From Candidatus Thorarchaeota archaeon SMTZ1-45 (GTDB lineage: Archaea; Asgardarchaeota; Thorarchaeia; Thorarchaeales; Thorarchaeaceae), in the NCBI GenBank assembly GCA_001563335.1, contig LRSL01000069.1, positions 115,129 to 179,128 of the forward strand: a stretch of 64,000 nt of DNA, given 5' to 3'. The notes below the pieces were generated by a model. That model was not told the DNA's origin, did not search any database, and was given only the letters and a program-made list of their open reading frames with translations. Each line of letters begins with the position of its first letter. The first letter of the stretch is position 1. Of this stretch, positions 1 through 64,000 are shown in pieces. The position numbers and the translations under genes were made by a program.

Positions 1-46
1 GTTTCAGTATGTCCACAGGGAGCTATAAAACGGGAGGAAACCGTAA

Positions 47-664
47 ATGAATAGTATTACTAGTAATACAGTGAATATTGCAATTACTGGAGTAGGAGGT
101 CAAGGAGTTCTAACTCTTTCCGAGATTTTAGCAAGGGCTGCATTAGAATGTGGTTTCAATGTTCGTGTAGGAGAAATCCATGGAATGGCTCAGAGGGGGG
201 GTCATGTCGTTTGTACAGTTCGAATAGGTAAGAATGCTAGAGGTCCAATTATTGATCCAGGTTTTGCTCATCTTCTTGTTGGATTCGAACCCCTTGAAAC
301 TCTAAGGGAAATTAATCTTGTCAAACAAGGCGGATGCATTCTCATGAGTTCTCATGTACAATACCCTGTTGCAGTTTCAATGGGTCACTCTAAATATCCT
401 AGCCATGAAGAAATAATCAAGAACATGAAAAAATATACTGACAGAATAATCGAATTTGACGCTTTAGAGCTTGCAGTAAAAGCAGGAAGCACTCAAGCAC
501 TCAATATGGTTATGTTAGGAGCAATCATTGGTACTAACTTAGTACCAATCACAAAAGAAGTGGCACTCAATGTTGTTCGTACAGCATTCCCAAAGAAATT
601 TGAGAAAATCAATGTTAATGCAACAAAATTGGGTTTTGAAATGGCACAAGCTTGCAAGAAGTAA
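47..664 (+). CDS. iorB: Indolepyruvate:ferredoxin oxidoreductase beta subunit
   Basis: GVGGQG, EIHGMAQRGG and NMVMLGA motifs; the upstream partial sequence ends in a C..CP-like motif consistent with iorA. Confidence 0.9.
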   Translation: MNSITSNTVNIAITGVGGQGVLTLSEILARAALECGFNVRVGEIHGMAQRGGHVVCTVRIGKNARGPIIDPGFAHLLVGFEPLETLREINLVKQGGCILMSSHVQYPVAVSMGHSKYPSHEEIIKNMKKYTDRIIEFDALELAVKAGSTQALNMVMLGAIIGTNLVPITKEVALNVVRTAFPKKFEKINVNATKLGFEMAQACKK

Positions 665-689
665 CTCTCTAATACTAGTATTACAATTA

Positions 690-3047
690 TTAACTAATTA
701 ATTTTGCACCTGCAACGACAACTTGTCCAATTGAAATTCCACCGTCACCTGGTGGTACATTGAGATGTATCAGTGGTTTAAGATTCTCTTTCTTTATTTG
801 ATCAATAACTGCCTTTGTGATAATCCGATTAAGAGCAACACCTCCAGAAAAACCAACATACTTTAGACTCTTCTCTTTAGCTACAGAACAAGCAATATCA
901 GCCAATGAGTTCCCAAGATACCACTGTGCAGCATAAGCAATCTCTTCCTTATTGATACCTTTCTTTCTTAATTCAAGAATTTTTATCAAGCCATCTACAA
1001 TATCTAAATCCAATCCATTTTTCATCGATTTAAATTCAGGAGGGATTCGTAAGTCTGTTTTTCTTGCTACAGATTCAAGTTTCATTGGACATTCACCATC
1101 GTATGAGTTTTTAGAACAAATACCAAGTATCATTGCCACTGCATCAAGGAATCTTCCAGCACTTGTACTATTTATTGTGTTTATTCGACGACTAATTGTG
1201 TCAAGGATAATATCCAGTGAATCTGTGTCCATATCAATTTCAGGTCCAATTGGTGCTGAACCAACAATTTTTAGAATCTCGTTTTTCTCTAAAGACTCAC
1301 TTAGAATTCCTGTAACGGACCTTGCTGCATAAATTGCTGAGAGATCTCCACCAGGATAGTTCACATTTCTGAGACCGCCTGCTCTTTTGAATTCTCTAAG
1401 GTCACCTAGTAATATTTCTCCTCCCCACCCAGTATTATCCATGCTCAAACCATAGCCATCTGCTGTAATACAAACAATACTTGTATCAATTCCCAAATTA
1501 TGATCTGCAATCATAGATGCAAGGTGCGCATGATGATGCTGTACTCGAAAGAGTGGAATATCTTGATCAATACTCATTTGCTCTGCAAATTCAGTAGTCA
1601 AAAAATCAGGATGGTAATCACATGCAATCCCATCGAGCTCGTTTACATCAAGAAGATGAAGAAGATGCTTTATAGCATCAGACAGAAATTCCAAACTTTC
1701 AACTCGATTAATATCACCAATATGCTGAGTTGGATAAATTCTTCCTGATTTCAAAACAGAAGCTGTTACCTTTTCCTCAGGACCAACACCAACTATTTCA
1801 ATAGATTTCCAGAAATCCGTTAATTGAAGTGGATCTGGAACATATCCTCTTGCTCGTCGTAAAAAGACTGGTTTGTTGTTGTCCACAAATTTGACAACAG
1901 AATCATCAGCTCTTTGGTAAATTCTACGATTATGAATCAGAGAATAATCAACTATGTCCTTGAGCTCAGAAACAATAACCTCAGGTTCAATATACATTGG
2001 TACACCCGTAGGGTTTGCACTTGTCATTATCAAAGCAGGCTCATTTGTATATTGAAATAAAAGATGATGAATAGGTGCATAAGGTAGCATAACCCCAATA
2101 GTATCAAGACCTGGTGCGATAACATCTTGCACATCATCTGGAACCACCTCTGATTCTGTTTTCTTTTGTAAAAGGACTATAGGTCTTCGCCAAGATTCCA
2201 AGAGTTCTCGTTGCATATCAGTAAAATATACAAACTGTTCTAGGACTGAAAGATTTCTTACCATTATTGCAAAAGGGCGCTGGGATCTTTTTTTCCTTTG
2301 TCTTAAAGTTTCAATTGCTCTAGAACTGGATGTCTTTGTTGCAATATGAGTTCCTCCAATACCCTGTATCGCAATTACTCTATTCTTGTCAAGCATTTGC
2401 ATAATATATTGTACAGGATTATCTGTTTCAATCTGAATTCCGTTTGCATTAACTACCCTATAGAGAGGTCCACAATTTTTACAAGCAGTTGTTTGAGCAT
2501 GATAACGTCTATCGATAGGATTTGTATAACCTGTATTACAAGTATCACAAAGAGGGAAATCAATCATAGTTGTGTTTGGTCGGTCATATGGAAGATTTGT
2601 TATAGTCGAGAATCTTGGTCCACAAGCTGCACATGATGTAAATGGATATCTATACCATCGAGATTCCTGAGATAACAAATCTTCAATACAATTATCACAT
2701 ATCGCAATATCTGGCGGCAAAATAGGGATAGATCCTTCTGTTCGTGTTTCTAAGGATTTTCTTATTTCAAATGATGTAAATGAATCAGTGCTATTAGTCC
2801 AATTAACAGAAATCGAATCAATACGCGAAATAGATGGAGGACTTTTCTTAATAGTATCAATCAATTTTTTGATATCAGATTTTTGTCCTTCTACAACAAT
2901 CTTTACTCCCGCATCACCCAAATTAAGAACAAATCCTGTGAGCAAGAGAGACTCAGCAATATTATACACAAATGGTCTAAAGCCAACTCCCTGAACTATT
3001 CCTGTCACATGAATATCAGCTCTTTTCTTCACAGATGAAGACACCAT
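690..3047 (-). CDS. hypF: Hydrogenase maturation carbamoyltransferase HypF
   Basis: Acylphosphatase GIVQGVGFRPF, two Zn fingers, YrdC-like domain, QHHHAH, PPGDGGISIGQ. Confidence 0.97.
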   Translation of the reverse strand: MVSSSVKKRADIHVTGIVQGVGFRPFVYNIAESLLLTGFVLNLGDAGVKIVVEGQKSDIKKLIDTIKKSPPSISRIDSISVNWTNSTDSFTSFEIRKSLETRTEGSIPILPPDIAICDNCIEDLLSQESRWYRYPFTSCAACGPRFSTITNLPYDRPNTTMIDFPLCDTCNTGYTNPIDRRYHAQTTACKNCGPLYRVVNANGIQIETDNPVQYIMQMLDKNRVIAIQGIGGTHIATKTSSSRAIETLRQRKKRSQRPFAIMVRNLSVLEQFVYFTDMQRELLESWRRPIVLLQKKTESEVVPDDVQDVIAPGLDTIGVMLPYAPIHHLLFQYTNEPALIMTSANPTGVPMYIEPEVIVSELKDIVDYSLIHNRRIYQRADDSVVKFVDNNKPVFLRRARGYVPDPLQLTDFWKSIEIVGVGPEEKVTASVLKSGRIYPTQHIGDINRVESLEFLSDAIKHLLHLLDVNELDGIACDYHPDFLTTEFAEQMSIDQDIPLFRVQHHHAHLASMIADHNLGIDTSIVCITADGYGLSMDNTGWGGEILLGDLREFKRAGGLRNVNYPGGDLSAIYAARSVTGILSESLEKNEILKIVGSAPIGPEIDMDTDSLDIILDTISRRINTINSTSAGRFLDAVAMILGICSKNSYDGECPMKLESVARKTDLRIPPEFKSMKNGLDLDIVDGLIKILELRKKGINKEEIAYAAQWYLGNSLADIACSVAKEKSLKYVGFSGGVALNRIITKAVIDQIKKENLKPLIHLNVPPGDGGISIGQVVVAGAKLIS

Positions 3048-3181
3048 GATGTTTCGTAACCAATCTCGATATTAATCCAATGAAGTGACAAAATCAATAT
3101 TGTATTACAAGAAATACCAATTCTGTGTTAACTCTTTATAGGTCCTCTTAAGGTTCCTGTAGGAAAAAAGATTGAGCTGCC

Positions 3182-3598
3182 TTGACAATCCGAACAGACC
3201 AATCCCGATCTCTGATGCAAGAACCTGATGTTACTCCTTCAATATTGGCATCTGTACCCGAGTGTCTGAGAGATGTTCTCAAAGAATCAATTAGTCAAAA
3301 AGGAAGAGGAAGAAAATCTGTCTTAATCTCCAGTAATAATCTCACTAACAGATTCATCTTTTCAAGATGGGGCATACGACCTTCGCAACGAAGACGATAC
3401 AAGAATCTCTTCGCTTCTGTAAGAAAACAAAGCCGAGTGGTATTTCAACATTTTCTCTTACGTGGTCGAATTGAGTGGATCGATGATTCTGGGAAAAATG
3501 TCTTTGGGATTTACAAATTTGATGAGATTAGAGGGAATTTGATTCTAGGATTTGTTATGATTACGCCTGAATCAGAATGGACTCTCTCAAACAGATAG
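3182..3598 (+). CDS. Hypothetical basic protein
   Basis: 138-aa ORF filling the gap, TATA-like TTTATA upstream; no recognised motif. Confidence 0.6.
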   Translation: MTIRTDQSRSLMQEPDVTPSILASVPECLRDVLKESISQKGRGRKSVLISSNNLTNRFIFSRWGIRPSQRRRYKNLFASVRKQSRVVFQHFLLRGRIEWIDDSGKNVFGIYKFDEIRGNLILGFVMITPESEWTLSNR

Positions 3599-3831
3599 TC
3601 ATCATTTTTTCCACTTTGTAATACAAATATTCCATTATTGACTGACTGAAAATTACTTAAGACTCTAGATACTCTATTGTATACAAAATTGTATCCACCC
3701 ATTGGGACTTGTGAACTGTTCTAGAAAAAGACATTATAATGCTCTATTTGTAATTTAAAGAGCTCTAATGACTGATACCAGACACATCTCTAACAAGCTC
3801 CAAACATGGATATCCAAAGTGGTAGTTAGAC

Positions 3832-4380
3832 TTGCAATTCAAAAATACTCGACAAACTTCTGATAAGAAAGTAATGAAACAATTGGCAATTGGAACACGA
3901 CACGTACTAAAAGAGCCAATTCTAAAGAAGCTTCAAGAAGGATCTGTGCTAAGTGAAGTTCAATTAGAAACTCTCCTTATCGATTTGGTTTTAGAAGACA
4001 GTCTGGGATCACATATCACATATGAAGATAAAGCAACAATCCGAACAAAATATGGGACCAGGTCTCGTGGCGTTTCAAGAGGGGCATTCAATAGAACTTT
4101 GAATCAGGCTCGTCGAAACTTATCCCGTTGTTTTTACACTATGTTGTTACTAGCATACTTAGGTCTCTTTGAATTAACAATATTTCGTCCTTTCGAAGAA
4201 GTTGCTGCTCGTATAGGTGATTACAGAAGAATCCGCGATATTCTCGCTGGAAAAGTTGAGCTAACAACAGAAGAACTCGAAAGCATTAGAGCTACTGAAA
4301 GAACAATCATGGCTGCACTTGACGAGCTTTCATCCTCACTAGCGCTTAAATCAGAGATATCCAAAAAGAAGTCTGATTAA
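3832..4380 (+). CDS. Conserved archaeal hypothetical protein, putative HTH DNA-binding
   Basis: VSRGAFNRTLNQARRN helix motif followed by YTMLLLAYLG; resembles a TACK/Asgard uncharacterised family (from recall). Confidence 0.65.
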   Translation: MQFKNTRQTSDKKVMKQLAIGTRHVLKEPILKKLQEGSVLSEVQLETLLIDLVLEDSLGSHITYEDKATIRTKYGTRSRGVSRGAFNRTLNQARRNLSRCFYTMLLLAYLGLFELTIFRPFEEVAARIGDYRRIRDILAGKVELTTEELESIRATERTIMAALDELSSSLALKSEISKKKSD

Positions 4381-4384
4381 TCAA

Positions 4385-4396
4385 CAAAGAAAGAAA
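4385..4396 (-). terminator. U-rich terminator of the putative ncRNA
   Basis: Minus strand reads TTTCTTTCTTTG 7 nt after the closing helix. Confidence 0.45.
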
Positions 4397-4403
4397 GCGG
4401 CTC

Positions 4404-4587
4404 GAGCGTGTCGCACCAAGGAGCAATCCAACGTATTTGAGCACAGTCCTTCTCCAGCACTCAAGCAACCATTTAGGTCATCCTGGAGGTTTGTTTGAGG
4501 AGATAGAGATGACAATGACGAGTGCCTGAAACGTCGGAAAGGTGTGTCCTATCCACGTCGGCTTACTTGCCATTGCACGACACACTC
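4404..4587 (-). ncRNA. Putative rod-shaped structured ncRNA (~185 nt)
   Basis: On the minus strand: 13-bp closing helix with 3 G-U pairs, at least six further nested helices, and a downstream U-rich tract. Confidence 0.65.
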
Positions 4588-4786
4588 ATATTATACATGG
4601 TAACAATTATACATAGTTCTATTCTTAGAACGGGAATTTTCGTCATATTTTCATGTTCTATTTGGCGCTTAATCAAACAAATTGATACATGTATTACAAT
4701 TTATACAATTTTGAATACCCGAAGAAACCTTAATCGTAATCTCATGGTGACAATAGATTGTACACCATACCAGTAGTGATGACAAC

Positions 4787-6037
4787 TTGGTTGATGATAA
4801 TAGTCGTGATAGAATCTTCAAAGCAGTCAGGCAACGTATCAAAGAAACTGACGAAATAGAAAGAATACAGGTCATGGCAAATGCAATTGGAGATCGTCGT
4901 TACAGAGACCTAGTAGATATAGTTTCTAGAATTGAAAGTGAAGAAGGCTGGTCCACAGCGCTTGAATACCTACTGAAAGCACAACATCAAAAGTATTCAT
5001 CACCATTTATCATTGGTCAAGACAAAACAAACCTGGAAGAGTTGAAGTATCGAGAGATGGTATTCGAACTATTATCATGTAAAGGACTAGAACCAATCAC
5101 CCCAGGAACAACTGATCTTCTGAAGAATCTGGACCAAGAATCCTCACTTATTGATGCTTCCCGTGTTTTTATAGACATTGTAGAAAAGTTAGCTATTGAA
5201 CAAATACATACTGATGACACACTATTCTTTGACTTCTCTTATAATATTTCAATCTCTAAAGAAACTGTGAAAATCTTAGATCAAGTCAGAAACAAGAATA
5301 TTCATACCATCTCTCTTGAAAGGAAGGAAGAACAATTCAATATCGAACCTCTATGGTACACTGAGTATGGTCGACTTGCCTTGTCAACACTCGGAATCAA
5401 AGGTTTTGTAGTGAACACTGACACATTTGATAGTATACTATCAATAATACAAGTGCCTAGTCTTATTAGAACAAAGAATGTCAATAAATTCTCTTTCAAG
5501 AGTAAAAAGAGAGATTCGTGGACTCGCCCCACAAATCAAACATACAAAAATCTACTGGATTATCTTATTCATCATGATGTGAATAACTTAGGCTTACTAG
5601 GAAGTAGACACTCTATACCACTACTAAATATTCTGCTTGATGGAGCTTCTTCCACATATGAAAATTTACAGTCTTCAAGTGGTTACAGAGAGATACTCAA
5701 TTGTATGAATGCACATCTCTCTGTTCGTGATATTGAATCAATTCTTGTTTTAGAAAAATCATCACAAATGAAGAACACACGGATTGCGACAATGGCAATT
5801 CTAGCTATTGGTAGCTTTTATCATGAATCATCTGCTACGACACTTGTAGATTTGTTGTGTAAAAGTAAAAACAATGAGATAGAGGAAGCTGCTACAAAGG
5901 CACTTGAAAGTGTCTACAAAAGATGTCCTGAGGCTGATTATATTATTACTACTTCATTAAACAATGAATGCAAAAATCGCAGAAAACTAACCAACCTATA
6001 TCGGCGTCTAAGCAAAGAAAAACCATTGTATTATTAG
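4787..6037 (+). CDS. Hypothetical protein with C-terminal HEAT-like repeats
   Basis: 416-aa ORF; AILAIGSF...LVDLLC...EEAATKAL helical repeats. Confidence 0.65.
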   Translation: MVDDNSRDRIFKAVRQRIKETDEIERIQVMANAIGDRRYRDLVDIVSRIESEEGWSTALEYLLKAQHQKYSSPFIIGQDKTNLEELKYREMVFELLSCKGLEPITPGTTDLLKNLDQESSLIDASRVFIDIVEKLAIEQIHTDDTLFFDFSYNISISKETVKILDQVRNKNIHTISLERKEEQFNIEPLWYTEYGRLALSTLGIKGFVVNTDTFDSILSIIQVPSLIRTKNVNKFSFKSKKRDSWTRPTNQTYKNLLDYLIHHDVNNLGLLGSRHSIPLLNILLDGASSTYENLQSSSGYREILNCMNAHLSVRDIESILVLEKSSQMKNTRIATMAILAIGSFYHESSATTLVDLLCKSKNNEIEEAATKALESVYKRCPEADYIITTSLNNECKNRRKLTNLYRRLSKEKPLYY

Positions 6038-6099
6038 TAATACATAAAATACTAACTCTGACGACAAACATAAATCACACTCAACTCTGGCGTGCAAGT

Positions 6100-7485
6100 A
6101 TGAAAAGTTTTGAAACTGAGCTATTCAAGAACATAGATCTATTCTTCAATCCAAAGAGAGTCGCTCTTGTTGGCGCGTCCACAGATTACAGAAAGCTTGG
6201 TAATTCAATACTTATGAATCTATTAACATCTGAAATTGAAGTCTTCCCAATAACACGTAATACAGAACGAGTCTTAGGTGTACAAGCCTACAAGAGTCTT
6301 AGTGATTTACCAAAACCTGTTGATTTAGTTATAGTCGCAGTTGCTGCTAAATACTGTTCATCACTTATGCCTGAAATAAGAAAAGCTGGTGCAAGAAACG
6401 CAGTAATAATTTCAGGTGGTTTCAGTGAAGCAGGTCCTGAAGGCGCAGAATTAGAAAAGAATCTTGTAAAAGCTGCTCGAGAAGCAGGAGTTCGTATACT
6501 TGGTCCAAATTGTGTTGGTATTTCTAATACTCGTTTGTTCAATGGTACATTCACGATGATGCCAGAACGTGGCAATATTGCATTTGTTTCTCAAAGCGGA
6601 GCTCTTGGAGGAATGATTATCTATACTACTAGAGCGAAGAGAATTGGGATGAGCAAGTTTGCCAGCATTGGTAATTCTGCAGATATTGGATTTGTTGAAA
6701 TTCTTAATTACTTCAGAGAAGATTCAAAATCGTCAGTCATTGCCGCTTATATTGAGGGCATTAATGAAGGTCGAACTCTTTTCGAGTCACTGCAAAAAGC
6801 AGCCAAAGTAAAACCCGTAGTCATATTAAAAGGTGGGCGAAGTGAAGAAGGTGGTCGTGCCACTCAATCACATACTGGATCCTTAGCTGGTTCTACCAAA
6901 CTATTTGATGCAATGATACGCCAAGCTGGTTGTGTTACTGCACCAACATTGGATACCTTATTTGAAATTTGCAAACTCTTTGATTATCAACCCAAACCAA
7001 AAGGAAATCGTATTGGCATTATTAGTAATACAGGAGGTGCAGGAGTTCTTGCCACTGATGCCGCATCAAACTTAAACCTTCAAATTGCTCGTCTTGACGA
7101 AGAAACAAGAGAAGAGCTTAAACAAGTTCTTCCACCAATGGCTTCTACCAATAATCCAATTGATGTTGTGGCTAGTGGAGGTAGAAGAGAATATAGGATA
7201 GCTACTGAACTCCTGTTGAAAGACTCTAATGTCGACATACTACTTGTTATATGCGCAGTTCCAACTTTTGCAGGAATGACACAGACAGAACATGCAGCAG
7301 GAACTCTAGAAGGTGTCCGCTCTGTTTCAATAGATAAACCAATTATAGGAGTATGGTTAGCCGGAGATGTTGGCAAACCAGGAAAAGATCTTTTAGAAAT
7401 GAATAAGATACCTTGCTACGATGACCCTGCGCAAGCCGCACTTTGTATTGCAAGAGTAGCTGAATATGCAATCATGCATCGTTAA
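6100..7485 (+). CDS. Acetate/acyl-CoA ligase (ADP-forming) alpha subunit
   Basis: FFNPKRVALVGAS, GPNCVG, SQSGA, SHTGSLAG (phospho-His), NPID; start moved to ATG 6100. Confidence 0.92.
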   Translation: MKSFETELFKNIDLFFNPKRVALVGASTDYRKLGNSILMNLLTSEIEVFPITRNTERVLGVQAYKSLSDLPKPVDLVIVAVAAKYCSSLMPEIRKAGARNAVIISGGFSEAGPEGAELEKNLVKAAREAGVRILGPNCVGISNTRLFNGTFTMMPERGNIAFVSQSGALGGMIIYTTRAKRIGMSKFASIGNSADIGFVEILNYFREDSKSSVIAAYIEGINEGRTLFESLQKAAKVKPVVILKGGRSEEGGRATQSHTGSLAGSTKLFDAMIRQAGCVTAPTLDTLFEICKLFDYQPKPKGNRIGIISNTGGAGVLATDAASNLNLQIARLDEETREELKQVLPPMASTNNPIDVVASGGRREYRIATELLLKDSNVDILLVICAVPTFAGMTQTEHAAGTLEGVRSVSIDKPIIGVWLAGDVGKPGKDLLEMNKIPCYDDPAQAALCIARVAEYAIMHR

Positions 7486-7540
7486 CTCTTGAACTATCTA
7501 TTCTTGAATCCTAATATCAATATTACAATTGATTTACTTT

Positions 7541-7843
7541 CTATGACTCAAGATATTCTTCAGCAATCTGTGGGAACTCCTGCACAACCGCTTCTCGGAG
7601 CTGTTTCTCTACCCACATACTCAAGTTAATTGCCTTTGATTTTCTGATCGCTTTCAAACAAGCTCTGAGATCAGTTGGAATAGAGAAAGAAACGATTGGA
7701 CTTTTACGTTCTCTATTTGGAACAGAAGATATGAACTCACTCTGTTCTGCTACTGCTCTAGTTTCTCGAGCTATCACCCTTGTTGGTTTTTCCTCTCCCT
7801 CTTCTTTTTCCGCTTCTTTTCTATACTTTCCAAGTAAACTCAT
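7541..7843 (-). CDS. Ribbon-helix-helix DNA-binding protein with charged, flexible N-terminal tail
   Basis: IVSFSIPTDLRACLKAI...INLSMWVEKQLREAV RHH pattern; ATG 7843 lies one base after the ATPase stop. Confidence 0.65.
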   Translation of the reverse strand: MSLLGKYRKEAEKEEGEEKPTRVIARETRAVAEQSEFISSVPNRERKSPIVSFSIPTDLRACLKAIRKSKAINLSMWVEKQLREAVVQEFPQIAEEYLES

Positions 7844-7844
7844 T

Positions 7845-8819
7845 CTATTGTACCTCCTTGAGTAATGTTGCATATGCTTCAGAAACAAGCTCAGCAATTT
7901 CCCTAGTTACCCCTGGATTTCCAGAATTTCTAAAATTCTCAGCAGCTACTTGTTGACATCCACGTGCAAGCATCCGTATATCACGTGGATTCCCCTTTGC
8001 TGCTACATTAATGACCTTCACTGCGTCTTCAGTGAAGGGATAAACACTGAAATTCTCTGAATCAAAGCTATCAATTTGTCCTTGTGCATAAGCAATTCGA
8101 CGACCTATGAATTCCCTTGCTTTCGCATCATTGAGTGGGGGAACATCAAGAGGTTCTGTACGATCCGCGATTTGCGGCAAGAATGAAAGCATTGCATTCC
8201 AATATATCATAGTCCCAGACATAACCAAAGTAAAAATAGGTTCATCAAGAGCTCCTGCATATACATCAATCATTTCTTCAGTAGGTAGGTCTGCAAGAAA
8301 TCTCAGTTTATGAAATGCAGCTTCTTGATTGTCTGCAACATCCTCAATGAATAATGCTGTACGACTTTGTTCCTCAATATATCTTCGAAGACTTTCTTTC
8401 GCAACTGCATCAATAATTTGACTAGACTCCCATGATCTTCGATATTTTATTCTAAGAGAATCAGCTATTGCTGATGCCATCTGCTTCTCATAAAGACCAG
8501 TCATACCAACATAACCTGTTATGAATTTGTTACCCTTACGATCAGCCAATGTTGGTAAATCTCTCAATGCTAAAAGCATCAGTGTACTCTTACCTGAGCC
8601 TACAGGTCCACGAATGAAAACATGACGTTCATTTGTAATAATTAAATCAACAATGGAGTCCAAAAAGTCACTATCTTCTATGTACAGACGACTGTCTGGC
8701 ATTTTGAATCCACGAAATGGTGAGAATCTGGCACCAATCTTTTCCTCCCATGCACGAAGAACCTCTTTGCGTGTATTGAAGTGACGAATTAGCGCACTCT
8801 CATGAATTGCAATTGTCAT
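7845..8819 (-). CDS. ExeA/AAA_22-like AAA+ ATPase
   Basis: N-terminal G...PF motif, Walker A GPVGSGKST, variant Walker B LFIED, GNPRDI sensor; SD GGAGGT before ATG 8819. Confidence 0.8.
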   Translation of the reverse strand: MTIAIHESALIRHFNTRKEVLRAWEEKIGARFSPFRGFKMPDSRLYIEDSDFLDSIVDLIITNERHVFIRGPVGSGKSTLMLLALRDLPTLADRKGNKFITGYVGMTGLYEKQMASAIADSLRIKYRRSWESSQIIDAVAKESLRRYIEEQSRTALFIEDVADNQEAAFHKLRFLADLPTEEMIDVYAGALDEPIFTLVMSGTMIYWNAMLSFLPQIADRTEPLDVPPLNDAKAREFIGRRIAYAQGQIDSFDSENFSVYPFTEDAVKVINVAAKGNPRDIRMLARGCQQVAAENFRNSGNPGVTREIAELVSEAYATLLKEVQ

Positions 8820-8871
8820 TTTGTGGACCTCCAAAGATATGGTATCACAAGTACTTCATGTAATACAATTT

Positions 8872-8887
8872 TGAAACAATAGTTTCA
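8872..8887. promoter_or_regulatory. Palindromic operator candidate TGAAAC-N4-GTTTCA next to a minus-strand TATA box
   Basis: Perfect 6-bp inverted repeat adjacent to TTTTATAT (minus strand, ~8889-8896). Confidence 0.4.
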
Positions 8888-9000
8888 GATATAAAATGTA
8901 TGGTAAACTGCGCCATTCAGACACAACCTTTTTGAAGAGAATGAATAGGCTGGAAGTTCAACTCAAGATTAAATATCACAAGTTATAGGAGTAACTTAGT

Positions 9001-9279
9001 ATGGATGTAGATCGGATAAAGCACATCATGAACTCACTAATGATTCTCTCTTTCATGATTTTTGGAGTCTTATCAGGAATAATTCTGATAACAGATGTTC
9101 CACTGACCAACACATCCGTTTCTTTACCTTTTGCATTTTTATATATCTCCACAGCTACCTTTGTGATTACAGCTCAAATTAATGAGCGTCCAAAATTAAT
9201 TCAGAAATATCTTCGAGACTGGTTGATAATCTGTTTCATTGGAATTATCATCAGTGCATTAGCTTTCACATTTTATTGA
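9001..9279 (+). CDS. Small membrane protein (3 TM)
   Basis: Three hydrophobic segments; GGAG SD. Confidence 0.7.
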   Translation: MDVDRIKHIMNSLMILSFMIFGVLSGIILITDVPLTNTSVSLPFAFLYISTATFVITAQINERPKLIQKYLRDWLIICFIGIIISALAFTFY

Positions 9280-9339
9280 TACAAACACAAGAGTTTAGAA
9301 CCACTATGATACACACCCTGCTACCGTACTCTCATAAAA

Positions 9340-9984
9340 GTGATAATGATGAGTAAGATCCTGCCTGGCACAAAAACTACTCGCATGGAACTCCTTGCTC
9401 TAAAAAATAGAATGAGGTTGGCTGAAAGAGGGCACGATCTTCTCCGAGAGAAACGTGATTCGCTCATAATGGAATTCTTTAATGCCATAGCAGAGATTAA
9501 GGAAGCGAGAGTGAAAGTTGATGTTGCACTTTCAGAAGCTTTCTCAGCCCTTACTCAAGCAAAAATGGTAATGGGTCCTGCAAGAGTTGTAGAATTCGCA
9601 TATGCTAGTAAATTTGAAGCAAACCTTAGTATCTCAACAAGATCAATGATGGGGGTCAGAGTTCCAATCCTATCAGTAGAACAACATACTCCTGATCTTC
9701 CATATTCTCTCTCAGATTCAAGTGCCAAATTTGATGTTATGAGTGAAAAATTCAAGGAAGCTCTAACCGCAATTGTTCGGCTAGCTGAGATTGAATCAAC
9801 AGTGAAACGACTTGCGCTTGAAATTGAGCGCACAAAACGACGAGTGTCAGCTCTTGAAACTGTTGTAATACCTCGTCTTGATGCAACAGCACGGTTCGTA
9901 AAACTCGCACTTGAAGAACGAGAACGTGAAGACTTTGTAAGGTTAAAGATGGTTCGTGATTGGATTACTCAAGAGGAAGAATAA
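9340..9984 (+). CDS. atpD: A/V-type ATP synthase subunit D
   Basis: TRMELL..K.R..LAERGHDLLREKRD; EIERTKRRVSALE.VVIP. Confidence 0.95.
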   Translation: MIMMSKILPGTKTTRMELLALKNRMRLAERGHDLLREKRDSLIMEFFNAIAEIKEARVKVDVALSEAFSALTQAKMVMGPARVVEFAYASKFEANLSISTRSMMGVRVPILSVEQHTPDLPYSLSDSSAKFDVMSEKFKEALTAIVRLAEIESTVKRLALEIERTKRRVSALETVVIPRLDATARFVKLALEEREREDFVRLKMVRDWITQEEE

Positions 9985-10013
9985 ATAGAATGTATTATCT
10001 GTAATACAATATC

Positions 10014-10406
10014 CTAATGTCTTAACTTTAGAATAGCTGCCGCTAAATCTCCATCAGTTTCTTCCAAAGCCTGCTTTGCCACTTGAATGTCCACACCTGT
10101 TTGACTAGCTACCAATGCCGCATCCTCTATTGGTATCTCAACTTTCTTTTCAACAACATCTTCTGAAGTTGTTTCAATTTTACTTTCAATCTTTCCAGAT
10201 ATTTGTCTTTCATTTCTTGTACCTGTTACTTGAAAAGATTCACTACCAGCTTGCTTAATCATGGATAGTTGAACATTAGAAATGACCCACTCCTTATCAT
10301 CAAAACGAATTATTACTTCTTTTACACCGTCTATCTCCTTTTGTTCAATACCCATCTTCTTCATCATTCGCGCCATTTGTTTTGGTGACAGACCTCTAAA
10401 TCCCAT
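10014..10406 (-). CDS. nac: Nascent polypeptide-associated complex protein
   Basis: MMKKMGI NAC domain; C-terminal UBA GDLAAAILKL. Confidence 0.93.
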   Translation of the reverse strand: MGFRGLSPKQMARMMKKMGIEQKEIDGVKEVIIRFDDKEWVISNVQLSMIKQAGSESFQVTGTRNERQISGKIESKIETTSEDVVEKKVEIPIEDAALVASQTGVDIQVAKQALEETDGDLAAAILKLRH

Positions 10407-10494
10407 AGGATCATCTCCAATTCTTGATTGAAAGGTGCAGACAATAACCTGTACTTTCTCTCTGTAAATGCTGGTTTATGAGTCGATAAAACGA

Positions 10495-11325
10495 TTACGC
10501 TTCGGATGAGGTAGTTATATCAAATACATAGTGCCCTATTCTAGGTGAATAGTCCTTGACATAATGTGCGTTAATAGAAGAAGAATATCCATGTATTCTA
10601 CACATTTGTTCAATCTTCATCATGATATCCTTAACCTCAGACTCAGGCATACTCATATGCATATGAATAAAGCCTCCATCTTCCACTAAAGTTTCAAGAG
10701 CAAATGGAAGATACTCTATAGTATTATGTAGATATCCCATCACTATTCGATTGGCTGTTCCTTTTGGATGCACTTTGCGACAATCACCTAGTACTGCAAC
10801 TACTCTATTACCTAACCCATTCAGCTTTATATTCTCAAGCAAAAACTGGAATGCATTTTCGTTAATCTCTATTGCAATTACTTCGACGTCAGCTGACTTG
10901 GCAATATGAAGAGCAAATTGTCCAACACAAGAAAACATATCCACAATTTTTTCTTCGTTTTTAACAAGTTTCGATAATCGCATACGCTCCCTTCTATTAC
11001 CTCCAGAGAATGTAATATGAAGTGGGTCTAATCGAAATTTTATTCCATCTTCAATATGTGTAGTAATTGTATTACTATCTCCAGCAATTAATTCATATGA
11101 TGGTATTCTCTTGATGCTTTTTGTGGGTCCGATTTTCGTGGCAACCGACAATATTCGTTGATCATATTCGAGTGTCTTTTCACCAATAAATGAAGCATAC
11201 TTCATTAGACTAGAATCCAAATTCAGTAGGGCAACATTTCCTACGAGATGATAACCTGAAGGTAAAACAATACTCCTTGGAATTATCCCACTTAATTTGT
11301 TTCTGAGGAAATCTCTGTACCTCAT
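10495..11325 (-). CDS. Trm5/Tyw2 (Met-10+) family tRNA-modifying SAM-dependent transferase
   Basis: FSGGNRRERMR, VDMFSCVGQF, EINE, RIVMGY. Confidence 0.85.
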   Translation of the reverse strand: MRYRDFLRNKLSGIIPRSIVLPSGYHLVGNVALLNLDSSLMKYASFIGEKTLEYDQRILSVATKIGPTKSIKRIPSYELIAGDSNTITTHIEDGIKFRLDPLHITFSGGNRRERMRLSKLVKNEEKIVDMFSCVGQFALHIAKSADVEVIAIEINENAFQFLLENIKLNGLGNRVVAVLGDCRKVHPKGTANRIVMGYLHNTIEYLPFALETLVEDGGFIHMHMSMPESEVKDIMMKIEQMCRIHGYSSSINAHYVKDYSPRIGHYVFDITTSSEA

Positions 11326-11351
11326 TGTTGTTCACAAATCACTAGACTTGC

Positions 11352-12599
11352 TTAGCAATACATACTACCAGGAGCACGATCGCCTGTTCCTCGTTCTTGA
11401 ACCTTCGAGATAGCTTTTCGAAAATCATCTTGAATGACGCAAGTTCTATTGTCCCGAATCGCGAACATACCTGCCTCTGTGCATATTGTTTTGATATCTG
11501 CACCAGTTCTACCCTGAGTTGCAGACAGCAATAGATTGAAATCAACAGCAGTGTGTATCTTCATTCCACGGATGTGAATCTTGAAAATCTCTTTTCTACT
11601 CACGTCATCAGGCAATGGGAACTCAATAATTCTGTCAAAACGACCTGGTCTTAGAAGTGCTGGATCTAATATATCAGGGCGATTTGTTGCACCTAAAACA
11701 GCCACTTGACCGCGACTCTCAAAACCATCAAGTTCACTCAATAGCTGCATTAATGTACGTTGTACTTCTCTATCTCCTGAAGTGGCAATATCAAGTCTAT
11801 GAGAACCAACAGCATCAAGTTCATCTACGAAAATAATTGCTGGTGCTTTTTCCTTAGCAAGCATGAATATTTCTCTAACGAGTCGAGCTCCTTCACCTAT
11901 AAACTTCTGAACAAGCTCGGAGCCAATAACCCGGATAAAAGTCGCATTCGTTTCATGAGCTACAGCTCGAGCACATAGAGTCTTACCTGTTCCTGGTTTA
12001 CCTGTGAGTAGTACGCCTTTTGGAGGTTCTATACCAACCTCTTCAAATAATTCAGGTCTTAGAAGGGGAAGTTCTACAGTTTCTCGAATTTCTCTAAGCT
12101 GGTCTTGAAGTCCTCCAATATCCTGATATGATACATTAGGTGCTTCCTCGATTTCCATAGCTCGTATTATGGGGTCACGAGATGGTGGAAGTTCTTGAGT
12201 AATCGCAAATGATCTTTGATTAAGTGCTACTAGAGCTCCAGGTTGCAGTTTGTCTTTTGGAATTGACGAGGCAACATGAACTACAAAATTCGGTCCAGTG
12301 GAACTCTTGACAATTGCTCTACCATCCTCCAGCATCTCAGTTATTGTAGCAGTAATTAGAGGTGATTGTCTCAATTTCTCTAGTTCTGTCCTCAAAGTTT
12401 GAGTTTCTTTCTCAAGCCGACTACGTTCAGCTTGAAGTATTTGCTTTTCTGTTTCCAATGCTCTAAGTCTACGTTCTAGATGTCTTGTATAGCTTTGCGA
12501 GTATGCCGACTCATCAACGTTGCCTTCGTCTTTTGTGTCTGTAGTCCCTGGCATTGGATGGCACCTCAGGAGTTCATCCACTGTAGATGTTTTAAGCAT
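11352..12599 (-). CDS. pan: Proteasome-activating nucleotidase (start may be ATG 12554)
   Basis: Coiled coil and OB domain, [25 protein letters not shown]-terminal HbYX (MYC). Confidence 0.96.
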
Positions 12600-12727
12600 T
12601 GCTTTGAGGGAGAAATGACATCATTACATATCAAGGTAAACAATATACAAATATCACTTACAAATTTGTTTAGTCGGCAATCTTTATCAACACACCCCGA
12701 CTCATTATCACCTAGAGGGAATCTGCT

Positions 12728-13312
12728 TTGCCTAGTTGTGAATTATGTGGCAGAAACATGAAGGGTCGCGGCAGAAACGTAACAATTGAAGGAGCTTCAA
12801 TGTTAGTTTGTCCTCAATGTGCCACTAAATTTGGTGGTCAGTCTATATCATCTGAATCTCGATCATCATTTGCTCCTCAAGTACGTCCATCTTGGATTGG
12901 AAGTTCTCAGAAAGCACCACCTATTCAAACTAGACGAGTTTCTAAACCCAAACCAAAACCCAAGGCTAGATCTGGTGTCCTGATTGATGACTTGGAGTTG
13001 ATAGAGGACTATGCAAAAGTGATTCGTGTTGCTAGACAAAAGAAGAATCTATCCCAAGAAGAGCTTGCCCAGAAGATTGGAGAAAGGATTTCAACGTTAC
13101 AATCAATTGAGTCTGGACGATTGAAACCAACAGGGAAAGCTATTCGAGGTCTTGAACGAGAACTTGAAATCTCTCTTCTAGAAGCTGTTGGTTCTGTCCC
13201 ACTTAAGCCAACCACTGATAAACCGGGTTCTGGTCCTACCCTTGGTGATAGGGTAGTTGTGAAAAGGAAAATGTCGCAAAAAGCGCGTCAGGATGATACC
13301 CAAGCGAAGTGA
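12728..13312 (+). CDS. mbf1: Archaeal multiprotein bridging factor 1 (Zn ribbon + HTH)
   Basis: CELCG...VCPQC, HTH LSQEELA, TLGD tail; divergent from pan. Confidence 0.9.
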   Translation: MPSCELCGRNMKGRGRNVTIEGASMLVCPQCATKFGGQSISSESRSSFAPQVRPSWIGSSQKAPPIQTRRVSKPKPKPKARSGVLIDDLELIEDYAKVIRVARQKKNLSQEELAQKIGERISTLQSIESGRLKPTGKAIRGLERELEISLLEAVGSVPLKPTTDKPGSGPTLGDRVVVKRKMSQKARQDDTQAK

Positions 13313-13412
13313 ATATATAGTATTTGGACGTATAATACTATAGGTGTAAATTTCCACTACGGATGTTTTCGCTGTTAATTGGGTCAGTCGACTAGCCATA
13401 TTACACACTTGG

Positions 13413-13946
13413 GTGATTACGTCAATGGTTCACACGAATTTCAATCACGACCTCTTCCGACTTGTTGTTGAGGAAATTGCTGGTAAGGAAGGGGTGGATG
13501 TATCGACTGTATTAGTTAATGCAGAAGAAACCACTGACGAAGAAATCGCAACTAAAACAGATCTCAAATTAAACATTGTTAGAAGAATCCTCTACAAGCT
13601 TCATGATAATCATTTAGCATCATACCGAAGAATCAGAGATGCAAATACAGGTTGGTTTCTATATTACTGGCGCATCGACCCCAAAAAGGCACAAGCTCTT
13701 GTTAATAGAAAGAAACGAATGGTACTCAATCTTCTTGAACAGAGATTAGAACATGAAACAAACAATGACCTCTACGTATGCATTAATCGTGATTCATCCC
13801 CAGTACCATTTGAAGAGGCAATGAATCTCTCCTTCCGATGTCCCACATGTAATGGTCAGCTAGAGTTTGTAGATAATGCAAGAGCAATCTCATTTCTGAG
13901 AAAACGTGTTGAAGAACTCAAAGCTGATTTAGAAGCATCCTCCTAA
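13413..13946 (+). CDS. tfe: Transcription factor E
   Basis: TDEEIA...VRRILYKL, TGWFLYYW, FRCPTC. Confidence 0.93.
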   Translation: MITSMVHTNFNHDLFRLVVEEIAGKEGVDVSTVLVNAEETTDEEIATKTDLKLNIVRRILYKLHDNHLASYRRIRDANTGWFLYYWRIDPKKAQALVNRKKRMVLNLLEQRLEHETNNDLYVCINRDSSPVPFEEAMNLSFRCPTCNGQLEFVDNARAISFLRKRVEELKADLEASS

Positions 13947-14023
13947 TGTTTTTACTTTTTATGAACTGATTTTTTACAAAAGGTACTTAGCAAAACTCAA
14001 GAAAATAAGCCCGAGGTTATTAT

Positions 14024-14794
14024 TTGAAAACTGTTGTTCTGCTTCCAAAGGCGTATGGAGTAAATAGAGGCCGATTACTTGAAATTATTAGATCAGAAGT
14101 ATCAGAAATGGTGGTAGAACTTGATGCAGAAATCATAAGTCTGGGTACTGACAAAAGGAATCACATTATCATAAACATAAATGGTGAAGATGAGGAATTT
14201 GTAGTCAATGTCCTCGCTAAGGAGTATGGTAAATCACTTCAATCAGACAATCTAATTCCAAACAAGACATATCTTGGTCAGCTCATAGATGTTGGAAAAG
14301 TAGGTTATGGACTATATTCGGATATTGGGGTAACTGATTCAAAACGATTGGATGTACTAATTCCACTTCACAGGCTACGTGAACAATTTGATTTACAAGG
14401 TCCCTTGAAGATGATCGTAGATGCATTTGTTCTTGTAGAACATCTTCCTGTTACGGTGAACCTTACAAGTATTGATTTGTATAACAATCGAATTGAAGGA
14501 GAACTCAATCAATCGACACTGACACGTATTACAGAGTGGATGCAAGACGATCATGAACGACTTCTAGTGTTTGGCGCCAATTTATATCAAATAGAAATCT
14601 CATTGAAAAAAGCGAACCATAGAGAAGACATCTATGAGATAGAGCAGCTAGGCAAGTTTGAGTTTTCACTTAGATGCAAAAGAAGTACACGCGCCTCTGG
14701 GATTCTTGCATCAATTGGCCCTAGACTAAGAGGTGTTCCAATACACCTCTTCATACCAAAAGAACTTGAGGCAAAGAAACATGCCAAGACTTGA
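14024..14794 (+). CDS. DUF2110 family protein
   Basis: DVGKVGYGLYSDIG; conserved position downstream of tfe. Confidence 0.8.
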   Translation: MKTVVLLPKAYGVNRGRLLEIIRSEVSEMVVELDAEIISLGTDKRNHIIININGEDEEFVVNVLAKEYGKSLQSDNLIPNKTYLGQLIDVGKVGYGLYSDIGVTDSKRLDVLIPLHRLREQFDLQGPLKMIVDAFVLVEHLPVTVNLTSIDLYNNRIEGELNQSTLTRITEWMQDDHERLLVFGANLYQIEISLKKANHREDIYEIEQLGKFEFSLRCKRSTRASGILASIGPRLRGVPIHLFIPKELEAKKHAKT

Positions 14795-15458
14795 TGTATG
14801 GCTTGTAGAAACAGGCCGATTCTCTTCTCGTCAAGCGGCAAAAAGAGCAATCAAAGATGGTTTAGTCACAGTAAATGGATTAGGATGTAAGCCATCAACT
14901 CAAGTTTCTGAGAAAGACAAAATCGAATTACATAGTACTGAAGCTGATGTCCCACAAGGTTTTCAAAAATTAAAAGAACTTGATAAATACCTACAAGGCA
15001 AACTTGTCTGTAGTGATTGCAAAGCTCTGGACATTGGTAGTTCTGCAGGTGGTTTTCTAATCTATTTAGCTGAAAAAGGAGCAAAAGTGGTAGGTATTGA
15101 GGTTTCTGAGAGATTTGTAAAAGAGCTGTATGCTATTGTTGAAAAATATCAAAACATATCGGTACTTTTTACTGATGCTTTTGATATGGATCCAAATATT
15201 ATCGCTAGCGATGACCAGCTTGATCTACTTCTTGTTGATGTTACAACAGAACCTGAGGGCACATTGATACTAATCAAGAAATTTACATCTCTACTAAAAA
15301 GAAAGGGTCGTCTGCTTGCAGCATTCAAATCAAATCACAAATCTGACATATTATCATATCTAAAAGATGGTATTGCCCAGCTTGGATATATACAGATTCA
15401 AGAGATAATTCTAGACAAATCGCGTCAAGAAGTTCACATCACTGCAATTCGCATGTAA
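14781..15458 (+). CDS. S4-domain + FtsJ/TlyA-like RNA methyltransferase
   Basis: MPRLDVWL...SRQAAKRAI S4 domain; LDIGSSAGGF SAM motif. Confidence 0.85.
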   Translation: MPRLDVWLVETGRFSSRQAAKRAIKDGLVTVNGLGCKPSTQVSEKDKIELHSTEADVPQGFQKLKELDKYLQGKLVCSDCKALDIGSSAGGFLIYLAEKGAKVVGIEVSERFVKELYAIVEKYQNISVLFTDAFDMDPNIIASDDQLDLLLVDVTTEPEGTLILIKKFTSLLKRKGRLLAAFKSNHKSDILSYLKDGIAQLGYIQIQEIILDKSRQEVHITAIRM

Positions 15459-15495
15459 GCAACTTTTTATTTGATTAACAAACCCAACTTTCTCA

Positions 15496-15605
15496 GGGGC
15501 GGTAGTCTAGCCCGGCTATGATGTCTCGCTTACACCGAGAAACCATTGAAGCTCTTTGCTCTTTGGACTCGAGGGTCGCTGGTTCAAATCCGGCCCGCCC
15601 CACCA
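15496..15605 (+). tRNA. tRNA-Val(TAC) with a 32-nt intron at 44/45 (15542-15573)
   Basis: GGGGCGG/CCGCCCC acceptor, TCTCG-CTTACAC-CGAGA anticodon arm, T arm, encoded CCA; BHB central helix CGAG/CTCG. Confidence 0.88.
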
Positions 15606-15722
15606 TTTCTTATAGCTTGTCAATTCCGCACCAAAGAGTTGAAGAGTATGTATGCCGCAAAGAAGCAATGCGGTAAGCTCCTACATTTAGAGAATAGCTT
15701 GTCGCTTGTCTGACTGAGTCTT

Positions 15723-15825
15723 GCGGGAGTAGCCAAGCCCGGTCAAAGGCGGCGGACTTAAGATCGCATGAAATCAAGGGGTCATGTGAATAAGCTATCC
15801 GCTCTCGTAGGAGTTCGTGGGTTCG
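15723..15825 (+). pseudogene. 3'-truncated copy of tRNA-Leu(TAA) including its intron (att-like repeat)
   Basis: 103 nt aligning to 19716-19818 with 5 differences; stops at GGTTCG and has no 3' acceptor strand. Confidence 0.85.
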
Positions 15826-15999
15826 GTGAATAAGTATCTGCCTTACAGGTGGCCTTTTGGTGCATATCTTATTTCGAAATTGGGTCTATAATTCATCATC
15901 GCTAAAGCAGAGCTTTCGAATGGTTGGATGTCTTTTCCTCGATAGATTTGTCCTGCTGCCAGCCAGTTAAAAAAAACATTATTGAAGTGGATAAGAGGA

Positions 16000-16317
16000 C
16001 TATGCAGCTATCTCTCTAATCTTCTTATCCACTTCTTGTTCAAGCTCTATAATTATCTGAGCAACTCTTTTTCCAAAATGGTTCAATTCATAGTAGGAAT
16101 ATGATCCCTCTTCAGTTCTTTCGAATACATTTACTAACAATCCAATCGTGTCAAAGAATTTCAAATCTCTAACGAGTGTAGTACTACTTTTGATATTACT
16201 TTTCTTTTTCAGTTTATTAAATGGTATTCTATTCTCGTAAAGATCCATCAGTATTTTACGTTGTCTTTTGTTCTCTAAGAGATGCAGTATTACTTCTTTT
16301 GTATCCCAATCTGCCAT
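16000..16317 (-). CDS. Winged-helix transcriptional regulator (ArsR/HxlR-like)
   Basis: R.KIL..L....FNKLK...SSTTL..DLK....GLL...YYELNHFG. Confidence 0.75.
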   Translation of the reverse strand: MADWDTKEVILHLLENKRQRKILMDLYENRIPFNKLKKKSNIKSSTTLVRDLKFFDTIGLLVNVFERTEEGSYSYYELNHFGKRVAQIIIELEQEVDKKIREIAA

Positions 16318-16496
16318 TGATTTCTTTCTCCTCTCTGGTTCCTCTTACACGCAAGTGTCATACTTTTTATGTTATAGAGACACTTAAAGGTTACTAGGAT
16401 GGCAATTAGTAACTATTAAAAGACTTAGTATCATATATGTAACTTGATAATTCCTGTTGAGATAATAGTAATTAAAATGCCGGGAGGACATAAATA

Positions 16497-17108
16497 GTGG
16501 AAGAACGGCGACTCAAACCACTCAAAGTTCGTGGTAGAGTTGAAATGCCGAAAGACGCATGGAACACAAGGGCAACTACATTTGAGAAGAATGTAGAAAA
16601 ACACATAGGTAATGTAAAAGTCCTTCTCCTTGGTCCGGGTTATCCTGAAGGTCAGTTAGAAATCCGGACTCAAATTGCAGATAGACTTGAGAAAGATGGT
16701 TGCGATATCTATATCATGGAAACGATGAGCCCAATTAGCTCCTTTAATATCGATGAGAAATTCCGTGACATTTTGAATGAAATACGCCCAGAACTGATTA
16801 TTTGTGTCTTCACTAAAGAAGGAGCACCTCATGGTGTGATTTATGAGGTTGGTTTTATCTGTGGGCATTATGGGATTGATCAAGCATTGAGCTGTCTTCG
16901 TTTCTGTTTTCACAATGAACTAGAGAAAATTAAGAACATTCCTGCTTATCTTTACTTTTTACTATCAAGAACACAATACTGGGAATTCTATGATGAAGGA
17001 AAAGGTCCTACTCTCTATACACGTATTATACAGTTAATCAGAGATGAAGTTGTTCGACAATATTGCCCCACTGATTTATCTGATAAAACCAAAACTCCTC
17101 GTGAATGA
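16497..17108 (+). CDS. Hypothetical protein, TIR / nucleoside-deoxyribosyltransferase-like fold
   Basis: VLLLGPG beta1 strand, R.QI...L helix, LIICVF...PHGVIYEVGF with the Glu at the catalytic position. Confidence 0.55.
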   Translation: MEERRLKPLKVRGRVEMPKDAWNTRATTFEKNVEKHIGNVKVLLLGPGYPEGQLEIRTQIADRLEKDGCDIYIMETMSPISSFNIDEKFRDILNEIRPELIICVFTKEGAPHGVIYEVGFICGHYGIDQALSCLRFCFHNELEKIKNIPAYLYFLLSRTQYWEFYDEGKGPTLYTRIIQLIRDEVVRQYCPTDLSDKTKTPRE

Positions 17109-17224
17109 TCACAAAAAGACTCAGGAGTATTTTCTATATCAGTCCAGTACATCTTACTTTTTATCATAACATATTAGTTAAATACAATACCGAAGAGTTG
17201 AAGAGTGATTTTGGAGATGTTTTA

Positions 17225-18658
17225 CTAATCTTCGTACTCTACGATTGGTACGTTTCTAGTTACCCATTTTGTAAGTTTTTTCATGAACAACTCTGTATTC
17301 AGAATTGAGTAATGGCTTAAATCACCCTCTGACAAACTTACATCAACTGTTTCAATTATTGTGTCAGGTGCTTCTTTACCAGTGGTTTCTATAGTAAACC
17401 TAGCTAGAGGTTCAATATGTATACCCTCCACAAGGAAAACTCCAAAGATGAATACAGTCTTTGTCGACTTGATAACACGGAGTTCACACAATGGACTTGA
17501 CCTAGAATACTCACGAAGTCTGAGTCCTGACAAAATTATATCTTTAAGCTCTATATAGTTTGCAATTCGTTCTCTATGAATCTTCGAGGTGATTATTTCT
17601 GAAATTCGTTCATATTCACTTTTTGCCCCGCGGCCATGGGTAAGTTTAATGATATATTCTTCACCACTGAAGAAAAGTCCTGAAACTGTGGACTGTGCCT
17701 TCCATCTGAGATGTGTTTCATCATCCCAAGAAATATCAACCATCCATTTTTGTCCTGCAACATTCAGATAGGTTCCAGGTTCGAGTCGCTTCAAGTTCAA
17801 TCCCTTGCCACGAAGCAACATACGAATGTACCTCTCCTCATGGAACACAATGCTTTCATCCTTCTCCGAAACTGCTGGTAATAGCACTTCTAACTGGTAT
17901 AACCTCCCAGCATACAGTTTTTCGGGTGCAAGCAGCCCGTTAATCTCTTCTCCCGTCATTGTTCTTCCAAGTTGTCGTCTTACTTGTTTTGGACAGTCTA
18001 ATGGTAAGGTGATTCTCCAACATGCTCCATGATCAACAGCATTATCAATAGCTATTGGGCATCTGGACTTGTCGTGTTCAATGCCTACAGAAATTGATTT
18101 AGCCTCTTCAAAGAATTGAGCTATTCGTTTTGGTAGTTCTTCTGGGGTTGACCTTGCAGCCTTATATGAAACATATGGTTTCAAGAAGTCCAAATCTCCA
18201 AACTGGATGTCTTCAAAGACACTCCAAGTCACATAAGTGCCAGAGTCTGTGAACATAGGTCCACTTTGTATCATAGGCCATCGAAGAAGTGATATGAGAT
18301 CCGTGGTGTTCTCAAGAGTAACTATTTGAAGCACTTCTTCTCTTTCATCAATGAATTTGACTTGACATTCCCCTTTTGCCATCTCTAAGTATATAGTGAC
18401 TGGAGAAGGTCTGGACACGGATTCGATATACCTTCTTAAGGCATCCACCACCCGTTTGGAAAAGGTTTCTGTAAGTCGATTCGCTGACATGGGTCGAGTT
18501 CGATAGATCTCAGGGAAAGTCTGACGGACTGCCCGAAGATGGCTAACAAATGAACGCCCTTCGCCAATCAACTCCAAGAGTCCTGAGTCCACTGCTTGAT
18601 CATCACCCGGTCTTGAACTCCAGACCTCCACACCCGATTCAGTCTTTGAACCTGTCAT
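17225..18658 (-). pseudogene. Probable C-terminal fragment of a large hypothetical protein
   Basis: 477-aa ORF; the frame stays open upstream of the ATG into the tnpB fragment; no SD or promoter space. Confidence 0.55.
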
Positions 18659-18712
18659 GAGGATTTGAGGTAGTCTGATAATATCATCAAGACTCTGGTT
18701 TGTAAGTATCTC

Positions 18713-19555
18713 TTGACTGGTTTCAGCCCAGAGAAAACCATCTCTGCTCCGCCAATCATTAGCATTGTAGGAAAAAAGGCAACACTATTCCTCCCTTTCA
18801 TGTCTCCCAATGAACAGCTATTGAAAACCTCGCTTTCATCACTACCCACCCGGAAAAAACAGGCTGGAGTTGATAGAGGACTTAGATATGCTATGGTCGT
18901 GTCGATACAAAATGAAGATGATTCCTATCAAGAGGTTATGATTGGAAGACAAGAACTCTTTGAGAAAAGAGAAAGACTCAGACAACGTACTAGAGTATTG
19001 ATGTCTCAGATTGCTCTTAAAAAGAGCAACTGGGAAAGAAAACATCCTAATCAGCAATTTCCAGCTATTGTTCTGAAGAAAGAACAGGAGCTGGAATCAG
19101 TATGGCAAAAAGTCCGTCGATTAGATAAGGAAATTTCTCATCAGATAGCATCTGAAACCGTGTGGTTCTGTGAGTATCAAGGCGTGAAGACTATCTACTT
19201 TGAGGATCTTCGTTCTTTCCAAGGAAGGGGTGGTATGAAAAGACATAGCTGGAACCTCTCTACTAACCTCTGGGGAATGATGATAGATGGTGTACGATAC
19301 CGCCGAGAATCCATGGGACACAAGAATGGAGGAATCTGGCTGGTGAATCCAGCTTGGACTTCTCAAACATGTCATGTGTGTGGAACACACGGTAGGCGCG
19401 TGGACACTGAAGATTCCATTATCGAAGTGAAAGGGGGCGAGTATTTTCACTGTTTAAAATGTAATCAACATTACCACGCTGATGTGAACGCAGCAAGGAA
19501 CATAATGCAAATCAAACAATCAAAACCCAGTGTCGTTCCTGGGCGGACTTCTTGA
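18713..19555 (+). mobile_element. tnpB: IS200/IS605-family TnpB, N-terminally truncated
   Basis: RuvC-I GVDRG, RuvC-II FEDL, TSQTCHVC...CLKC Zn finger, RuvC-III ADVNAARNI; in-frame TAG at 18671. Confidence 0.85.
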
Positions 19556-19715
19556 AACCTAGTTTGTCCAACTAACAATGAACGAATCGAAGCCCACCTC
19601 CCAACCAAGAATCAACAATTGATTTGATGAAGTTTCGAAGTACCAAAGAATTCAAGAGTACTTCTTATATCAAAGCGCAAAGCCGACTAGTCATAGAGAC
19701 CGGACAAATTTCCGT

Positions 19716-19834
19716 GCGGGAGTTGCCAAGCCCGGTCAAAGGCGGCGGACTTAAGATCGCATGAAATAAAGGGGTCATGTGAATAGGCTATCCGCTCTCG
19801 TAGGAGTCCGCGGGTTCGAATCCCGCCTCCCGCA
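19716..19834 (+). tRNA. tRNA-Leu(TAA) with a canonical 37/38 intron (19756-19789)
   Basis: GCGGGAG/CTCCCGC acceptor, long variable arm, BHB central helix CTTA/TAGG. Confidence 0.93.
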
Positions 19835-19980
19835 CTCTATCAAATTGTATGATTGAAACTTTGTCTTGGCGCTTATCACGAATGATAAGACCATGTTCGA
19901 TGAGAATGTGTTCTGCACCAACCATGTGTTTGAGTCCACATGCCAATTTCTAAAAGGACATCGAACTTGTCGTCCTCAGT

Positions 19981-20544
19981 ATGCCTATTCAAGCCTTACT
20001 CACATCTGCAGGACTAGTCCTACTGATGGAGTTAGGCGACAAGACAATGCTCACTACAATGTGTCTCAGCGCACAATATAGAAGACCAGGGCTGGTGCTT
20101 CTTGCCACAATGACCGCATTGGCAACATCATCAATCATCGCGGTAATTCTGGGATATGTTCTCTCCACTACTCTTCCCCTTGAAATCATTACATATGTGT
20201 CTGGATTATTGTTTGTTGGTCTTGGTATCTATACACTCATTAAAGCCAACTCTGAGGTACCAGACACCTGTGATAATCCTGGTACTTTGTTTGGAATGTT
20301 CTCACTAATCTTATTGTCTGAACTTGGTGACAAAAGTCAAATCACAATACTTGCTCTAGCTGCGCAATCTTCCTTTGCAATATTGGTATTCATAGGATCC
20401 ATGATTGGCTTTCTGTTTGTAAACTCTCTTGCTGTTACAGCTGGAAACCATGTCGCTGAGCGCATTCCTCTTAAGATTGTGAGAAGAGCTGTTGGATTCA
20501 TCTTCATATTATTTGGTTCTCTCGTAGTACTAGGCATTCTCTAA
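19981..20544 (+). CDS. TMEM165/GDT1 (UPF0016) Mn2+/Ca2+ transporter
   Basis: Two ELGDK(T/S) motifs; hydrophobic. Confidence 0.92.
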   Translation: MPIQALLTSAGLVLLMELGDKTMLTTMCLSAQYRRPGLVLLATMTALATSSIIAVILGYVLSTTLPLEIITYVSGLLFVGLGIYTLIKANSEVPDTCDNPGTLFGMFSLILLSELGDKSQITILALAAQSSFAILVFIGSMIGFLFVNSLAVTAGNHVAERIPLKIVRRAVGFIFILFGSLVVLGIL

Positions 20545-20621
20545 TCTTCACATTCTCTGATAACGAAGCCTTTTATGACTCATCTCACCTCATTGAGTTC
20601 GAACTTGAGGTGAGAACATAG

Positions 20622-21971
20622 GTGAGTCTTGATGATTCGGGCTACAGTGGTCTGGTTCTTGATAAGCTCTCTACTTCCAATATCAAATTTGGAGATACGA
20701 TTCTTGTTAAGATAAATGAAGAGGAGTATATCGGAGTACTCATGCCTCGAAGTCAAGTTGGCAGTGATCAATTCCATCTTGTTCTCAAGCTTGAAAGCGG
20801 CTATAATATTGGCATAAAACTAAATCAAGATACTCAAGTACGCAAAATTAAGACTGGTAAGAAGAAACAAACAGTTTCTACAGAAAAGAGACCTGTTACA
20901 AAGGACTTGCCCATAGCTTCAATCCTAAGTACAGGAGGCACAATTGCTAGCAAAGTGGACTATCAGACCGGTGCAGTTAACCCAGCATTGTCAGCACAAG
21001 ACCTCTATGATACTGTGCCAGAACTTGGCAATTATGCTATAGTTCGTGCAAAAGTTATCATGAGTATACTCTCTGAGAATATCCGACCAAATGATTGGAC
21101 CAAGATTGCTCGAAGTGTAGCTGCTGAAATCAAAGCTGGATCAGATGGGGTTGTGATTGCACACGGAACAGACACACTTGGATTCACTGCAGCAGCACTG
21201 TCATTTGCACTTCAAGATCTTCCAGTTCCAGTTGTTTTAGTCGGGTCACAAAGATCCTCTGATCGTCCATCTTCAGATGCTGCTATGAATCTGATTGGTG
21301 CTATTAACTTGGCCACAAGAGCTGATGCTGCAGATGTCTTTGTGTTGATGCATGCAGAAACAAGTGATAGCTATCTTCATGCTCATCTAGGAACACGGAC
21401 TAGAAAACTCCACACAAGTCGTCGTGATGCCTTTCAGTCAGTCAATAGCTATCCCTTCTATCGTGTGAGCGGAGAAAATGTTCTGGAACTCTGTTCTCCT
21501 TTACGACGAAGAAACACTGAAAGAAAACTCAACCTGAAACCCAAATTCGAGGAAAAAGTAGCTCTTGTAAAGACCAATCCAAGCATTGAAGCCTCACTAA
21601 TCGATTTGTTTGTAGAAATAGGATACAAAGGAATATTGATTGAGGGTACTGGTTTAGGACATGCTCCAGACCGTCTTCAACCATCAATCAAGAAGGCAAT
21701 TGATGCAGGAATCATTATCGCGATGTCAAGCCAGTGTCTATTCGGACGTATAAACATGAATGTCTATCGATCAGGAGTTGAACTTCTTGACATCGGAGTT
21801 ATCCCCTGCGAAGACATGTTCCCAGAAACTGCACTGGTGAAGCTCATGTGGGTCTTGGCAAACAGCAAAGACCAAGACTCTGCAAAACACCTCTTCTCGA
21901 AGCCTCTTGCAGGAGAGATTGACATGCGCAGTGAGGAATCTGAGTACGTCAAAAGTCTTGGAGGGCATTGA
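20622..21971 (+). CDS. gatD: Glu-tRNA(Gln) amidotransferase subunit D
   Basis: VLKLESGYNIG, STGGTIAS, HGTDT, QRSSDRPSSD. Confidence 0.96.
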   Translation: MSLDDSGYSGLVLDKLSTSNIKFGDTILVKINEEEYIGVLMPRSQVGSDQFHLVLKLESGYNIGIKLNQDTQVRKIKTGKKKQTVSTEKRPVTKDLPIASILSTGGTIASKVDYQTGAVNPALSAQDLYDTVPELGNYAIVRAKVIMSILSENIRPNDWTKIARSVAAEIKAGSDGVVIAHGTDTLGFTAAALSFALQDLPVPVVLVGSQRSSDRPSSDAAMNLIGAINLATRADAADVFVLMHAETSDSYLHAHLGTRTRKLHTSRRDAFQSVNSYPFYRVSGENVLELCSPLRRRNTERKLNLKPKFEEKVALVKTNPSIEASLIDLFVEIGYKGILIEGTGLGHAPDRLQPSIKKAIDAGIIIAMSSQCLFGRINMNVYRSGVELLDIGVIPCEDMFPETALVKLMWVLANSKDQDSAKHLFSKPLAGEIDMRSEESEYVKSLGGH

Positions 21972-21972
21972 G

Positions 21973-23889
21973 TTGTCTGAAGAGAACAAGTTTAGAAAAC
22001 TGGGACTAATGGTGGGTCTCGAACTTCATCAACAATTGAACACCCAACGCAAGCTGTTTTGTCATTGCCCCACAATAGTCCGTGATGAGGAGCCAGATGG
22101 GAAATTTATACGAAGATTACGCCCGACCCAAAGTGAGATGGGCGAGATTGATCCCGCTGCGCTCTTCGAATTTCAAAGACAAAAACGATTTTGTTACGAG
22201 TATTACAATGATACCACTTGTCTAGTAGAAACTGATGAAGAGCCTCCTCATGATCTCTGTGAAGAGGCTGTCGATATTTGTTTGACAATAGCTGAATTTC
22301 TAAAGTCGAAACCTGTGGATGAAATACATCCCATGAGAAAGATCGTAATAGACGGGTCCAATACAACTGGTTTTCAACGTACAACAATCATTGCAAACGG
22401 AGGACAAGTTATTGTTGGGGAGAAAACAATTGGAATTCAGACAATCTGTCTTGAAGAGGACGCAGCAAGAAAGATAGCTGATGATGAAGATAACAACATG
22501 AGAGTATACAGGCTTGATCGTCTTGGTATTCCACTAATTGAGGTCGCCACTGATCCTGACATTCAAACTCCCGAAGAAGCACAAGAGGTCGCTCTTGCAT
22601 TGGGTCTTCTCCTAAGGTCCACAGGGAATGTCAAACGAGGACTCGGTACAATTCGTCAAGATGTTAACGTATCAATCAAAGATGGAGCTATCATAGAAAT
22701 CAAGGGATTTCAACAGATTGACATGCTCGCAAAACTTGTTGAGTTTGAAGCTCAAAGACAAGAGAAACTGATTGAAATTAGGGATATTTTGAAGACTCGG
22801 GGTGTTTCTGTAAATGATATCAAACCAAAATTAGTCGACATAACCACAGTTTTCGAAAAAAGTGAATCAAAAGTCATCAAAAACGCCCGAAAGTCAGGTG
22901 GTGCTGTATACGCTGTAAAACTGCCTGGTTTTGCCAACATCATTGGGATTGAAATTCAACCAAATCGACGACTCGGAACTGAACTATCTGACTATGCCAA
23001 GTTCTGGGGTGGAGTTGGAGGGATATTCCATACAGATGAACTTCCCAAGTATGGAATCACTGAATCAGATGTTTCAAAACTACGAAAAACAGTCAATGCC
23101 AGCGAAAAAGATGCGGTTGTACTTGTTGCATCATCTAAAGAACAATGCAATGATGCTCTAGAAGCAGTGGTCAAAAGAGCTAAAGAGGCAGTCATAGGAG
23201 TTCCAGCGGAAACAAGAACTCCACTCCCTGATGCCACATCAAAATATGCAAGACCCCGGCCTGGATCATCTCGCATGTATCCTGAAACAGACGTAAGACC
23301 AGTAAAAATCACTGAATCCCGCTTGAGAAAAGTCCGGAGGGACATGCCTGAAACTATTGAGAATCGCGAGAAACGATTCATCAAAGAATATGAATTAAGC
23401 CCAGATCTTGCACACCAAATTACCCGTTCTCAAAATCTTGATCTCTTTGAACAGATAATAAAAGAAACTGAAGTTTCTCCAACATTGATTGCAGCGACCT
23501 TAGAAAATACAGTAATTAGTCTTCATAGAGACCAAGTTCCTACCGAGAATCTTGATGACACCCACTTTCTTGAGATGTTCAAATCAATCTCAAAGAAAGC
23601 GATATCATCCGAGGCTATTCCCTTGATACTTACATTCTTTGCTAATCACCCAAGATTGAGCATTGAGATGGCAATAGAATCAACTGGCTTAGGTATGGCG
23701 ACTAGTAATGAAGTTGAAGATATTGTTAAGAAAATAGTAGCTGAGCGAAAAGATTTCATTCGAGAGCAAGGAGAACGATCAATAGGTGGACTCATGGGCA
23801 TAGCTATGCAAGAACTGCGTGGCAAGGCTGACGGTAAGAAGGTCAAAGAGTTGCTTACAATAGAAATTCAAAAACTACTCAAATTATAG
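21973..23889 (+). CDS. gatE: Glu-tRNA(Gln) amidotransferase subunit E
   Basis: GLELHQQL..KLFC, DGSNTTGFQRT, RMYPETD; start moved to TTG 21973 after GGAGG. Confidence 0.95.
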   Translation: MSEENKFRKLGLMVGLELHQQLNTQRKLFCHCPTIVRDEEPDGKFIRRLRPTQSEMGEIDPAALFEFQRQKRFCYEYYNDTTCLVETDEEPPHDLCEEAVDICLTIAEFLKSKPVDEIHPMRKIVIDGSNTTGFQRTTIIANGGQVIVGEKTIGIQTICLEEDAARKIADDEDNNMRVYRLDRLGIPLIEVATDPDIQTPEEAQEVALALGLLLRSTGNVKRGLGTIRQDVNVSIKDGAIIEIKGFQQIDMLAKLVEFEAQRQEKLIEIRDILKTRGVSVNDIKPKLVDITTVFEKSESKVIKNARKSGGAVYAVKLPGFANIIGIEIQPNRRLGTELSDYAKFWGGVGGIFHTDELPKYGITESDVSKLRKTVNASEKDAVVLVASSKEQCNDALEAVVKRAKEAVIGVPAETRTPLPDATSKYARPRPGSSRMYPETDVRPVKITESRLRKVRRDMPETIENREKRFIKEYELSPDLAHQITRSQNLDLFEQIIKETEVSPTLIAATLENTVISLHRDQVPTENLDDTHFLEMFKSISKKAISSEAIPLILTFFANHPRLSIEMAIESTGLGMATSNEVEDIVKKIVAERKDFIREQGERSIGGLMGIAMQELRGKADGKKVKELLTIEIQKLLKL

Positions 23890-23993
23890 ATATTCAGTGA
23901 AAGCAGCTTGCATATTTCAGGAAACTCAAGGATAAGGTTAATTAGAGGAATCCAGAGTGCTCCTTTACCAGACTTCGTTACTAGTGCAAAAGT

Positions 23994-24158
23994 GCCGCAG
24001 TGGCCTAGCCTGGTTAGGGCGCGAGACTCATAATCTTCTTGGGTTTACCAAGATATGATCGGGGTCATTGAGACCGCGCCTGATGAGGCATCTCGAAGTC
24101 GTGGGCTCGAAACTCTGTCACACTTCGTGATAGAGAGATCATCCCACCTGCGGCACCA
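23994..24158 (+). tRNA. Elongator tRNA-Met(CAT) with two introns: 37/38 (24033-24089) and 59/60 (24112-24141)
   Basis: GCCGCAG/CTGCGGC acceptor + CCA; BHB CTCA/TGAG for intron 1; 9-bp hairpin in the T-loop intron. Confidence 0.88.
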
Positions 24159-24185
24159 GCTCATTGTTAGTTGCTCAATATATTA

Positions 24186-24971
24186 CTATAAAGTCCATGC
24201 TAATTCTACAATTGTGAAGCTATAAAGAATCATAGATATTGTGACCCAATATAGTACAAACCACACGATATACCTGAGTGGTTTTCCTTTCGATAGTATT
24301 CTATATTTGTCCATAAAATTGAAAATGGACACTCTTGGTAGAAGAAATGGAGTTCGTTTACAATAGTCGATGTATTCAACTCCAAACTTATTCGTAAGCC
24401 CAATCTCTTCAAAATCAGCAACGACAATAAGTATGAATGATACAAGTGACCATGAAAGAATATCTCCGGGTCTTACTCCACTCCATTGTGCTGAATAACT
24501 AATATTGAACAGAGCAAGGGGAAGAAGAAACATGATGATACCAAGATGCTGTGGATGTCTCACCCAACGATAAGGACCCGAAGTAATGAATTGAACACCA
24601 TTTGAAATTCTTCGAGTCATCTCAACAAAGGAACGAATCAAAAGTGCTAGTCCCAGAAAAAAGACTATTCCTTGAACAGTGTATATTATTACTGCAACCA
24701 ATGGGTCAATATCCGGTATCCAAATACCTCCCCATTCTGAATAGTAGGGAAAGATGAATCCTATGAAAAACCAAGCAGTATACCATGCTGGTAATAACCA
24801 TAACATGGGTGTTAGAATCCCAGCAACTACAGGAAGATATGTGAACACAGAAGCAATAGCAACTAATAGACGACCAATCAGTCTGTTCCTTTGACTGCTT
24901 GTCAACGCACTTCCAACCTCCAGAATCATTACTTTTCTACTGCAGAATAAATGTAGCTGGAAGTACCTCAT
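24186..24971 (-). CDS. Isoprenylcysteine carboxyl methyltransferase / PEMT family membrane protein
   Basis: TSGPYRWVRHPQHLG, EE..L...FG.EY..Y. Confidence 0.8.
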   Translation of the reverse strand: MRYFQLHLFCSRKVMILEVGSALTSSQRNRLIGRLLVAIASVFTYLPVVAGILTPMLWLLPAWYTAWFFIGFIFPYYSEWGGIWIPDIDPLVAVIIYTVQGIVFFLGLALLIRSFVEMTRRISNGVQFITSGPYRWVRHPQHLGIIMFLLPLALFNISYSAQWSGVRPGDILSWSLVSFILIVVADFEEIGLTNKFGVEYIDYCKRTPFLLPRVSIFNFMDKYRILSKGKPLRYIVWFVLYWVTISMILYSFTIVELAWTL

Positions 24972-25023
24972 CTGTTGTTTCTCTCATGACGGGGTTATTA
25001 GGAATTAATCTACACTTAACATT

Positions 25024-25236
25024 ATGAAGAAAGAAAAGTGGAAATTGGTAGGCGGACGTGTCTATAGACTTGTGGAAGTCTTTGACAACATACTTGATGC
25101 AACATTACAAGCTAGAGAGTTGAAAGAGAATAATCACGTGTTTCTCTCAAAGCTAGAAAAAAATCAATGGGCTGTTTATCATAGACCTAAGGATCTTAAT
25201 ATTGAATGCACTCCCAAACACTTCAATATAGTATAG
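25024..25236 (+). CDS. Small hypothetical protein (paralog of 29224-29427)
   Basis: Shares W.LV.G..Y.L and WA.Y.RPK motifs with its paralog. Confidence 0.75.
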   Translation: MKKEKWKLVGGRVYRLVEVFDNILDATLQARELKENNHVFLSKLEKNQWAVYHRPKDLNIECTPKHFNIV

Positions 25237-25287
25237 ACTACTTTCATTTCCATTGGGACTTAATAGATTCTAAAAGAACATAGAACC

Positions 25288-25599
25288 ATGACAATCGACC
25301 CAATGGTAACGGAAAATGGCATTGAGAATAGAAGAATCAGGATTGAATCATTGGGTAGAATTATCAAACAGCTTCAACGCCCACACTTTGAAAAACTCAT
25401 ACGAGAATCTATCATTTCAGGAATCATTGATATCACAGACTGGACAATTGAGGCTGTGAGAGCATTGCTAAAGGTCTGTGCAGAAAAGAACCTCAAAATC
25501 ACTCTGAAAGATGGCACAAGATACATCATGCTGGTCAAATATCCAAAAGACCAAATGCTAGAATCACTTGCAAATGCTATCAAGTCTGGCGAGTGGTAA
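25288..25599 (+). CDS. Hypothetical protein
   Basis: 103-aa ORF co-oriented with its neighbours. Confidence 0.6.
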   Translation: MTIDPMVTENGIENRRIRIESLGRIIKQLQRPHFEKLIRESIISGIIDITDWTIEAVRALLKVCAEKNLKITLKDGTRYIMLVKYPKDQMLESLANAIKSGEW

Positions 25600-25665
25600 A
25601 CCCACCTCAAAACCCTTGAAAATCTCTTTATTGCCGCATAGCTTGAAACAAAGCAGGTGATAACA

Positions 25666-26877
25666 ATGAAATTCGCTTTCAAAACACTTGACGATATTGA
25701 CTATGTCGGAAAACGAGTGCTAATTCGTGTTGACATGAATTGCTCTGTAGATCCTGAAACTAAGCAAATTACTGATATATCACGGATTGAAGCTATCCGA
25801 GAAACATTAGAAGAACTCTCTAAAAGTAAGGTTGTTCTTATGGCTCATCAAGGAAGCCCTGGTAGTGATGATTTCATATCACTGGAACAACATACTGAAA
25901 TTTTGAAGAGTTTCGGATTAAAAGCGAGCTTCATTGATGATATTTTTGGAGAAAAGGCAAAGAAAGCCATACCACAGGTCAAAGAGGGCGAGATTCTGGT
26001 TCTCCAAAACGTTCGTTACTTCGAAGGTGAATTGAAGAAAGCACCACCTCCGGAAGTCGCTAAAGAGAAGATTGTACAGGAACTTTACCCACTCTTTGAT
26101 ATCTTTGTGAACGATGCTTTTGGGGCTTCACATCGTTCTCAAGCATCTATCGTTGGTTTCACCACTGTTTTGCCATCAGTTGCTGGAAGACTTGTAGAGA
26201 AAGAGATTCGTACACTCACTGCTGCAACAGCTACTGATCAACATCCATGGACTCTAGTATTAGGGGGAAGTAAAGTAGAAGATAAAGTTGACATACTTAA
26301 TAGGCTCCTATCGACCGATAGAGTTGATAACGCGCTTCTAGGTGGACTCATCGGAACGCTATTTCTTATAGCTGATGAAAAAATTCCAGAAAGCTACTCG
26401 AAACCAATCAAGGGCTTCGAAACAGCAGTAGAAACAGCACGAAGTCTTCTGAGAAACTATCCTGATTTAATTACACTTCCTGAAGATGCTGCAGTAGAGA
26501 GAGATGATCACAGATTCAATTGCAACTTGAATCAAATAGAAAATCACCCATTCCTTGATATTGGCCCCAAAACAACCAAAAGGTATGTACAAATCGTTAA
26601 AGACTCTGCAGTAGTTTTTGCCAATGGCCCAATGGGATACTTTGAGAAAGAGGCTTTTGCACAAGGTACAACTGAAATTCTTAATGCAATTGCAGAATGC
26701 AAAGGGGTAACTGTTGTGGGTGGAGGTCATATGGGTGCTATGGCAAGGAAAATGAGTCTTGAAAATCGTATTACACATATCAGCACAGGTGGTGGAGCAA
26801 CCATCAACTTCCTAACTGGTAAAAAACTGGACCTTATAGCCGCACTAGAAGCTTCAGCTAAGAGAATGGATGGATAG
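25666..26877 (+). CDS. pgk: Phosphoglycerate kinase
   Basis: RVDMN, LQNVRY, NDAFGASHR, NGPMG, HISTGGGA. Confidence 0.96.
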   Translation: MKFAFKTLDDIDYVGKRVLIRVDMNCSVDPETKQITDISRIEAIRETLEELSKSKVVLMAHQGSPGSDDFISLEQHTEILKSFGLKASFIDDIFGEKAKKAIPQVKEGEILVLQNVRYFEGELKKAPPPEVAKEKIVQELYPLFDIFVNDAFGASHRSQASIVGFTTVLPSVAGRLVEKEIRTLTAATATDQHPWTLVLGGSKVEDKVDILNRLLSTDRVDNALLGGLIGTLFLIADEKIPESYSKPIKGFETAVETARSLLRNYPDLITLPEDAAVERDDHRFNCNLNQIENHPFLDIGPKTTKRYVQIVKDSAVVFANGPMGYFEKEAFAQGTTEILNAIAECKGVTVVGGGHMGAMARKMSLENRITHISTGGGATINFLTGKKLDLIAALEASAKRMDG

Positions 26878-26920
26878 ACCCATACAAATCAATCAAGACA
26901 TTATCATTTAGCTAAGTCAA

Positions 26921-27219
26921 GAACTAAGACTGTGGATATTGTTATTCTATCTGGTCTTCATTAATGTCTTAGCTGTCTTGACTATGTAGTGAGATAAAAG
27001 AAGAGCAAGGAAAGATGAGCGGCGAGTCAGCGAAGCTACTCTGCTCTTCATGAGTTTCATCGGTGGTGGGATTAGCATATTCATAGGGATGTTTGGTTTC
27101 CGCGCTTCAAGACCAGAAAGAGGTTGTTCCAAGCTATTACCATACTCGGATTGATTACATCATTCATAATATACTGGTTCCAATGGAGAGCAATTATGTG
27201 GCTTCTCTACTTCATGTAA
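26921..27219 (+). pseudogene. DUF1294 family pseudogene
   Basis: YLVFIN...M**DKRRA...RRVSEATL...GG...GMFGFR, then a frameshift before KTRK; TAG-TGA at 26987-26992. Confidence 0.75.
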
Positions 27220-27243
27220 TATATCACTCAAAATACGTATAGA

Positions 27244-27319
27244 TGGAGCCCCAGGCGAGATTTGAACTCGCGACCTGCTGATTACAAGTCAGCCGCTATA
27301 GCCTCTAAGCCACTGGGGC
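27244..27319 (-). tRNA. tRNA-Thr(TGT), intronless
   Basis: GCCCCAG/CTGGGGC acceptor, GCTGA-CTTGTAA-TCAGC, U73-CCA. Confidence 0.95.
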
Positions 27320-27370
27320 ACAACCTGCAGGTCAATCTGAACATATTATAGAGTTTTCGTAGCAGCACAT

Positions 27371-27913
27371 CTACTTGTCATGATACACATTGTCTATGAT
27401 AATGGCGTAAGCGAGCAACATCATTCTAGGTGCCATAGGGTCGACAATGTGAATCACATATCTGTCTTTGAAGTTGAAAGCTGGAGCAAAGATATCTCTC
27501 CACTTGTCACCTTTCCTAATCTCAGCGTACACTCTGTTTTTATCTTGAGCATCTGTAATTGTGAAGTTCCACTTCATTACTCCGCCCTGCGCTTTGTATA
27601 TCATTCTGTCTTCAGAATCATACATATCAACAGAACCTCTGAAAGCAATCATAGGTCGTTTCCCTCGACCAATTAATTCTCCAGTAGGAGCCTTGACGTC
27701 ATAAATTGGGCGAGCACTTACTAGTTTCTTATTGATAATACAGACAACAGAATCATCAGGGTTTCTTAGTTCGATCTCGGCACGCATCGAGATGAGTTTC
27801 CTCTTCATCGATCCGACCTTTTCACCTTGTGGGTTGTAGATATCACCACCGCCAAACTTCCAAGCTTTCTCGTGAAGTACATAATACTCAATTGATGGAT
27901 CAAAAAGTTCCAT
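27371..27913 (-). CDS. LURP-one-related / scramblase (Tubby C-like) protein
   Basis: Repeated beta-hairpins, FKDRYVIHI, C-terminal helix LLAYAIIID. Confidence 0.8.
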   Translation of the reverse strand: MELFDPSIEYYVLHEKAWKFGGGDIYNPQGEKVGSMKRKLISMRAEIELRNPDDSVVCIINKKLVSARPIYDVKAPTGELIGRGKRPMIAFRGSVDMYDSEDRMIYKAQGGVMKWNFTITDAQDKNRVYAEIRKGDKWRDIFAPAFNFKDRYVIHIVDPMAPRMMLLAYAIIIDNVYHDK

Positions 27914-28173
27914 ATTTCACCACCTTAGAATAGGTACCTTTACACTACAAACCCAATTAAGAAAAACTGGGTTGCATATCAACCATATAATTCATGTTAG
28001 TCAAAGACATGTTTATGAGCCCCCGTGCCTTGGTAACTGGTAAGGACCGTATCTTTTAGACATGAATCCTTATCACATGGGTGTCTTACAAACCCTAATC
28101 CTTACGAGAAAAGTAAAATAGCAAACAGGATTGCCTAGGAAAGCAAAGGACGAAATACCAGTAGGTGAAATAA

Positions 28174-29121
28174 TTGCAAACTCCCTATTCAGAATTCGCA
28201 CAATCGATAGTTAATCTATTCATACCAATATCAGACTTCTTCCAATCCATTGGCATACCATTTGGCCCGATGGCGTGGATGTTTATCATAACTGTAACAC
28301 CATTATTTCTAATAATAGTCCTACTGGCGGTCCGAGGACGACGTGGTTCTGGAAGTCCTGGTGTAGATGAAGCAATTAGGAAAGTCATTGCTTCAACTGG
28401 TGACGTTTCAGGTGGTCTCTCAGGTGCAAAGAAACTCAAGTTCCTAAAGACACCTGCACAAGCATTAGTATTTTTGAAAATTGAAGAAAATGCTATCCAA
28501 CAAGCCTTGTCTGCTGTCGATTACTATAACCAACAGGGCGATATTGACGAAGCCATAAAGGATAAGCTCACTACAGTTTACCAAGATCGTCTCACATCTG
28601 TAAAAGACGCTCTTGCAAAAGATGAGCAACTCAAGGAAATTGTAGACACATCCTCTGCAGTTGACAGAGCACGTTCTGATTATCTGGCCAAGCTAGCTGC
28701 AATGTCTGGAACTGCTGTTGAAGATGACACAGTTGAAGCTGGTCCCTCAAGTGTCGGAATGCCTACTACCCCAAGTACTGGTCCCCCAAGTGACGCAGTT
28801 CCAAGTGGCGGTCCCCCGGGTGGTGGTCCTCCAGGTGGCGGTCCTCCAAGCGGTGGCCCGCCAAGTGGCGGTCCCCCGGGTGGTGGTCCTCCAAGCGCTG
28901 GACCTCCAGGAGACTCTCCAACCGAAGCAGCTCCAAGTGCAGGTCCCCCAAGTGGCGTGACGCCAAGTGCAGGTCCTCCAAGTGGTGTAGCTCCAAGTGC
29001 AGGTCCTCCAGGAGGTGCGGTAATTGATGATACTCCTAAACCTGCAAGCGGAAAAAGCTCTCTTCAGTCAGAAATGCTAGCAGAAATGGAGCGTCTGAAA
29101 GCACTCATGGGCGGCGATTAA
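28174..29121 (+). CDS. Single-pass membrane protein with helical domain, Gly/Pro repeats and C-terminal amphipathic helix
   Basis: TM segment then RGRR; GGPP and SAGPP repeats; tail SLQSEMLAEMERLKALM; GGTGA SD. Confidence 0.8.
   Translation: MQTPYSEFAQSIVNLFIPISDFFQSIGIPFGPMAWMFIITVTPLFLIIVLLAVRGRRGSGSPGVDEAIRKVIASTGDVSGGLSGAKKLKFLKTPAQALVFLKIEENAIQQALSAVDYYNQQGDIDEAIKDKLTTVYQDRLTSVKDALAKDEQLKEIVDTSSAVDRARSDYLAKLAAMSGTAVEDDTVEAGPSSVGMPTTPSTGPPSDAVPSGGPPGGGPPGGGPPSGGPPSGGPPGGGPPSAGPPGDSPTEAAPSAGPPSGVTPSAGPPSGVAPSAGPPGGAVIDDTPKPASGKSSLQSEMLAEMERLKALMGGD
28780..29015 (+). repeat. Coding tandem repeats (15-bp GGPPG/GGPPS units; 30-bp PSAGPPSGVx units)
   Basis: Repeated ccaagtggcggtcccccgggtggtggtcctcca and ccaagtgcaggtcc. 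Confidence 0.85.
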
Positions 29122-29223
29122 ACAGCAAAATCATATCAAATGCCAGTATTTTGCACTCGTAAGTGAAATTATCGATAAATTTTGCTATTCTACCATTATT
29201 AGGACACATAGCAACATTAGCAT

Positions 29224-29427
29224 ATGATTAAACCCCCAAGATGGCAATTGGTAGATGGTCAAATATACCATCTAGCGGATATACTTCATAGCAAAAAGAA
29301 TGCAGAAATCCTTGCAAAATCTCTTGAGGATAACTGTTTTGTTACCATCATATCCACAGAAGATGGTAGATGGGCTTTGTATTGGCGACCCAAGACTGGA
29401 ACACTCTGTCCATATGGTGTTGTCTGA
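29224..29427 (+). CDS. Small hypothetical protein (paralog of 25024-25236)
   Basis: WQLVDGQIYHL...WALYWRPK. Confidence 0.75.
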   Translation: MIKPPRWQLVDGQIYHLADILHSKKNAEILAKSLEDNCFVTIISTEDGRWALYWRPKTGTLCPYGVV

Positions 29428-29496
29428 CTTCATCTCTCGGAAGGCTTTTGGGAAGCTTAGTGTACAAGTCAGTCACTGTGTAGCGGAGACCGTATC

Positions 29497-30180
29497 ATGT
29501 CACGAATGAAGCTGAATGCTGCAAAAAGTGCTCTAAAGAATATTCCCAAAACTGGTCCAATTGGTCTTGGTAGTGGATCCACAGTAGCTATTTTTGCCAA
29601 AGAACTTGGACAACTAGTCTCGGATGGTAAGAATGATATCTCTGTAGTTCCTAGCTCATATCAAGCATACCAGCTTGCAATAGAACATGGTATTCCTCTA
29701 ACTAATCTCGATATCAATCCAGAATTAATCATAACAGTTGACGGTGCTGACGAAGTTGACAAAAATCTTAATCTTACCAAAGGTGGTGGAGGTGCTCTTT
29801 TCCAAGAGAAAGTAGTGGCTTCAGCCTCCAAGAGATTGATTATAATCGTAGATGAATCAAAACTTGTGGATAAACTAGCCTCTAGATTCTTGATTCCGAT
29901 TGAAGTATTCCCATTTTCTTTAAGTGTAGTTCAAAGAAAAATTAGAACCATGGGAATTGAACCATTTGTACGACAGGCTGAGAAAAAGATAGGTCCAGTT
30001 GTGACTGATAATGGTAACTTTATCATTGATCTCAAGTTCTCCAAACCAATCGATGACCCTAGAAAAGTTGCAACTGACCTAAAAATGATCCCGGGTGTTG
30101 TAGAAACTGGATTGTTTATAGACATGACAGATGAGGTTCATGTTGGTCTGAAAGACGGTGTCAGAGTTCTCAAGAAATAA
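29497..30180 (+). CDS. rpiA: Ribose-5-phosphate isomerase A
   Basis: GLGSGST, DGADE, KGGGGAL.QEK, VTDNGN. Confidence 0.96.
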   Translation: MSRMKLNAAKSALKNIPKTGPIGLGSGSTVAIFAKELGQLVSDGKNDISVVPSSYQAYQLAIEHGIPLTNLDINPELIITVDGADEVDKNLNLTKGGGGALFQEKVVASASKRLIIIVDESKLVDKLASRFLIPIEVFPFSLSVVQRKIRTMGIEPFVRQAEKKIGPVVTDNGNFIIDLKFSKPIDDPRKVATDLKMIPGVVETGLFIDMTDEVHVGLKDGVRVLKK

Positions 30181-30190
30181 TAAAGAAAGA

Positions 30191-30298
30191 TGGCGGGCCC
30201 GCCCGGATTTGAACCGGGGATTACTAACTTAGGAGGCTAGTGCCCTATATACCTCCAATGGGATGAAATCCTATAGGTCCAGGCTAGGCCACGGGCCC
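30191..30298 (-). tRNA. tRNA-Arg(CCT) with a 30-nt D-loop intron at 19/20 (30249-30278)
   Basis: GGGCCCG acceptor; strict BHB with inner helix CCTA/TAGG, central GCCT/AGGT, bulges GGA and ATA. Confidence 0.92.
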
Positions 30299-30352
30299 TT
30301 GAACTTGAGCGTGTAGGAAGTCTGTTGTTAAAGCTTTTGCAGTGTTAATATG

Positions 30353-31624
30353 CTACTCAGTGATCTTAGCTGTGATGTTAGCTCCCTCTTCCATAGCATC
30401 AACAAGGATACTACCTTGACGGGTCTTTATTCGTATGGAACTTTCTCCATTTCTCCCAACAACAGTCGTGAAGAGATACAAATCATCTGCAAATATCTCT
30501 ATTCTCTGTTTGGAATATTTCCTACCAGTATATATTGTGACCTTTTTCTTACTATAGCTTACAGAAACAGGGACTGTTTCACCTGGCACACCTTTTCCAA
30601 CATGTTTTCTTTCACCCTTTATAGAAGGTGCAAATGTACCTCTAACTGGAACCACAACTTTTTCTCCACCAAATGAAAACATCTCAAACTCTAAGATTCC
30701 TCGTTCAAAATCTCGGACTTCAACGACCGGTCTTGCTAGGTCTCTCTGTGTACCTCCCATCCCAGTAGGTAATTTCACTTTCAATGAGAGAGAAGACACT
30801 TTGGACACACGTCCATCCTCAATATGAACTACAGTATCCACCGTACTAGGGACCTGTCCTAACTCGACTCTTCCTCCAAGAATCAGTCTTTGAAGCGCAT
30901 CAATAGCTGAACCTGCATGTACAACTCCCACCATTCCCACACCTGCTGAACGAAGATCCGAATAAGCCTGAAAATCTGAATTCTTTCGGAGTTCATCATA
31001 AATGACAAAATCTGGACGAACTAGAAGCAATATGTCTGCGGCTTTTTCCATGCTTCCATCAAGAGGTGAGTATTGAACGATAGCCTCTTCTACTTGTAGG
31101 TCTCTAGGCTGTTCTAGTGTCTTTACGACATTACCCTTGCTGCCATAAAACTCAGCGAGGGCTGCTGCAAAGGTACTCTTACCAGATCCTGGCGACCCTG
31201 AAACAAGTATACCCTCAGCTCGTGATTCAAGTCTAGTCATCAGCTTTGGACTGAGCTCATAATCAGCAAGACTCAGTTTCACAATTGGGCGAATTGCAGA
31301 AATCTCCATCTTATCAGCAAAAGGTCTTCTGGCAATGGCGATTCTAAGATTCCTTAATTGGACTACAGCAGCTCCTTCTTCTTCTATCTCAATGAATGAA
31401 TTATTATCGTTCTCTGCTGTTTCAAGAATTGCTTCTGCAAGAACATCAAGTTCCTCATAGGTGAGTATTCTATCAGATAACTCTACCAACTCCCAATTTC
31501 CAGGTTCACCTCTCTTAGCACGAGGGGGGTTATTCTCTATAAGATGTACACTCATTGTATGATCATCAAAGAATGCCTTGAGAGTCAGAATCTCTTCACT
31601 GTCTTCATTGTTCTTCACTATCAT
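30353..31624 (-). CDS. PINA-type (VirB11/PilT-like) ATPase lacking the N-terminal PIN domain
   Basis: FFDDHTMSVHL...AKRGEPG, GSPGSGKST, TLEQPRDL, LLVRPD..YDELR, GMVGVVHA. Confidence 0.85.
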   Translation of the reverse strand: MIVKNNEDSEEILTLKAFFDDHTMSVHLIENNPPRAKRGEPGNWELVELSDRILTYEELDVLAEAILETAENDNNSFIEIEEEGAAVVQLRNLRIAIARRPFADKMEISAIRPIVKLSLADYELSPKLMTRLESRAEGILVSGSPGSGKSTFAAALAEFYGSKGNVVKTLEQPRDLQVEEAIVQYSPLDGSMEKAADILLLVRPDFVIYDELRKNSDFQAYSDLRSAGVGMVGVVHAGSAIDALQRLILGGRVELGQVPSTVDTVVHIEDGRVSKVSSLSLKVKLPTGMGGTQRDLARPVVEVRDFERGILEFEMFSFGGEKVVVPVRGTFAPSIKGERKHVGKGVPGETVPVSVSYSKKKVTIYTGRKYSKQRIEIFADDLYLFTTVVGRNGESSIRIKTRQGSILVDAMEEGANITAKITE

Positions 31625-32240
31625 CACTTCCACGATTTCGAAGAGTGGCCTGAGCAACTCGATAGAAGTTCACCTCTCCATTTTGATCCACAAGAGCAAA
31701 AACAAGCTTCTTTCGAGAGCCAGCAGCTGTTTTTGTAACCATATCTAAATCACTTAGAGATATTGGTACGCCCTCTTTTAACACGTAGACTAACTGACTG
31801 GCACTCGCTACCCCTGGTTTCTCACCTCGAGCATATATACGAAATCCAATACCACCGCCAAACCCCTGACGTACAGCATATCCTCTACTTCTCAGGTCTC
31901 TAAACACAAGATATCTGGTCCATAGATCTGGGTCTTCATCGAGTAGTTCATTCACGATAGAATCTGGTCCTATGGTTTCACCATTAGGTCTTCTGACAAT
32001 TAGTCGTTTTCGTTCAAGAAGGTGTAATAATTCCACAGAGTCTAATTCAAGCCTATTACCATCAATACGATTTCCATAGAATCCCTGCTGTGAGATTCGG
32101 TCAGCATCCTCACTACCAACATACCCCTTTCCATTTTCGAAAATTGCCTCTGCAGGTTCCTCTACTATATCATCATCCAACTCATATTCTTCAAGATCTT
32201 CAGAAGATTCCTGCTCGAGATATTCTTCATCGTCTTTCAA
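31605..32240 (-). CDS. endA: tRNA-splicing endonuclease subunit, probably the structural (non-catalytic) subunit
   Basis: LDSVELLHL, VFRDLRSRGY, FRIY, RKKLVFALVD; catalytic His and K(F/Y)G motif absent. Confidence 0.85.
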   Translation of the reverse strand: MKDDEEYLEQESSEDLEEYELDDDIVEEPAEAIFENGKGYVGSEDADRISQQGFYGNRIDGNRLELDSVELLHLLERKRLIVRRPNGETIGPDSIVNELLDEDPDLWTRYLVFRDLRSRGYAVRQGFGGGIGFRIYARGEKPGVASASQLVYVLKEGVPISLSDLDMVTKTAAGSRKKLVFALVDQNGEVNFYRVAQATLRNRGSDDSEEQ

Positions 32241-32335
32241 CTACATTTCGCCTGCTTGGTCTAGCCAAGACGATAATGTGAAAAACCCTTCGGCACGCCA
32301 CAAGAACTATAGCCAATTCCGAAAGAAATCCTGTT

Positions 32336-32833
32336 GTGTCAACCAGCAGATTTGATGAAGAACTAAGGAACTTTATCCTTGGTGCTAAAAAGATTGCAAT
32401 CCTCGGTCTTGGAAACGACCTACGTTCGGATGATGGACTTGGACTGTATTTCATAGAAAAACTCAGCATAGATGATCCTCGAGTGATGATTGAGAATGTT
32501 GGATCAGTTCCTGAAGGGTTTACACAACCATTGGCTGAGTTTGGTGCTGACAGAATAATCATGATTGACGCTGCTGACATGAGAAAGTCTCCTGGACATA
32601 CTGAGCTTATCACTAAGGACCGTATAGGTGGAATCAGCATTAGCACTCACAGCATGCCGCTTTCATTTCTAATGATGTATCTAGAGCAGGCAACAGGCGG
32701 CAAAACAGTACTGATTGGTATTCAGCCGAAAAATATACAGTTTGGTGAGGGTTTGACACCAGAGATTCAAGAAGTTGTTGATAGAGTTGTCAACACTTTA
32801 GAACGTATATTGATAGAATACTTGAGAGGATAA
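32336..32833 (+). CDS. hycI: Hydrogenase maturation endopeptidase
   Basis: LGLGNDLRSDDG, VPE, IDAA, STHSMPL, GIQP. Confidence 0.9.
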   Translation: MSTSRFDEELRNFILGAKKIAILGLGNDLRSDDGLGLYFIEKLSIDDPRVMIENVGSVPEGFTQPLAEFGADRIIMIDAADMRKSPGHTELITKDRIGGISISTHSMPLSFLMMYLEQATGGKTVLIGIQPKNIQFGEGLTPEIQEVVDRVVNTLERILIEYLRG

Positions 32834-32837
32834 AGAG

Positions 32838-33872
32838 ATGTTTCGAACAATTGAATGGCTTGATGACACTGCAAAGGTACGTCTCGTAGACCAGACTAAA
32901 CTTCCACTCACTCTAGAGCATATTGTAACTGACAGCCACGAACGTATTGCTAAATCAATCAAGACAATGGAGATTCGTGGCGCTCCTGCTATTGGGGCAG
33001 CTGCAGGGATGGGTATGGCACTGGCTGCAATTGAGAGTAAAGCCAGAACGTTTGGAGACCTGATGGAGTATCTTGAGAATGCCGCAGTCACACTAAATAC
33101 ACGACCCACCGCAGTAAATCTGACTTGGGCAACGAATAGAATGCTGGAGGTTGCAAAGACCACAGAGGGAAGTATTGACGATATTATTCAAAGATTGATT
33201 GAAGAGGCAAAAGAGATTGCTGAGGAAGATGTCCGTATGAGCAGGAATATGGGTGAACAAGCGCTTGCTCTAATAAAACCAGGTTACACGATTCAAACTA
33301 TATGCAATGCAGGATCTTTGGCTACAGTTCACCTTGGTACTGTAGGGGCTGTTGTCCGAGTAGCTCATGAGAAATATGATGGTAACATCAAGGTGTATGC
33401 TGTAGAAACCAGACCTCGACAACAGGGAGCACGTCTCACAGTATTCGAGTTCATGGAAGATGGTATCGATACGACTCTAATAACTGATGGTATGATTGGT
33501 ACAGTATTTCGTGAGGGAAGAGTTGATTGTTGTGTTGTGGGTGCTGACAGAATTCTAAGAACAGGCCATGTAATCAATAAGATTGGAACCTATACCATGG
33601 CAATCGCAGCAAAATACCATAACATACCGTTCTATTCAGTAGTTCCAATATCAACAATCGATATGGTCACTGACCCTGAGGATGTGATCATTGAGGAACG
33701 TGATCCTGATGAGATCCGTATCATCAATGATGAATACATCACAGTTCCTGATGCAAAAGTGTACAACCCTGCATTTGACATGACTCCTCCTGAGCTAGTA
33801 GACGCAATAATTACAGACAGAGGTATTGTTAGGAATCCAACAGAAGAGAAGATGCGGAAGCTCTTCGAGTAG
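32838..33872 (+). CDS. mtnA: Methylthioribose-1-phosphate isomerase
   Basis: DQTKLP, IRGAPAIG, RPTAVNL, CNAGSLAT, ETRP, NPAFDMTP. Confidence 0.93.
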   Translation: MFRTIEWLDDTAKVRLVDQTKLPLTLEHIVTDSHERIAKSIKTMEIRGAPAIGAAAGMGMALAAIESKARTFGDLMEYLENAAVTLNTRPTAVNLTWATNRMLEVAKTTEGSIDDIIQRLIEEAKEIAEEDVRMSRNMGEQALALIKPGYTIQTICNAGSLATVHLGTVGAVVRVAHEKYDGNIKVYAVETRPRQQGARLTVFEFMEDGIDTTLITDGMIGTVFREGRVDCCVVGADRILRTGHVINKIGTYTMAIAAKYHNIPFYSVVPISTIDMVTDPEDVIIEERDPDEIRIINDEYITVPDAKVYNPAFDMTPPELVDAIITDRGIVRNPTEEKMRKLFE

Positions 33873-33934
33873 AACAGCCACTTTCAAAAATACTATAGAA
33901 GTCCTTAAGAGTCAAACAAATCAGACTTTCTTTG

Positions 33935-34012
33935 GGGCGCGTAGTCTAGTTTGGATAAGGCACCAGCCTTCGGAGCTGGGTATCCCAGGTTCAAATCCTG
34001 GCGCGCCCGCCA
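33935..34012 (+). tRNA. tRNA-Arg(TCG), intronless
   Basis: GGGCGCG/CGCGCCC acceptor, CCAGC-CTTCGGA-GCTGG, GCCA end. Confidence 0.95.
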
Positions 34013-34119
34013 TCTGTTAATTATCATTATAGCATATCATCAAAGGCTGATACTGCTTAGAACAAGCAATCCCAGAGATACCAATAGCAGGTACTGTTCT
34101 AAATAAATTACAAAAAGAA

Positions 34120-34338
34120 CTACTTCTTCCCAAGCTTCTTATTCCATACATCTAAAAAATACTCCAAAGACCTATCATAGGTTCTCTCTGCCTCTGGAGG
34201 AAACAGACAACCCGGAAGTTCGCGGTGTTTCCAGTGGTAATCAAGGCAATCACAACAATACCCCTTCCTTGAACATCCGGGGTATGTACAATCACATCGC
34301 TCCTTGTTTCTATCTGTGGGACAAGTTCTGCCAGTCAT
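34120..34338 (-). CDS. Small Cys-rich protein (DUF6485-like)
   Basis: CDCTY.GCSRKG.CC.C..YH....ELPGC.F. Confidence 0.75.
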   Translation of the reverse strand: MTGRTCPTDRNKERCDCTYPGCSRKGYCCDCLDYHWKHRELPGCLFPPEAERTYDRSLEYFLDVWNKKLGKK

Positions 34339-34429
34339 CGAAGCTCAATACTCTTTTCTTCTAATACGTTAAAACCTGATTGGTTAGTACAGTAGGCTAA
34401 TAGCAATGAAGTACTGAAGTAGAAATAGC

Positions 34430-35215
34430 ATGGACCTATCAAAGTGGTTTCCAACAATCCCAACTGGTGTTGATGGAACTATCCTCAATCCTGAAAGAAT
34501 CATCACATTAGAAGAGATTCTGGCTGAAACCTATGGTCGTAAGGCCTCTCTCTTGTCATTAGAACGACTGAAGAGTAGGAAGAACATCGTTATTCATCTT
34601 GAGATAGCGAAAGAAGAACAGATTATACCTAGCAATGTTGTTGCAAAGATGTTCGTGGTTGATAAATTTGACATTGAACTTCGAATATTAAAATCCAGTT
34701 GGGAGAAGTCGCTTGCTGTTCCTGAAGTTATTGAGGCAAGAGATGGTGTAATCCTCATGGATTACATAAATGGAGAACCCCTTGTTGATGTCTTAAATCG
34801 AACGTTCGAACAATCACTTATTGACATGCTAGCTGAATGGTATTACAATTATCATAATGCTCATGATATGATCAAAGGTGACCCAAGACTTCGAAATTTC
34901 ATCTACAATAACAGTAGAATCTATGGGGTTGACTATGAAGAAACTTGTCCTGGTCCATGGGTTTTGGACATTGGAGGTGCCGCTGCAAGTATATTAGACA
35001 CAGATCCTATCTTTGATGTCAGAAAACAAAAGCTATGTTGGGCACTTCTTGAAACCTACTTGGACCTTATTGGTGAAGAAAGGACCTCTGAGATTGAGAG
35101 TAAGTTCAACGAAACTGTGGCTGATACACTAAAAAAGACCGCAATTTGGCGAAATAATGCTGAAATCATGTCAATTTCAGAAACTGTTCGACAAAATGGC
35201 ATCCCTTTCGAATAA
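34430..35215 (+). CDS. Protein kinase-like (RIO/Bud32/APH-fold) phosphotransferase
   Basis: VAK, ILMDYING, GDPRLRNF catalytic loop, VDYE. Confidence 0.75.
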   Translation: MDLSKWFPTIPTGVDGTILNPERIITLEEILAETYGRKASLLSLERLKSRKNIVIHLEIAKEEQIIPSNVVAKMFVVDKFDIELRILKSSWEKSLAVPEVIEARDGVILMDYINGEPLVDVLNRTFEQSLIDMLAEWYYNYHNAHDMIKGDPRLRNFIYNNSRIYGVDYEETCPGPWVLDIGGAAASILDTDPIFDVRKQKLCWALLETYLDLIGEERTSEIESKFNETVADTLKKTAIWRNNAEIMSISETVRQNGIPFE

Positions 35216-35300
35216 GTGACTAAATTACTTAACTCCCCAAGGTTCTTAACACTGTTATGCAGAATATCGAAGTATACAGTCAAACATATCGGGTGCTGTT

Positions 35301-36578
35301 ATGGAACAAAAACAGAACGCACTAGTCATTATTACAATACTTATCATGACTAGTGTGTCATTTATTGGTCTATACCAACTCATAGAACCCGATGCTAATC
35401 CCATACTTAATTTCTATGTCTTTGGTGATTCACAAGGTTATCAAGAAGGAATCATAGAGATTGCTGAAATTGCTAATCAAGAAACCCCAGATTTTGTATT
35501 CCATTGCGGAGACCTTACGCCATTCGGACAACCTAATCAGTATGACGAGGTTATTTCTGCTTTAGAACTCTTCACAGTCCCAGTCTATACCACAATAGGT
35601 AATCATGATATTCGTGAAGGTGGTGCAGAGAGATACATTCAACACTTTGGCTCTTCCACCTATTCCTTCGATTTAGGTCCTGCTCATTTTACAGTTTTCA
35701 ACACTTCAACAGGAGATGTTTCTGAAGCTGAAATGACCTGGCTTGAGAATGACCTTTCACAATCAAGTTCTGAAACTAAGTTTGTGTTCACGCACATTCC
35801 ACCTTTTGATCCAAGAATAAACCAAGATCATGGAATATTGAATATTACAACAGCAGAGCGGTTGACATTACTTTTCGAAACCCATGGTGTTAACACGGTT
35901 TTCACAGGACACATCCACATGTATAATCAGAGCATGAAGAATGGTGTGCGATATGTGATAACTGGGGGTGCAGGAGCGAGTCTCTATGCTAGTGAAGAGG
36001 AAGGAGGTATCTATCACTTCGTGAATGTCACGCTTGCAGAAACAGGAGTGGAAATTTCCTCAGTCTTACTCAGTCCTCCAACATTGGAACGCGACAGAGT
36101 AGTTATTCGCGGATCTGATGAGGATGTTACCCTTTCTCTCTCTGATTTGACTGATATGGAAACAATCGAAGGGTGGAGTTCTTTTCAAAACCAATTGGGC
36201 AACTGGCGTGGATATGGTCTTTATCGAGGTGTTAGGGTGTCAGACCTTCTAGAACTTGTAGGCGGCATGGGGAATTCTGATATTGTTCGTGTTATCTCCT
36301 TTGATGGCTACTCACAAAATTTCTCGTATGACAATGTGTACCCCAACAGTTCCTGGTATGACATTCAAGGCGATATGATTCTGGCATTCAAAATGAATGA
36401 AACTGATGTCCTCGAATGGACTGATGGTATGCGGTTGGTAATGTTGCCTGCTGATGAAGCATATAGCAATGAGGATTGTCTTACCACATCAGCTCTCGGA
36501 ATGGGTTGCCAAACCTATCTCTCTGCAGGCGCAAGGTGGGTCAGATTTGTATCATTCATCGAGGTGATTTCAGGATGA
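35301..36578 (+). CDS. Membrane-anchored metallophosphoesterase fused to a molybdopterin-oxidoreductase-like domain
   Basis: N-terminal TM; GDSQ, GD, GNHD, H, GHIH; C-terminal YRGVRVSDLL...DGY...ILAF..N...RLV...WVR.V. Confidence 0.8.
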   Translation: MEQKQNALVIITILIMTSVSFIGLYQLIEPDANPILNFYVFGDSQGYQEGIIEIAEIANQETPDFVFHCGDLTPFGQPNQYDEVISALELFTVPVYTTIGNHDIREGGAERYIQHFGSSTYSFDLGPAHFTVFNTSTGDVSEAEMTWLENDLSQSSSETKFVFTHIPPFDPRINQDHGILNITTAERLTLLFETHGVNTVFTGHIHMYNQSMKNGVRYVITGGAGASLYASEEEGGIYHFVNVTLAETGVEISSVLLSPPTLERDRVVIRGSDEDVTLSLSDLTDMETIEGWSSFQNQLGNWRGYGLYRGVRVSDLLELVGGMGNSDIVRVISFDGYSQNFSYDNVYPNSSWYDIQGDMILAFKMNETDVLEWTDGMRLVMLPADEAYSNEDCLTTSALGMGCQTYLSAGARWVRFVSFIEVISG

Positions 36579-37645
36579 GCGAATCTTCCGGTTTTACTTT
36601 CACACGAGAAGTAGTTATAATTGCCGTACTCAGTGCTTTAGGGGGGTCTCTAAGCACATTTATTGGCTATTTGGGTAATCTTGTTAATATCACTCTTGGC
36701 GTTCCTTTTGGAGCTGGTCAGTTCATGGCTGGTCTTCATGTATTCTGGATTGTTTTAATGAGAGTCCTAGTCCCGAAAAATGGCGTTGGGACCATGGGAG
36801 GTCTCTTGAAGGGCACAGTTGAGATGTTCACTGGAAGTACCCATGGGATAGTAGTTGTGATAGTTTCGGTTGTTCAGGGCGTCTTTGTCGACATTGCTGG
36901 ATTAATCACACGTAATAATCAAAACATAACTGAAAATTCTCGTGTGATTTGGTGGTTCTTTGCAGGCATTTCATCAGCTTCCAATGTTATAATTTTTCAA
37001 CTGTTCTATTTTGCAGGCGTTCCTGATATCTATATAGTGATAATCTCGCTCCTTGCATTCTGCTCGGGAGTCATCTTTGCAGGATTCTTTGCTTGGGAAA
37101 CATTAGAGTTCCTTAATGATGCTGGCTTAATACTTAGAAGATTTCCCAGCATACGTACAGAACTCCAGGAAAGGAGTAACAAATCAGTTCTCTATAGGCG
37201 AAATGTACCAGCTGTTGCATTCATTCTTCTCATGGTAATAGGTGTGACATACTATGTTGGATTTGTCAGACCTTTGATTGTGGATCCTTACTCCTGTGAC
37301 ATAGTTGGCCTTGTAGAGAGTCCTTACACCTTCAATATTGCGTCCTATTCTGAAACCACAGTGACAATCGAAGCTGAGCTGATTGGTGCATATACTCATC
37401 TCCCAGCTGCGAACTATACCGGTGTTCTTCTTAATATAATATTACAGCAAGCTAGTCCACTTCCCGAGGCAACAGGTCTCAGAGTGATAGCTCGAGATGG
37501 ATATCAGGTAGAGTTCAATCTCAATAATGTGATGAATGATGGTCGTCTACTATTAACAAATAATCATGATGGTTTGTGGTTAATTGCTGCTGAGTACGAC
37601 GGTTCATTCTGGGTGCGACAAGTCTTCACACTTCAAGTAATCTAG
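36575..37645 (+). CDS. ECF transporter S component fused to a molybdopterin-oxidoreductase-like domain
   Basis: FTTREVVIIAVLSALGG S-component helix, ~7 TM; C-terminal YTGVLL..IL...ARDGY...WVRQV; ATG 36575 overlaps the upstream stop. Confidence 0.75.
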   Translation: MSESSGFTFTREVVIIAVLSALGGSLSTFIGYLGNLVNITLGVPFGAGQFMAGLHVFWIVLMRVLVPKNGVGTMGGLLKGTVEMFTGSTHGIVVVIVSVVQGVFVDIAGLITRNNQNITENSRVIWWFFAGISSASNVIIFQLFYFAGVPDIYIVIISLLAFCSGVIFAGFFAWETLEFLNDAGLILRRFPSIRTELQERSNKSVLYRRNVPAVAFILLMVIGVTYYVGFVRPLIVDPYSCDIVGLVESPYTFNIASYSETTVTIEAELIGAYTHLPAANYTGVLLNIILQQASPLPEATGLRVIARDGYQVEFNLNNVMNDGRLLLTNNHDGLWLIAAEYDGSFWVRQVFTLQVI

Positions 37646-37654
37646 GCGGACAAA

Positions 37655-39106
37655 ATGCTCGAGGCTCGAAACTTATCTTTCTCATACGATGGCATCACTC
37701 CAGTCCTAAATTCACTAGATTTCCAAGTACAGCGTGGGGAAATTGTTATCATAACAGGGTCTACAGGATCTGGCAAGTCCACACTAGCAAATTGCCTCTC
37801 TGGGTTTATTCCCCGTAGTATCAAAGGCAAGTTCTCAGGTTCTATCTTGATTGATGACTCTGATATCTCAGATTTGCCAATAGCTGAGGTCGCTCGACAT
37901 GTATCGCTGGTCCAACAAGATCCTGAAAGTCAAATATGCACACTTCAGGTTTCCGATGAGGTGGCCTTTGGTCCTGAAAACCATGCTTTTGAGGTTAAAG
38001 AGATTGCAATATTGGTTGATTCATCACTGAGGTCTATTGATGCAAAACATCTGTCTGGTCGAGCAACATTTGAGCTCTCAGGAGGAGAAAAACAGAGACT
38101 AATCATCGCAGCAATGATATCATGTAGACCGAGCTACTTGATTTTGGATGAGCCATCTTCAAGTCTTGATCCAAAGGGAGTTTTCCAATTAAGGCATATT
38201 TTGAGGGACTTGAAGAAACAAAATGTTGGAGTCATAGTTATTGAACACAATATTCTAGCTTTCCAACCCGTGGCTGATAGAATTCTAATCTTATCTGATG
38301 GCAAGACTTTACTCATTGATAAACACGAAAACCAAGAATCTATACAATCAACACAAAAAATACCCAATGATACAATTTCTCCGCTTCTTAGCACCAGGAA
38401 TCTTGAGTTTTCATACGGAGATCGAAAAATTATCACAAATGTAACATTTAGTGTATATGAAAAAGAGATCATTGGTCTGATGGGCAACAATGGATCCGGA
38501 AAGACGACTCTTCTAAATCTACTAGGTGGTCTACTAGTTCCAGACAGCGGTACAATACATATCACAGAATATCAGTTGAAAGACTTGAACGCAAAAGAGA
38601 TAGCTCGTAGAGCTGCCACTGTTTTTCAAAATCCAAACCATCAAATTTTCGAAAAAACCGTTTGGAATGAACAAATTTTGACGTTAGAATCTCTAAATCT
38701 TGTGACTCCTGAAACACTCCAAAAGTGTGAAGTTTCATTGGATCAGGCTGGTATTGCTGATTTGAAAGATAGAAATCCATTCTCTTTGAGTCATGGACAG
38801 AAGCGACGGTTAAACGTGAGTTCGATAGCAATACACATGCCAGAGGTATTACTGTTGGATGAACCATTTATAGGGCAAGATGTGGAAGGCCGTAAGTTCA
38901 TCAAAGAAACTGTGTTTGAAACAATAAATCGTGGTGGAGCTGTTCTCATTATAACTCATGATTCAAACTTTGTGCGCAACCACTGTGACAGGGTAATATT
39001 CATGGAGAATGGTTCTATACTCCTCGATGGTTCCCCCACATCTGTTTTTGAGCGTCTTGTAACAATTGGCTATAATGAATACATTGACTCAGGGGTGCAA
39101 TCATAA
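37655..39106 (+). CDS. ECF transporter ATPase with two ABC domains
   Basis: Two Walker A motifs, QDPESQ and QNPNHQ, LSGGEKQR and LSHGQKRR. Confidence 0.93.
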   Translation: MLEARNLSFSYDGITPVLNSLDFQVQRGEIVIITGSTGSGKSTLANCLSGFIPRSIKGKFSGSILIDDSDISDLPIAEVARHVSLVQQDPESQICTLQVSDEVAFGPENHAFEVKEIAILVDSSLRSIDAKHLSGRATFELSGGEKQRLIIAAMISCRPSYLILDEPSSSLDPKGVFQLRHILRDLKKQNVGVIVIEHNILAFQPVADRILILSDGKTLLIDKHENQESIQSTQKIPNDTISPLLSTRNLEFSYGDRKIITNVTFSVYEKEIIGLMGNNGSGKTTLLNLLGGLLVPDSGTIHITEYQLKDLNAKEIARRAATVFQNPNHQIFEKTVWNEQILTLESLNLVTPETLQKCEVSLDQAGIADLKDRNPFSLSHGQKRRLNVSSIAIHMPEVLLLDEPFIGQDVEGRKFIKETVFETINRGGAVLIITHDSNFVRNHCDRVIFMENGSILLDGSPTSVFERLVTIGYNEYIDSGVQS

Positions 39107-39925
39107 TTGACGTCACGATTTGGATTTGTTAGGAATGACACCCCTTTACACAGACTCAATCCAACTTTGAAGCTGTTCAGTCTGATTTTTTTGATGATAG
39201 GAATAATTGTCTATCCAAGTTGGCGGCTCAGCACTGTATTACTATTCATAGTCTTCATCGGATTCTATATAGCTAAAGTTCCTCTACGTTTGACAAAGGG
39301 ACGTACAAAGTTCATCATTATATTCTCTGTTTTACTGCTACTTATACAGTTACTAGTCACATCTAATGGAACTATTCTAGGTTTCATTATACCACAGATT
39401 GGAGAATTCGGCCCGCTATTTCCAGTCACTGATTTTGGAGTAGTTCGAGGTCTTGGGATATCAACCAGGTTTCTTCTGCTAGTGTTCTCAAGTATGCTTT
39501 TCGTTTCAGTGACAGATCCCACACTTCTAGCACACTCACTGACTAAACTCAGAATTCCTTACATGTATAGCTTCTCTCTTGTGATCGCGTTGAGATTTCT
39601 TCCATTGTTCGATCTAGAGAATCATACAGTTCGGATGGCTCAGAAATCCCGAGGAATCACTCCCGAAGTTACAGGTATTAGGAAAATTATACGCACAATT
39701 CGGTACACCTTTTTTCCATTACTAGTTTCTGCCTTATCAAGAGTAGACGCGCTCTCAATGTCGATGGATGGGAGAGGTTTTGGCTATAGATCTGATCGTT
39801 CATATTTTCGAAAATCGTCATGGAGAATGATTGACACAATAGTGACTCTGCTCGTAGTCTGTTTTCTTGCAATCTGTTTACTTCTGTCAGTTGGTTACTT
39901 TCCTGAACTCTCATCATTTATCTAA
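39107..39925 (+). CDS. ecfT: ECF transporter T component
   Basis: LHRLNP..K, ALRFLP, AQKSRG, MDGRGF. Confidence 0.92.
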   Translation: MTSRFGFVRNDTPLHRLNPTLKLFSLIFLMIGIIVYPSWRLSTVLLFIVFIGFYIAKVPLRLTKGRTKFIIIFSVLLLLIQLLVTSNGTILGFIIPQIGEFGPLFPVTDFGVVRGLGISTRFLLLVFSSMLFVSVTDPTLLAHSLTKLRIPYMYSFSLVIALRFLPLFDLENHTVRMAQKSRGITPEVTGIRKIIRTIRYTFFPLLVSALSRVDALSMSMDGRGFGYRSDRSYFRKSSWRMIDTIVTLLVVCFLAICLLLSVGYFPELSSFI

Positions 39926-40159
39926 TCTATGCAAATGAGAGCAAATCTGGTGGAAGTTTCACTGAACACTCTCCACTTCTTGGCTATTCTATCATCATCC
40001 ATTACCATACATGTTTTTGAATCATAATATCGGTATTCAAAACATTAGAGGTTCGCATCAGGAGGATTTTGTATAAGAATTTCTACGTAATCGCTTAGAT
40101 TCTTGTTTCTAATGCAAAGTATGCACGTTTCTCTCATGCAATATTGTCCAATTGAAGCA

Positions 40160-42316
40160 CTATATACTACTCAATAACTCCTCTATCGATTCTATGACAG
40201 ATTTCGGATCTACTACTCTATCACCATCCATCACCATAGGATAGTGTTTTGAATAAAGTTCTAGACATTTTCCTAGAACAATCACAAACATATCCGCAGA
40301 ACTTGGTGCTTCTCCATTGTCTTGTAATTGAGTTATTGTCCTTGTGATAGAACGTTTGATCGATTTCTTGATCGATTTCCATGATTTTGGCCCAGTTTCT
40401 TCATTTCTTTTTCTACAGACAAAAATCATGTCATATACTATATTCTCCAAATCATGGAGGTGCGTTGAAGTTTTCATTTCACTCCGTACTGGATACGTGG
40501 TCGTCACATAGAATCCAGAGTCCAATATTGTCCTAAATATTGCATCCCATGCTTCCTGTTTCTTATGATGAAAGGTGAAAACCAAAATTCCATCATTGGA
40601 TAATACTCTCTTGGATTCTGTAAACACCTTGGTCAAACCCTGGATGAACTCATCTCTTCCTTTACCTTGATACCGATTCTCTATCACCTCGTCATCTGTT
40701 GGTACAAGTGAATCATTGAAAATCTCATAGCGTTCCTTCAAAGCGAGTCTTAACCAGACATAGAAGAAGTTGGATAGTTCTGAATACATTACATTTCCAT
40801 AATATGGGGGATCAGTTACAACAACATCCACAACTCCATCTGGAATCTCAAGTTGTTCAGATGAGCCACATCTCAATATGATATCCCCAGTCCTTACTAA
40901 ATTATTGTAATTTTCAACCAATTTTGACGGATTTTTGGGTCCAAGCTGTATTTTTCTCATTGATTTTCCATCAAGAAATCTTTCAAAGGGGTTCCTACAG
41001 TATTCTTTCCCCTCAACTATAAGATTAACAAAAGCGGTGAACGCTCCTCTCCCCTTTGTGGTATCATAACAATTCGCCTCAACAGGTGAAATTGAAGGAG
41101 AAAATGAATGAGTACGAAAGATATCTGTAATGAATCCCCTCGTTGCGTTATATTTTGCAAACATATTGTTGTATTTCAAACTGTTAGAGAATGCTAGGAC
41201 AAAGAACTCTTTTAGATTCCAATCCTCAATTTCTAGAATCCAACGGTAGATCTTTCCTAGGTTCAATAATTGCCTTGGACCAAACATGTCACGAAATTTT
41301 TTGTATCCATGATTCAATGCACGCTTTGTTTCCACACCACTTGGAATCAGTATGTCTGGAATTGGCAAATCTTGAGCAATAACTTTATACTCTCTACTTG
41401 CATTTGCTAGAATTTCTATATCTCTTTCATCTGGTGCTTTGTATCCTCTACCATTCATCAATTTCTTGTTTTCTGAATCATCACAGTGTTTGCAATAGAA
41501 TTCAATAGCATACATTCTTTCCTCAAACTTGCCAAATTCTTTAGCGAATTCCACTATTTTCTCACTTTGACCACAATCAGTGTCTGAACATTTGTATGAA
41601 CGTCCCTTTGAGAACGAAGTCTTTGCTGGTATGAATATTTCATCACATTTTGTGCATTTGGTCATTTTTTTAGCATTTTTCGACTCAAAGATATTCCAAC
41701 ATGTCGGACAGATAGCGATATCACCTGTTCCAGCCGGGTTTTTAGCAAGGAAAAAATTACGCATCAAAGGAATTTCTTTTGCGCATTTAGTACATGAGCT
41801 CACTTTGTAGTAGAAATAATAGATTGCCTCAGCTGTTTTCCCACACTCAGGACATATTGTCTGGTAGTATTGCCTGAGTTCTGATCCTAAATCGTCATCA
41901 AGTTTCTGAAGAGTTTGAATAAGGAGTTCTGGATTAATATCATCTACTTGTTTTTTCACTAGAAACCATGATACAGGATTGATATCTCCTGCAATCACCT
42001 TACAACCTAGTTTTAGAGCTTCAATAACAGTAGTCCCGCCCCCCATCATTGGGTCTAACACAATTTTACCGTCCAGATTTACATCTCTTCTGAAGAACTC
42101 CCAGAGACTACTCGGTCTTCCGTCCCACCCATCAAGACTTTCTCCTGCAAGAGAGTAGAGAAGAATTGTTCTAAATACTGAACCAAGTCGTCGTGCCCAC
42201 CATTTATGCATTACATAGACTGGTCTGTAATGTCTTCTGCCAAAACCAGTTGATTCCTTCTCAGCAATTGCATTGACCTTGGCTATTGGAAAGGTGAACT
42301 CAATCGGACGTTTCAG
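40160..42316 (-). CDS. DUF1156-type Zn-ribbon adenine DNA methyltransferase, probable CTG start
   Basis: KRPIE..FP N-terminus, HKWWARR, DPMMGGG, CxxC motifs, TDPPY. Confidence 0.88.
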   Translation of the reverse strand: MKRPIEFTFPIAKVNAIAEKESTGFGRRHYRPVYVMHKWWARRLGSVFRTILLYSLAGESLDGWDGRPSSLWEFFRRDVNLDGKIVLDPMMGGGTTVIEALKLGCKVIAGDINPVSWFLVKKQVDDINPELLIQTLQKLDDDLGSELRQYYQTICPECGKTAEAIYYFYYKVSSCTKCAKEIPLMRNFFLAKNPAGTGDIAICPTCWNIFESKNAKKMTKCTKCDEIFIPAKTSFSKGRSYKCSDTDCGQSEKIVEFAKEFGKFEERMYAIEFYCKHCDDSENKKLMNGRGYKAPDERDIEILANASREYKVIAQDLPIPDILIPSGVETKRALNHGYKKFRDMFGPRQLLNLGKIYRWILEIEDWNLKEFFVLAFSNSLKYNNMFAKYNATRGFITDIFRTHSFSPSISPVEANCYDTTKGRGAFTAFVNLIVEGKEYCRNPFERFLDGKSMRKIQLGPKNPSKLVENYNNLVRTGDIILRCGSSEQLEIPDGVVDVVVTDPPYYGNVMYSELSNFFYVWLRLALKERYEIFNDSLVPTDDEVIENRYQGKGRDEFIQGLTKVFTESKRVLSNDGILVFTFHHKKQEAWDAIFRTILDSGFYVTTTYPVRSEMKTSTHLHDLENIVYDMIFVCRKRNEETGPKSWKSIKKSIKRSITRTITQLQDNGEAPSSADMFVIVLGKCLELYSKHYPMVMDGDRVVDPKSVIESIEELLSSI

Positions 42317-42425
42317 TTAGTTTAGACCTCCACTTGTACAAAGAGTATCACACCCCTTTCAACATTGCTGAATCTTGTTCGCGGAGTAATCCTTTTATTG
42401 CTATCAGCAATGCAATCGACCTACA

Positions 42426-42502
42426 CGGGACGTAGCTCAATTTGGCAGAGCAATGGACTGTAGATCCATCGGTTGCCGGTTCAAATCCGGCCGTCCCGAC
42501 CA
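42426..42502 (+). tRNA. tRNA-Tyr(GTA), intronless
   Basis: C1-G72, CGGGACG/CGTCCCG acceptor, ATGGA-CTGTAGA-TCCAT, ACCA end. Confidence 0.95.
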
Positions 42503-42571
42503 TCCCTTTTCTTATAATCTTGGACTACTAAATCTCAATTCCACGCAATTTTATACTAAAGTGTACTCCTA

Positions 42572-43522
42572 TTACGAGTTGACATTGATTGAGATTTCAA
42601 GAACACGAACAAGTTCTTTGTAACGATTACGAATTGTGACTTCTGTGACTCGCGAAACATTAGCTATCTCTCTCTGAGTTCGCTTATCTTCTTCTAATAT
42701 TCCAGCTATATAGAGTGCGGCCCCTGCAATTCCGCCTGGGTCCTTACCTATTGTTACAAATCTTTCTTCAGCGTTTTTGATTATTTCAGTAGCTTTTTTC
42801 ACCGTTCTTCCTTTAAGAAGAAGATCTGACGACAATCTTGGAATCAAGTCCTTTGCAGAAGCCAAGGGCACATTAATATTGACTCGAGAAACAATTAGAC
42901 GAACTGCGTAACCAATCTGTTTCCTACTAACATTAGTTTCAGCCACAACTTCATCAAGTCGTCTTGGAATCCTATGAATCCGACAAGCAAGGTAGACTGA
43001 TGAAGCAACTACTGATTCAATACTTCTTCCTCTTACAAGTTTCCTTGCCAGAGCTTTTCTGTACATCAATGCTGCAGTTTCTCTAGCATCACGTGGAATC
43101 CCAAGTTGTGAGGAGAGTCTCTCCATCTCACTCATTGCAATACTAAGATTTCTGTGTTGAGAGCTATGGAGCCTACTTCTGATATGCCATTTTCGCATTC
43201 TGTAGATGGCTGCGCGTGTAGTACTTTTAAGTGCCCTACCACTTGCATCCTTATTTCGCCAATCAATTACTGTTGAAAGACCCCTGTCAGATATAGTGAG
43301 AGTCATTGGTGCTCCTGTTCTAGCTCTTGCATTCCTTTCCTCTGTGGTAAATGCTCTCCACTCTGGTCCATTATCGGTAGCATGTTCTGACACAACAAGC
43401 CCACATGAAGTACAGATATTCTCTCCACGGACATTATCCTCTGTAAACGAAGTTTCTCCGCAGCTCATACACACATCTCGTTTGTTTGTACTCTTCTCTT
43501 TGGCTCTAACCATATTCGTCAT
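42572..43522 (-). CDS. tfb: Transcription initiation factor IIB
   Basis: Zn ribbon, GPEWRAF B-reader, RGRSIE, VTEVTIRNRYKEL. Confidence 0.96.
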   Translation of the reverse strand: MTNMVRAKEKSTNKRDVCMSCGETSFTEDNVRGENICTSCGLVVSEHATDNGPEWRAFTTEERNARARTGAPMTLTISDRGLSTVIDWRNKDASGRALKSTTRAAIYRMRKWHIRSRLHSSQHRNLSIAMSEMERLSSQLGIPRDARETAALMYRKALARKLVRGRSIESVVASSVYLACRIHRIPRRLDEVVAETNVSRKQIGYAVRLIVSRVNINVPLASAKDLIPRLSSDLLLKGRTVKKATEIIKNAEERFVTIGKDPGGIAGAALYIAGILEEDKRTQREIANVSRVTEVTIRNRYKELVRVLEISINVNS

Positions 43523-43819
43523 GCTTTTCTCCCCCTAACCTCATTTTTCCTATTTTCTCCGATTCCAATTCCATTGTTTGATAATTTCTCTATCATTCTC
43601 ATCAGCTCTGAATTGGGTTAAGTGACAAAGAGGGACATTTCGGTTTTTTAGCGAATAACCCTGTTGTGTTGCATTACTAAACACAAAAGCAACCTATCTG
43701 GTCAGTACAAGAAACAACCATAGATGCTCTCTACTTAATCTCTCAATCATTTTCTTATACAAATCGCTCCTTATAAAAGAGGGCTCGTATACCATTTTTG
43801 AAGGAAATTGGTTCCAGGT

Positions 43820-44359
43820 TCAAGTCTGACATACATGGCCATTTCTTTTTTTCTTTAGAAAATCTATGAACCCTTCAACCTCCTTTTGACCTCTAAGGAT
43901 GAACACACTCTTTGTTGAATTTAGGTTTTCCAAGAACCTAAAAATCACTGGTTTTCGTGTGATTGGGAAATCCCAAATCCACCTAATGAAATCTAAATCG
44001 ATTTTTTCTGGACAATCGCCACCAAGATCTGGTCTAGTATGCCCTCGAAATCTAAGAAACCTAGTGAATATGCGGAGATAAGAAAGTCTTCTAGGAATGT
44101 CAATATAGATGATTGTATCTGCTGCAGTTGCACGAAGCTTGAGGGTTGATGTGTAATTTCCATCCATGATCCAAGAACTAGAACTAATTAGAGTCTTGAC
44201 TTTATCTCGCCACTCATCTTTGGGCGTTTCCACCCAGTTCTGTTTCCAGTAATGTTGGTCCAAGTGAATAATAGGAATACCAAGTATAGTACCAAGCTTC
44301 TCTCCTAAAGTTGACTTTCCCGAGCCACTAGGTCCGAGAATCAGTACTCGTTTCATCAT
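43820..44359 (-). CDS. Adenylate-kinase-like P-loop protein (FlaR / topology modulation family)
   Basis: GPSGSGKST, HLD..YW, WIMDGNY, RPD...CPEK. Confidence 0.85.
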   Translation of the reverse strand: MMKRVLILGPSGSGKSTLGEKLGTILGIPIIHLDQHYWKQNWVETPKDEWRDKVKTLISSSSWIMDGNYTSTLKLRATAADTIIYIDIPRRLSYLRIFTRFLRFRGHTRPDLGGDCPEKIDLDFIRWIWDFPITRKPVIFRFLENLNSTKSVFILRGQKEVEGFIDFLKKKRNGHVCQT

Positions 44360-44453
44360 TCAGTTATGGGAACCAAGCTCGAATTAAGTAGTAAGGTCAA
44401 ACAATATGCGAATATCAATAAGCTCGTAAGTATTGTTAAAATAAGGTGAAATA

Positions 44454-45506
44454 ATGGAAGGGCATAAGGCAAAAGTGGGGCAACCACCTGGAACGTTACT
44501 TCATACTGGGGAAAAGCTTACCAAAGAACCAATAGTCACAATCATTGATTTCAACCAGCAAGAGTTCAAAGAACATAAGCACGCTTCTTGTGAAGATTGC
44601 ATTCCATCAGAGAGGACTGATGTCATACGATGGATCCATGTTCAAGGTGTTCACGATATAGACCTAATTCAGAGAATTGGCTCCAATTTTGGGATTCATC
44701 CTCTCATCCTTGAAGATATAGTACACACTCATCAAAGACCAAAAGCAGAATCGCTTCCTGAGTCAATCTACATAATACTTAGAGCATTTGAATATAATAC
44801 CGAAGACAAGATTTTAGATTCTGAACAATTGAGCTTCCTACTTGGTAACCATTACCTATTATCATTCCAAGAGTCTGAAAAACCACTCTTTGAGCAAATT
44901 AAGAACAGGCTCTCCAATAATCTTGGAAGAATCAGAAAATCTAACTCGGATTACCTTACTTACTCGCTTATTGATCTAATCACTGACCAATATTTTGTAA
45001 TTCTTGATGAACTCAGCGAGAGAATTGAAGCACTTGAAGATGAGGTTGCAGAAGTTCCCACGAATGAAACACTACAGGAAATTCACAGCCTGAAACGAGA
45101 TATTATCACACTCCGAAGAAACATCTGGCCTATCAGAGACATAGCCTCAAGATTACTCCGTGAAGACTCAAATCTGATTGAAACCTCAACTCAAATGTAT
45201 CTCAGAGACCTCAATGACCATGTCGTCCAAATCAATGATCTTCTGGAAACATATCGTGAAACGCTTACAGGAATTATGGATATCTACCTTTCAAGGGTAA
45301 GCAATCGATTAAACGAAGTCATGAAAGTTCTGACTGTAATATCTACAATCTTCATACCTCTCACTCTGATTGCGAGTATATATGGCATGAATTTCAGAGT
45401 CATGCCTGAATTAGAAATCCCTTGGAGCTATCCACTGCTGTTAACCACAATGATTACTTTAGGAATAGTTCTAACACTCTATTTCAGACAGAAGAGATGG
45501 ATTTAG
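44454..45506 (+). CDS. corA: Mg2+/Co2+ transporter CorA
   Basis: IHPLILEDI, QRPK, YGMNF. Confidence 0.95.
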   Translation: MEGHKAKVGQPPGTLLHTGEKLTKEPIVTIIDFNQQEFKEHKHASCEDCIPSERTDVIRWIHVQGVHDIDLIQRIGSNFGIHPLILEDIVHTHQRPKAESLPESIYIILRAFEYNTEDKILDSEQLSFLLGNHYLLSFQESEKPLFEQIKNRLSNNLGRIRKSNSDYLTYSLIDLITDQYFVILDELSERIEALEDEVAEVPTNETLQEIHSLKRDIITLRRNIWPIRDIASRLLREDSNLIETSTQMYLRDLNDHVVQINDLLETYRETLTGIMDIYLSRVSNRLNEVMKVLTVISTIFIPLTLIASIYGMNFRVMPELEIPWSYPLLLTTMITLGIVLTLYFRQKRWI

Positions 45507-45564
45507 TACAATTCATCTATTACTGGCTCAAGTCTAATCATTTGATCATTTCATCTGCATTCAG

Positions 45565-46113
45565 TCAATACAAGAATTCAGCTACATCATCAACTGACAG
45601 TCTTAGCCGTGGTCCTGGATTTACATCTGGCCAGCCCACAGTAATTGCAGCAATTAATTCCCAAGGTTTCTTGAAATAATGCATAATAGCTTCATAGGTG
45701 TAGAAGACATCACCAATCCAACAGGTTCCAAGTCCAAGTGAATATGCTTTCAGTAACAAATTCTGTATTGCTGCAGACACACTATGACCCTCTGTAATCC
45801 AGCCAAGTTCGTTTGTATTCCAGACCATAATTACTACTGGAGCTTCTTCCATCATTGTGCATGAACCATAGGAAGACCCCACATTGATGGTCAGTTTGTC
45901 AAGCTCTTTTCTATACAAGTCTGTAAATTTGTCCTTAGATTCACCAGCTAGTACGATGAATCTCCATTGTTGTCCATTTTTAGCACTTGGAGCGAATGTT
46001 GCCGCTTCAATGCATTCCCTGATCAAGTCCCTTTTCACTTCATCACTCTTGTATACTCTAACGCTTCGACGCCCTTTGATTGCTTCGTCAAGACTCATCA
46101 TCCTACTCAACAT
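45565..46113 (-). CDS. Nitroreductase family protein
   Basis: RRSVRVY, APSAKNGQ.W, QNLLL.A..LGLGTCW. Confidence 0.92.
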   Translation of the reverse strand: MLSRMMSLDEAIKGRRSVRVYKSDEVKRDLIRECIEAATFAPSAKNGQQWRFIVLAGESKDKFTDLYRKELDKLTINVGSSYGSCTMMEEAPVVIMVWNTNELGWITEGHSVSAAIQNLLLKAYSLGLGTCWIGDVFYTYEAIMHYFKKPWELIAAITVGWPDVNPGPRLRLSVDDVAEFLY

Positions 46114-47104
46114 CCTCTGGTAGCTGAATGATGAAGCTACATTCTAAATCTCCTTGAAGCACAGACTTGACCATTTCATATTCCAGAGGTTGGTCAAGTG
46201 CAGCTTCCCAAGGCATTTTGGTGAAACCACCACTACAATGACAGAAGTTAGCAGATATGTCAATTGAATCATCCAGAATAGATTCACGAGCCCAAGCACA
46301 ATGACATGCATAGTATCGCTTCATTCGTTCATCAGTTTCCCTAAGATATTCCTGTACCATGTATGGAATTTTAGTGTGATAGATAGTATTTCCTCTTCTT
46401 TCACCACTCAAGACATCAGGACGACTCTTTACAAACTCAACTACATCATCAGTAATGTATTGGTTATAGAACAGTGTGCCCTCATCCCTATGTTTCTCTA
46501 ATACCGCTATCGCACTTTGTCGTTTCTGTTTTAGATACTCATCAATACTACCAGCTTTCAAGAACTTCTCCTTTTCCCCCTTCCTGAAGTCACGAGGTAG
46601 ACCATGAGCAACATCAGCCAAGATCATCTTACAATCTGATGGGTCCAGGATTTTTTCCATTCTCCCTACTATTTCTCGAGTGATTTTCATCTTCTCGGTA
46701 TCTGGCATACCCAAGGGCGGCAAATCCATCTCAGGAAGAATCCCATCACGTATCTTTTCACCAACATGTTCCCCTAGTCGCTCATGAAGGACATTCATCA
46801 CTTCGCTTCCATCAAGTATTGCCAAAACTGGTAAGAATAGATCCATATTCTTGATAAAATACGAATATCGAGATAATGCGGCATAATTGAGATAGGTGTT
46901 AGATTTTTCATCAATCAGAATCTTTGAAAACTTGGCAAATTCCTTCTCTGATGCATTATCGAGGGTCTTACCAAATTGCATCAAAAACTCTTCAAATCTC
47001 TCCACCATCTTAATATTTTCAACAATTTCCTCCTCAGGAATAGGTTGGTCCCTATCTGTCAAATACTTCCGAAATCCTTCCTTGTCCATCTTTCCCACAC
47101 TCAC
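46103..47104 (-). CDS. Hypothetical protein with C-terminal DUF6144/V4R-like Cys motif
   Basis: CHC...FCHCSGGF...SVLQGD.EC.F. Confidence 0.7.
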   Translation of the reverse strand: MSVGKMDKEGFRKYLTDRDQPIPEEEIVENIKMVERFEEFLMQFGKTLDNASEKEFAKFSKILIDEKSNTYLNYAALSRYSYFIKNMDLFLPVLAILDGSEVMNVLHERLGEHVGEKIRDGILPEMDLPPLGMPDTEKMKITREIVGRMEKILDPSDCKMILADVAHGLPRDFRKGEKEKFLKAGSIDEYLKQKRQSAIAVLEKHRDEGTLFYNQYITDDVVEFVKSRPDVLSGERRGNTIYHTKIPYMVQEYLRETDERMKRYYACHCAWARESILDDSIDISANFCHCSGGFTKMPWEAALDQPLEYEMVKSVLQGDLECSFIIQLPEDVE

Positions 47105-47275
47105 TCAACCTTTCCATCGGTCGCTTATCAAACGAGAGATGAAAGCAAGAATGCAAGTGTTAAGATATTCACTCTTAGATTCCGAGCGCCTCTTTGGCGC
47201 CATTACAGAGTATTACGTAGTTAATACAGGTGCTTAACTAGCCTGACCAGTACGAAATCTTGGTGTATTCGAGTA

Positions 47276-47563
47276 ATGAAAGCATTAGAAGCCAAGATTA
47301 AGAATGCATTTGAGAACAAAGGCATCAAGTGTCAGTCAGTCTATAAGATGCCTGACCCTGATGAAACTCGTCTACTTGTCGCTTTTAATTCCAAAGATAA
47401 TAGGAATCTCTCAATAAGGAAGATTGAGAATGTGTTAGCGTCTCTTAATGTGGGCGAATTCAAAGTCCCAAGTGAATTTCAACGTCTTAGTTCTGCGTTT
47501 TTGCATCTTGAAATTACTCTAGGTGCAAGGAATGAGAAATCCGTCCTTCCTGCATCCATGTGA
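47276..47563 (+). CDS. Hypothetical protein
   Basis: 95-aa ORF with GGTG SD-like sequence. Confidence 0.6.
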   Translation: MKALEAKIKNAFENKGIKCQSVYKMPDPDETRLLVAFNSKDNRNLSIRKIENVLASLNVGEFKVPSEFQRLSSAFLHLEITLGARNEKSVLPASM

Positions 47564-47623
47564 GAATGGTATCAATGAATCCGCGCCGTGTTTCTTATCT
47601 GTGAGATTAGCATAGGATAGACC

Positions 47624-48379
47624 ATGAATCTCGATTTAATAGACCGGACATTTCTCGTCACAGCAGCTTCTCGAGGCTTAGGCTTCAGTGTGGCTAAAGC
47701 TCTTGCAGATGAAGGAGCTGAAGTGATTATTTGTGGTCGTAATGAAGAATCACTGAGAAAAGCAATTTCCTCTCTAGGAGAATTAGCTCAACACTATGTG
47801 GCTGATCTGTCAAAGGAGGAAGATGTCAAACGATTACTGAAGAACATTGGTTCACAGATTCTGCGCTTGGATGGTCTGTTTGTCAATGCTGGTGGACCTC
47901 CACCTGGTACATTTTCTACTCTCTCAAATGATGATTGGAGAAAGGCTATTGATCTAACCTTGATGAGTGCAGTATGGTTAACCAGAGAAACAATACCGTT
48001 GCTGAAGATGTCCGATTCCCCCTCGATTCTGTATAGCACCTCGATTTCAGTGAAACAACCAATCAGCAATCTGTTGTTATCAAATGCAATTCGTCCTGCA
48101 GTTATTGGAATGATGCGTACACTTGCCACCGAACTAGCTCCTGAACATATTCGTGTGAATGCTGTCTGTCCAGGTTACATCTATACAGAACGAGTGAAGG
48201 AGCTCATGGCCGTTTCTGAATCTGGTGTGGAGAATATCAATGCCAGAATACCTCTTGGTCGGATGGGCAAACCAGAAGAGTTTGGACCAGTTTGTGCTTT
48301 TCTTCTTAGTCCAGTTGCGAGCTATATACATGGAGCACTCTTACTTGTGGATGGAGGTCTATATCAAGGAATGATGTAA
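47624..48379 (+). CDS. Short-chain dehydrogenase/reductase
   Basis: TAASRGLG, NAGGPPPG, VNAVCPG, VDGG. Confidence 0.92.
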   Translation: MNLDLIDRTFLVTAASRGLGFSVAKALADEGAEVIICGRNEESLRKAISSLGELAQHYVADLSKEEDVKRLLKNIGSQILRLDGLFVNAGGPPPGTFSTLSNDDWRKAIDLTLMSAVWLTRETIPLLKMSDSPSILYSTSISVKQPISNLLLSNAIRPAVIGMMRTLATELAPEHIRVNAVCPGYIYTERVKELMAVSESGVENINARIPLGRMGKPEEFGPVCAFLLSPVASYIHGALLLVDGGLYQGMM

Positions 48380-48382
48380 TAT

Positions 48383-49351
48383 TCAAAGCTGGAGATCTGC
48401 GGTGTCTATATCTCCACTTCTTGCAAGAGCCACATTAACATAGTGACGGACTTGATCATCATCATGTTCTCGTAGGTTTCTCAATGCAGGGACTGCAGGT
48501 GGATATGGAGATACTCCAATTGCCCAAGCTGCAACTCGAAGCACCTCTACATCTTCTGATCCAAGTAGTTCGGTAATTGCTCTAAGAATAGTTTCAGATC
48601 TTCTCTCTGCAACTAGACGTATCATCCGGACCTGTTCACTAGGAGGTACTCTTGCCATTGTGTCTGCTAGTCCTTGAAGTGCCTTAGCATCGTCCATATC
48701 CCTAAGTCCGCGGATTGCCCAGTCTCTTACATTCTCTGATTCATCCTCAAGCGCTGCGAGAAGGCAATTAATCGATTCTCGAATTCCCAAATTACTTAGA
48801 GCCCATGCGCCTGACTCTCTCATTTCCACATTAGCGTCTCCTAAAAGAGCACAAAGTGTTCCTACTGTTTCGTCATCAACCACTTTTGTCAGAGCAAATA
48901 CAGCCTCTTTTCTTAGATTCACGTCTTCATTCTTATCACGCGCTGTTTTTCTTAGAATTCTCCCATAACTCACTGGATCTGTGCTTCCAAGGATATGAAT
49001 TATCCATTTTCTTACTTCAAACTCCTCTGTGGAGTTTACAAGAATATCAATAAGCTTTGGATTAAGAGAATCAATTCTGGTTCGATAAGCCGCCTGTAGA
49101 CCTCTCACCTTGATATTCGAATCAGAATCCATTATCACTCGCTCGATTACTTGAATCGCGATTTTTGGATTTAGAAGGTCGATTAAGTCAAGTATGCGTT
49201 GTTTGGACTGCATTGTATTATTTGAAGTACTTACGAAAATGGAATCAAGCACATTATCAAACTCATCAGGATGACCATTGATATACTCTGCAACCTCTTT
49301 TCGTTTATCTGGTGTATTAGTGTCAGTTAAGCGCTCCAACACATTGGTCAC
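48383..49351 (-). CDS. HEAT-repeat protein
   Basis: Repeated L.D....VR..A..AL. Confidence 0.88.
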   Translation of the reverse strand: MTNVLERLTDTNTPDKRKEVAEYINGHPDEFDNVLDSIFVSTSNNTMQSKQRILDLIDLLNPKIAIQVIERVIMDSDSNIKVRGLQAAYRTRIDSLNPKLIDILVNSTEEFEVRKWIIHILGSTDPVSYGRILRKTARDKNEDVNLRKEAVFALTKVVDDETVGTLCALLGDANVEMRESGAWALSNLGIRESINCLLAALEDESENVRDWAIRGLRDMDDAKALQGLADTMARVPPSEQVRMIRLVAERRSETILRAITELLGSEDVEVLRVAAWAIGVSPYPPAVPALRNLREHDDDQVRHYVNVALARSGDIDTADLQL

Positions 49352-49409
49352 AACTTGACTCTTCAGCTTCCTCCTTAGTTACCTTTCGCATTTGTACAAT
49401 AGAGTTACT

Positions 49410-50435
49410 CTAGTAGATTTTGAAAGCATCGGCATGTGGAATTTTGAATGATTCTTTATCGGGATTAAATTTGAGAACAGTGTGGTACGCAGCCATCTGA
49501 AGCGCGATTGTATTAGAAATTACCTGGGTCAATGGATGTTTTAATCCCAGCTTCTCATTTGCGTAAAGATGATACGCTCTCATTTTGAGCGTATTCCTAA
49601 GCACGCTCATGTAAACATAATCGGATGGATCAGTAGGGCTTTTTGTTACCAACACAGCACTCTCCTCATCATTGATTGATAGATTGTAATGATGTCGAAA
49701 GTCTTCTCTGATAGATGCACATCCTTTCAATACAGAGTATTCATTGAACTTCATCATTCCAATTTGTGCGGCAACATGGTTTGGTCCCTCAGATATGAGA
49801 TAGATAGGAACATTGGGACTAGTGAGTTGGGAGATAGCCGTTCCCTCTCTTTCCGCCCAAGTTATCATGTCTTTTCTGATTTCTCTCAATTGCTTAATAT
49901 CCTGATCAAGAACATCCTCGGATTTATCATCAATTAGTGATGAAACAACTAAGAGATATACCATCGCAGCTGTAGTAGGCGCTGAAGGACTCGTGTTGTA
50001 GGTTTCGACACCTGATTTAGTAAGCCAGATTTGATCAGCCTCCTGTGAAGCTATCCCATTCTTATTATCAGTCAATACAATGATTTCTGCACCTTGTGAC
50101 CTAGCTTTCTTTAGCGCCTCAATTGTTGCCAGACTCCTTCCAGATGCAGTTATTCCAATTACTGCAGAGTTTTTGTCAAGACGTAAATAGTCAATCTCAT
50201 CTGGTGAAACAAAGAGGGCGTTGTACCCAACCCTTAGGAGCGCCCATCTACCATAATTAGCTGCTGCATATGAATCACCACACCCAATCAACACGACTTG
50301 TTTCCTGTTCTCTATGACCTTTGCAGCAGTTTCAGCGACTGAGTCAATAGTCCTAGGGATTGCTCGCTCCTGTTTCTTTATTGCATCATAGCATGTGTCT
50401 AAGAACTCTGTCATGAGATATTCAATCCCTCTCAA
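49410..50435 (-). CDS. SIS-domain sugar isomerase/deaminase (GlmS/FrlB-like)
   Basis: GCGDSY, TASGRS..T, KFNE...EDFRH. Confidence 0.85.
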   Translation of the reverse strand: MRGIEYLMTEFLDTCYDAIKKQERAIPRTIDSVAETAAKVIENRKQVVLIGCGDSYAAANYGRWALLRVGYNALFVSPDEIDYLRLDKNSAVIGITASGRSLATIEALKKARSQGAEIIVLTDNKNGIASQEADQIWLTKSGVETYNTSPSAPTTAAMVYLLVVSSLIDDKSEDVLDQDIKQLREIRKDMITWAEREGTAISQLTSPNVPIYLISEGPNHVAAQIGMMKFNEYSVLKGCASIREDFRHHYNLSINDEESAVLVTKSPTDPSDYVYMSVLRNTLKMRAYHLYANEKLGLKHPLTQVISNTIALQMAAYHTVLKFNPDKESFKIPHADAFKIY

Positions 50436-50932
50436 AGCATGTTGAAGTCAGGAGGTTCTATTCCTTCCAACCTCATTAACCCTGCCAATAGACCTCGATG
50501 ATGTGTTTCATGGTTAATCATATGAAGCAATGCTTTAGCCACAGTAAAACTCACAGTCTGATTACCCCACGACACACTCTTCACATGATGCAACTTTACA
50601 TCATTAAGGTTAGCTATGAAATCTCTTGTTTTTTCATGAATCTTTGACCAGATTGTTCTAATGGATTGGACATCGTTCAAACTCGCTGGTTCTATGTATT
50701 CAGGCTCGCTTTCATCAAGAACTGATATCCAGTACCTTTCTGTGTTCACTAAGTGAGCAAGGATATTCCGTATCGAACCTTTACCAACCCCTAAATCATC
50801 AAGAAGTCTGTCACGACTCATCTGTTCTAGAGCTTGAAGAAGTGGCTCTCTACATGCAAGATTGTGATCGAACAACATCTCGATACAGGACATCATAATA
50901 AGGAGTAAATCACATTCCCTTATCTGAATCAC
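50432..50932 (-). CDS. DinB family protein
   Basis: SIRNILAHL, LHMINHETHHRG. Confidence 0.9.
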   Translation of the reverse strand: MIQIRECDLLLIMMSCIEMLFDHNLACREPLLQALEQMSRDRLLDDLGVGKGSIRNILAHLVNTERYWISVLDESEPEYIEPASLNDVQSIRTIWSKIHEKTRDFIANLNDVKLHHVKSVSWGNQTVSFTVAKALLHMINHETHHRGLLAGLMRLEGIEPPDFNML

Positions 50933-51061
50933 GATACGGGATACAATTCATTAACGAACAATGAAATCCGCCATTGTTGTCATATGATTACCCTTTTAGT
51001 TATTGCCTGAGTAATATATCTCACTTAGAGCAAATTGCAATTGAAAAGGAGCTCAGAAAGA

Positions 51062-51607
51062 ATGGTCCTACCAATTGGTCCTCTCATGATTGAACACAGA
51101 CTGATTGAACGCATGATATCTGTGATGGGAAGGGAGCTAGAACGCATCAGGAAAGATGGAACTGCAAATCCAAAATTCATTGATACTGCAACCAACTTCA
51201 TTCGAATCTATGCAGACCAGTGCCACCATGGAAAAGAAGAGAAAATCTTGTTTCGTGATCTTCAGAAGAAAAAACTAAAACCTAATGACAAACGAATCAT
51301 GGATGAATTGATACAGGAGCATGTCCTAGGCAGAAAGCTTACTGGTGGACTTGTCGCGGCTAAAGAAAGATACGAAGCTGGTGATAAAGCAGCTCTTGAT
51401 ACCATAATAGACATTATGCAACAGCTCGTTGATTTCTATCCCAAACATATCGAAAAAGAAGATAAGGTCTTCTTCAAATCAGCAATGACATACTTCGATA
51501 AAGCTGAGAAAGACGCGATGCTAGAAGAAGAATATGAGTTAGACAAGAGATTCATTCATGTGGTCTACAGAAACATCGTATCACAGGCGGAACAAGCTTT
51601 CAAGTGA
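51062..51607 (+). CDS. Hemerythrin-domain protein
   Basis: EHRLI, HHGKEE, EH, HIEKED. Confidence 0.9.
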   Translation: MVLPIGPLMIEHRLIERMISVMGRELERIRKDGTANPKFIDTATNFIRIYADQCHHGKEEKILFRDLQKKKLKPNDKRIMDELIQEHVLGRKLTGGLVAAKERYEAGDKAALDTIIDIMQQLVDFYPKHIEKEDKVFFKSAMTYFDKAEKDAMLEEEYELDKRFIHVVYRNIVSQAEQAFK

Positions 51608-51630
51608 TATGAAGACTCAATGAGAAAAGA

Positions 51631-52065
51631 TTGGTGCTTTGGATGACATCACTGGACGATTTTAACTTCAAAGTTGAGATTCCCATCGCTTGGGGAGATA
51701 TGGACGCTTTTAACCATGTGAACAACACACGATTCTTCAGATACTTTGAAACCGCTCGTATAAGATATTTTGAGAAAGTAGGATTCATTGAAACCATGGA
51801 GAAGCACTCTATAGGTCCGATTTTGGCCAATATCTCTGCCAAATTCATTAAACCTCTGTTTTATCCTGATATAGTGACTGTAGGTACTCGTGTGACCTCA
51901 ATTGAACCGACCCAATTCGTTATGGAATATATCATCGAGAGTCACTCCAAAGGGATCGCTGCCATTGGTGAATCCAAAATCGTGGTATATGATTACAAAT
52001 CTTCAGAGATAACAACTCTTCCTGATACTGTCAGAACTAGGATTAGAGAGATTGATTCTATCTAG
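51631..52065 (+). CDS. Acyl-CoA thioesterase (4HBT / hotdog fold)
   Basis: WGDMDAFNHVNN..FF.YFE.AR. Confidence 0.9.
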   Translation: MVLWMTSLDDFNFKVEIPIAWGDMDAFNHVNNTRFFRYFETARIRYFEKVGFIETMEKHSIGPILANISAKFIKPLFYPDIVTVGTRVTSIEPTQFVMEYIIESHSKGIAAIGESKIVVYDYKSSEITTLPDTVRTRIREIDSI

Positions 52066-52109
52066 AATTCATAATTTATCTCTCATGCTGAATAACTAGA
52101 ACGAGAAAG

Positions 52110-52132
52110 TAGCGCTCCCGCTGGGACTTGAA
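52110..52132 (-). repeat. Degenerate tRNA 3'-end fragment (att-like)
   Basis: Minus strand TTCAAGTCCCAGCGGGAGCGCTA; 3 differences from 53499-53521. Confidence 0.7.
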
Positions 52133-52219
52133 TACTAAACTAAGAGTATGAGATACAGAGAACTATCTCTCTTAGATTGCAAACTATTTAAATCCAAATT
52201 CTTCTAATATTAACCATAT

Positions 52220-52720
52220 TTGGTTAACCAAGAACATGTGTGTATTTCTATGCAGCCTATCCACTTCAAGTTTCCATCAAAGCAGCAGGAGCTTATATGG
52301 CAGAAGAGACGAAATAGAACCCCTCCATCGATAATCGCCCAAGAATTGGATGTGTCTCGTGCATTAGTGAGTAAGGCGCAACGAATTGCTGAAGAGAGAA
52401 TAGAGAAAATCCTACGACACACTGCTTCAACAAATCGGATTAGAATTCAAAAAATCAGCCCAAGGTATGGATTTGCATCAGGCTATTGCTATGCAAACAA
52501 ATCGGATGTATACATTGTGTACTCTCCTACTTTAGGAACTCAACTATGGTTCAATCATGAAGGGGACTGCAACAATTGTATTGAACAGCCAGTATGCGAA
52601 AAGACAATCCACACACTTGCACAAGAATGGAATCTCCCACTTCCAAAGGGAATACCTGCAACAGAAGCAGCGGAGGAGTTGTTTATCGCAATAATGAGGC
52701 GTCTGAAATGGATCGAGTAA
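52220..52720 (+). CDS. HTH DNA-binding protein with Cys/His motif
   Basis: PSIIAQELDVSRALVSKA; HEGDCNNC....C. Confidence 0.7.
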   Translation: MVNQEHVCISMQPIHFKFPSKQQELIWQKRRNRTPPSIIAQELDVSRALVSKAQRIAEERIEKILRHTASTNRIRIQKISPRYGFASGYCYANKSDVYIVYSPTLGTQLWFNHEGDCNNCIEQPVCEKTIHTLAQEWNLPLPKGIPATEAAEELFIAIMRRLKWIE

Positions 52721-53481
52721 GCACGAAGACATTGTATGGGCTGGTCAAAGAATGGATCAACCAACCGTGGGGAGGTACTCGGAATATTCGCATTTGCGAA
52801 GAATTGTGGAATTCTATTGAAGCTTATGAACTGATAGAAGGACCATTTGGTGATTCTGTAACTCTACTTGAATCCTGTATTGTTGATTCAAACGAAGCAT
52901 TAGAGGCAGGTCTATTGAGTGAGGAACAGGCATTAGACAATCTGAAATGCCTTTTGGAGAATGACGATTTTGTACTAGGCGCCCGAATTATAGAGGTATC
53001 TGTCGAATCAAACCCAGTGTGCAGAATATCAAACATCGACAGTTTACTACAGAAGGATTGGCCAATCGGTCCTCAAAAACCTCAGTGGTGGAAACGAAGT
53101 GTTCGAAGTTTCTGGTTTTTTGTAGGAGTTGTTTCCTTTACCATAATGATTATCATCAGTATCGCAATGATTAACCTCGGAATCTTACCGCCCATACAAC
53201 TCTTCCTAGCTGTTGCAATTGGTATTCCAATGTACGCAATGAGTTACTATTTTCGTACAATAGCTACCAAGAGAATGTGGAGAATAATATTCATTCTTAT
53301 TGGTTCCTGTTTCATAGGATTCTGGTTCATCTTGGTTCCATCGGTGTACCTTTTCGCCCCAGTTATTCGATTGATTCCCTGGTGGATAGGAATGCCTCTT
53401 CTGACAATTCCACCCTTAGTACTAGGTGCTTTCATAGGCGACTGGATCGGAAAACGACGGGATTACAGACCTTACATGTAA
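52708..53481 (+). CDS. Hypothetical membrane protein (4 C-terminal TM)
   Basis: ATG 52708 overlaps the upstream gene; hydrophobic C-terminal half. Confidence 0.65.
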   Translation: MDRVSTKTLYGLVKEWINQPWGGTRNIRICEELWNSIEAYELIEGPFGDSVTLLESCIVDSNEALEAGLLSEEQALDNLKCLLENDDFVLGARIIEVSVESNPVCRISNIDSLLQKDWPIGPQKPQWWKRSVRSFWFFVGVVSFTIMIIISIAMINLGILPPIQLFLAVAIGIPMYAMSYYFRTIATKRMWRIIFILIGSCFIGFWFILVPSVYLFAPVIRLIPWWIGMPLLTIPPLVLGAFIGDWIGKRRDYRPYM

Positions 53482-53491
53482 TTTGGACAGA

Positions 53492-53523
53492 AAGAAGGTG
53501 GCGCCCCCGCCGGGACTTGAACC
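53492..53523 (-). repeat. tRNA-Asp 3'-end plus trailer fragment, inverted relative to tRNA-Asp
   Basis: Minus strand GGTTCAAGTCCCGGCGGGGGCGCCACCTTCTT versus 54903-54934: 30/32 identical. Confidence 0.85.
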
Positions 53524-53595
53524 TAGATAAGCTTCTCAGTATGAACTACTACTATGATTTATCATCAAGAATGAGTTCATTTCTGATGACTAAAC

Positions 53596-54660
53596 ATGCC
53601 TAGCCTCTCACAGGGAAAAATACGCGAACTCCATACACGAACAGAGGATTCAGATCTAGATTGGAAATCACAATACAACTTGAGGTCGCCATCTAAAAAG
53701 GCTGAACTAGCAAAAGATGTCTGTGCGATAGCCAACTATCTCTATCAAACCAGTGGACGCGGATATCTAGTCATTGGGACCGATGATAACGGCACTCCTA
53801 TAAGCGTAAATCCAAGTGATTATCCAGAAACAACAATACAGCAAATTGTGACAAGCCGAACAGACCCTCCTCCTATCTTCAATGTCCACCATGTTGTATA
53901 TACAAATCTGAATCTGGTCATTATAGATATCCGAAGAAGTACATCAGGGCCACACCAAGTGGTCCAAAATACAAGGCATCTTGGTTTTCCTATCAGGCGA
54001 GGCTCAACCACTGATTGGATGAGCACGAATGAAGTGTTTCAGGCAATGCAGGCAAGGGGACGAAGTTTTAGTCGAAGAAGTAGTGAGTATGAAACACTAA
54101 GTCAGGAATCAAGGTATCACAAAATCATAGATGATTGTGTGGAGGCTCTACATGGAATTGGTTTTGGAACAAATTCTGTCAAGCGGATTGAGGAGCGTAT
54201 TAGATATGTGGGAAGATATGTACGGTCGCGATTCATTGTTAAAGCCACTAGAAGGATAAATCATAGAGAATGGATTTTCCATTTTCTAGTAAACTCAGAT
54301 GAGGCTCCTCTTCAAGTTCTCTATAGTGTGGACTCCTACAATAATTTTACACGAAATAGTCCACCCCATCGTTCAATCATCATCTATATTGCACATGGTT
54401 CTGTCAGCTCCTCCTACTTCACAAGAAGAAGACAATTCTCATCACACTACAACAAAGTTGGAATCGAGCCGAAGATTACATACTTTGGTCTTGGCGAAGG
54501 AACTTCGAAAGTGCAGAATTTTGAATCCTGGTATTTACCCAAATTCTTTGTTTCAAACGTTAAATCAAAAGATGACATAAAAATGCGAATTGAGCTAATA
54601 CTGAAATGGATTGAGCAACATCGAGAATTGTTTGAAGATATCAGATTAGCATTATCATAG
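53596..54660 (+). CDS. AlbA_2/Schlafen-domain protein
   Basis: E...LDWK, ELAKDVCAIAN, GYLVIGTDD, IRRGSTT. Confidence 0.85.
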   Translation: MPSLSQGKIRELHTRTEDSDLDWKSQYNLRSPSKKAELAKDVCAIANYLYQTSGRGYLVIGTDDNGTPISVNPSDYPETTIQQIVTSRTDPPPIFNVHHVVYTNLNLVIIDIRRSTSGPHQVVQNTRHLGFPIRRGSTTDWMSTNEVFQAMQARGRSFSRRSSEYETLSQESRYHKIIDDCVEALHGIGFGTNSVKRIEERIRYVGRYVRSRFIVKATRRINHREWIFHFLVNSDEAPLQVLYSVDSYNNFTRNSPPHRSIIIYIAHGSVSSSYFTRRRQFSSHYNKVGIEPKITYFGLGEGTSKVQNFESWYLPKFFVSNVKSKDDIKMRIELILKWIEQHRELFEDIRLALS

Positions 54661-54819
54661 TATTGAATGAACTTAGATGCAGGGTGAAAGACTTGAGGAA
54701 TTTTCGAATCGGTTTAAGATCACAATAACATGTTTTTGTAACTTAGATTCCGGTCTATAGCTATATGTTCTTAACCGATGAGTTTAATAGAAAATCGACT
54801 TTGCTCCAACCGAACCGCA

Positions 54820-54927
54820 GCCCCTGTAGTGTAGTACGGTCAATACTGCAGATGTTTTACAGTATCCGGATTAGCATTCGAGACTGTCACTCTCGAGACC
54901 CGGGTTCGAATCCCGGCGGGGGCGCCA
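54820..54927 (+). tRNA. tRNA-Asp(GTC) with a 30-nt D-loop intron at ~20a/20b (54842-54871)
   Basis: GCCCCTG/CGGGGGC acceptor, CGAGA-CTGTCAC-TCTCG; intron helix ATACTG/CAGTAT, central CGG/CCG. Confidence 0.9.
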
Positions 54928-54945
54928 CCTTCTTCTCTCCTAGAA

Positions 54946-57900
54946 TCACTCTTCTATAATAAAACCCTCATCCTTGAGTTGTATTTTAACTCTCATAATC
55001 TCATCTTGAGGCTGATTCAAAAGGAAATCCATACTAGTTCGAGCTTTTTCGGGATGACTAGGAGGTATCATTAAGGCACATCGAATTTTAGAAGAATAAT
55101 CATCGATACTTGCTCCCCAATTGATAGAAACTCTACCTGAATTCACATGATATGATAATCTTAAGGGATTAAGACTCGCCATTATACCCAGCTTTTGGAT
55201 AATTCTAATTTCATCATCGATTAGTCTATTTCGATATTTCTTGATGGTATTAAGAATCTCAGTTGCAATCTGGGATATCTCCGGATTTGATAGTTCACTC
55301 TTTAAACGTTTCAAACGACCCATTGTAATATATCGTTCACGAATTCTCTCATATCCTTCTTTCTTGCTTAATGTTTTCATTTCATCAGATTCTGCAAGAA
55401 ACCGCATGGCTTCAGGAGATAGCAATGTTTCAAATTTGTACTTGCCCGCCTTTTTACCAGCTGACAAAACATGAGATCTAGTCCACGTTATTCGACCACT
55501 TTCATCAATATTACTCTCCTGTGCAAACATTTGTTTCATATACTCTATTTTAGCAAGAGTGGACCAAGTCCTACTTTGTATTGGTAAACCATGATTCAAA
55601 ATTGTACGGTCGCCTGCTGGAATTCCAGCTAATCGAATAATTGAATCGATTATTGATGGAAGCCACAATTCGTAAGTTCTGTTTCTCATCTTTGGCATTT
55701 TGCCCCATTGAATATCGCCTAATCGATTCATCAGCTTCTTTAAGGACTCAATTCGTTCTAAATTGGACTCATAGTATGTTGTTCCTCCCTTTAATCTGAC
55801 GTGACAATCACTTACAACAACGCCAAACAACCCTGCTAGAATTATCTCGAGTTCTTGATGCTCAATCATTGCTGGATTATATATCCCCCCATGACCATCC
55901 TTCCCTCCAATCTTCATATAATGAACTTCAAAATCTCTAAGTGATTTCCCAAGAATATCACAAAGAAGATTCATTGTGCTTCCAGAGATTCTGATTCTAT
56001 CACTTCTTAGATAATCAATTCCGTTGCTAGAGGTCAATTGTTTCACAAGTTTTCTAAAATCCCAATCAGTTTCTGCAAGAGTGCCTTCCAGACCTAGACT
56101 TGAAACAGCTTCTCTAATGATATGAAGCGGTGTGTGAGGGTCTGAAAAGAAATAGTATTGATTCTTGTAGATCGAATTCAAACTTAGTCCTTTGAGCTTG
56201 TGTTTCCAAACAATTAGCTTTTCATTTACAACTCCATATCGAATTTCATCTTTTTCAAGTTCGAGTTTCAAAAAATTGATGATGCTGTTTCTAGATGACT
56301 GGTTTATGTTTTTTAAATCAATAACACACAAACGAAATATCTTGAACAATTTCTTCAGTTTGAATTCTGATGGGTCTGAAAGAGTAAACTTGCTTTGGTT
56401 CGATGTAGATTCAGAAATGTCCACTCCTGGGAATTGATTATATTTTTGAAATTCCTTCTCTAATTCTCTAATTAGAGTTGGTTTCTTCTTTTGCTTTATC
56501 CAATCAGATACAGTCTTTCTATGTAACTTGTTTTCTTCTGCGAATTTCTTTACTGTGGATGATTTCTCATCTTCACCTGAATCGATTAAGGACATCAAAT
56601 CACAATAAACAAGAGCTCTTTGAAATCCCCCTTTAGCTGATTTTTTGAAGAACATCTTAGGATTTTGTTTGAACGTTATTATCAGATAATCTCTTGATCG
56701 TATTTCATGTAGTTCATCGTTCATCATTAATTGATGTCGTTGATTTTGTTTTCTGAAGTTGATTTCACGATTAAATCTTACAATTATATATGGCACAGAT
56801 TTTCCACGAAGCCACGAGATAATTCTCTCCCTAGAAACACCATATCTCTCGCTAAAGCCCTCAATTTGCTCTCTGTTGTAAATCTCCCATCCATGTCGTA
56901 GTCTGAATTTGATTCTACCTTCTCGATATGCTTTCACGATTTCAATCCAGGCTCTGGCTTCTCGTTTCCACTGCTCAAAGGGTGCCATTGGGTTTTCAAA
57001 CTCTAGGCGAGGGTTCCTTTGCAGGAATTCCTCAAACTCATCCAAGTCCACGGGATGACTCTGTTCTCTTATCTTACGAATCAAATTGTCTAGGATCCTA
57101 TACCCCTCAAACCTGAGTACCTTTTTCAGTGCTTCAGGATGATATCTCTGCTCAGTCCATCTCTCGGCTTGCTCTGGATCAATCTCAAGCTCCTCTACAA
57201 GCTCTTCAATACTTGCTTCAGGCTTGGCTGTACGAGTCTTCTTGAAACGGAGGAACTCCCTAATCTCCTCGGTCACTTCATCCTCTTCTAATAGGTTTTC
57301 AAGTCCATGTCTTCTTACTAGTTCCTCAAAGTCATCTTCATCCTCAATCAAATCCTCAAGATATTTCCTGAAACTCTCTCTTATCTCTTCAGGAAAACTA
57401 CTGAAGATTTCATCAACAACTCTCTTCCTTGCTTTTCCTTCAGGTGAATGCTCATCCAAGGGTTCTGATTCAGTAGTTTCTTCTTTACTCTCCTGTTTTG
57501 TAGAGTCTTCAACATCCTCAGAAACATCCTCACTTTGTCTGTATAACTCATGTTCAGTGCTTACCTCTATCTTTTTCTCCCCACTTGTTTCATTATGTTC
57601 ATTCTTCGCTTCATCCGAACATTCTGTAGTAGCAGGCTTAGTCATTTCTCTCTGATATTCTACTTCTTTGTGTGTAACATCGTCCACAGGCTCTGACTCT
57701 GCTATACTTTCTTGAGTAATTTGTTGCAATCGCTTTTCGGTTTCATCCTCTTCTTGCGTGATTGTTTTTTTCCCTTCTGACTGCACAGCCTGGGGTTCGG
57801 TGTGCTTTTTAGATGAAGGTTTCTCTGAAATGTCAGCTGATTCCTGCTCAGGTTCTTGCGTTTCTTTAGTGGTTTCAGATTTTGCCCTATTCTCTGAGTA

Positions 57901-58524
57901 TTCACTACTTTCAAGCTTCATTGAGTACATTAAACCGCTGCCGTCGTCATAGTACAACTCCTTGTCCTCTATCTTTCTCTGGTTGAACTCATCAACAGGT
58001 TCACTCTCCTTCTTTTCGTCAACGCTTGGTTCATCAGATGACTCTTCTATCTCAAACTCAGCCTCATCAACGATTTTCTCTTTCCATTGTTCTTTCACAT
58101 CTTCTAGATTGACATCATAGTTCTTAAAATCCTCAAGTACGTCCTTCTCCCACTCACTCGGACTATTTTGACCCTTATCCTCTTCATCAAGGTTCTCCAG
58201 AGCATCTCTGAGTCTATCCTCAATTGACTCGCTGGTTCGTTCCATCTTCTCGAGATCCTCAAGGGCATCTTCCATTCTGCGGGAAATATTCTCCTCCTCA
58301 GTTTCTTGTTTCCACAAATGCTCTATTGCATTTTTTACCATCTCAGTGGTAGAAACCTCCCTCATCTTACAAGTTTCAGAACTCTCTTCTCCTGTTTCAA
58401 GAGTTCTGTTCTTCTCCCACATCATTTCAGCTTTGCTCAAATCCTCAACACAATTGTTCTCGCTATCCTCATTATACTCTCTCCGACGTTGTTTACCCCC
58501 GTTCCTAGATACACCATCCATCAT
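54946..58524 (-). CDS. 1192-aa protein: acidic low-complexity N-terminus, HTH-like repeats, C-terminal LAGLIDADG-like domain
   Basis: GGAGG SD; ILAGLFGVVVSDCHV and YMKQMFAQESNI helices; three HTH-like units ending in W. Confidence 0.7.
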   Translation of the reverse strand: MMDGVSRNGGKQRRREYNEDSENNCVEDLSKAEMMWEKNRTLETGEESSETCKMREVSTTEMVKNAIEHLWKQETEEENISRRMEDALEDLEKMERTSESIEDRLRDALENLDEEDKGQNSPSEWEKDVLEDFKNYDVNLEDVKEQWKEKIVDEAEFEIEESSDEPSVDEKKESEPVDEFNQRKIEDKELYYDDGSGLMYSMKLESSEYSENRAKSETTKETQEPEQESADISEKPSSKKHTEPQAVQSEGKKTITQEEDETEKRLQQITQESIAESEPVDDVTHKEVEYQREMTKPATTECSDEAKNEHNETSGEKKIEVSTEHELYRQSEDVSEDVEDSTKQESKEETTESEPLDEHSPEGKARKRVVDEIFSSFPEEIRESFRKYLEDLIEDEDDFEELVRRHGLENLLEEDEVTEEIREFLRFKKTRTAKPEASIEELVEELEIDPEQAERWTEQRYHPEALKKVLRFEGYRILDNLIRKIREQSHPVDLDEFEEFLQRNPRLEFENPMAPFEQWKREARAWIEIVKAYREGRIKFRLRHGWEIYNREQIEGFSERYGVSRERIISWLRGKSVPYIIVRFNREINFRKQNQRHQLMMNDELHEIRSRDYLIITFKQNPKMFFKKSAKGGFQRALVYCDLMSLIDSGEDEKSSTVKKFAEENKLHRKTVSDWIKQKKKPTLIRELEKEFQKYNQFPGVDISESTSNQSKFTLSDPSEFKLKKLFKIFRLCVIDLKNINQSSRNSIINFLKLELEKDEIRYGVVNEKLIVWKHKLKGLSLNSIYKNQYYFFSDPHTPLHIIREAVSSLGLEGTLAETDWDFRKLVKQLTSSNGIDYLRSDRIRISGSTMNLLCDILGKSLRDFEVHYMKIGGKDGHGGIYNPAMIEHQELEIILAGLFGVVVSDCHVRLKGGTTYYESNLERIESLKKLMNRLGDIQWGKMPKMRNRTYELWLPSIIDSIIRLAGIPAGDRTILNHGLPIQSRTWSTLAKIEYMKQMFAQESNIDESGRITWTRSHVLSAGKKAGKYKFETLLSPEAMRFLAESDEMKTLSKKEGYERIRERYITMGRLKRLKSELSNPEISQIATEILNTIKKYRNRLIDDEIRIIQKLGIMASLNPLRLSYHVNSGRVSINWGASIDDYSSKIRCALMIPPSHPEKARTSMDFLLNQPQDEIMRVKIQLKDEGFIIEE

Positions 58525-58532
58525 AAGGCCTC

Positions 58533-58673
58533 CTAGACATCAACACCTCTGATGATCATCAAGATATCCGGGAGAACAGCTATTTTCCTCAAGTCTTGTA
58601 TCTGATATTCTTCTGGAATCTCAACAACCTCCACAACTCCTACATGGATTTCGCTCAACCACGACTCTAGCAT
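58533..58673 (-). CDS. Small hypothetical ORF (46 aa) upstream of the giant gene
   Basis: MLESWLSEIH...RGVDV; AAGGT SD-like sequence; the stop overlaps the SD of the next gene. Confidence 0.4.
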   Translation of the reverse strand: MLESWLSEIHVGVVEVVEIPEEYQIQDLRKIAVLPDILMIIRGVDV

Positions 58674-58708
58674 GAGCTTACCTTCTTCAGACTATAGTTA
58701 AAGTAAGG

Positions 58709-59029
58709 ATGAACTATATTCAAAGCCCTTTGTACTGAGAACAAGAAAGATTGATGCCCGTTATATCTTTGAGAATCAGTATCAAAACTTGTACGGTGGG
58801 ATTATGGGCTCCCATGTTGGAGAATTCTAATTTTACGGTATTATGGGCTCTTTTTCACAAATTGAAAAGTCCATTTATGCAATCGGAATCGGTCTTCTGG
58901 ATGAAAGTCGAAAGGCCTAAACCAATCAATCCAAACTCTCTTCTCTCACTTAAATAAAGGATTGCAGTTGGCGGACTAGTTATTGGAGTTATTGTCATAT
59001 CAATAGTCCTACTTAGACATAGAAGATAA
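58709..59029 (+). pseudogene. Degraded gene remnant ending in a C-terminal membrane anchor
   Basis: IAVGGLVIGVIVISIVLLRHRR* at 58961-59029, preceded by stop-interrupted frames. Confidence 0.4.
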
Positions 59030-59425
59030 TATCATTCATACAGTGTTATAATTGTAGGCATGGAGTATTGTAGTTGTAAGCTGTGTAGAATTAATACATT
59101 ATACCACAGCAAATCCTGTAGCCCTAAATAGTAGAATGAAACCCATGATTTACCATGATCAATTATTCTCCTAGTTTATAAAAAACGATACGGATCGATG
59201 ACTGAGTAAGTTTATTACTGACCGAGGCCTATACTAACTTGGCTCATACAGCTAAGCCGTCCTTAGATGTTATGCCATTTCTATGTTTTATCGCAACCCT
59301 TTTATGGCTACAAAATTTCCCGTCCTCTGCTCAGACAGGACTGCTTCCCATTCATGCATGGTCGTAACTTGCAATTACTGGACATGTTGTAATACACGAT
59401 AATGTCATAGATGATGGGACAATTG

Positions 59426-59533
59426 GGGCTCGTGGCGCAGACAGGTAGCGCAGCAGGCTTTTAACCTGAGGATCAAGAGAGTCATCTCTTGCTCGGGAAC
59501 TGGCCGCGGGTTCAAATCCCGCCGAGCCCGCCA
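59426..59533 (+). tRNA. tRNA-Lys(TTT) with a 31-nt intron at 43/44 or 42/43 (~59470-59500)
   Basis: GGGCTCG/CGAGCCC acceptor, GCAGG-CTTTTAA-CCTG; intron hairpin CAAGAGA/TCTCTTG. Confidence 0.87.
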
Positions 59534-59574
59534 TTGCATGAGGCTCGGAGTAGTAGTGTCAGAGTAAACAGCAA

Positions 59575-59661
59575 ACGGGGCGGCTATTGCAGCTATGTAT
59601 GAGCTCAGATTTCTGAGTTCCATGCGTTGGGAAGCGCGTAGATACGCAGTAGTTCCCCCGT
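59575..59661 (+). promoter_or_regulatory. Structured RNA element in the rpoB 5' leader
   Basis: 15-bp closing stem with one C-C mismatch enclosing two hairpins. Confidence 0.55.
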
Positions 59662-59685
59662 CCTTCCCATTCACGATGTGATTAC

Positions 59686-62600
59686 ATGGCAACGGGCACA
59701 CAAGATCGAGATAAGTATTGGCCAGTAATAGAAGCATTCTTTGGTCAGTATGGACTAGTAGGTCAGCATCTCGACTCATTTAATCGGTTCATAAGAGAAG
59801 AGCTTCAACAAGTAGTAGATAGTGTTGGTAAGCTCACGCCAAAGATTGAAGGTTATGTAGTGGAACTGGGTGATATCCATGTGGATGAACCTTCTATTCG
59901 TGAGGCTGATGGTAGTGAACACAAACTCTACCCCAATGAAGCTAGGATTAGAAACCTTACCTATGCAAGCAAACTCCACTTGGACATGACACCTGTCCGA
60001 AAAGAAGGTTCTGTGTCAACCAGGCTTGAAACTATGAGGATTTACATTGGGGACTTACCAATCATGCTTCGAAGTGAGAAGTGTCATCTAAATGGTCTTT
60101 CAGATGAGAACCTCATAAAACATGGTGAAGATCCCAAAGATCCTGGTGGTTATTTCATAATCAACGGTTCAGAGCGAGTTCTTGTCACACAAGAAGATTT
60201 GGCGCCTAATAGAATTCTAATTGAAGAGGCAAGCAAGAGTTCAAGCTATACCCACATTGCAAAAGTCTTCTCAACCTCGCGTGGTTTCAGAGCACCAGTG
60301 ACAATTGAGCGGAAGCGAACTGGTGAACTAAGAGTATCATTCCCATCAGTGCCCGGTAAGATACCTCTGGCAATTCTTCTAAAAGCGTTAGGTATTGAAT
60401 CAGACAGAGATATTGTTGATGTCATTTCAGATGATGATGAGATACGAAACGAGCTCATTGTTACTATTGAACAATCGGCCCCAATCAATGCACCCACAGG
60501 TGAAGAGGATGAATCTACGCGCTCCAATGCACTAGACTTCATTGGAAAGCGTGTTGCGGTGGGTCAGACAAAAGAATACCGCCTTGCTCGTGCAGAAAAA
60601 GTGCTAGATCGCTATCTTCTCCCGCACATTGGAACTGAAGAGGATAGTCGTCTACACAAGGCATACTACCTTGGACAAATGGTAGAGCGTCTTCTAGAGT
60701 TAGTACTCACCAAACGATCTCCTGACGATAAGGACCATTATGCGAACAAGAGGCTGAAACTCTCCGGAGACCTTCTCATGTCACTATTCAGGGTTGCTCT
60801 GTATTCTCTGACTCGTGATATTAAATATCAATTAGAACGTACAGCGGTTCGAGGTCGTAAGCCAAATATCAGGACTGCAGTGCGTGCTGATGTAATAACA
60901 CAGAGGCTAAAACATGCGCTCGCTACAGGAAACTGGGTCGGAGGTAAAGCTGGCGTATCACAGCTTCTTGACCGTACTAACTACATATCCTCATTATCAC
61001 ACCTTAGACGAGTTGTTTCACCACTCTCTCGCTCACAACCACACTTCGAGGCACGAGATCTTCATTCGACTCATTGGGGCAAGATCTGTCCCAACGAAAC
61101 TCCTGAAGGACCAAACTGTGGTCTTGTAAAAAACATTGCAATGATGGCATACATCTCAGTTGGAACCGATGAGGCGGCAGTAGAACGTGCCCTCCTTAAA
61201 GCTGAGGTAGAACCTATCGAGAAACTCCGTGGAAAACGTGGCGCAAAATGGGCTGATATTTTTCTGAATGGTCGACTAGTAGGTGTTCATCCTGCTCCAC
61301 AAGTCTTGGTAAAGACAATGAGACAGAAGCGTCGTGCTGGTGAGATTGACAATCAAATGAATATTGCATATTATGAAGATACCCACGAGGTTCAAGTTAA
61401 CTGCGATGCTGGTCGTGTAAGGAGGCCTGTCATTGTAGTTGAGAACGGAAAAAGCCGTCTTACTGATGAACATCTAAGAATGGTGCTTGAAACAGAGTGG
61501 GGATTCTTAGATCTTCTCCGTAATGGAAATGTGGAATTCATCGATGCGGAGGAGGAAGAGAACACACTGATTGCCATGTACCCTGAAGATATTGGTCCTA
61601 GCACAACTCACCTAGAGATAGTGCCTTCCACTATTTTGGGTATTTCTGCAGCTCTTATTCCATTCCCTGAGCGAAATCAGTCGCCTCGTAATGTCTACAT
61701 GGCTGGAATGGCAAAACAATCAGTAGGCGTACCTGCATCCAATTTCAGATACAGAGCTGACACGCGCTCACATTTCTTCCACTATCCTCAGATTCCACTT
61801 GTGAAGACCCGCGCAATGGACTCAATTGGCTATGAGGAACGTCCTGCTGGCCAAAACTTCATAGTAGCCATTCTTTCCTTTGAAGGTTATAACATTGAAG
61901 ATGCTCTCATTATGAATAAAGCATCTATTGAGAGAGGCTTGGGTAGAAGCACTTTCGCTAGAGTATACGAAAGCGAAGAGCGAAAATATCCTGGAGGTCA
62001 AGAGGATAGATTCGAAATTCCCGACCGAAGTGTTAGAGGCTATAGAGCTTCAGAATCCTACAGAAACCTCGGCGAGGATGGTATCATAGAAACTGAGGTC
62101 GAAGTTATGGGTGGTGACGTTCTCATTGGCAGAACCTCTCCCCCGAGATTCTTGGAAGAATATTCCGAGTTTGAGATAGCTTCTCCGAATCGTCGTGAAA
62201 CATCTATTGCTGTACGTCATGGAGAAGCTGGTGTAGTTGACAGCGTAATTCTCACAGAAACTATCGATGGTAACCGTCTGGTCAAGGTAAAGGTCCGAGA
62301 CCTAAGAATCCCTGAGTTGGGTGACAAATATGCTTCCCGACATGGACAGAAAGGTGTAATCGGATACATAGTACCACAGCAAGACCTTCCATTCACAGAA
62401 GATGGAGTGGTTCCAGATCTGTTAATCAATCCACATGCCATCCCAAGCAGAATGACCATTGGTCAGATCTTGGAGATGGTTGCTGGAAAAGCTGCTTGCA
62501 TGGTGGGTAAGCAACAAGACGCCTCTCCCTTCTGTGGTGTTACAGAGGAGGAGCTCTTTGACACGCTCAAGAAACATGGTCTGAAGCACAATGGTCGTGA

Positions 62601-63057
62601 AACAATGTATTCTGGTATCACAGGAGAAAGGCTCAAAGTTGACATCTTCATAGGCGTCATCTTCTACCAGAAGCTTCACCATATGGTTGCAGACAAGATT
62701 CATGCACGTGCAAGAGGACCTGTACAGATCTTAACTCGCCAGCCCACCGAGGGTCGCGCTCGAGAAGGAGGTCTGAGGTTTGGAGAGATGGAGCGTGATG
62801 TACTGATAGGTCATGGTGCTGCCATTCTTCTAAAAGGTCGACTACTGGACGAATCTGACAAGAGTAACATGCTCGTCTGTGAGGATTGTGGTCTAATAGG
62901 TGTCTATGACCGCAACAAGGACCAATACTATTGTCCAATATGCGGGACCAATGCCAAAATTAGCAGTGTTGTCGTATCTTATGCTTTCAAGTTGTTAATA
63001 CAAGAGATGATGTCACTTGGCTTGGCCACTAGGCTGCGATTAAAGGAGATGATTTAG
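59686..63057 (+). CDS. rpoB: DNA-directed RNA polymerase subunit B (unsplit Rpo2)
   Basis: GGYFIINGSER, ETPEGPNCGL, GDKYASRHGQKG, GLRFGEMERD, C-terminal Zn ribbon. Confidence 0.98.
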   Translation: MATGTQDRDKYWPVIEAFFGQYGLVGQHLDSFNRFIREELQQVVDSVGKLTPKIEGYVVELGDIHVDEPSIREADGSEHKLYPNEARIRNLTYASKLHLDMTPVRKEGSVSTRLETMRIYIGDLPIMLRSEKCHLNGLSDENLIKHGEDPKDPGGYFIINGSERVLVTQEDLAPNRILIEEASKSSSYTHIAKVFSTSRGFRAPVTIERKRTGELRVSFPSVPGKIPLAILLKALGIESDRDIVDVISDDDEIRNELIVTIEQSAPINAPTGEEDESTRSNALDFIGKRVAVGQTKEYRLARAEKVLDRYLLPHIGTEEDSRLHKAYYLGQMVERLLELVLTKRSPDDKDHYANKRLKLSGDLLMSLFRVALYSLTRDIKYQLERTAVRGRKPNIRTAVRADVITQRLKHALATGNWVGGKAGVSQLLDRTNYISSLSHLRRVVSPLSRSQPHFEARDLHSTHWGKICPNETPEGPNCGLVKNIAMMAYISVGTDEAAVERALLKAEVEPIEKLRGKRGAKWADIFLNGRLVGVHPAPQVLVKTMRQKRRAGEIDNQMNIAYYEDTHEVQVNCDAGRVRRPVIVVENGKSRLTDEHLRMVLETEWGFLDLLRNGNVEFIDAEEEENTLIAMYPEDIGPSTTHLEIVPSTILGISAALIPFPERNQSPRNVYMAGMAKQSVGVPASNFRYRADTRSHFFHYPQIPLVKTRAMDSIGYEERPAGQNFIVAILSFEGYNIEDALIMNKASIERGLGRSTFARVYESEERKYPGGQEDRFEIPDRSVRGYRASESYRNLGEDGIIETEVEVMGGDVLIGRTSPPRFLEEYSEFEIASPNRRETSIAVRHGEAGVVDSVILTETIDGNRLVKVKVRDLRIPELGDKYASRHGQKGVIGYIVPQQDLPFTEDGVVPDLLINPHAIPSRMTIGQILEMVAGKAACMVGKQQDASPFCGVTEEELFDTLKKHGLKHNGRETMYSGITGERLKVDIFIGVIFYQKLHHMVADKIHARARGPVQILTRQPTEGRAREGGLRFGEMERDVLIGHGAAILLKGRLLDESDKSNMLVCEDCGLIGVYDRNKDQYYCPICGTNAKISSVVVSYAFKLLIQEMMSLGLATRLRLKEMI

Positions 63058-64000
63058 ATGATTTCCGGATTAACTACAAAGAAAATTGACTCAATAGAGT
63101 TTGGACTCCTATCTCCCGAAGACATCAGAAAGATGTCAGTGGCCCAGATAGTCGTTGCTGACACATATGACGAAGATGGTTATCCTATTGATAGTGGCAT
63201 TATGGATCCAAAGCTTGGGGTCATTGACCCAGGTCAACGGTGTAGAACTTGCGGCAACAGGGTTGGTAACTGTCCAGGCCACTTTGGTCACATTGAACTC
63301 GCTCGCCCAATCATGCATGAAGGATACGCAAAGGTCATCCATAAAGTCCTTCGAGCTATCTGCAGAGAGTGTAACAGAATACTCCTTACTGATGAGGAGA
63401 TTGACCATTTCCAGCGGCTTTTCAAGAGATACCCTGAGATTGGTCAGAGGACTGCCAACCTGTCAAATGAGATACTAAAAAGAGCAGCCAAAGCAAAGAC
63501 CTGCCCTCATTGCGAAGAAGAACAACTCAAGCTAAAACTTGAGAAACCAACCTCTATCTATGAAGTTGGTGAAGCAGGTTCAGTCAGGCTTACCCCTATT
63601 GATATTAGAGCGCGTTTAGAGAACATCTCTGATGATGACTATCGTCTTTTAGGCATCAACCCAGGTGCAGCTCGACTTGAATGGTCTATCCTCACTGTAC
63701 TTGCAGTCCCACCAGTCACAGTTCGCCCTTCAATTACTCTCGAGTCTGGTGTGAGAAGCGAAGATGACCTCAGCCACAAACTCATAGATATCATTCGTAT
63801 CAATCAAAGACTTCGAGAAAACTTGGATGCGGGAGCACCACAACTTATCGTTGAAGACCTTTGGGAGCTTCTACAATACCATTGCACAACCTACTTTGAT
63901 AATGGCGTTAGTGGTATCCCACCAGCCAGACACCGTTCTGGTCGCGCACTCAGAACCTTGGCTCAGAGGCTTAAAGGGAAGGAAGGACGATTCAGATCTA
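63058..64000 (+). CDS. rpoA1: DNA-directed RNA polymerase subunit A' (partial, runs off the window)
   Basis: [24 protein letters not shown]...[18 protein letters not shown]; not in the supplied ORF track. Confidence 0.96.

Follow-up and report, generated by a model that had tools for sequence, protein, structure and literature searches.

A conserved rod-shaped RNA of a Thorarchaeota family whose apical loop complements the ribosome-binding site of a solute-binding protein gene

What is encoded in the spacer between a convergent 182-aa gene and a divergent 416-aa gene of the window (the whole 64,000-nt stretch of DNA analysed), and what might it do in the cell? An earlier note had proposed a rod-shaped, minus-strand RNA of about 185 nt at this position, and a structured core of 184 nt is found there (Table 1). 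The minus strand of 4395-4590 folds with an MFE of -72.2 kcal/mol, compared with -54.9 ± 4.4 kcal/mol for shuffled sequences (z = -3.95, none of 200 shuffles being as good), and the plus strand folds more poorly (-64.6 kcal/mol, z = -2.85, 2 of 200 shuffles as good). The MFE shape is one long rod with an apical hairpin, and the ends of the rod are held by a terminal helix, P1 (GAGUGUGUCGUGC/GUGCGACACGCUC, 13 bp including 3 G·U pairs). Among the helices drawn in the note, the 13-bp terminal helix, CCGACGU/ACGUUGG, UUCAGGCA/UGCUUGAG and GUCAUC/GAUGAC all recur in the MFE, with GGCAA/UUGCU drawn slightly differently. The unpaired loop with CUCCU and ACCUCC is also seen, as the C/U-rich apical loop that includes CUCCUC and ACCUCC.

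Table 1. Features of the RNA locus, in positions of the window.
Feature	Positions	Strand	Description and support
Palindrome GTTCTAAGAATAGAAC (also given as GTTCTAAGATTAGAAC)	4616..4631	minus	16 bp; family consensus GTTCTA[AG]GATTAGAAC
TATA box TATGTATAAT	4606..4615	minus	Conserved core TATGTA
Structured RNA core	4404..4587	minus	184 nt, from 5' GAGUGUGUCGU to 3' GCGACACGCUC; fold, covariance model and covariation
P1, 5' strand	4575..4587	minus	13 pairs; 97-98% of cells paired
P1, 3' strand	4404..4416	minus	As for the 5' strand of P1
Apical hairpin	4477..4513	minus	7-bp stem (4513-4507 with 4483-4477) and 23-nt loop (4506-4484)
Invariant 13-nt loop core UCUCUAUCUCCUC	4497..4509	minus	Proposed seed for (G)AGGAGAUAGAGA in mRNA leaders
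Single-stranded 3' tail GAGCC, then U-rich terminator GCUUUCUUUCUUUGUUG	4382..4403	minus	Tail and T-run kept in most copies

Homologous loci establish both the fold and the strand of the RNA. Independent folding returns the same rod in 19 of 22 homologues from the genus. In the genus alignment 91.3% of cells are paired and 23 of 56 pairs are compensatory, with none of 500 shuffles as good and slid controls at 31-44%; in the family alignment 86.4% of cells are paired and 49 of 56 pairs are compensatory, with slid controls at 29-44%. Covariation was judged by such pair counts, set against shuffles and slid controls, and the counts lean towards the structure since the alignments were fitted to it by a covariance model. 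At the level of the family, both sides have changed in 8 of the 13 pairs of P1. The apical stem is 100% paired as helix 8 of the genus alignment and 87% paired as helix 11 of the family alignment, where 5 of its 7 pairs are compensatory. The minus-strand match of the covariance model spans exactly 4404-4587 and scores 202.8 bits, compared with 26.1 bits on the plus strand; overall its scores are 180-219 bits for the RNA strand versus 22-30 bits for the opposite strand. The note had also taken the G-U pairs as the mark of an RNA of one strand; G·U cells outnumber A·C cells by 266 to 24 in one alignment and by 394 to 49 in the other (about 8 to 1), and the strand of the RNA is therefore minus.

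Long, nearly perfect inverted repeats can have their source in a mobile element of the MITE type, and a hairpin may also arise by chance and have no function. Both of these readings are refuted by copy number and covariation. The 3.54-Mb assembly contains one full copy, the other 15 matches being 16-36 nt in length with E values of at least 1.25; the RNA is single-copy per genome and holds a fixed syntenic position in 15 genera, and a conserved promoter accompanies the compensatory changes in the stem.

The RNA does not belong to a described family. At gathering thresholds, Rfam 15 finds only 6 tRNAs in the whole window, and a permissive scan of 4200-4900 gives one chance-level match to sR20 (E = 3.5, 14.6 bits versus a gathering score of 44). 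The lack of an SRP, RNase P, C/D or H/ACA signature, as read from the letters by the note, thus agrees with Rfam, and the SRP RNA and RNase P RNA of this genome are located on other contigs.

The locus carries the signals of a transcription unit of its own between protein genes, with a promoter upstream and a T-run after the terminal helix. Two TATA-like ATGTATAAT repeats, at 4614-4606 and 4598-4590, had been pointed out in the note, and both are present; the upstream repeat is the TATA box and is kept in relatives, and the downstream repeat is not. Two genera carry variants of the TATA core, TATTTA in g28 and TATCTA in g18 (G044). From TATGTA to the GAG at the 5' end there are 22-23 nt in 60 of 62 unique copies, the remaining two being called at 18 nt. 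An archaeal TATA box is centred near -26, and the geometry fits this. The 5' end of the RNA lies near 4587, and 4590-4614 is therefore promoter and not RNA, so that the element first delimited as 4385-4614 holds RNA only from 4587 downwards. That range also stopped short of the palindrome at 4631-4616, which was missed. The palindrome is invariant or nearly so in alignment A1 and across the family, overlaps the position of the BRE in the RNA's promoter, and is presumed to be a transcription-factor operator. It has no second copy in its own genome, where the next-best sites have at least two mismatches and no TATA box. In four genomes the element is also carried by surface-protein genes. The 22-mer formed by palindrome and TATA box occurs at 65 loci in GTDB species genomes, 64 of them in archaeal MAGs, and the named MAGs among these 64 are Thorarchaeota or Promethearchaeota. 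At the other end, the U-rich tract that the note had placed after the RNA is found at 4398-4382, the consensus of the tail being G[AU]GC[CU] followed by a T-run in most copies, and it adjoins the stop codon (4380) of the convergent 182-aa ORF.

The RNA is present in RNA libraries: four metatranscriptome runs each yield one contig of 156-169 nt, confined to 4385-4562. These contigs never reach the neighbouring genes, and one is flanked by adapter sequence. They are silent on strand, ends and level, and RNA libraries may contain DNA; likewise, parts of 3900-5200 without contig cover are no sign that the neighbouring genes are silent. The whole RNA including its tail is probably about 190-200 nt long and independently transcribed from the minus strand.

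BLAST finds the RNA in 22 of 24 genomes of the genus and in 66 of 85 genomes of the family. Of the 16 genera in this one Thorarchaeota family, 15 have the RNA, g28 and g18 having been added by profile search and inspection; G075, of genus g25, has no RNA downstream of its 182-aa gene. Among 16 genomes outside the genus, from other Asgard families, BLAST finds no homologue. The apical model carried no base pairs (RNAalifold assigned none on a MAFFT alignment) and was therefore used as a sequence profile only; in 124 genomes of other Asgard families it gives weak matches in 7, and of the four inspected none has the promoter or the terminal helix. The proposal of a new archaeal ncRNA is thus borne out by a single-copy locus with its own promoter and terminator, conservation in the family, covariation, contigs in RNA libraries and the lack of an Rfam match. 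What the note had named as counter-evidence (an Rfam match, dispersed copies, or a lack of conservation or covariation) did not turn up.

In all 22 loci examined the RNA lies 3'-to-3' with the same 182-aa gene, and this constant arrangement would suit an action in cis, as an antisense RNA or terminator for that gene; on the other side, it could serve the divergent 416-aa gene as leader or insulator. There is no clear T-run on the plus strand between 4381 and about 4500, so read-through from the 182-aa gene could be antisense to the RNA. We consider action in cis very unlikely, given that the RNA is equipped with a promoter and a terminator of its own and that the covariation and the G·U bias agree with a folded minus-strand RNA. 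The distribution of the neighbours also speaks against it: the 182-aa protein is encoded in 36 of the 124 genomes sampled from other Asgard families, where the sequence downstream is readable at 10 of 11 loci and a comparable element is seen in none, and the 416-aa gene is absent from 2 of the 22 loci in which the RNA remains. For the neighbouring proteins, Pfam and NCBIfam return no RNA-binding or TROVE domain, the matches being limited to one weak HTH and one weak HEAT; NCBIfam returns nothing for the 138-aa, 182-aa and 416-aa proteins, and a PDB sequence search with the 182-aa protein gives one chance match (E = 0.69).

Small reading frames within the locus were considered and rejected. A plus-strand mini-ORF (GAGGAG, 6 nt and ATG, encoding MTMTSA) reads ATA, ATC or ACT in place of the start codon in other genera. 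Minus-strand ORFs of 8 and 44 aa are not conserved, and changes in the length of the loop are not multiples of three.

Two blocks of the RNA are conserved in sequence: the terminal helix, as GAGUGUGUCGU/ACGACAC, and the loop core of 13 nt. They are connected by a rod that varies in length from 136 to 190 nt. Of 62 unique copies, 61 carry the loop core UCUCUAUCUCCUC without change; there is one substitution in g28, and there are two in G044. In the MFE 10 of its 13 nt are unpaired, and the other 3 lie in the top of the apical stem, which would need to open for all of them to pair. The sequence conservation of the terminal helix is not accounted for by pairing of the loop.

The loop core is complementary to (G)AGGAGAUAGAGA, the segment formed by the Shine-Dalgarno (SD) sequence and spacer in the mRNA leader of a gene for a family-5 solute-binding protein. 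When the core was paired in silico with 4,068 crude ORF starts of its own genome (mean -5.3 kcal/mol, sd 3.2), the best duplex was with the gene C31 (-22.3 kcal/mol, a perfect 13-mer abutting the ATG) and the second best with C118 (-20.1 kcal/mol). C118 is the solute-binding protein gene (Pfam SBP_bac_5, E = 2.6e-45, as scored on the ortholog in G061), and its leader has a 5' hairpin (UCCGA/UCGGA), after which come AGGAGAUAGAGAGAAU and AUG. The motif GGAGATAGAGA in this leader is intact in the own genome and in 21 of 30 best-ortholog loci, from 14 genera. It is also intact in 4 of 10 further loci, namely G081 of g25 and all three g29 loci with a match from residue 1. The 14-mer AGGAGATAGAGAGA is found in the own genome and in 22 of 26 sampled genomes of the family (30 sites, versus 6 for a reversed control), and outside the family in 9 of 124 genomes (10 sites, versus 13 control sites by tally); the leader motif and the RNA therefore share one distribution. 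Unrelated genes also begin with the same 11-13-mer: the C31 family has it at the start of 12 of its 14 members, in two subfamilies, and so do a second gene in G018 and G019 and genes in G044 and G056.

Changes in loop and leader can be compared between genera. In g28 the loop reads UUUCUAUCUCCUC in all three genomes, and the leaders of G092 and G093 read AGGAGAUAGAAAUGC, so that C-G is replaced by U-A in a double change that leaves 15 contiguous predicted pairs; the leader of the third genome, G094, reads AGGAGAUAGAGA and would form a U·G wobble with the g28 loop. In G044 both the loop (UCCCAAUCUCCUC) and the leader (AGGAGACAGAGA) have changed without restoring the pairing, leaving a seed of 6 bp. 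GAAA variants of the leader are found despite an unchanged loop in the C31 orthologues of G014 and G004 and in a paralogue in G090. Across 86 genomes of the family, perfect complements of the 13-mer are not enriched (about 62 non-self sites versus about 54 for the reversed control), and most lie in frame within coding sequence, as EEIE. In the own genome 9 of 105 permutations of the 13-mer that keep the SD also give a start-like match, so p is about 0.09 from this one genome alone. A single match in a start region is thus weak evidence, and the case for the target rests on conservation and co-distribution, in related genomes that are not independent. Compared across the family in this way, loop and leader show a conserved complementarity.

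Ribosomal RNA was rejected as a target, since nothing stood out. With 16S and 23S rRNA of the family, the loop core forms duplexes of -15 to -18 kcal/mol at best; for random 3-kb genome chunks, the best values average -14.3 kcal/mol and go down to -24.8 kcal/mol.

The note had suggested pairing with the SD sequences used by genes here, and two motifs, CUCCUC and ACCUCC, do resemble the 3' end of 16S rRNA (GAUCACCUCCU), a 16S rRNA of the family ending in GGAUCACCUCCU. Both motifs lie within the loop, and GGAG is most frequent 15 to 12 nt ahead of ORF starts (-15 to -12), which would suit a mimic of the anti-SD that binds many SD-led mRNAs, or vies with ribosomes for them, and so tunes translation globally. 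However, the second motif survives, as CCUCC, in just 33 of the 62 unique copies, far fewer than the 13-mer, which itself reaches well past a complement of the SD; GGAG stands at SD distance in only about 10% of crude ORF starts, and the predicted duplexes drop sharply below the two top genes. A general mimic is for these reasons quite improbable. The idea of an SD-pairing regulator survives in a narrower form, favoured by the complementarity between loop and leader and directed at one conserved leader and a few other starts; the limited use of SD sequences counts against this form too.

The RNA is most probably a trans-acting riboregulator that would occlude the ribosome-binding site of solute-binding protein mRNA. 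The TATA box, with the palindromic operator over the position of the BRE, would drive its transcription, and the oligo-U tract would end it. The 5'/3' terminal helix closes the ends of the rod, whose tip displays the 23-nt C/U-rich loop. The loop core UCUCUAUCUCCUC would pair with (G)AGGAGAUAGAGA 0-6 nt 5' of the start codon, the segments expected to be paired being UCUCUAUCUCCU in the RNA and AGGAGAUAGAGA in the leader. The main target would be the leader of the mRNA for the family-5 (Opp/Dpp-type) extracellular solute-binding protein, and in this genus there are further matches around the starts of genes for small secreted repeat proteins. This pairing would cover the ribosome-binding site, and the RNA would therefore most likely lower translation of its target mRNAs. 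We infer the pairing in the cell, the direction of its effect and the control of the RNA by a factor that binds the palindrome.

Part of the same evidence could be read in terms of bound protein. In such a ribonucleoprotein RNA or protein decoy the loop and the terminal helix would be protein sites spaced by a variable rod, as in Y, SRP or 6S-like RNAs, and the match to mRNA leaders would be coincidental or secondary. It would explain why the two blocks are kept in sequence and not in structure alone across such variable rods, why the loop is invariant beyond the need of most base-pairing seeds, and why perfect complements are not enriched genome-wide. The short contigs from RNA libraries would be in keeping with an RNA that is stable and abundant, though level cannot be read from contigs. 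6S and Y RNAs are alike in size (about 180 nt) and in being rods whose 5' and 3' ends pair with each other. Unlike them, the present RNA is a near-continuous rod without a central, open-promoter-like bubble, Rfam matches it neither to Y RNA nor to 6S or SRP RNA, and no TROVE or Ro-type gene is a neighbour. The 6S-like decoy put forward in the note finds no support, either on these points or in the position of the conserved single-stranded part, which is the apical loop. The co-distribution of leader motif and RNA and the double change in g28 are also left unaccounted for, and we regard a ribonucleoprotein or decoy of this kind as unlikely. A combination of the two ideas, in which the rod, with its sequence-conserved terminal helix and its 3' tail, is the core of an Asgard-specific ribonucleoprotein, is improbable: its loop would tether it to a few secretory or transporter mRNAs, it would resemble a guide-RNA particle in recruiting a protein activity (e.g. 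a nuclease, a helicase or a membrane-targeting factor) and not simply block the ribosome, and the genome-unique palindrome would be the site at which a transcription factor dedicated to it acts as the switch.

As a candidate riboregulator, the RNA can be set beside several known systems. In staphylococci, C-rich loops of RNAIII and the Rsa RNAs bind SD sequences and block initiation. The Thorarchaeota RNA would likewise direct a C/U-rich hairpin loop against a purine-rich SD region, but in place of the several short UCCC loops of these bacterial RNAs it has one invariant 13-nt core that reaches into the spacer. The seed of GcvB is G/U-rich and pairs with C/A-rich elements in an Hfq-dependent manner. 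By contrast, the Thorarchaeota RNA has an archaeal host, forms one long rod and has a C/U-rich seed that would pair with the SD and spacer themselves; there is no relationship in sequence or Rfam and no G/U-rich R1 seed, and the likeness to GcvB is functional only. It lies in a stand-alone sRNA, a conserved single-stranded region, predicted pairing near the ribosome-binding site, and the type of target, peptide-binding proteins (periplasmic or extracellular) of ABC transporters, GcvB being described in enterobacteria as an sRNA that acts in trans to repress transporter mRNAs, oppA and dppA among them (PMC3658540, PMC9299463, PMC4474525). Among archaea, sRNA162 of Methanosarcina mazei is described as an intergenic sRNA for which base pairing with mRNAs is proposed or shown (PMC3510493), and the phosphate ABC-transporter operon is given as the putative target of sRNA132 of Haloferax volcanii (PMC6560208). 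As described, these are comparable in being intergenic archaeal sRNAs that act, or may act, on mRNAs by base pairing, transporter operons included. The Thorarchaeota RNA differs in that it is unrelated to them in lineage and sequence, is confined to one family, and stands out by the unusual length of its rod and by a palindromic promoter element dedicated to it; its support is comparative.

To our knowledge, almost nothing is known of regulation by RNA in Asgard archaea, which among known prokaryotes are the nearest relatives of eukaryotes, and a full-text search of the literature on non-coding RNA in Asgard archaea and Thorarchaeota found no title or abstract describing such an RNA. The covariance model built here can be used to annotate Thorarchaeota genomes, and the palindromic operator gives a handle for seeking the factor that would bind it. 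The locus offers a concrete candidate pair of regulator and target, with a defined promoter element, a 13-nt seed and the conserved leader of a binding protein for peptide uptake, a process regarded as central to the way of life of Thorarchaeota.

The region 4381-4786 is intergenic, lying between an ORF of 182 aa and one of 416 aa, both on the plus strand. The minus strand of positions 4395-4590 folds into a single long rod with a hairpin cap (MFE -72.2 kcal/mol, z = -3.95), none of 200 dinucleotide shuffles being equally stable, and the plus-strand fold of the same region is weaker (-64.6 kcal/mol, z = -2.85). The rod described in the earlier note from the sequence alone therefore holds against shuffled controls on both strands. 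Its main helices, an exposed loop carrying CUCCUC and ACCUCC, a U-rich tract and both ATGTATAAT repeats lie where that note placed them. The note had also proposed that the RNA is new, with an Rfam match or many dispersed copies counting against it, and neither was found. Searching the whole window at Rfam gathering thresholds returned six tRNAs only, the sole match in a permissive scan of 4200-4900 was sR20 at chance level (E = 3.5), and the own assembly (3.54 Mb, 87.7% complete, 42% G+C) carries a single copy, all remaining matches being 16-36 nt long with E of at least 1.25. By these searches, the RNA belongs to no described family. The SRP RNA and RNase P RNA genes lie elsewhere in the genome, on other contigs; the SRP RNA (C24:47149-47457) scores 85.5 bits against an Rfam gathering score of 96.5, so that standard annotation would miss it here. 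Three of the six tRNA matches in the window, at 105-119 nt, have a length consistent with archaeal tRNA genes that contain introns.

Features of the window around the RNA, and the three long tRNA matches
Feature	Position	Strand	Basis
182-aa ORF	3832-4380	+	ORF reading
416-aa ORF	4787-6037	+	ORF reading
RNA, structured core (184 nt)	4587-4404	-	
3' tail and U-tract	to about 4382	-	
Loop core (13 nt)	4497-4509	-	
TATA box	4606-4615	-	
Palindrome	4616-4631	-	
Long tRNA match	15496-15602		Rfam
Long tRNA match	19716-19834		Rfam
Long tRNA match	59426-59530		Rfam

By BLAST, 22 of 24 genus genomes have the element and none of 16 genomes outside the genus does; a query made of the conserved 256 nt detects it in 66 of 85 family genomes and 13 of 16 genera. 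Genera g28 and g18, where the TATA box reads TATTTA or TATCTA, came in through a profile search, bringing the total to 15 of the 16 genera. The sole genome of the sixteenth also has no match to the neighbouring 182-aa gene, and the RNA region there may thus be unassembled. Outside the family, the profile search gave weak matches only (7 of 124 genomes), and none of the four inspected has the promoter or the terminal helix. One locus of genus g25 (G075:C7:35300-36450) has the 182-aa gene and no RNA detectable downstream, which could reflect loss or rearrangement in that lineage.

Conservation is concentrated in blocks: a 16-bp palindrome, GTTCTA[AG]GATTAGAAC, with TATGTA directly after it; the apical loop; and the 3' strand ACGACAC[AG][CU]UC, which leads into a short G[AU]GC[CU] tail and then a T-run. 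The distance from TATGTA to the 5' GAGUGUGUCGU is 22-23 nt in 60 of 62 unique copies, the other two being called at 18 nt. Copies range from 136 to 190 nt, and the rod middle is, judging from their comparison, a variable spacer joining two conserved ends. When a 22-mer promoter pattern was scanned over one genome per GTDB species, 65 loci were recovered, 64 of them in archaeal MAGs that, where named, are Thorarchaeota or Promethearchaeota, with one labelled Hermodarchaeota; the last, in Streptococcus, is a chance match.

Folded singly, and so free of the bias of structure-fitted alignments, 19 of 22 genus homologues return the same rod despite a strongly diverged middle. A covariance model made from 13 close sequences and their RNAalifold consensus was used to align 25 genus and 52 family sequences. 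In the genus alignment 91.3% of cells are paired (31-44% in slid controls) and 23 of 56 pairs have changed on both sides; in the family alignment 86.4% are paired (29-44% in slid controls) and 49 of 56 pairs have changed on both sides, bearing out the covariation expected by the earlier note. None of 500 shuffles was as good in either alignment, although these pair counts lean towards the structure because the alignments were fitted to it. G·U cells exceed A·C cells (266 versus 24 in the genus, 394 versus 49 in the family alignment), and the model scores 180-219 bits on the minus strand versus 22-30 bits on the other. Promoter and terminator orientation agree with both, so the RNA is read from the minus strand.

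Six RNA runs have a few sampled words in common with the region. Four of these, from at least three studies, were compared, and each yields one contig of 156-169 nt confined to 4385-4562 and reaching neither neighbouring gene; one is an insert (4427-4562) flanked by adapter remnants. Strand, ends and level cannot be read from contigs, and DNA may be present in RNA libraries; the contigs support, but do not prove, a discrete small transcript.

Gene order is family-wide: hypF(-), 138-aa(+), 182-aa(+), RNA(-), 416-aa(+), acetyl-CoA synthetase-like(+). The 182-aa gene adjoins the RNA in all 22 loci examined, and the 416-aa gene is absent from two. Domain searches give a weak DUF134 helix-turn-helix match for the former product, a weak HEAT match for the latter, and nothing else. 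The 182-aa protein, single-copy and uncharacterised, is conserved in many Asgard families (f2, f3, f5, f6, f7, f12, f13, f19 and f21) and is found in 36 of 124 Asgard genomes outside the family of the RNA. Six of the 13 matches listed for f12 are interrupted by a single in-frame TGA or TAA, at similar positions (e.g. G133:C22:15531-16007). No comparable RNA follows the gene in ten loci of other families. Since the gene is widespread and the RNA confined, the RNA is an addition of this Thorarchaeota family, and its position next to the gene is not enough to link the two.

All but one of the 62 unique copies carry the 13-nt loop core UCUCUAUCUCCUC exactly, and a second loop motif, CCUCC, occurs in 33 only. 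Duplex strength with the core, whose complement is GAGGAGAUAGAGA, was scored for 4,068 crude ORF starts of the own genome (mean -5.3 kcal/mol, sd 3.2). The best is a gene on contig C31 (-22.3), where a perfect 13-mer adjoins the ATG for a repeat protein of 172 aa with a signal peptide. The family of this protein is restricted to the genus (the own genome and 13 of 26 others), and 12 of its 14 members, spanning two diverged subfamilies, have GAGGAGATAGA at the start. The second (-20.1) belongs to a gene on contig C118 (minus strand, start near 61157), whose product is a secreted protein, 620 aa long, from solute-binding family 5 (SBP_bac_5, E = 2.6e-45, scored on the G061 ortholog). Its leader consists, 5' to 3', of a hairpin UCCGA-UUUCGAC-UCGGA, a short linker rich in A, AGGAGAUAGAGAGAAU and AUG, a type that almost all genera show in their best ortholog. 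Best-hit ortholog loci carry GGAGATAGAGA intact in 21 of 30 cases (14 genera), as do 4 of 10 further loci (G097, G099 and G101 of g29, matching from residue 1, and G081 of g25), related genomes in these target counts not being independent samples. The same leader is seen in L335, L337, L360 and other loci; a AACGCTTTTAT-like TATA region precedes the hairpin, and over its ~40 nt the leader as a whole varies unusually little between genera.

In genomes of other genera, the start regions with a perfect 13-mer are those of the same binding-protein genes in g23 (four genomes) and g27 (two genomes), of a membrane-protein gene (G044) and of an ABC ATPase-like gene (G056). The 14-mer AGGAGATAGAGAGA is present in the own genome and 22 of 26 sampled family genomes (30 sites versus 6 for the reversed control), at least 11 of the family sites lying 3-17 nt upstream of binding-protein gene starts; among 124 genomes from outside the family, 9 have it (by the tally made, 10 sites versus 13 control sites). 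The rRNA has no outstanding complementarity to the loop. In L252 (G065:C2:589938-592348) the match to 16S rRNA extends over 2,411 nt versus about 1,500, indicating a large insertion (intron or expansion).

Perfect core complements are not enriched across the family (~62 versus ~54 in the reversed control), most being coding sequence for EEIE. When the 13-mer was permuted with its SD kept, 9 of 105 versions likewise matched a start-like site in the own genome. The target case therefore rests on three things: the match falls on an exceptionally conserved leader, leader motif and RNA share a phylogenetic range, and the same 11-13-mer recurs at the starts of unrelated genes. In g28 the loop is UUUCUAUCUCCUC in all three genomes; the leaders of G092 and G093 read AGGAGAUAGAAAUGC, replacing C-G by U-A within 15 contiguous pairs, and that of G094 reads AGGAGAUAGAGA, giving a U·G wobble. 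These changes are the path expected for a paired position, though they are one event only. GAAA leaders occur despite an unchanged loop in the C31 orthologues of G014 and G004 and in a G090 paralogue, and in G044 both loop (UCCCAAUCUCCUC) and leader (AGGAGACAGAGA) have drifted without compensation.

The RNA is most likely a trans-acting riboregulator, whose loop would pair with SD and spacer in the mRNAs for the binding protein and a few other secretory proteins; this pairing would block initiation. The terminal helix, being conserved in sequence, might serve protein binding or stability or direct processing, and so leaves room for a reading in which the RNA may be part of a ribonucleoprotein. 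The palindrome lies over the BRE position and is unique in the own genome, which suggests that a dedicated DNA-binding factor controls the putative riboregulator. In four other genomes palindrome and TATGTA precede a surface-protein gene of about 305-321 aa, and the promoter element is thus common to both there. At these loci of other genera (L122, L123, L166 and L150) it stands immediately behind a stop codon, and 22-61 nt separate it from the ATG; the protein has, as seen in L122, a signal peptide, a linker rich in Thr and a membrane anchor at the C terminus. The own-genome ortholog (C109:96443-97216) is without the element.

The titles and abstracts returned by a full-text search on Asgard and Thorarchaeota non-coding RNA do not describe this RNA. 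Its putative function is like that of GcvB, which acts on oppA and dppA (PMC3658540, PMC9299463), and among archaeal sRNAs it is similar to M. mazei sRNA162 (PMC3510493) and H. volcanii sRNA132 (PMC6560208), for example. The interest of the RNA lies in its lineage and in its offering a clean, testable pair of candidate regulator and target.
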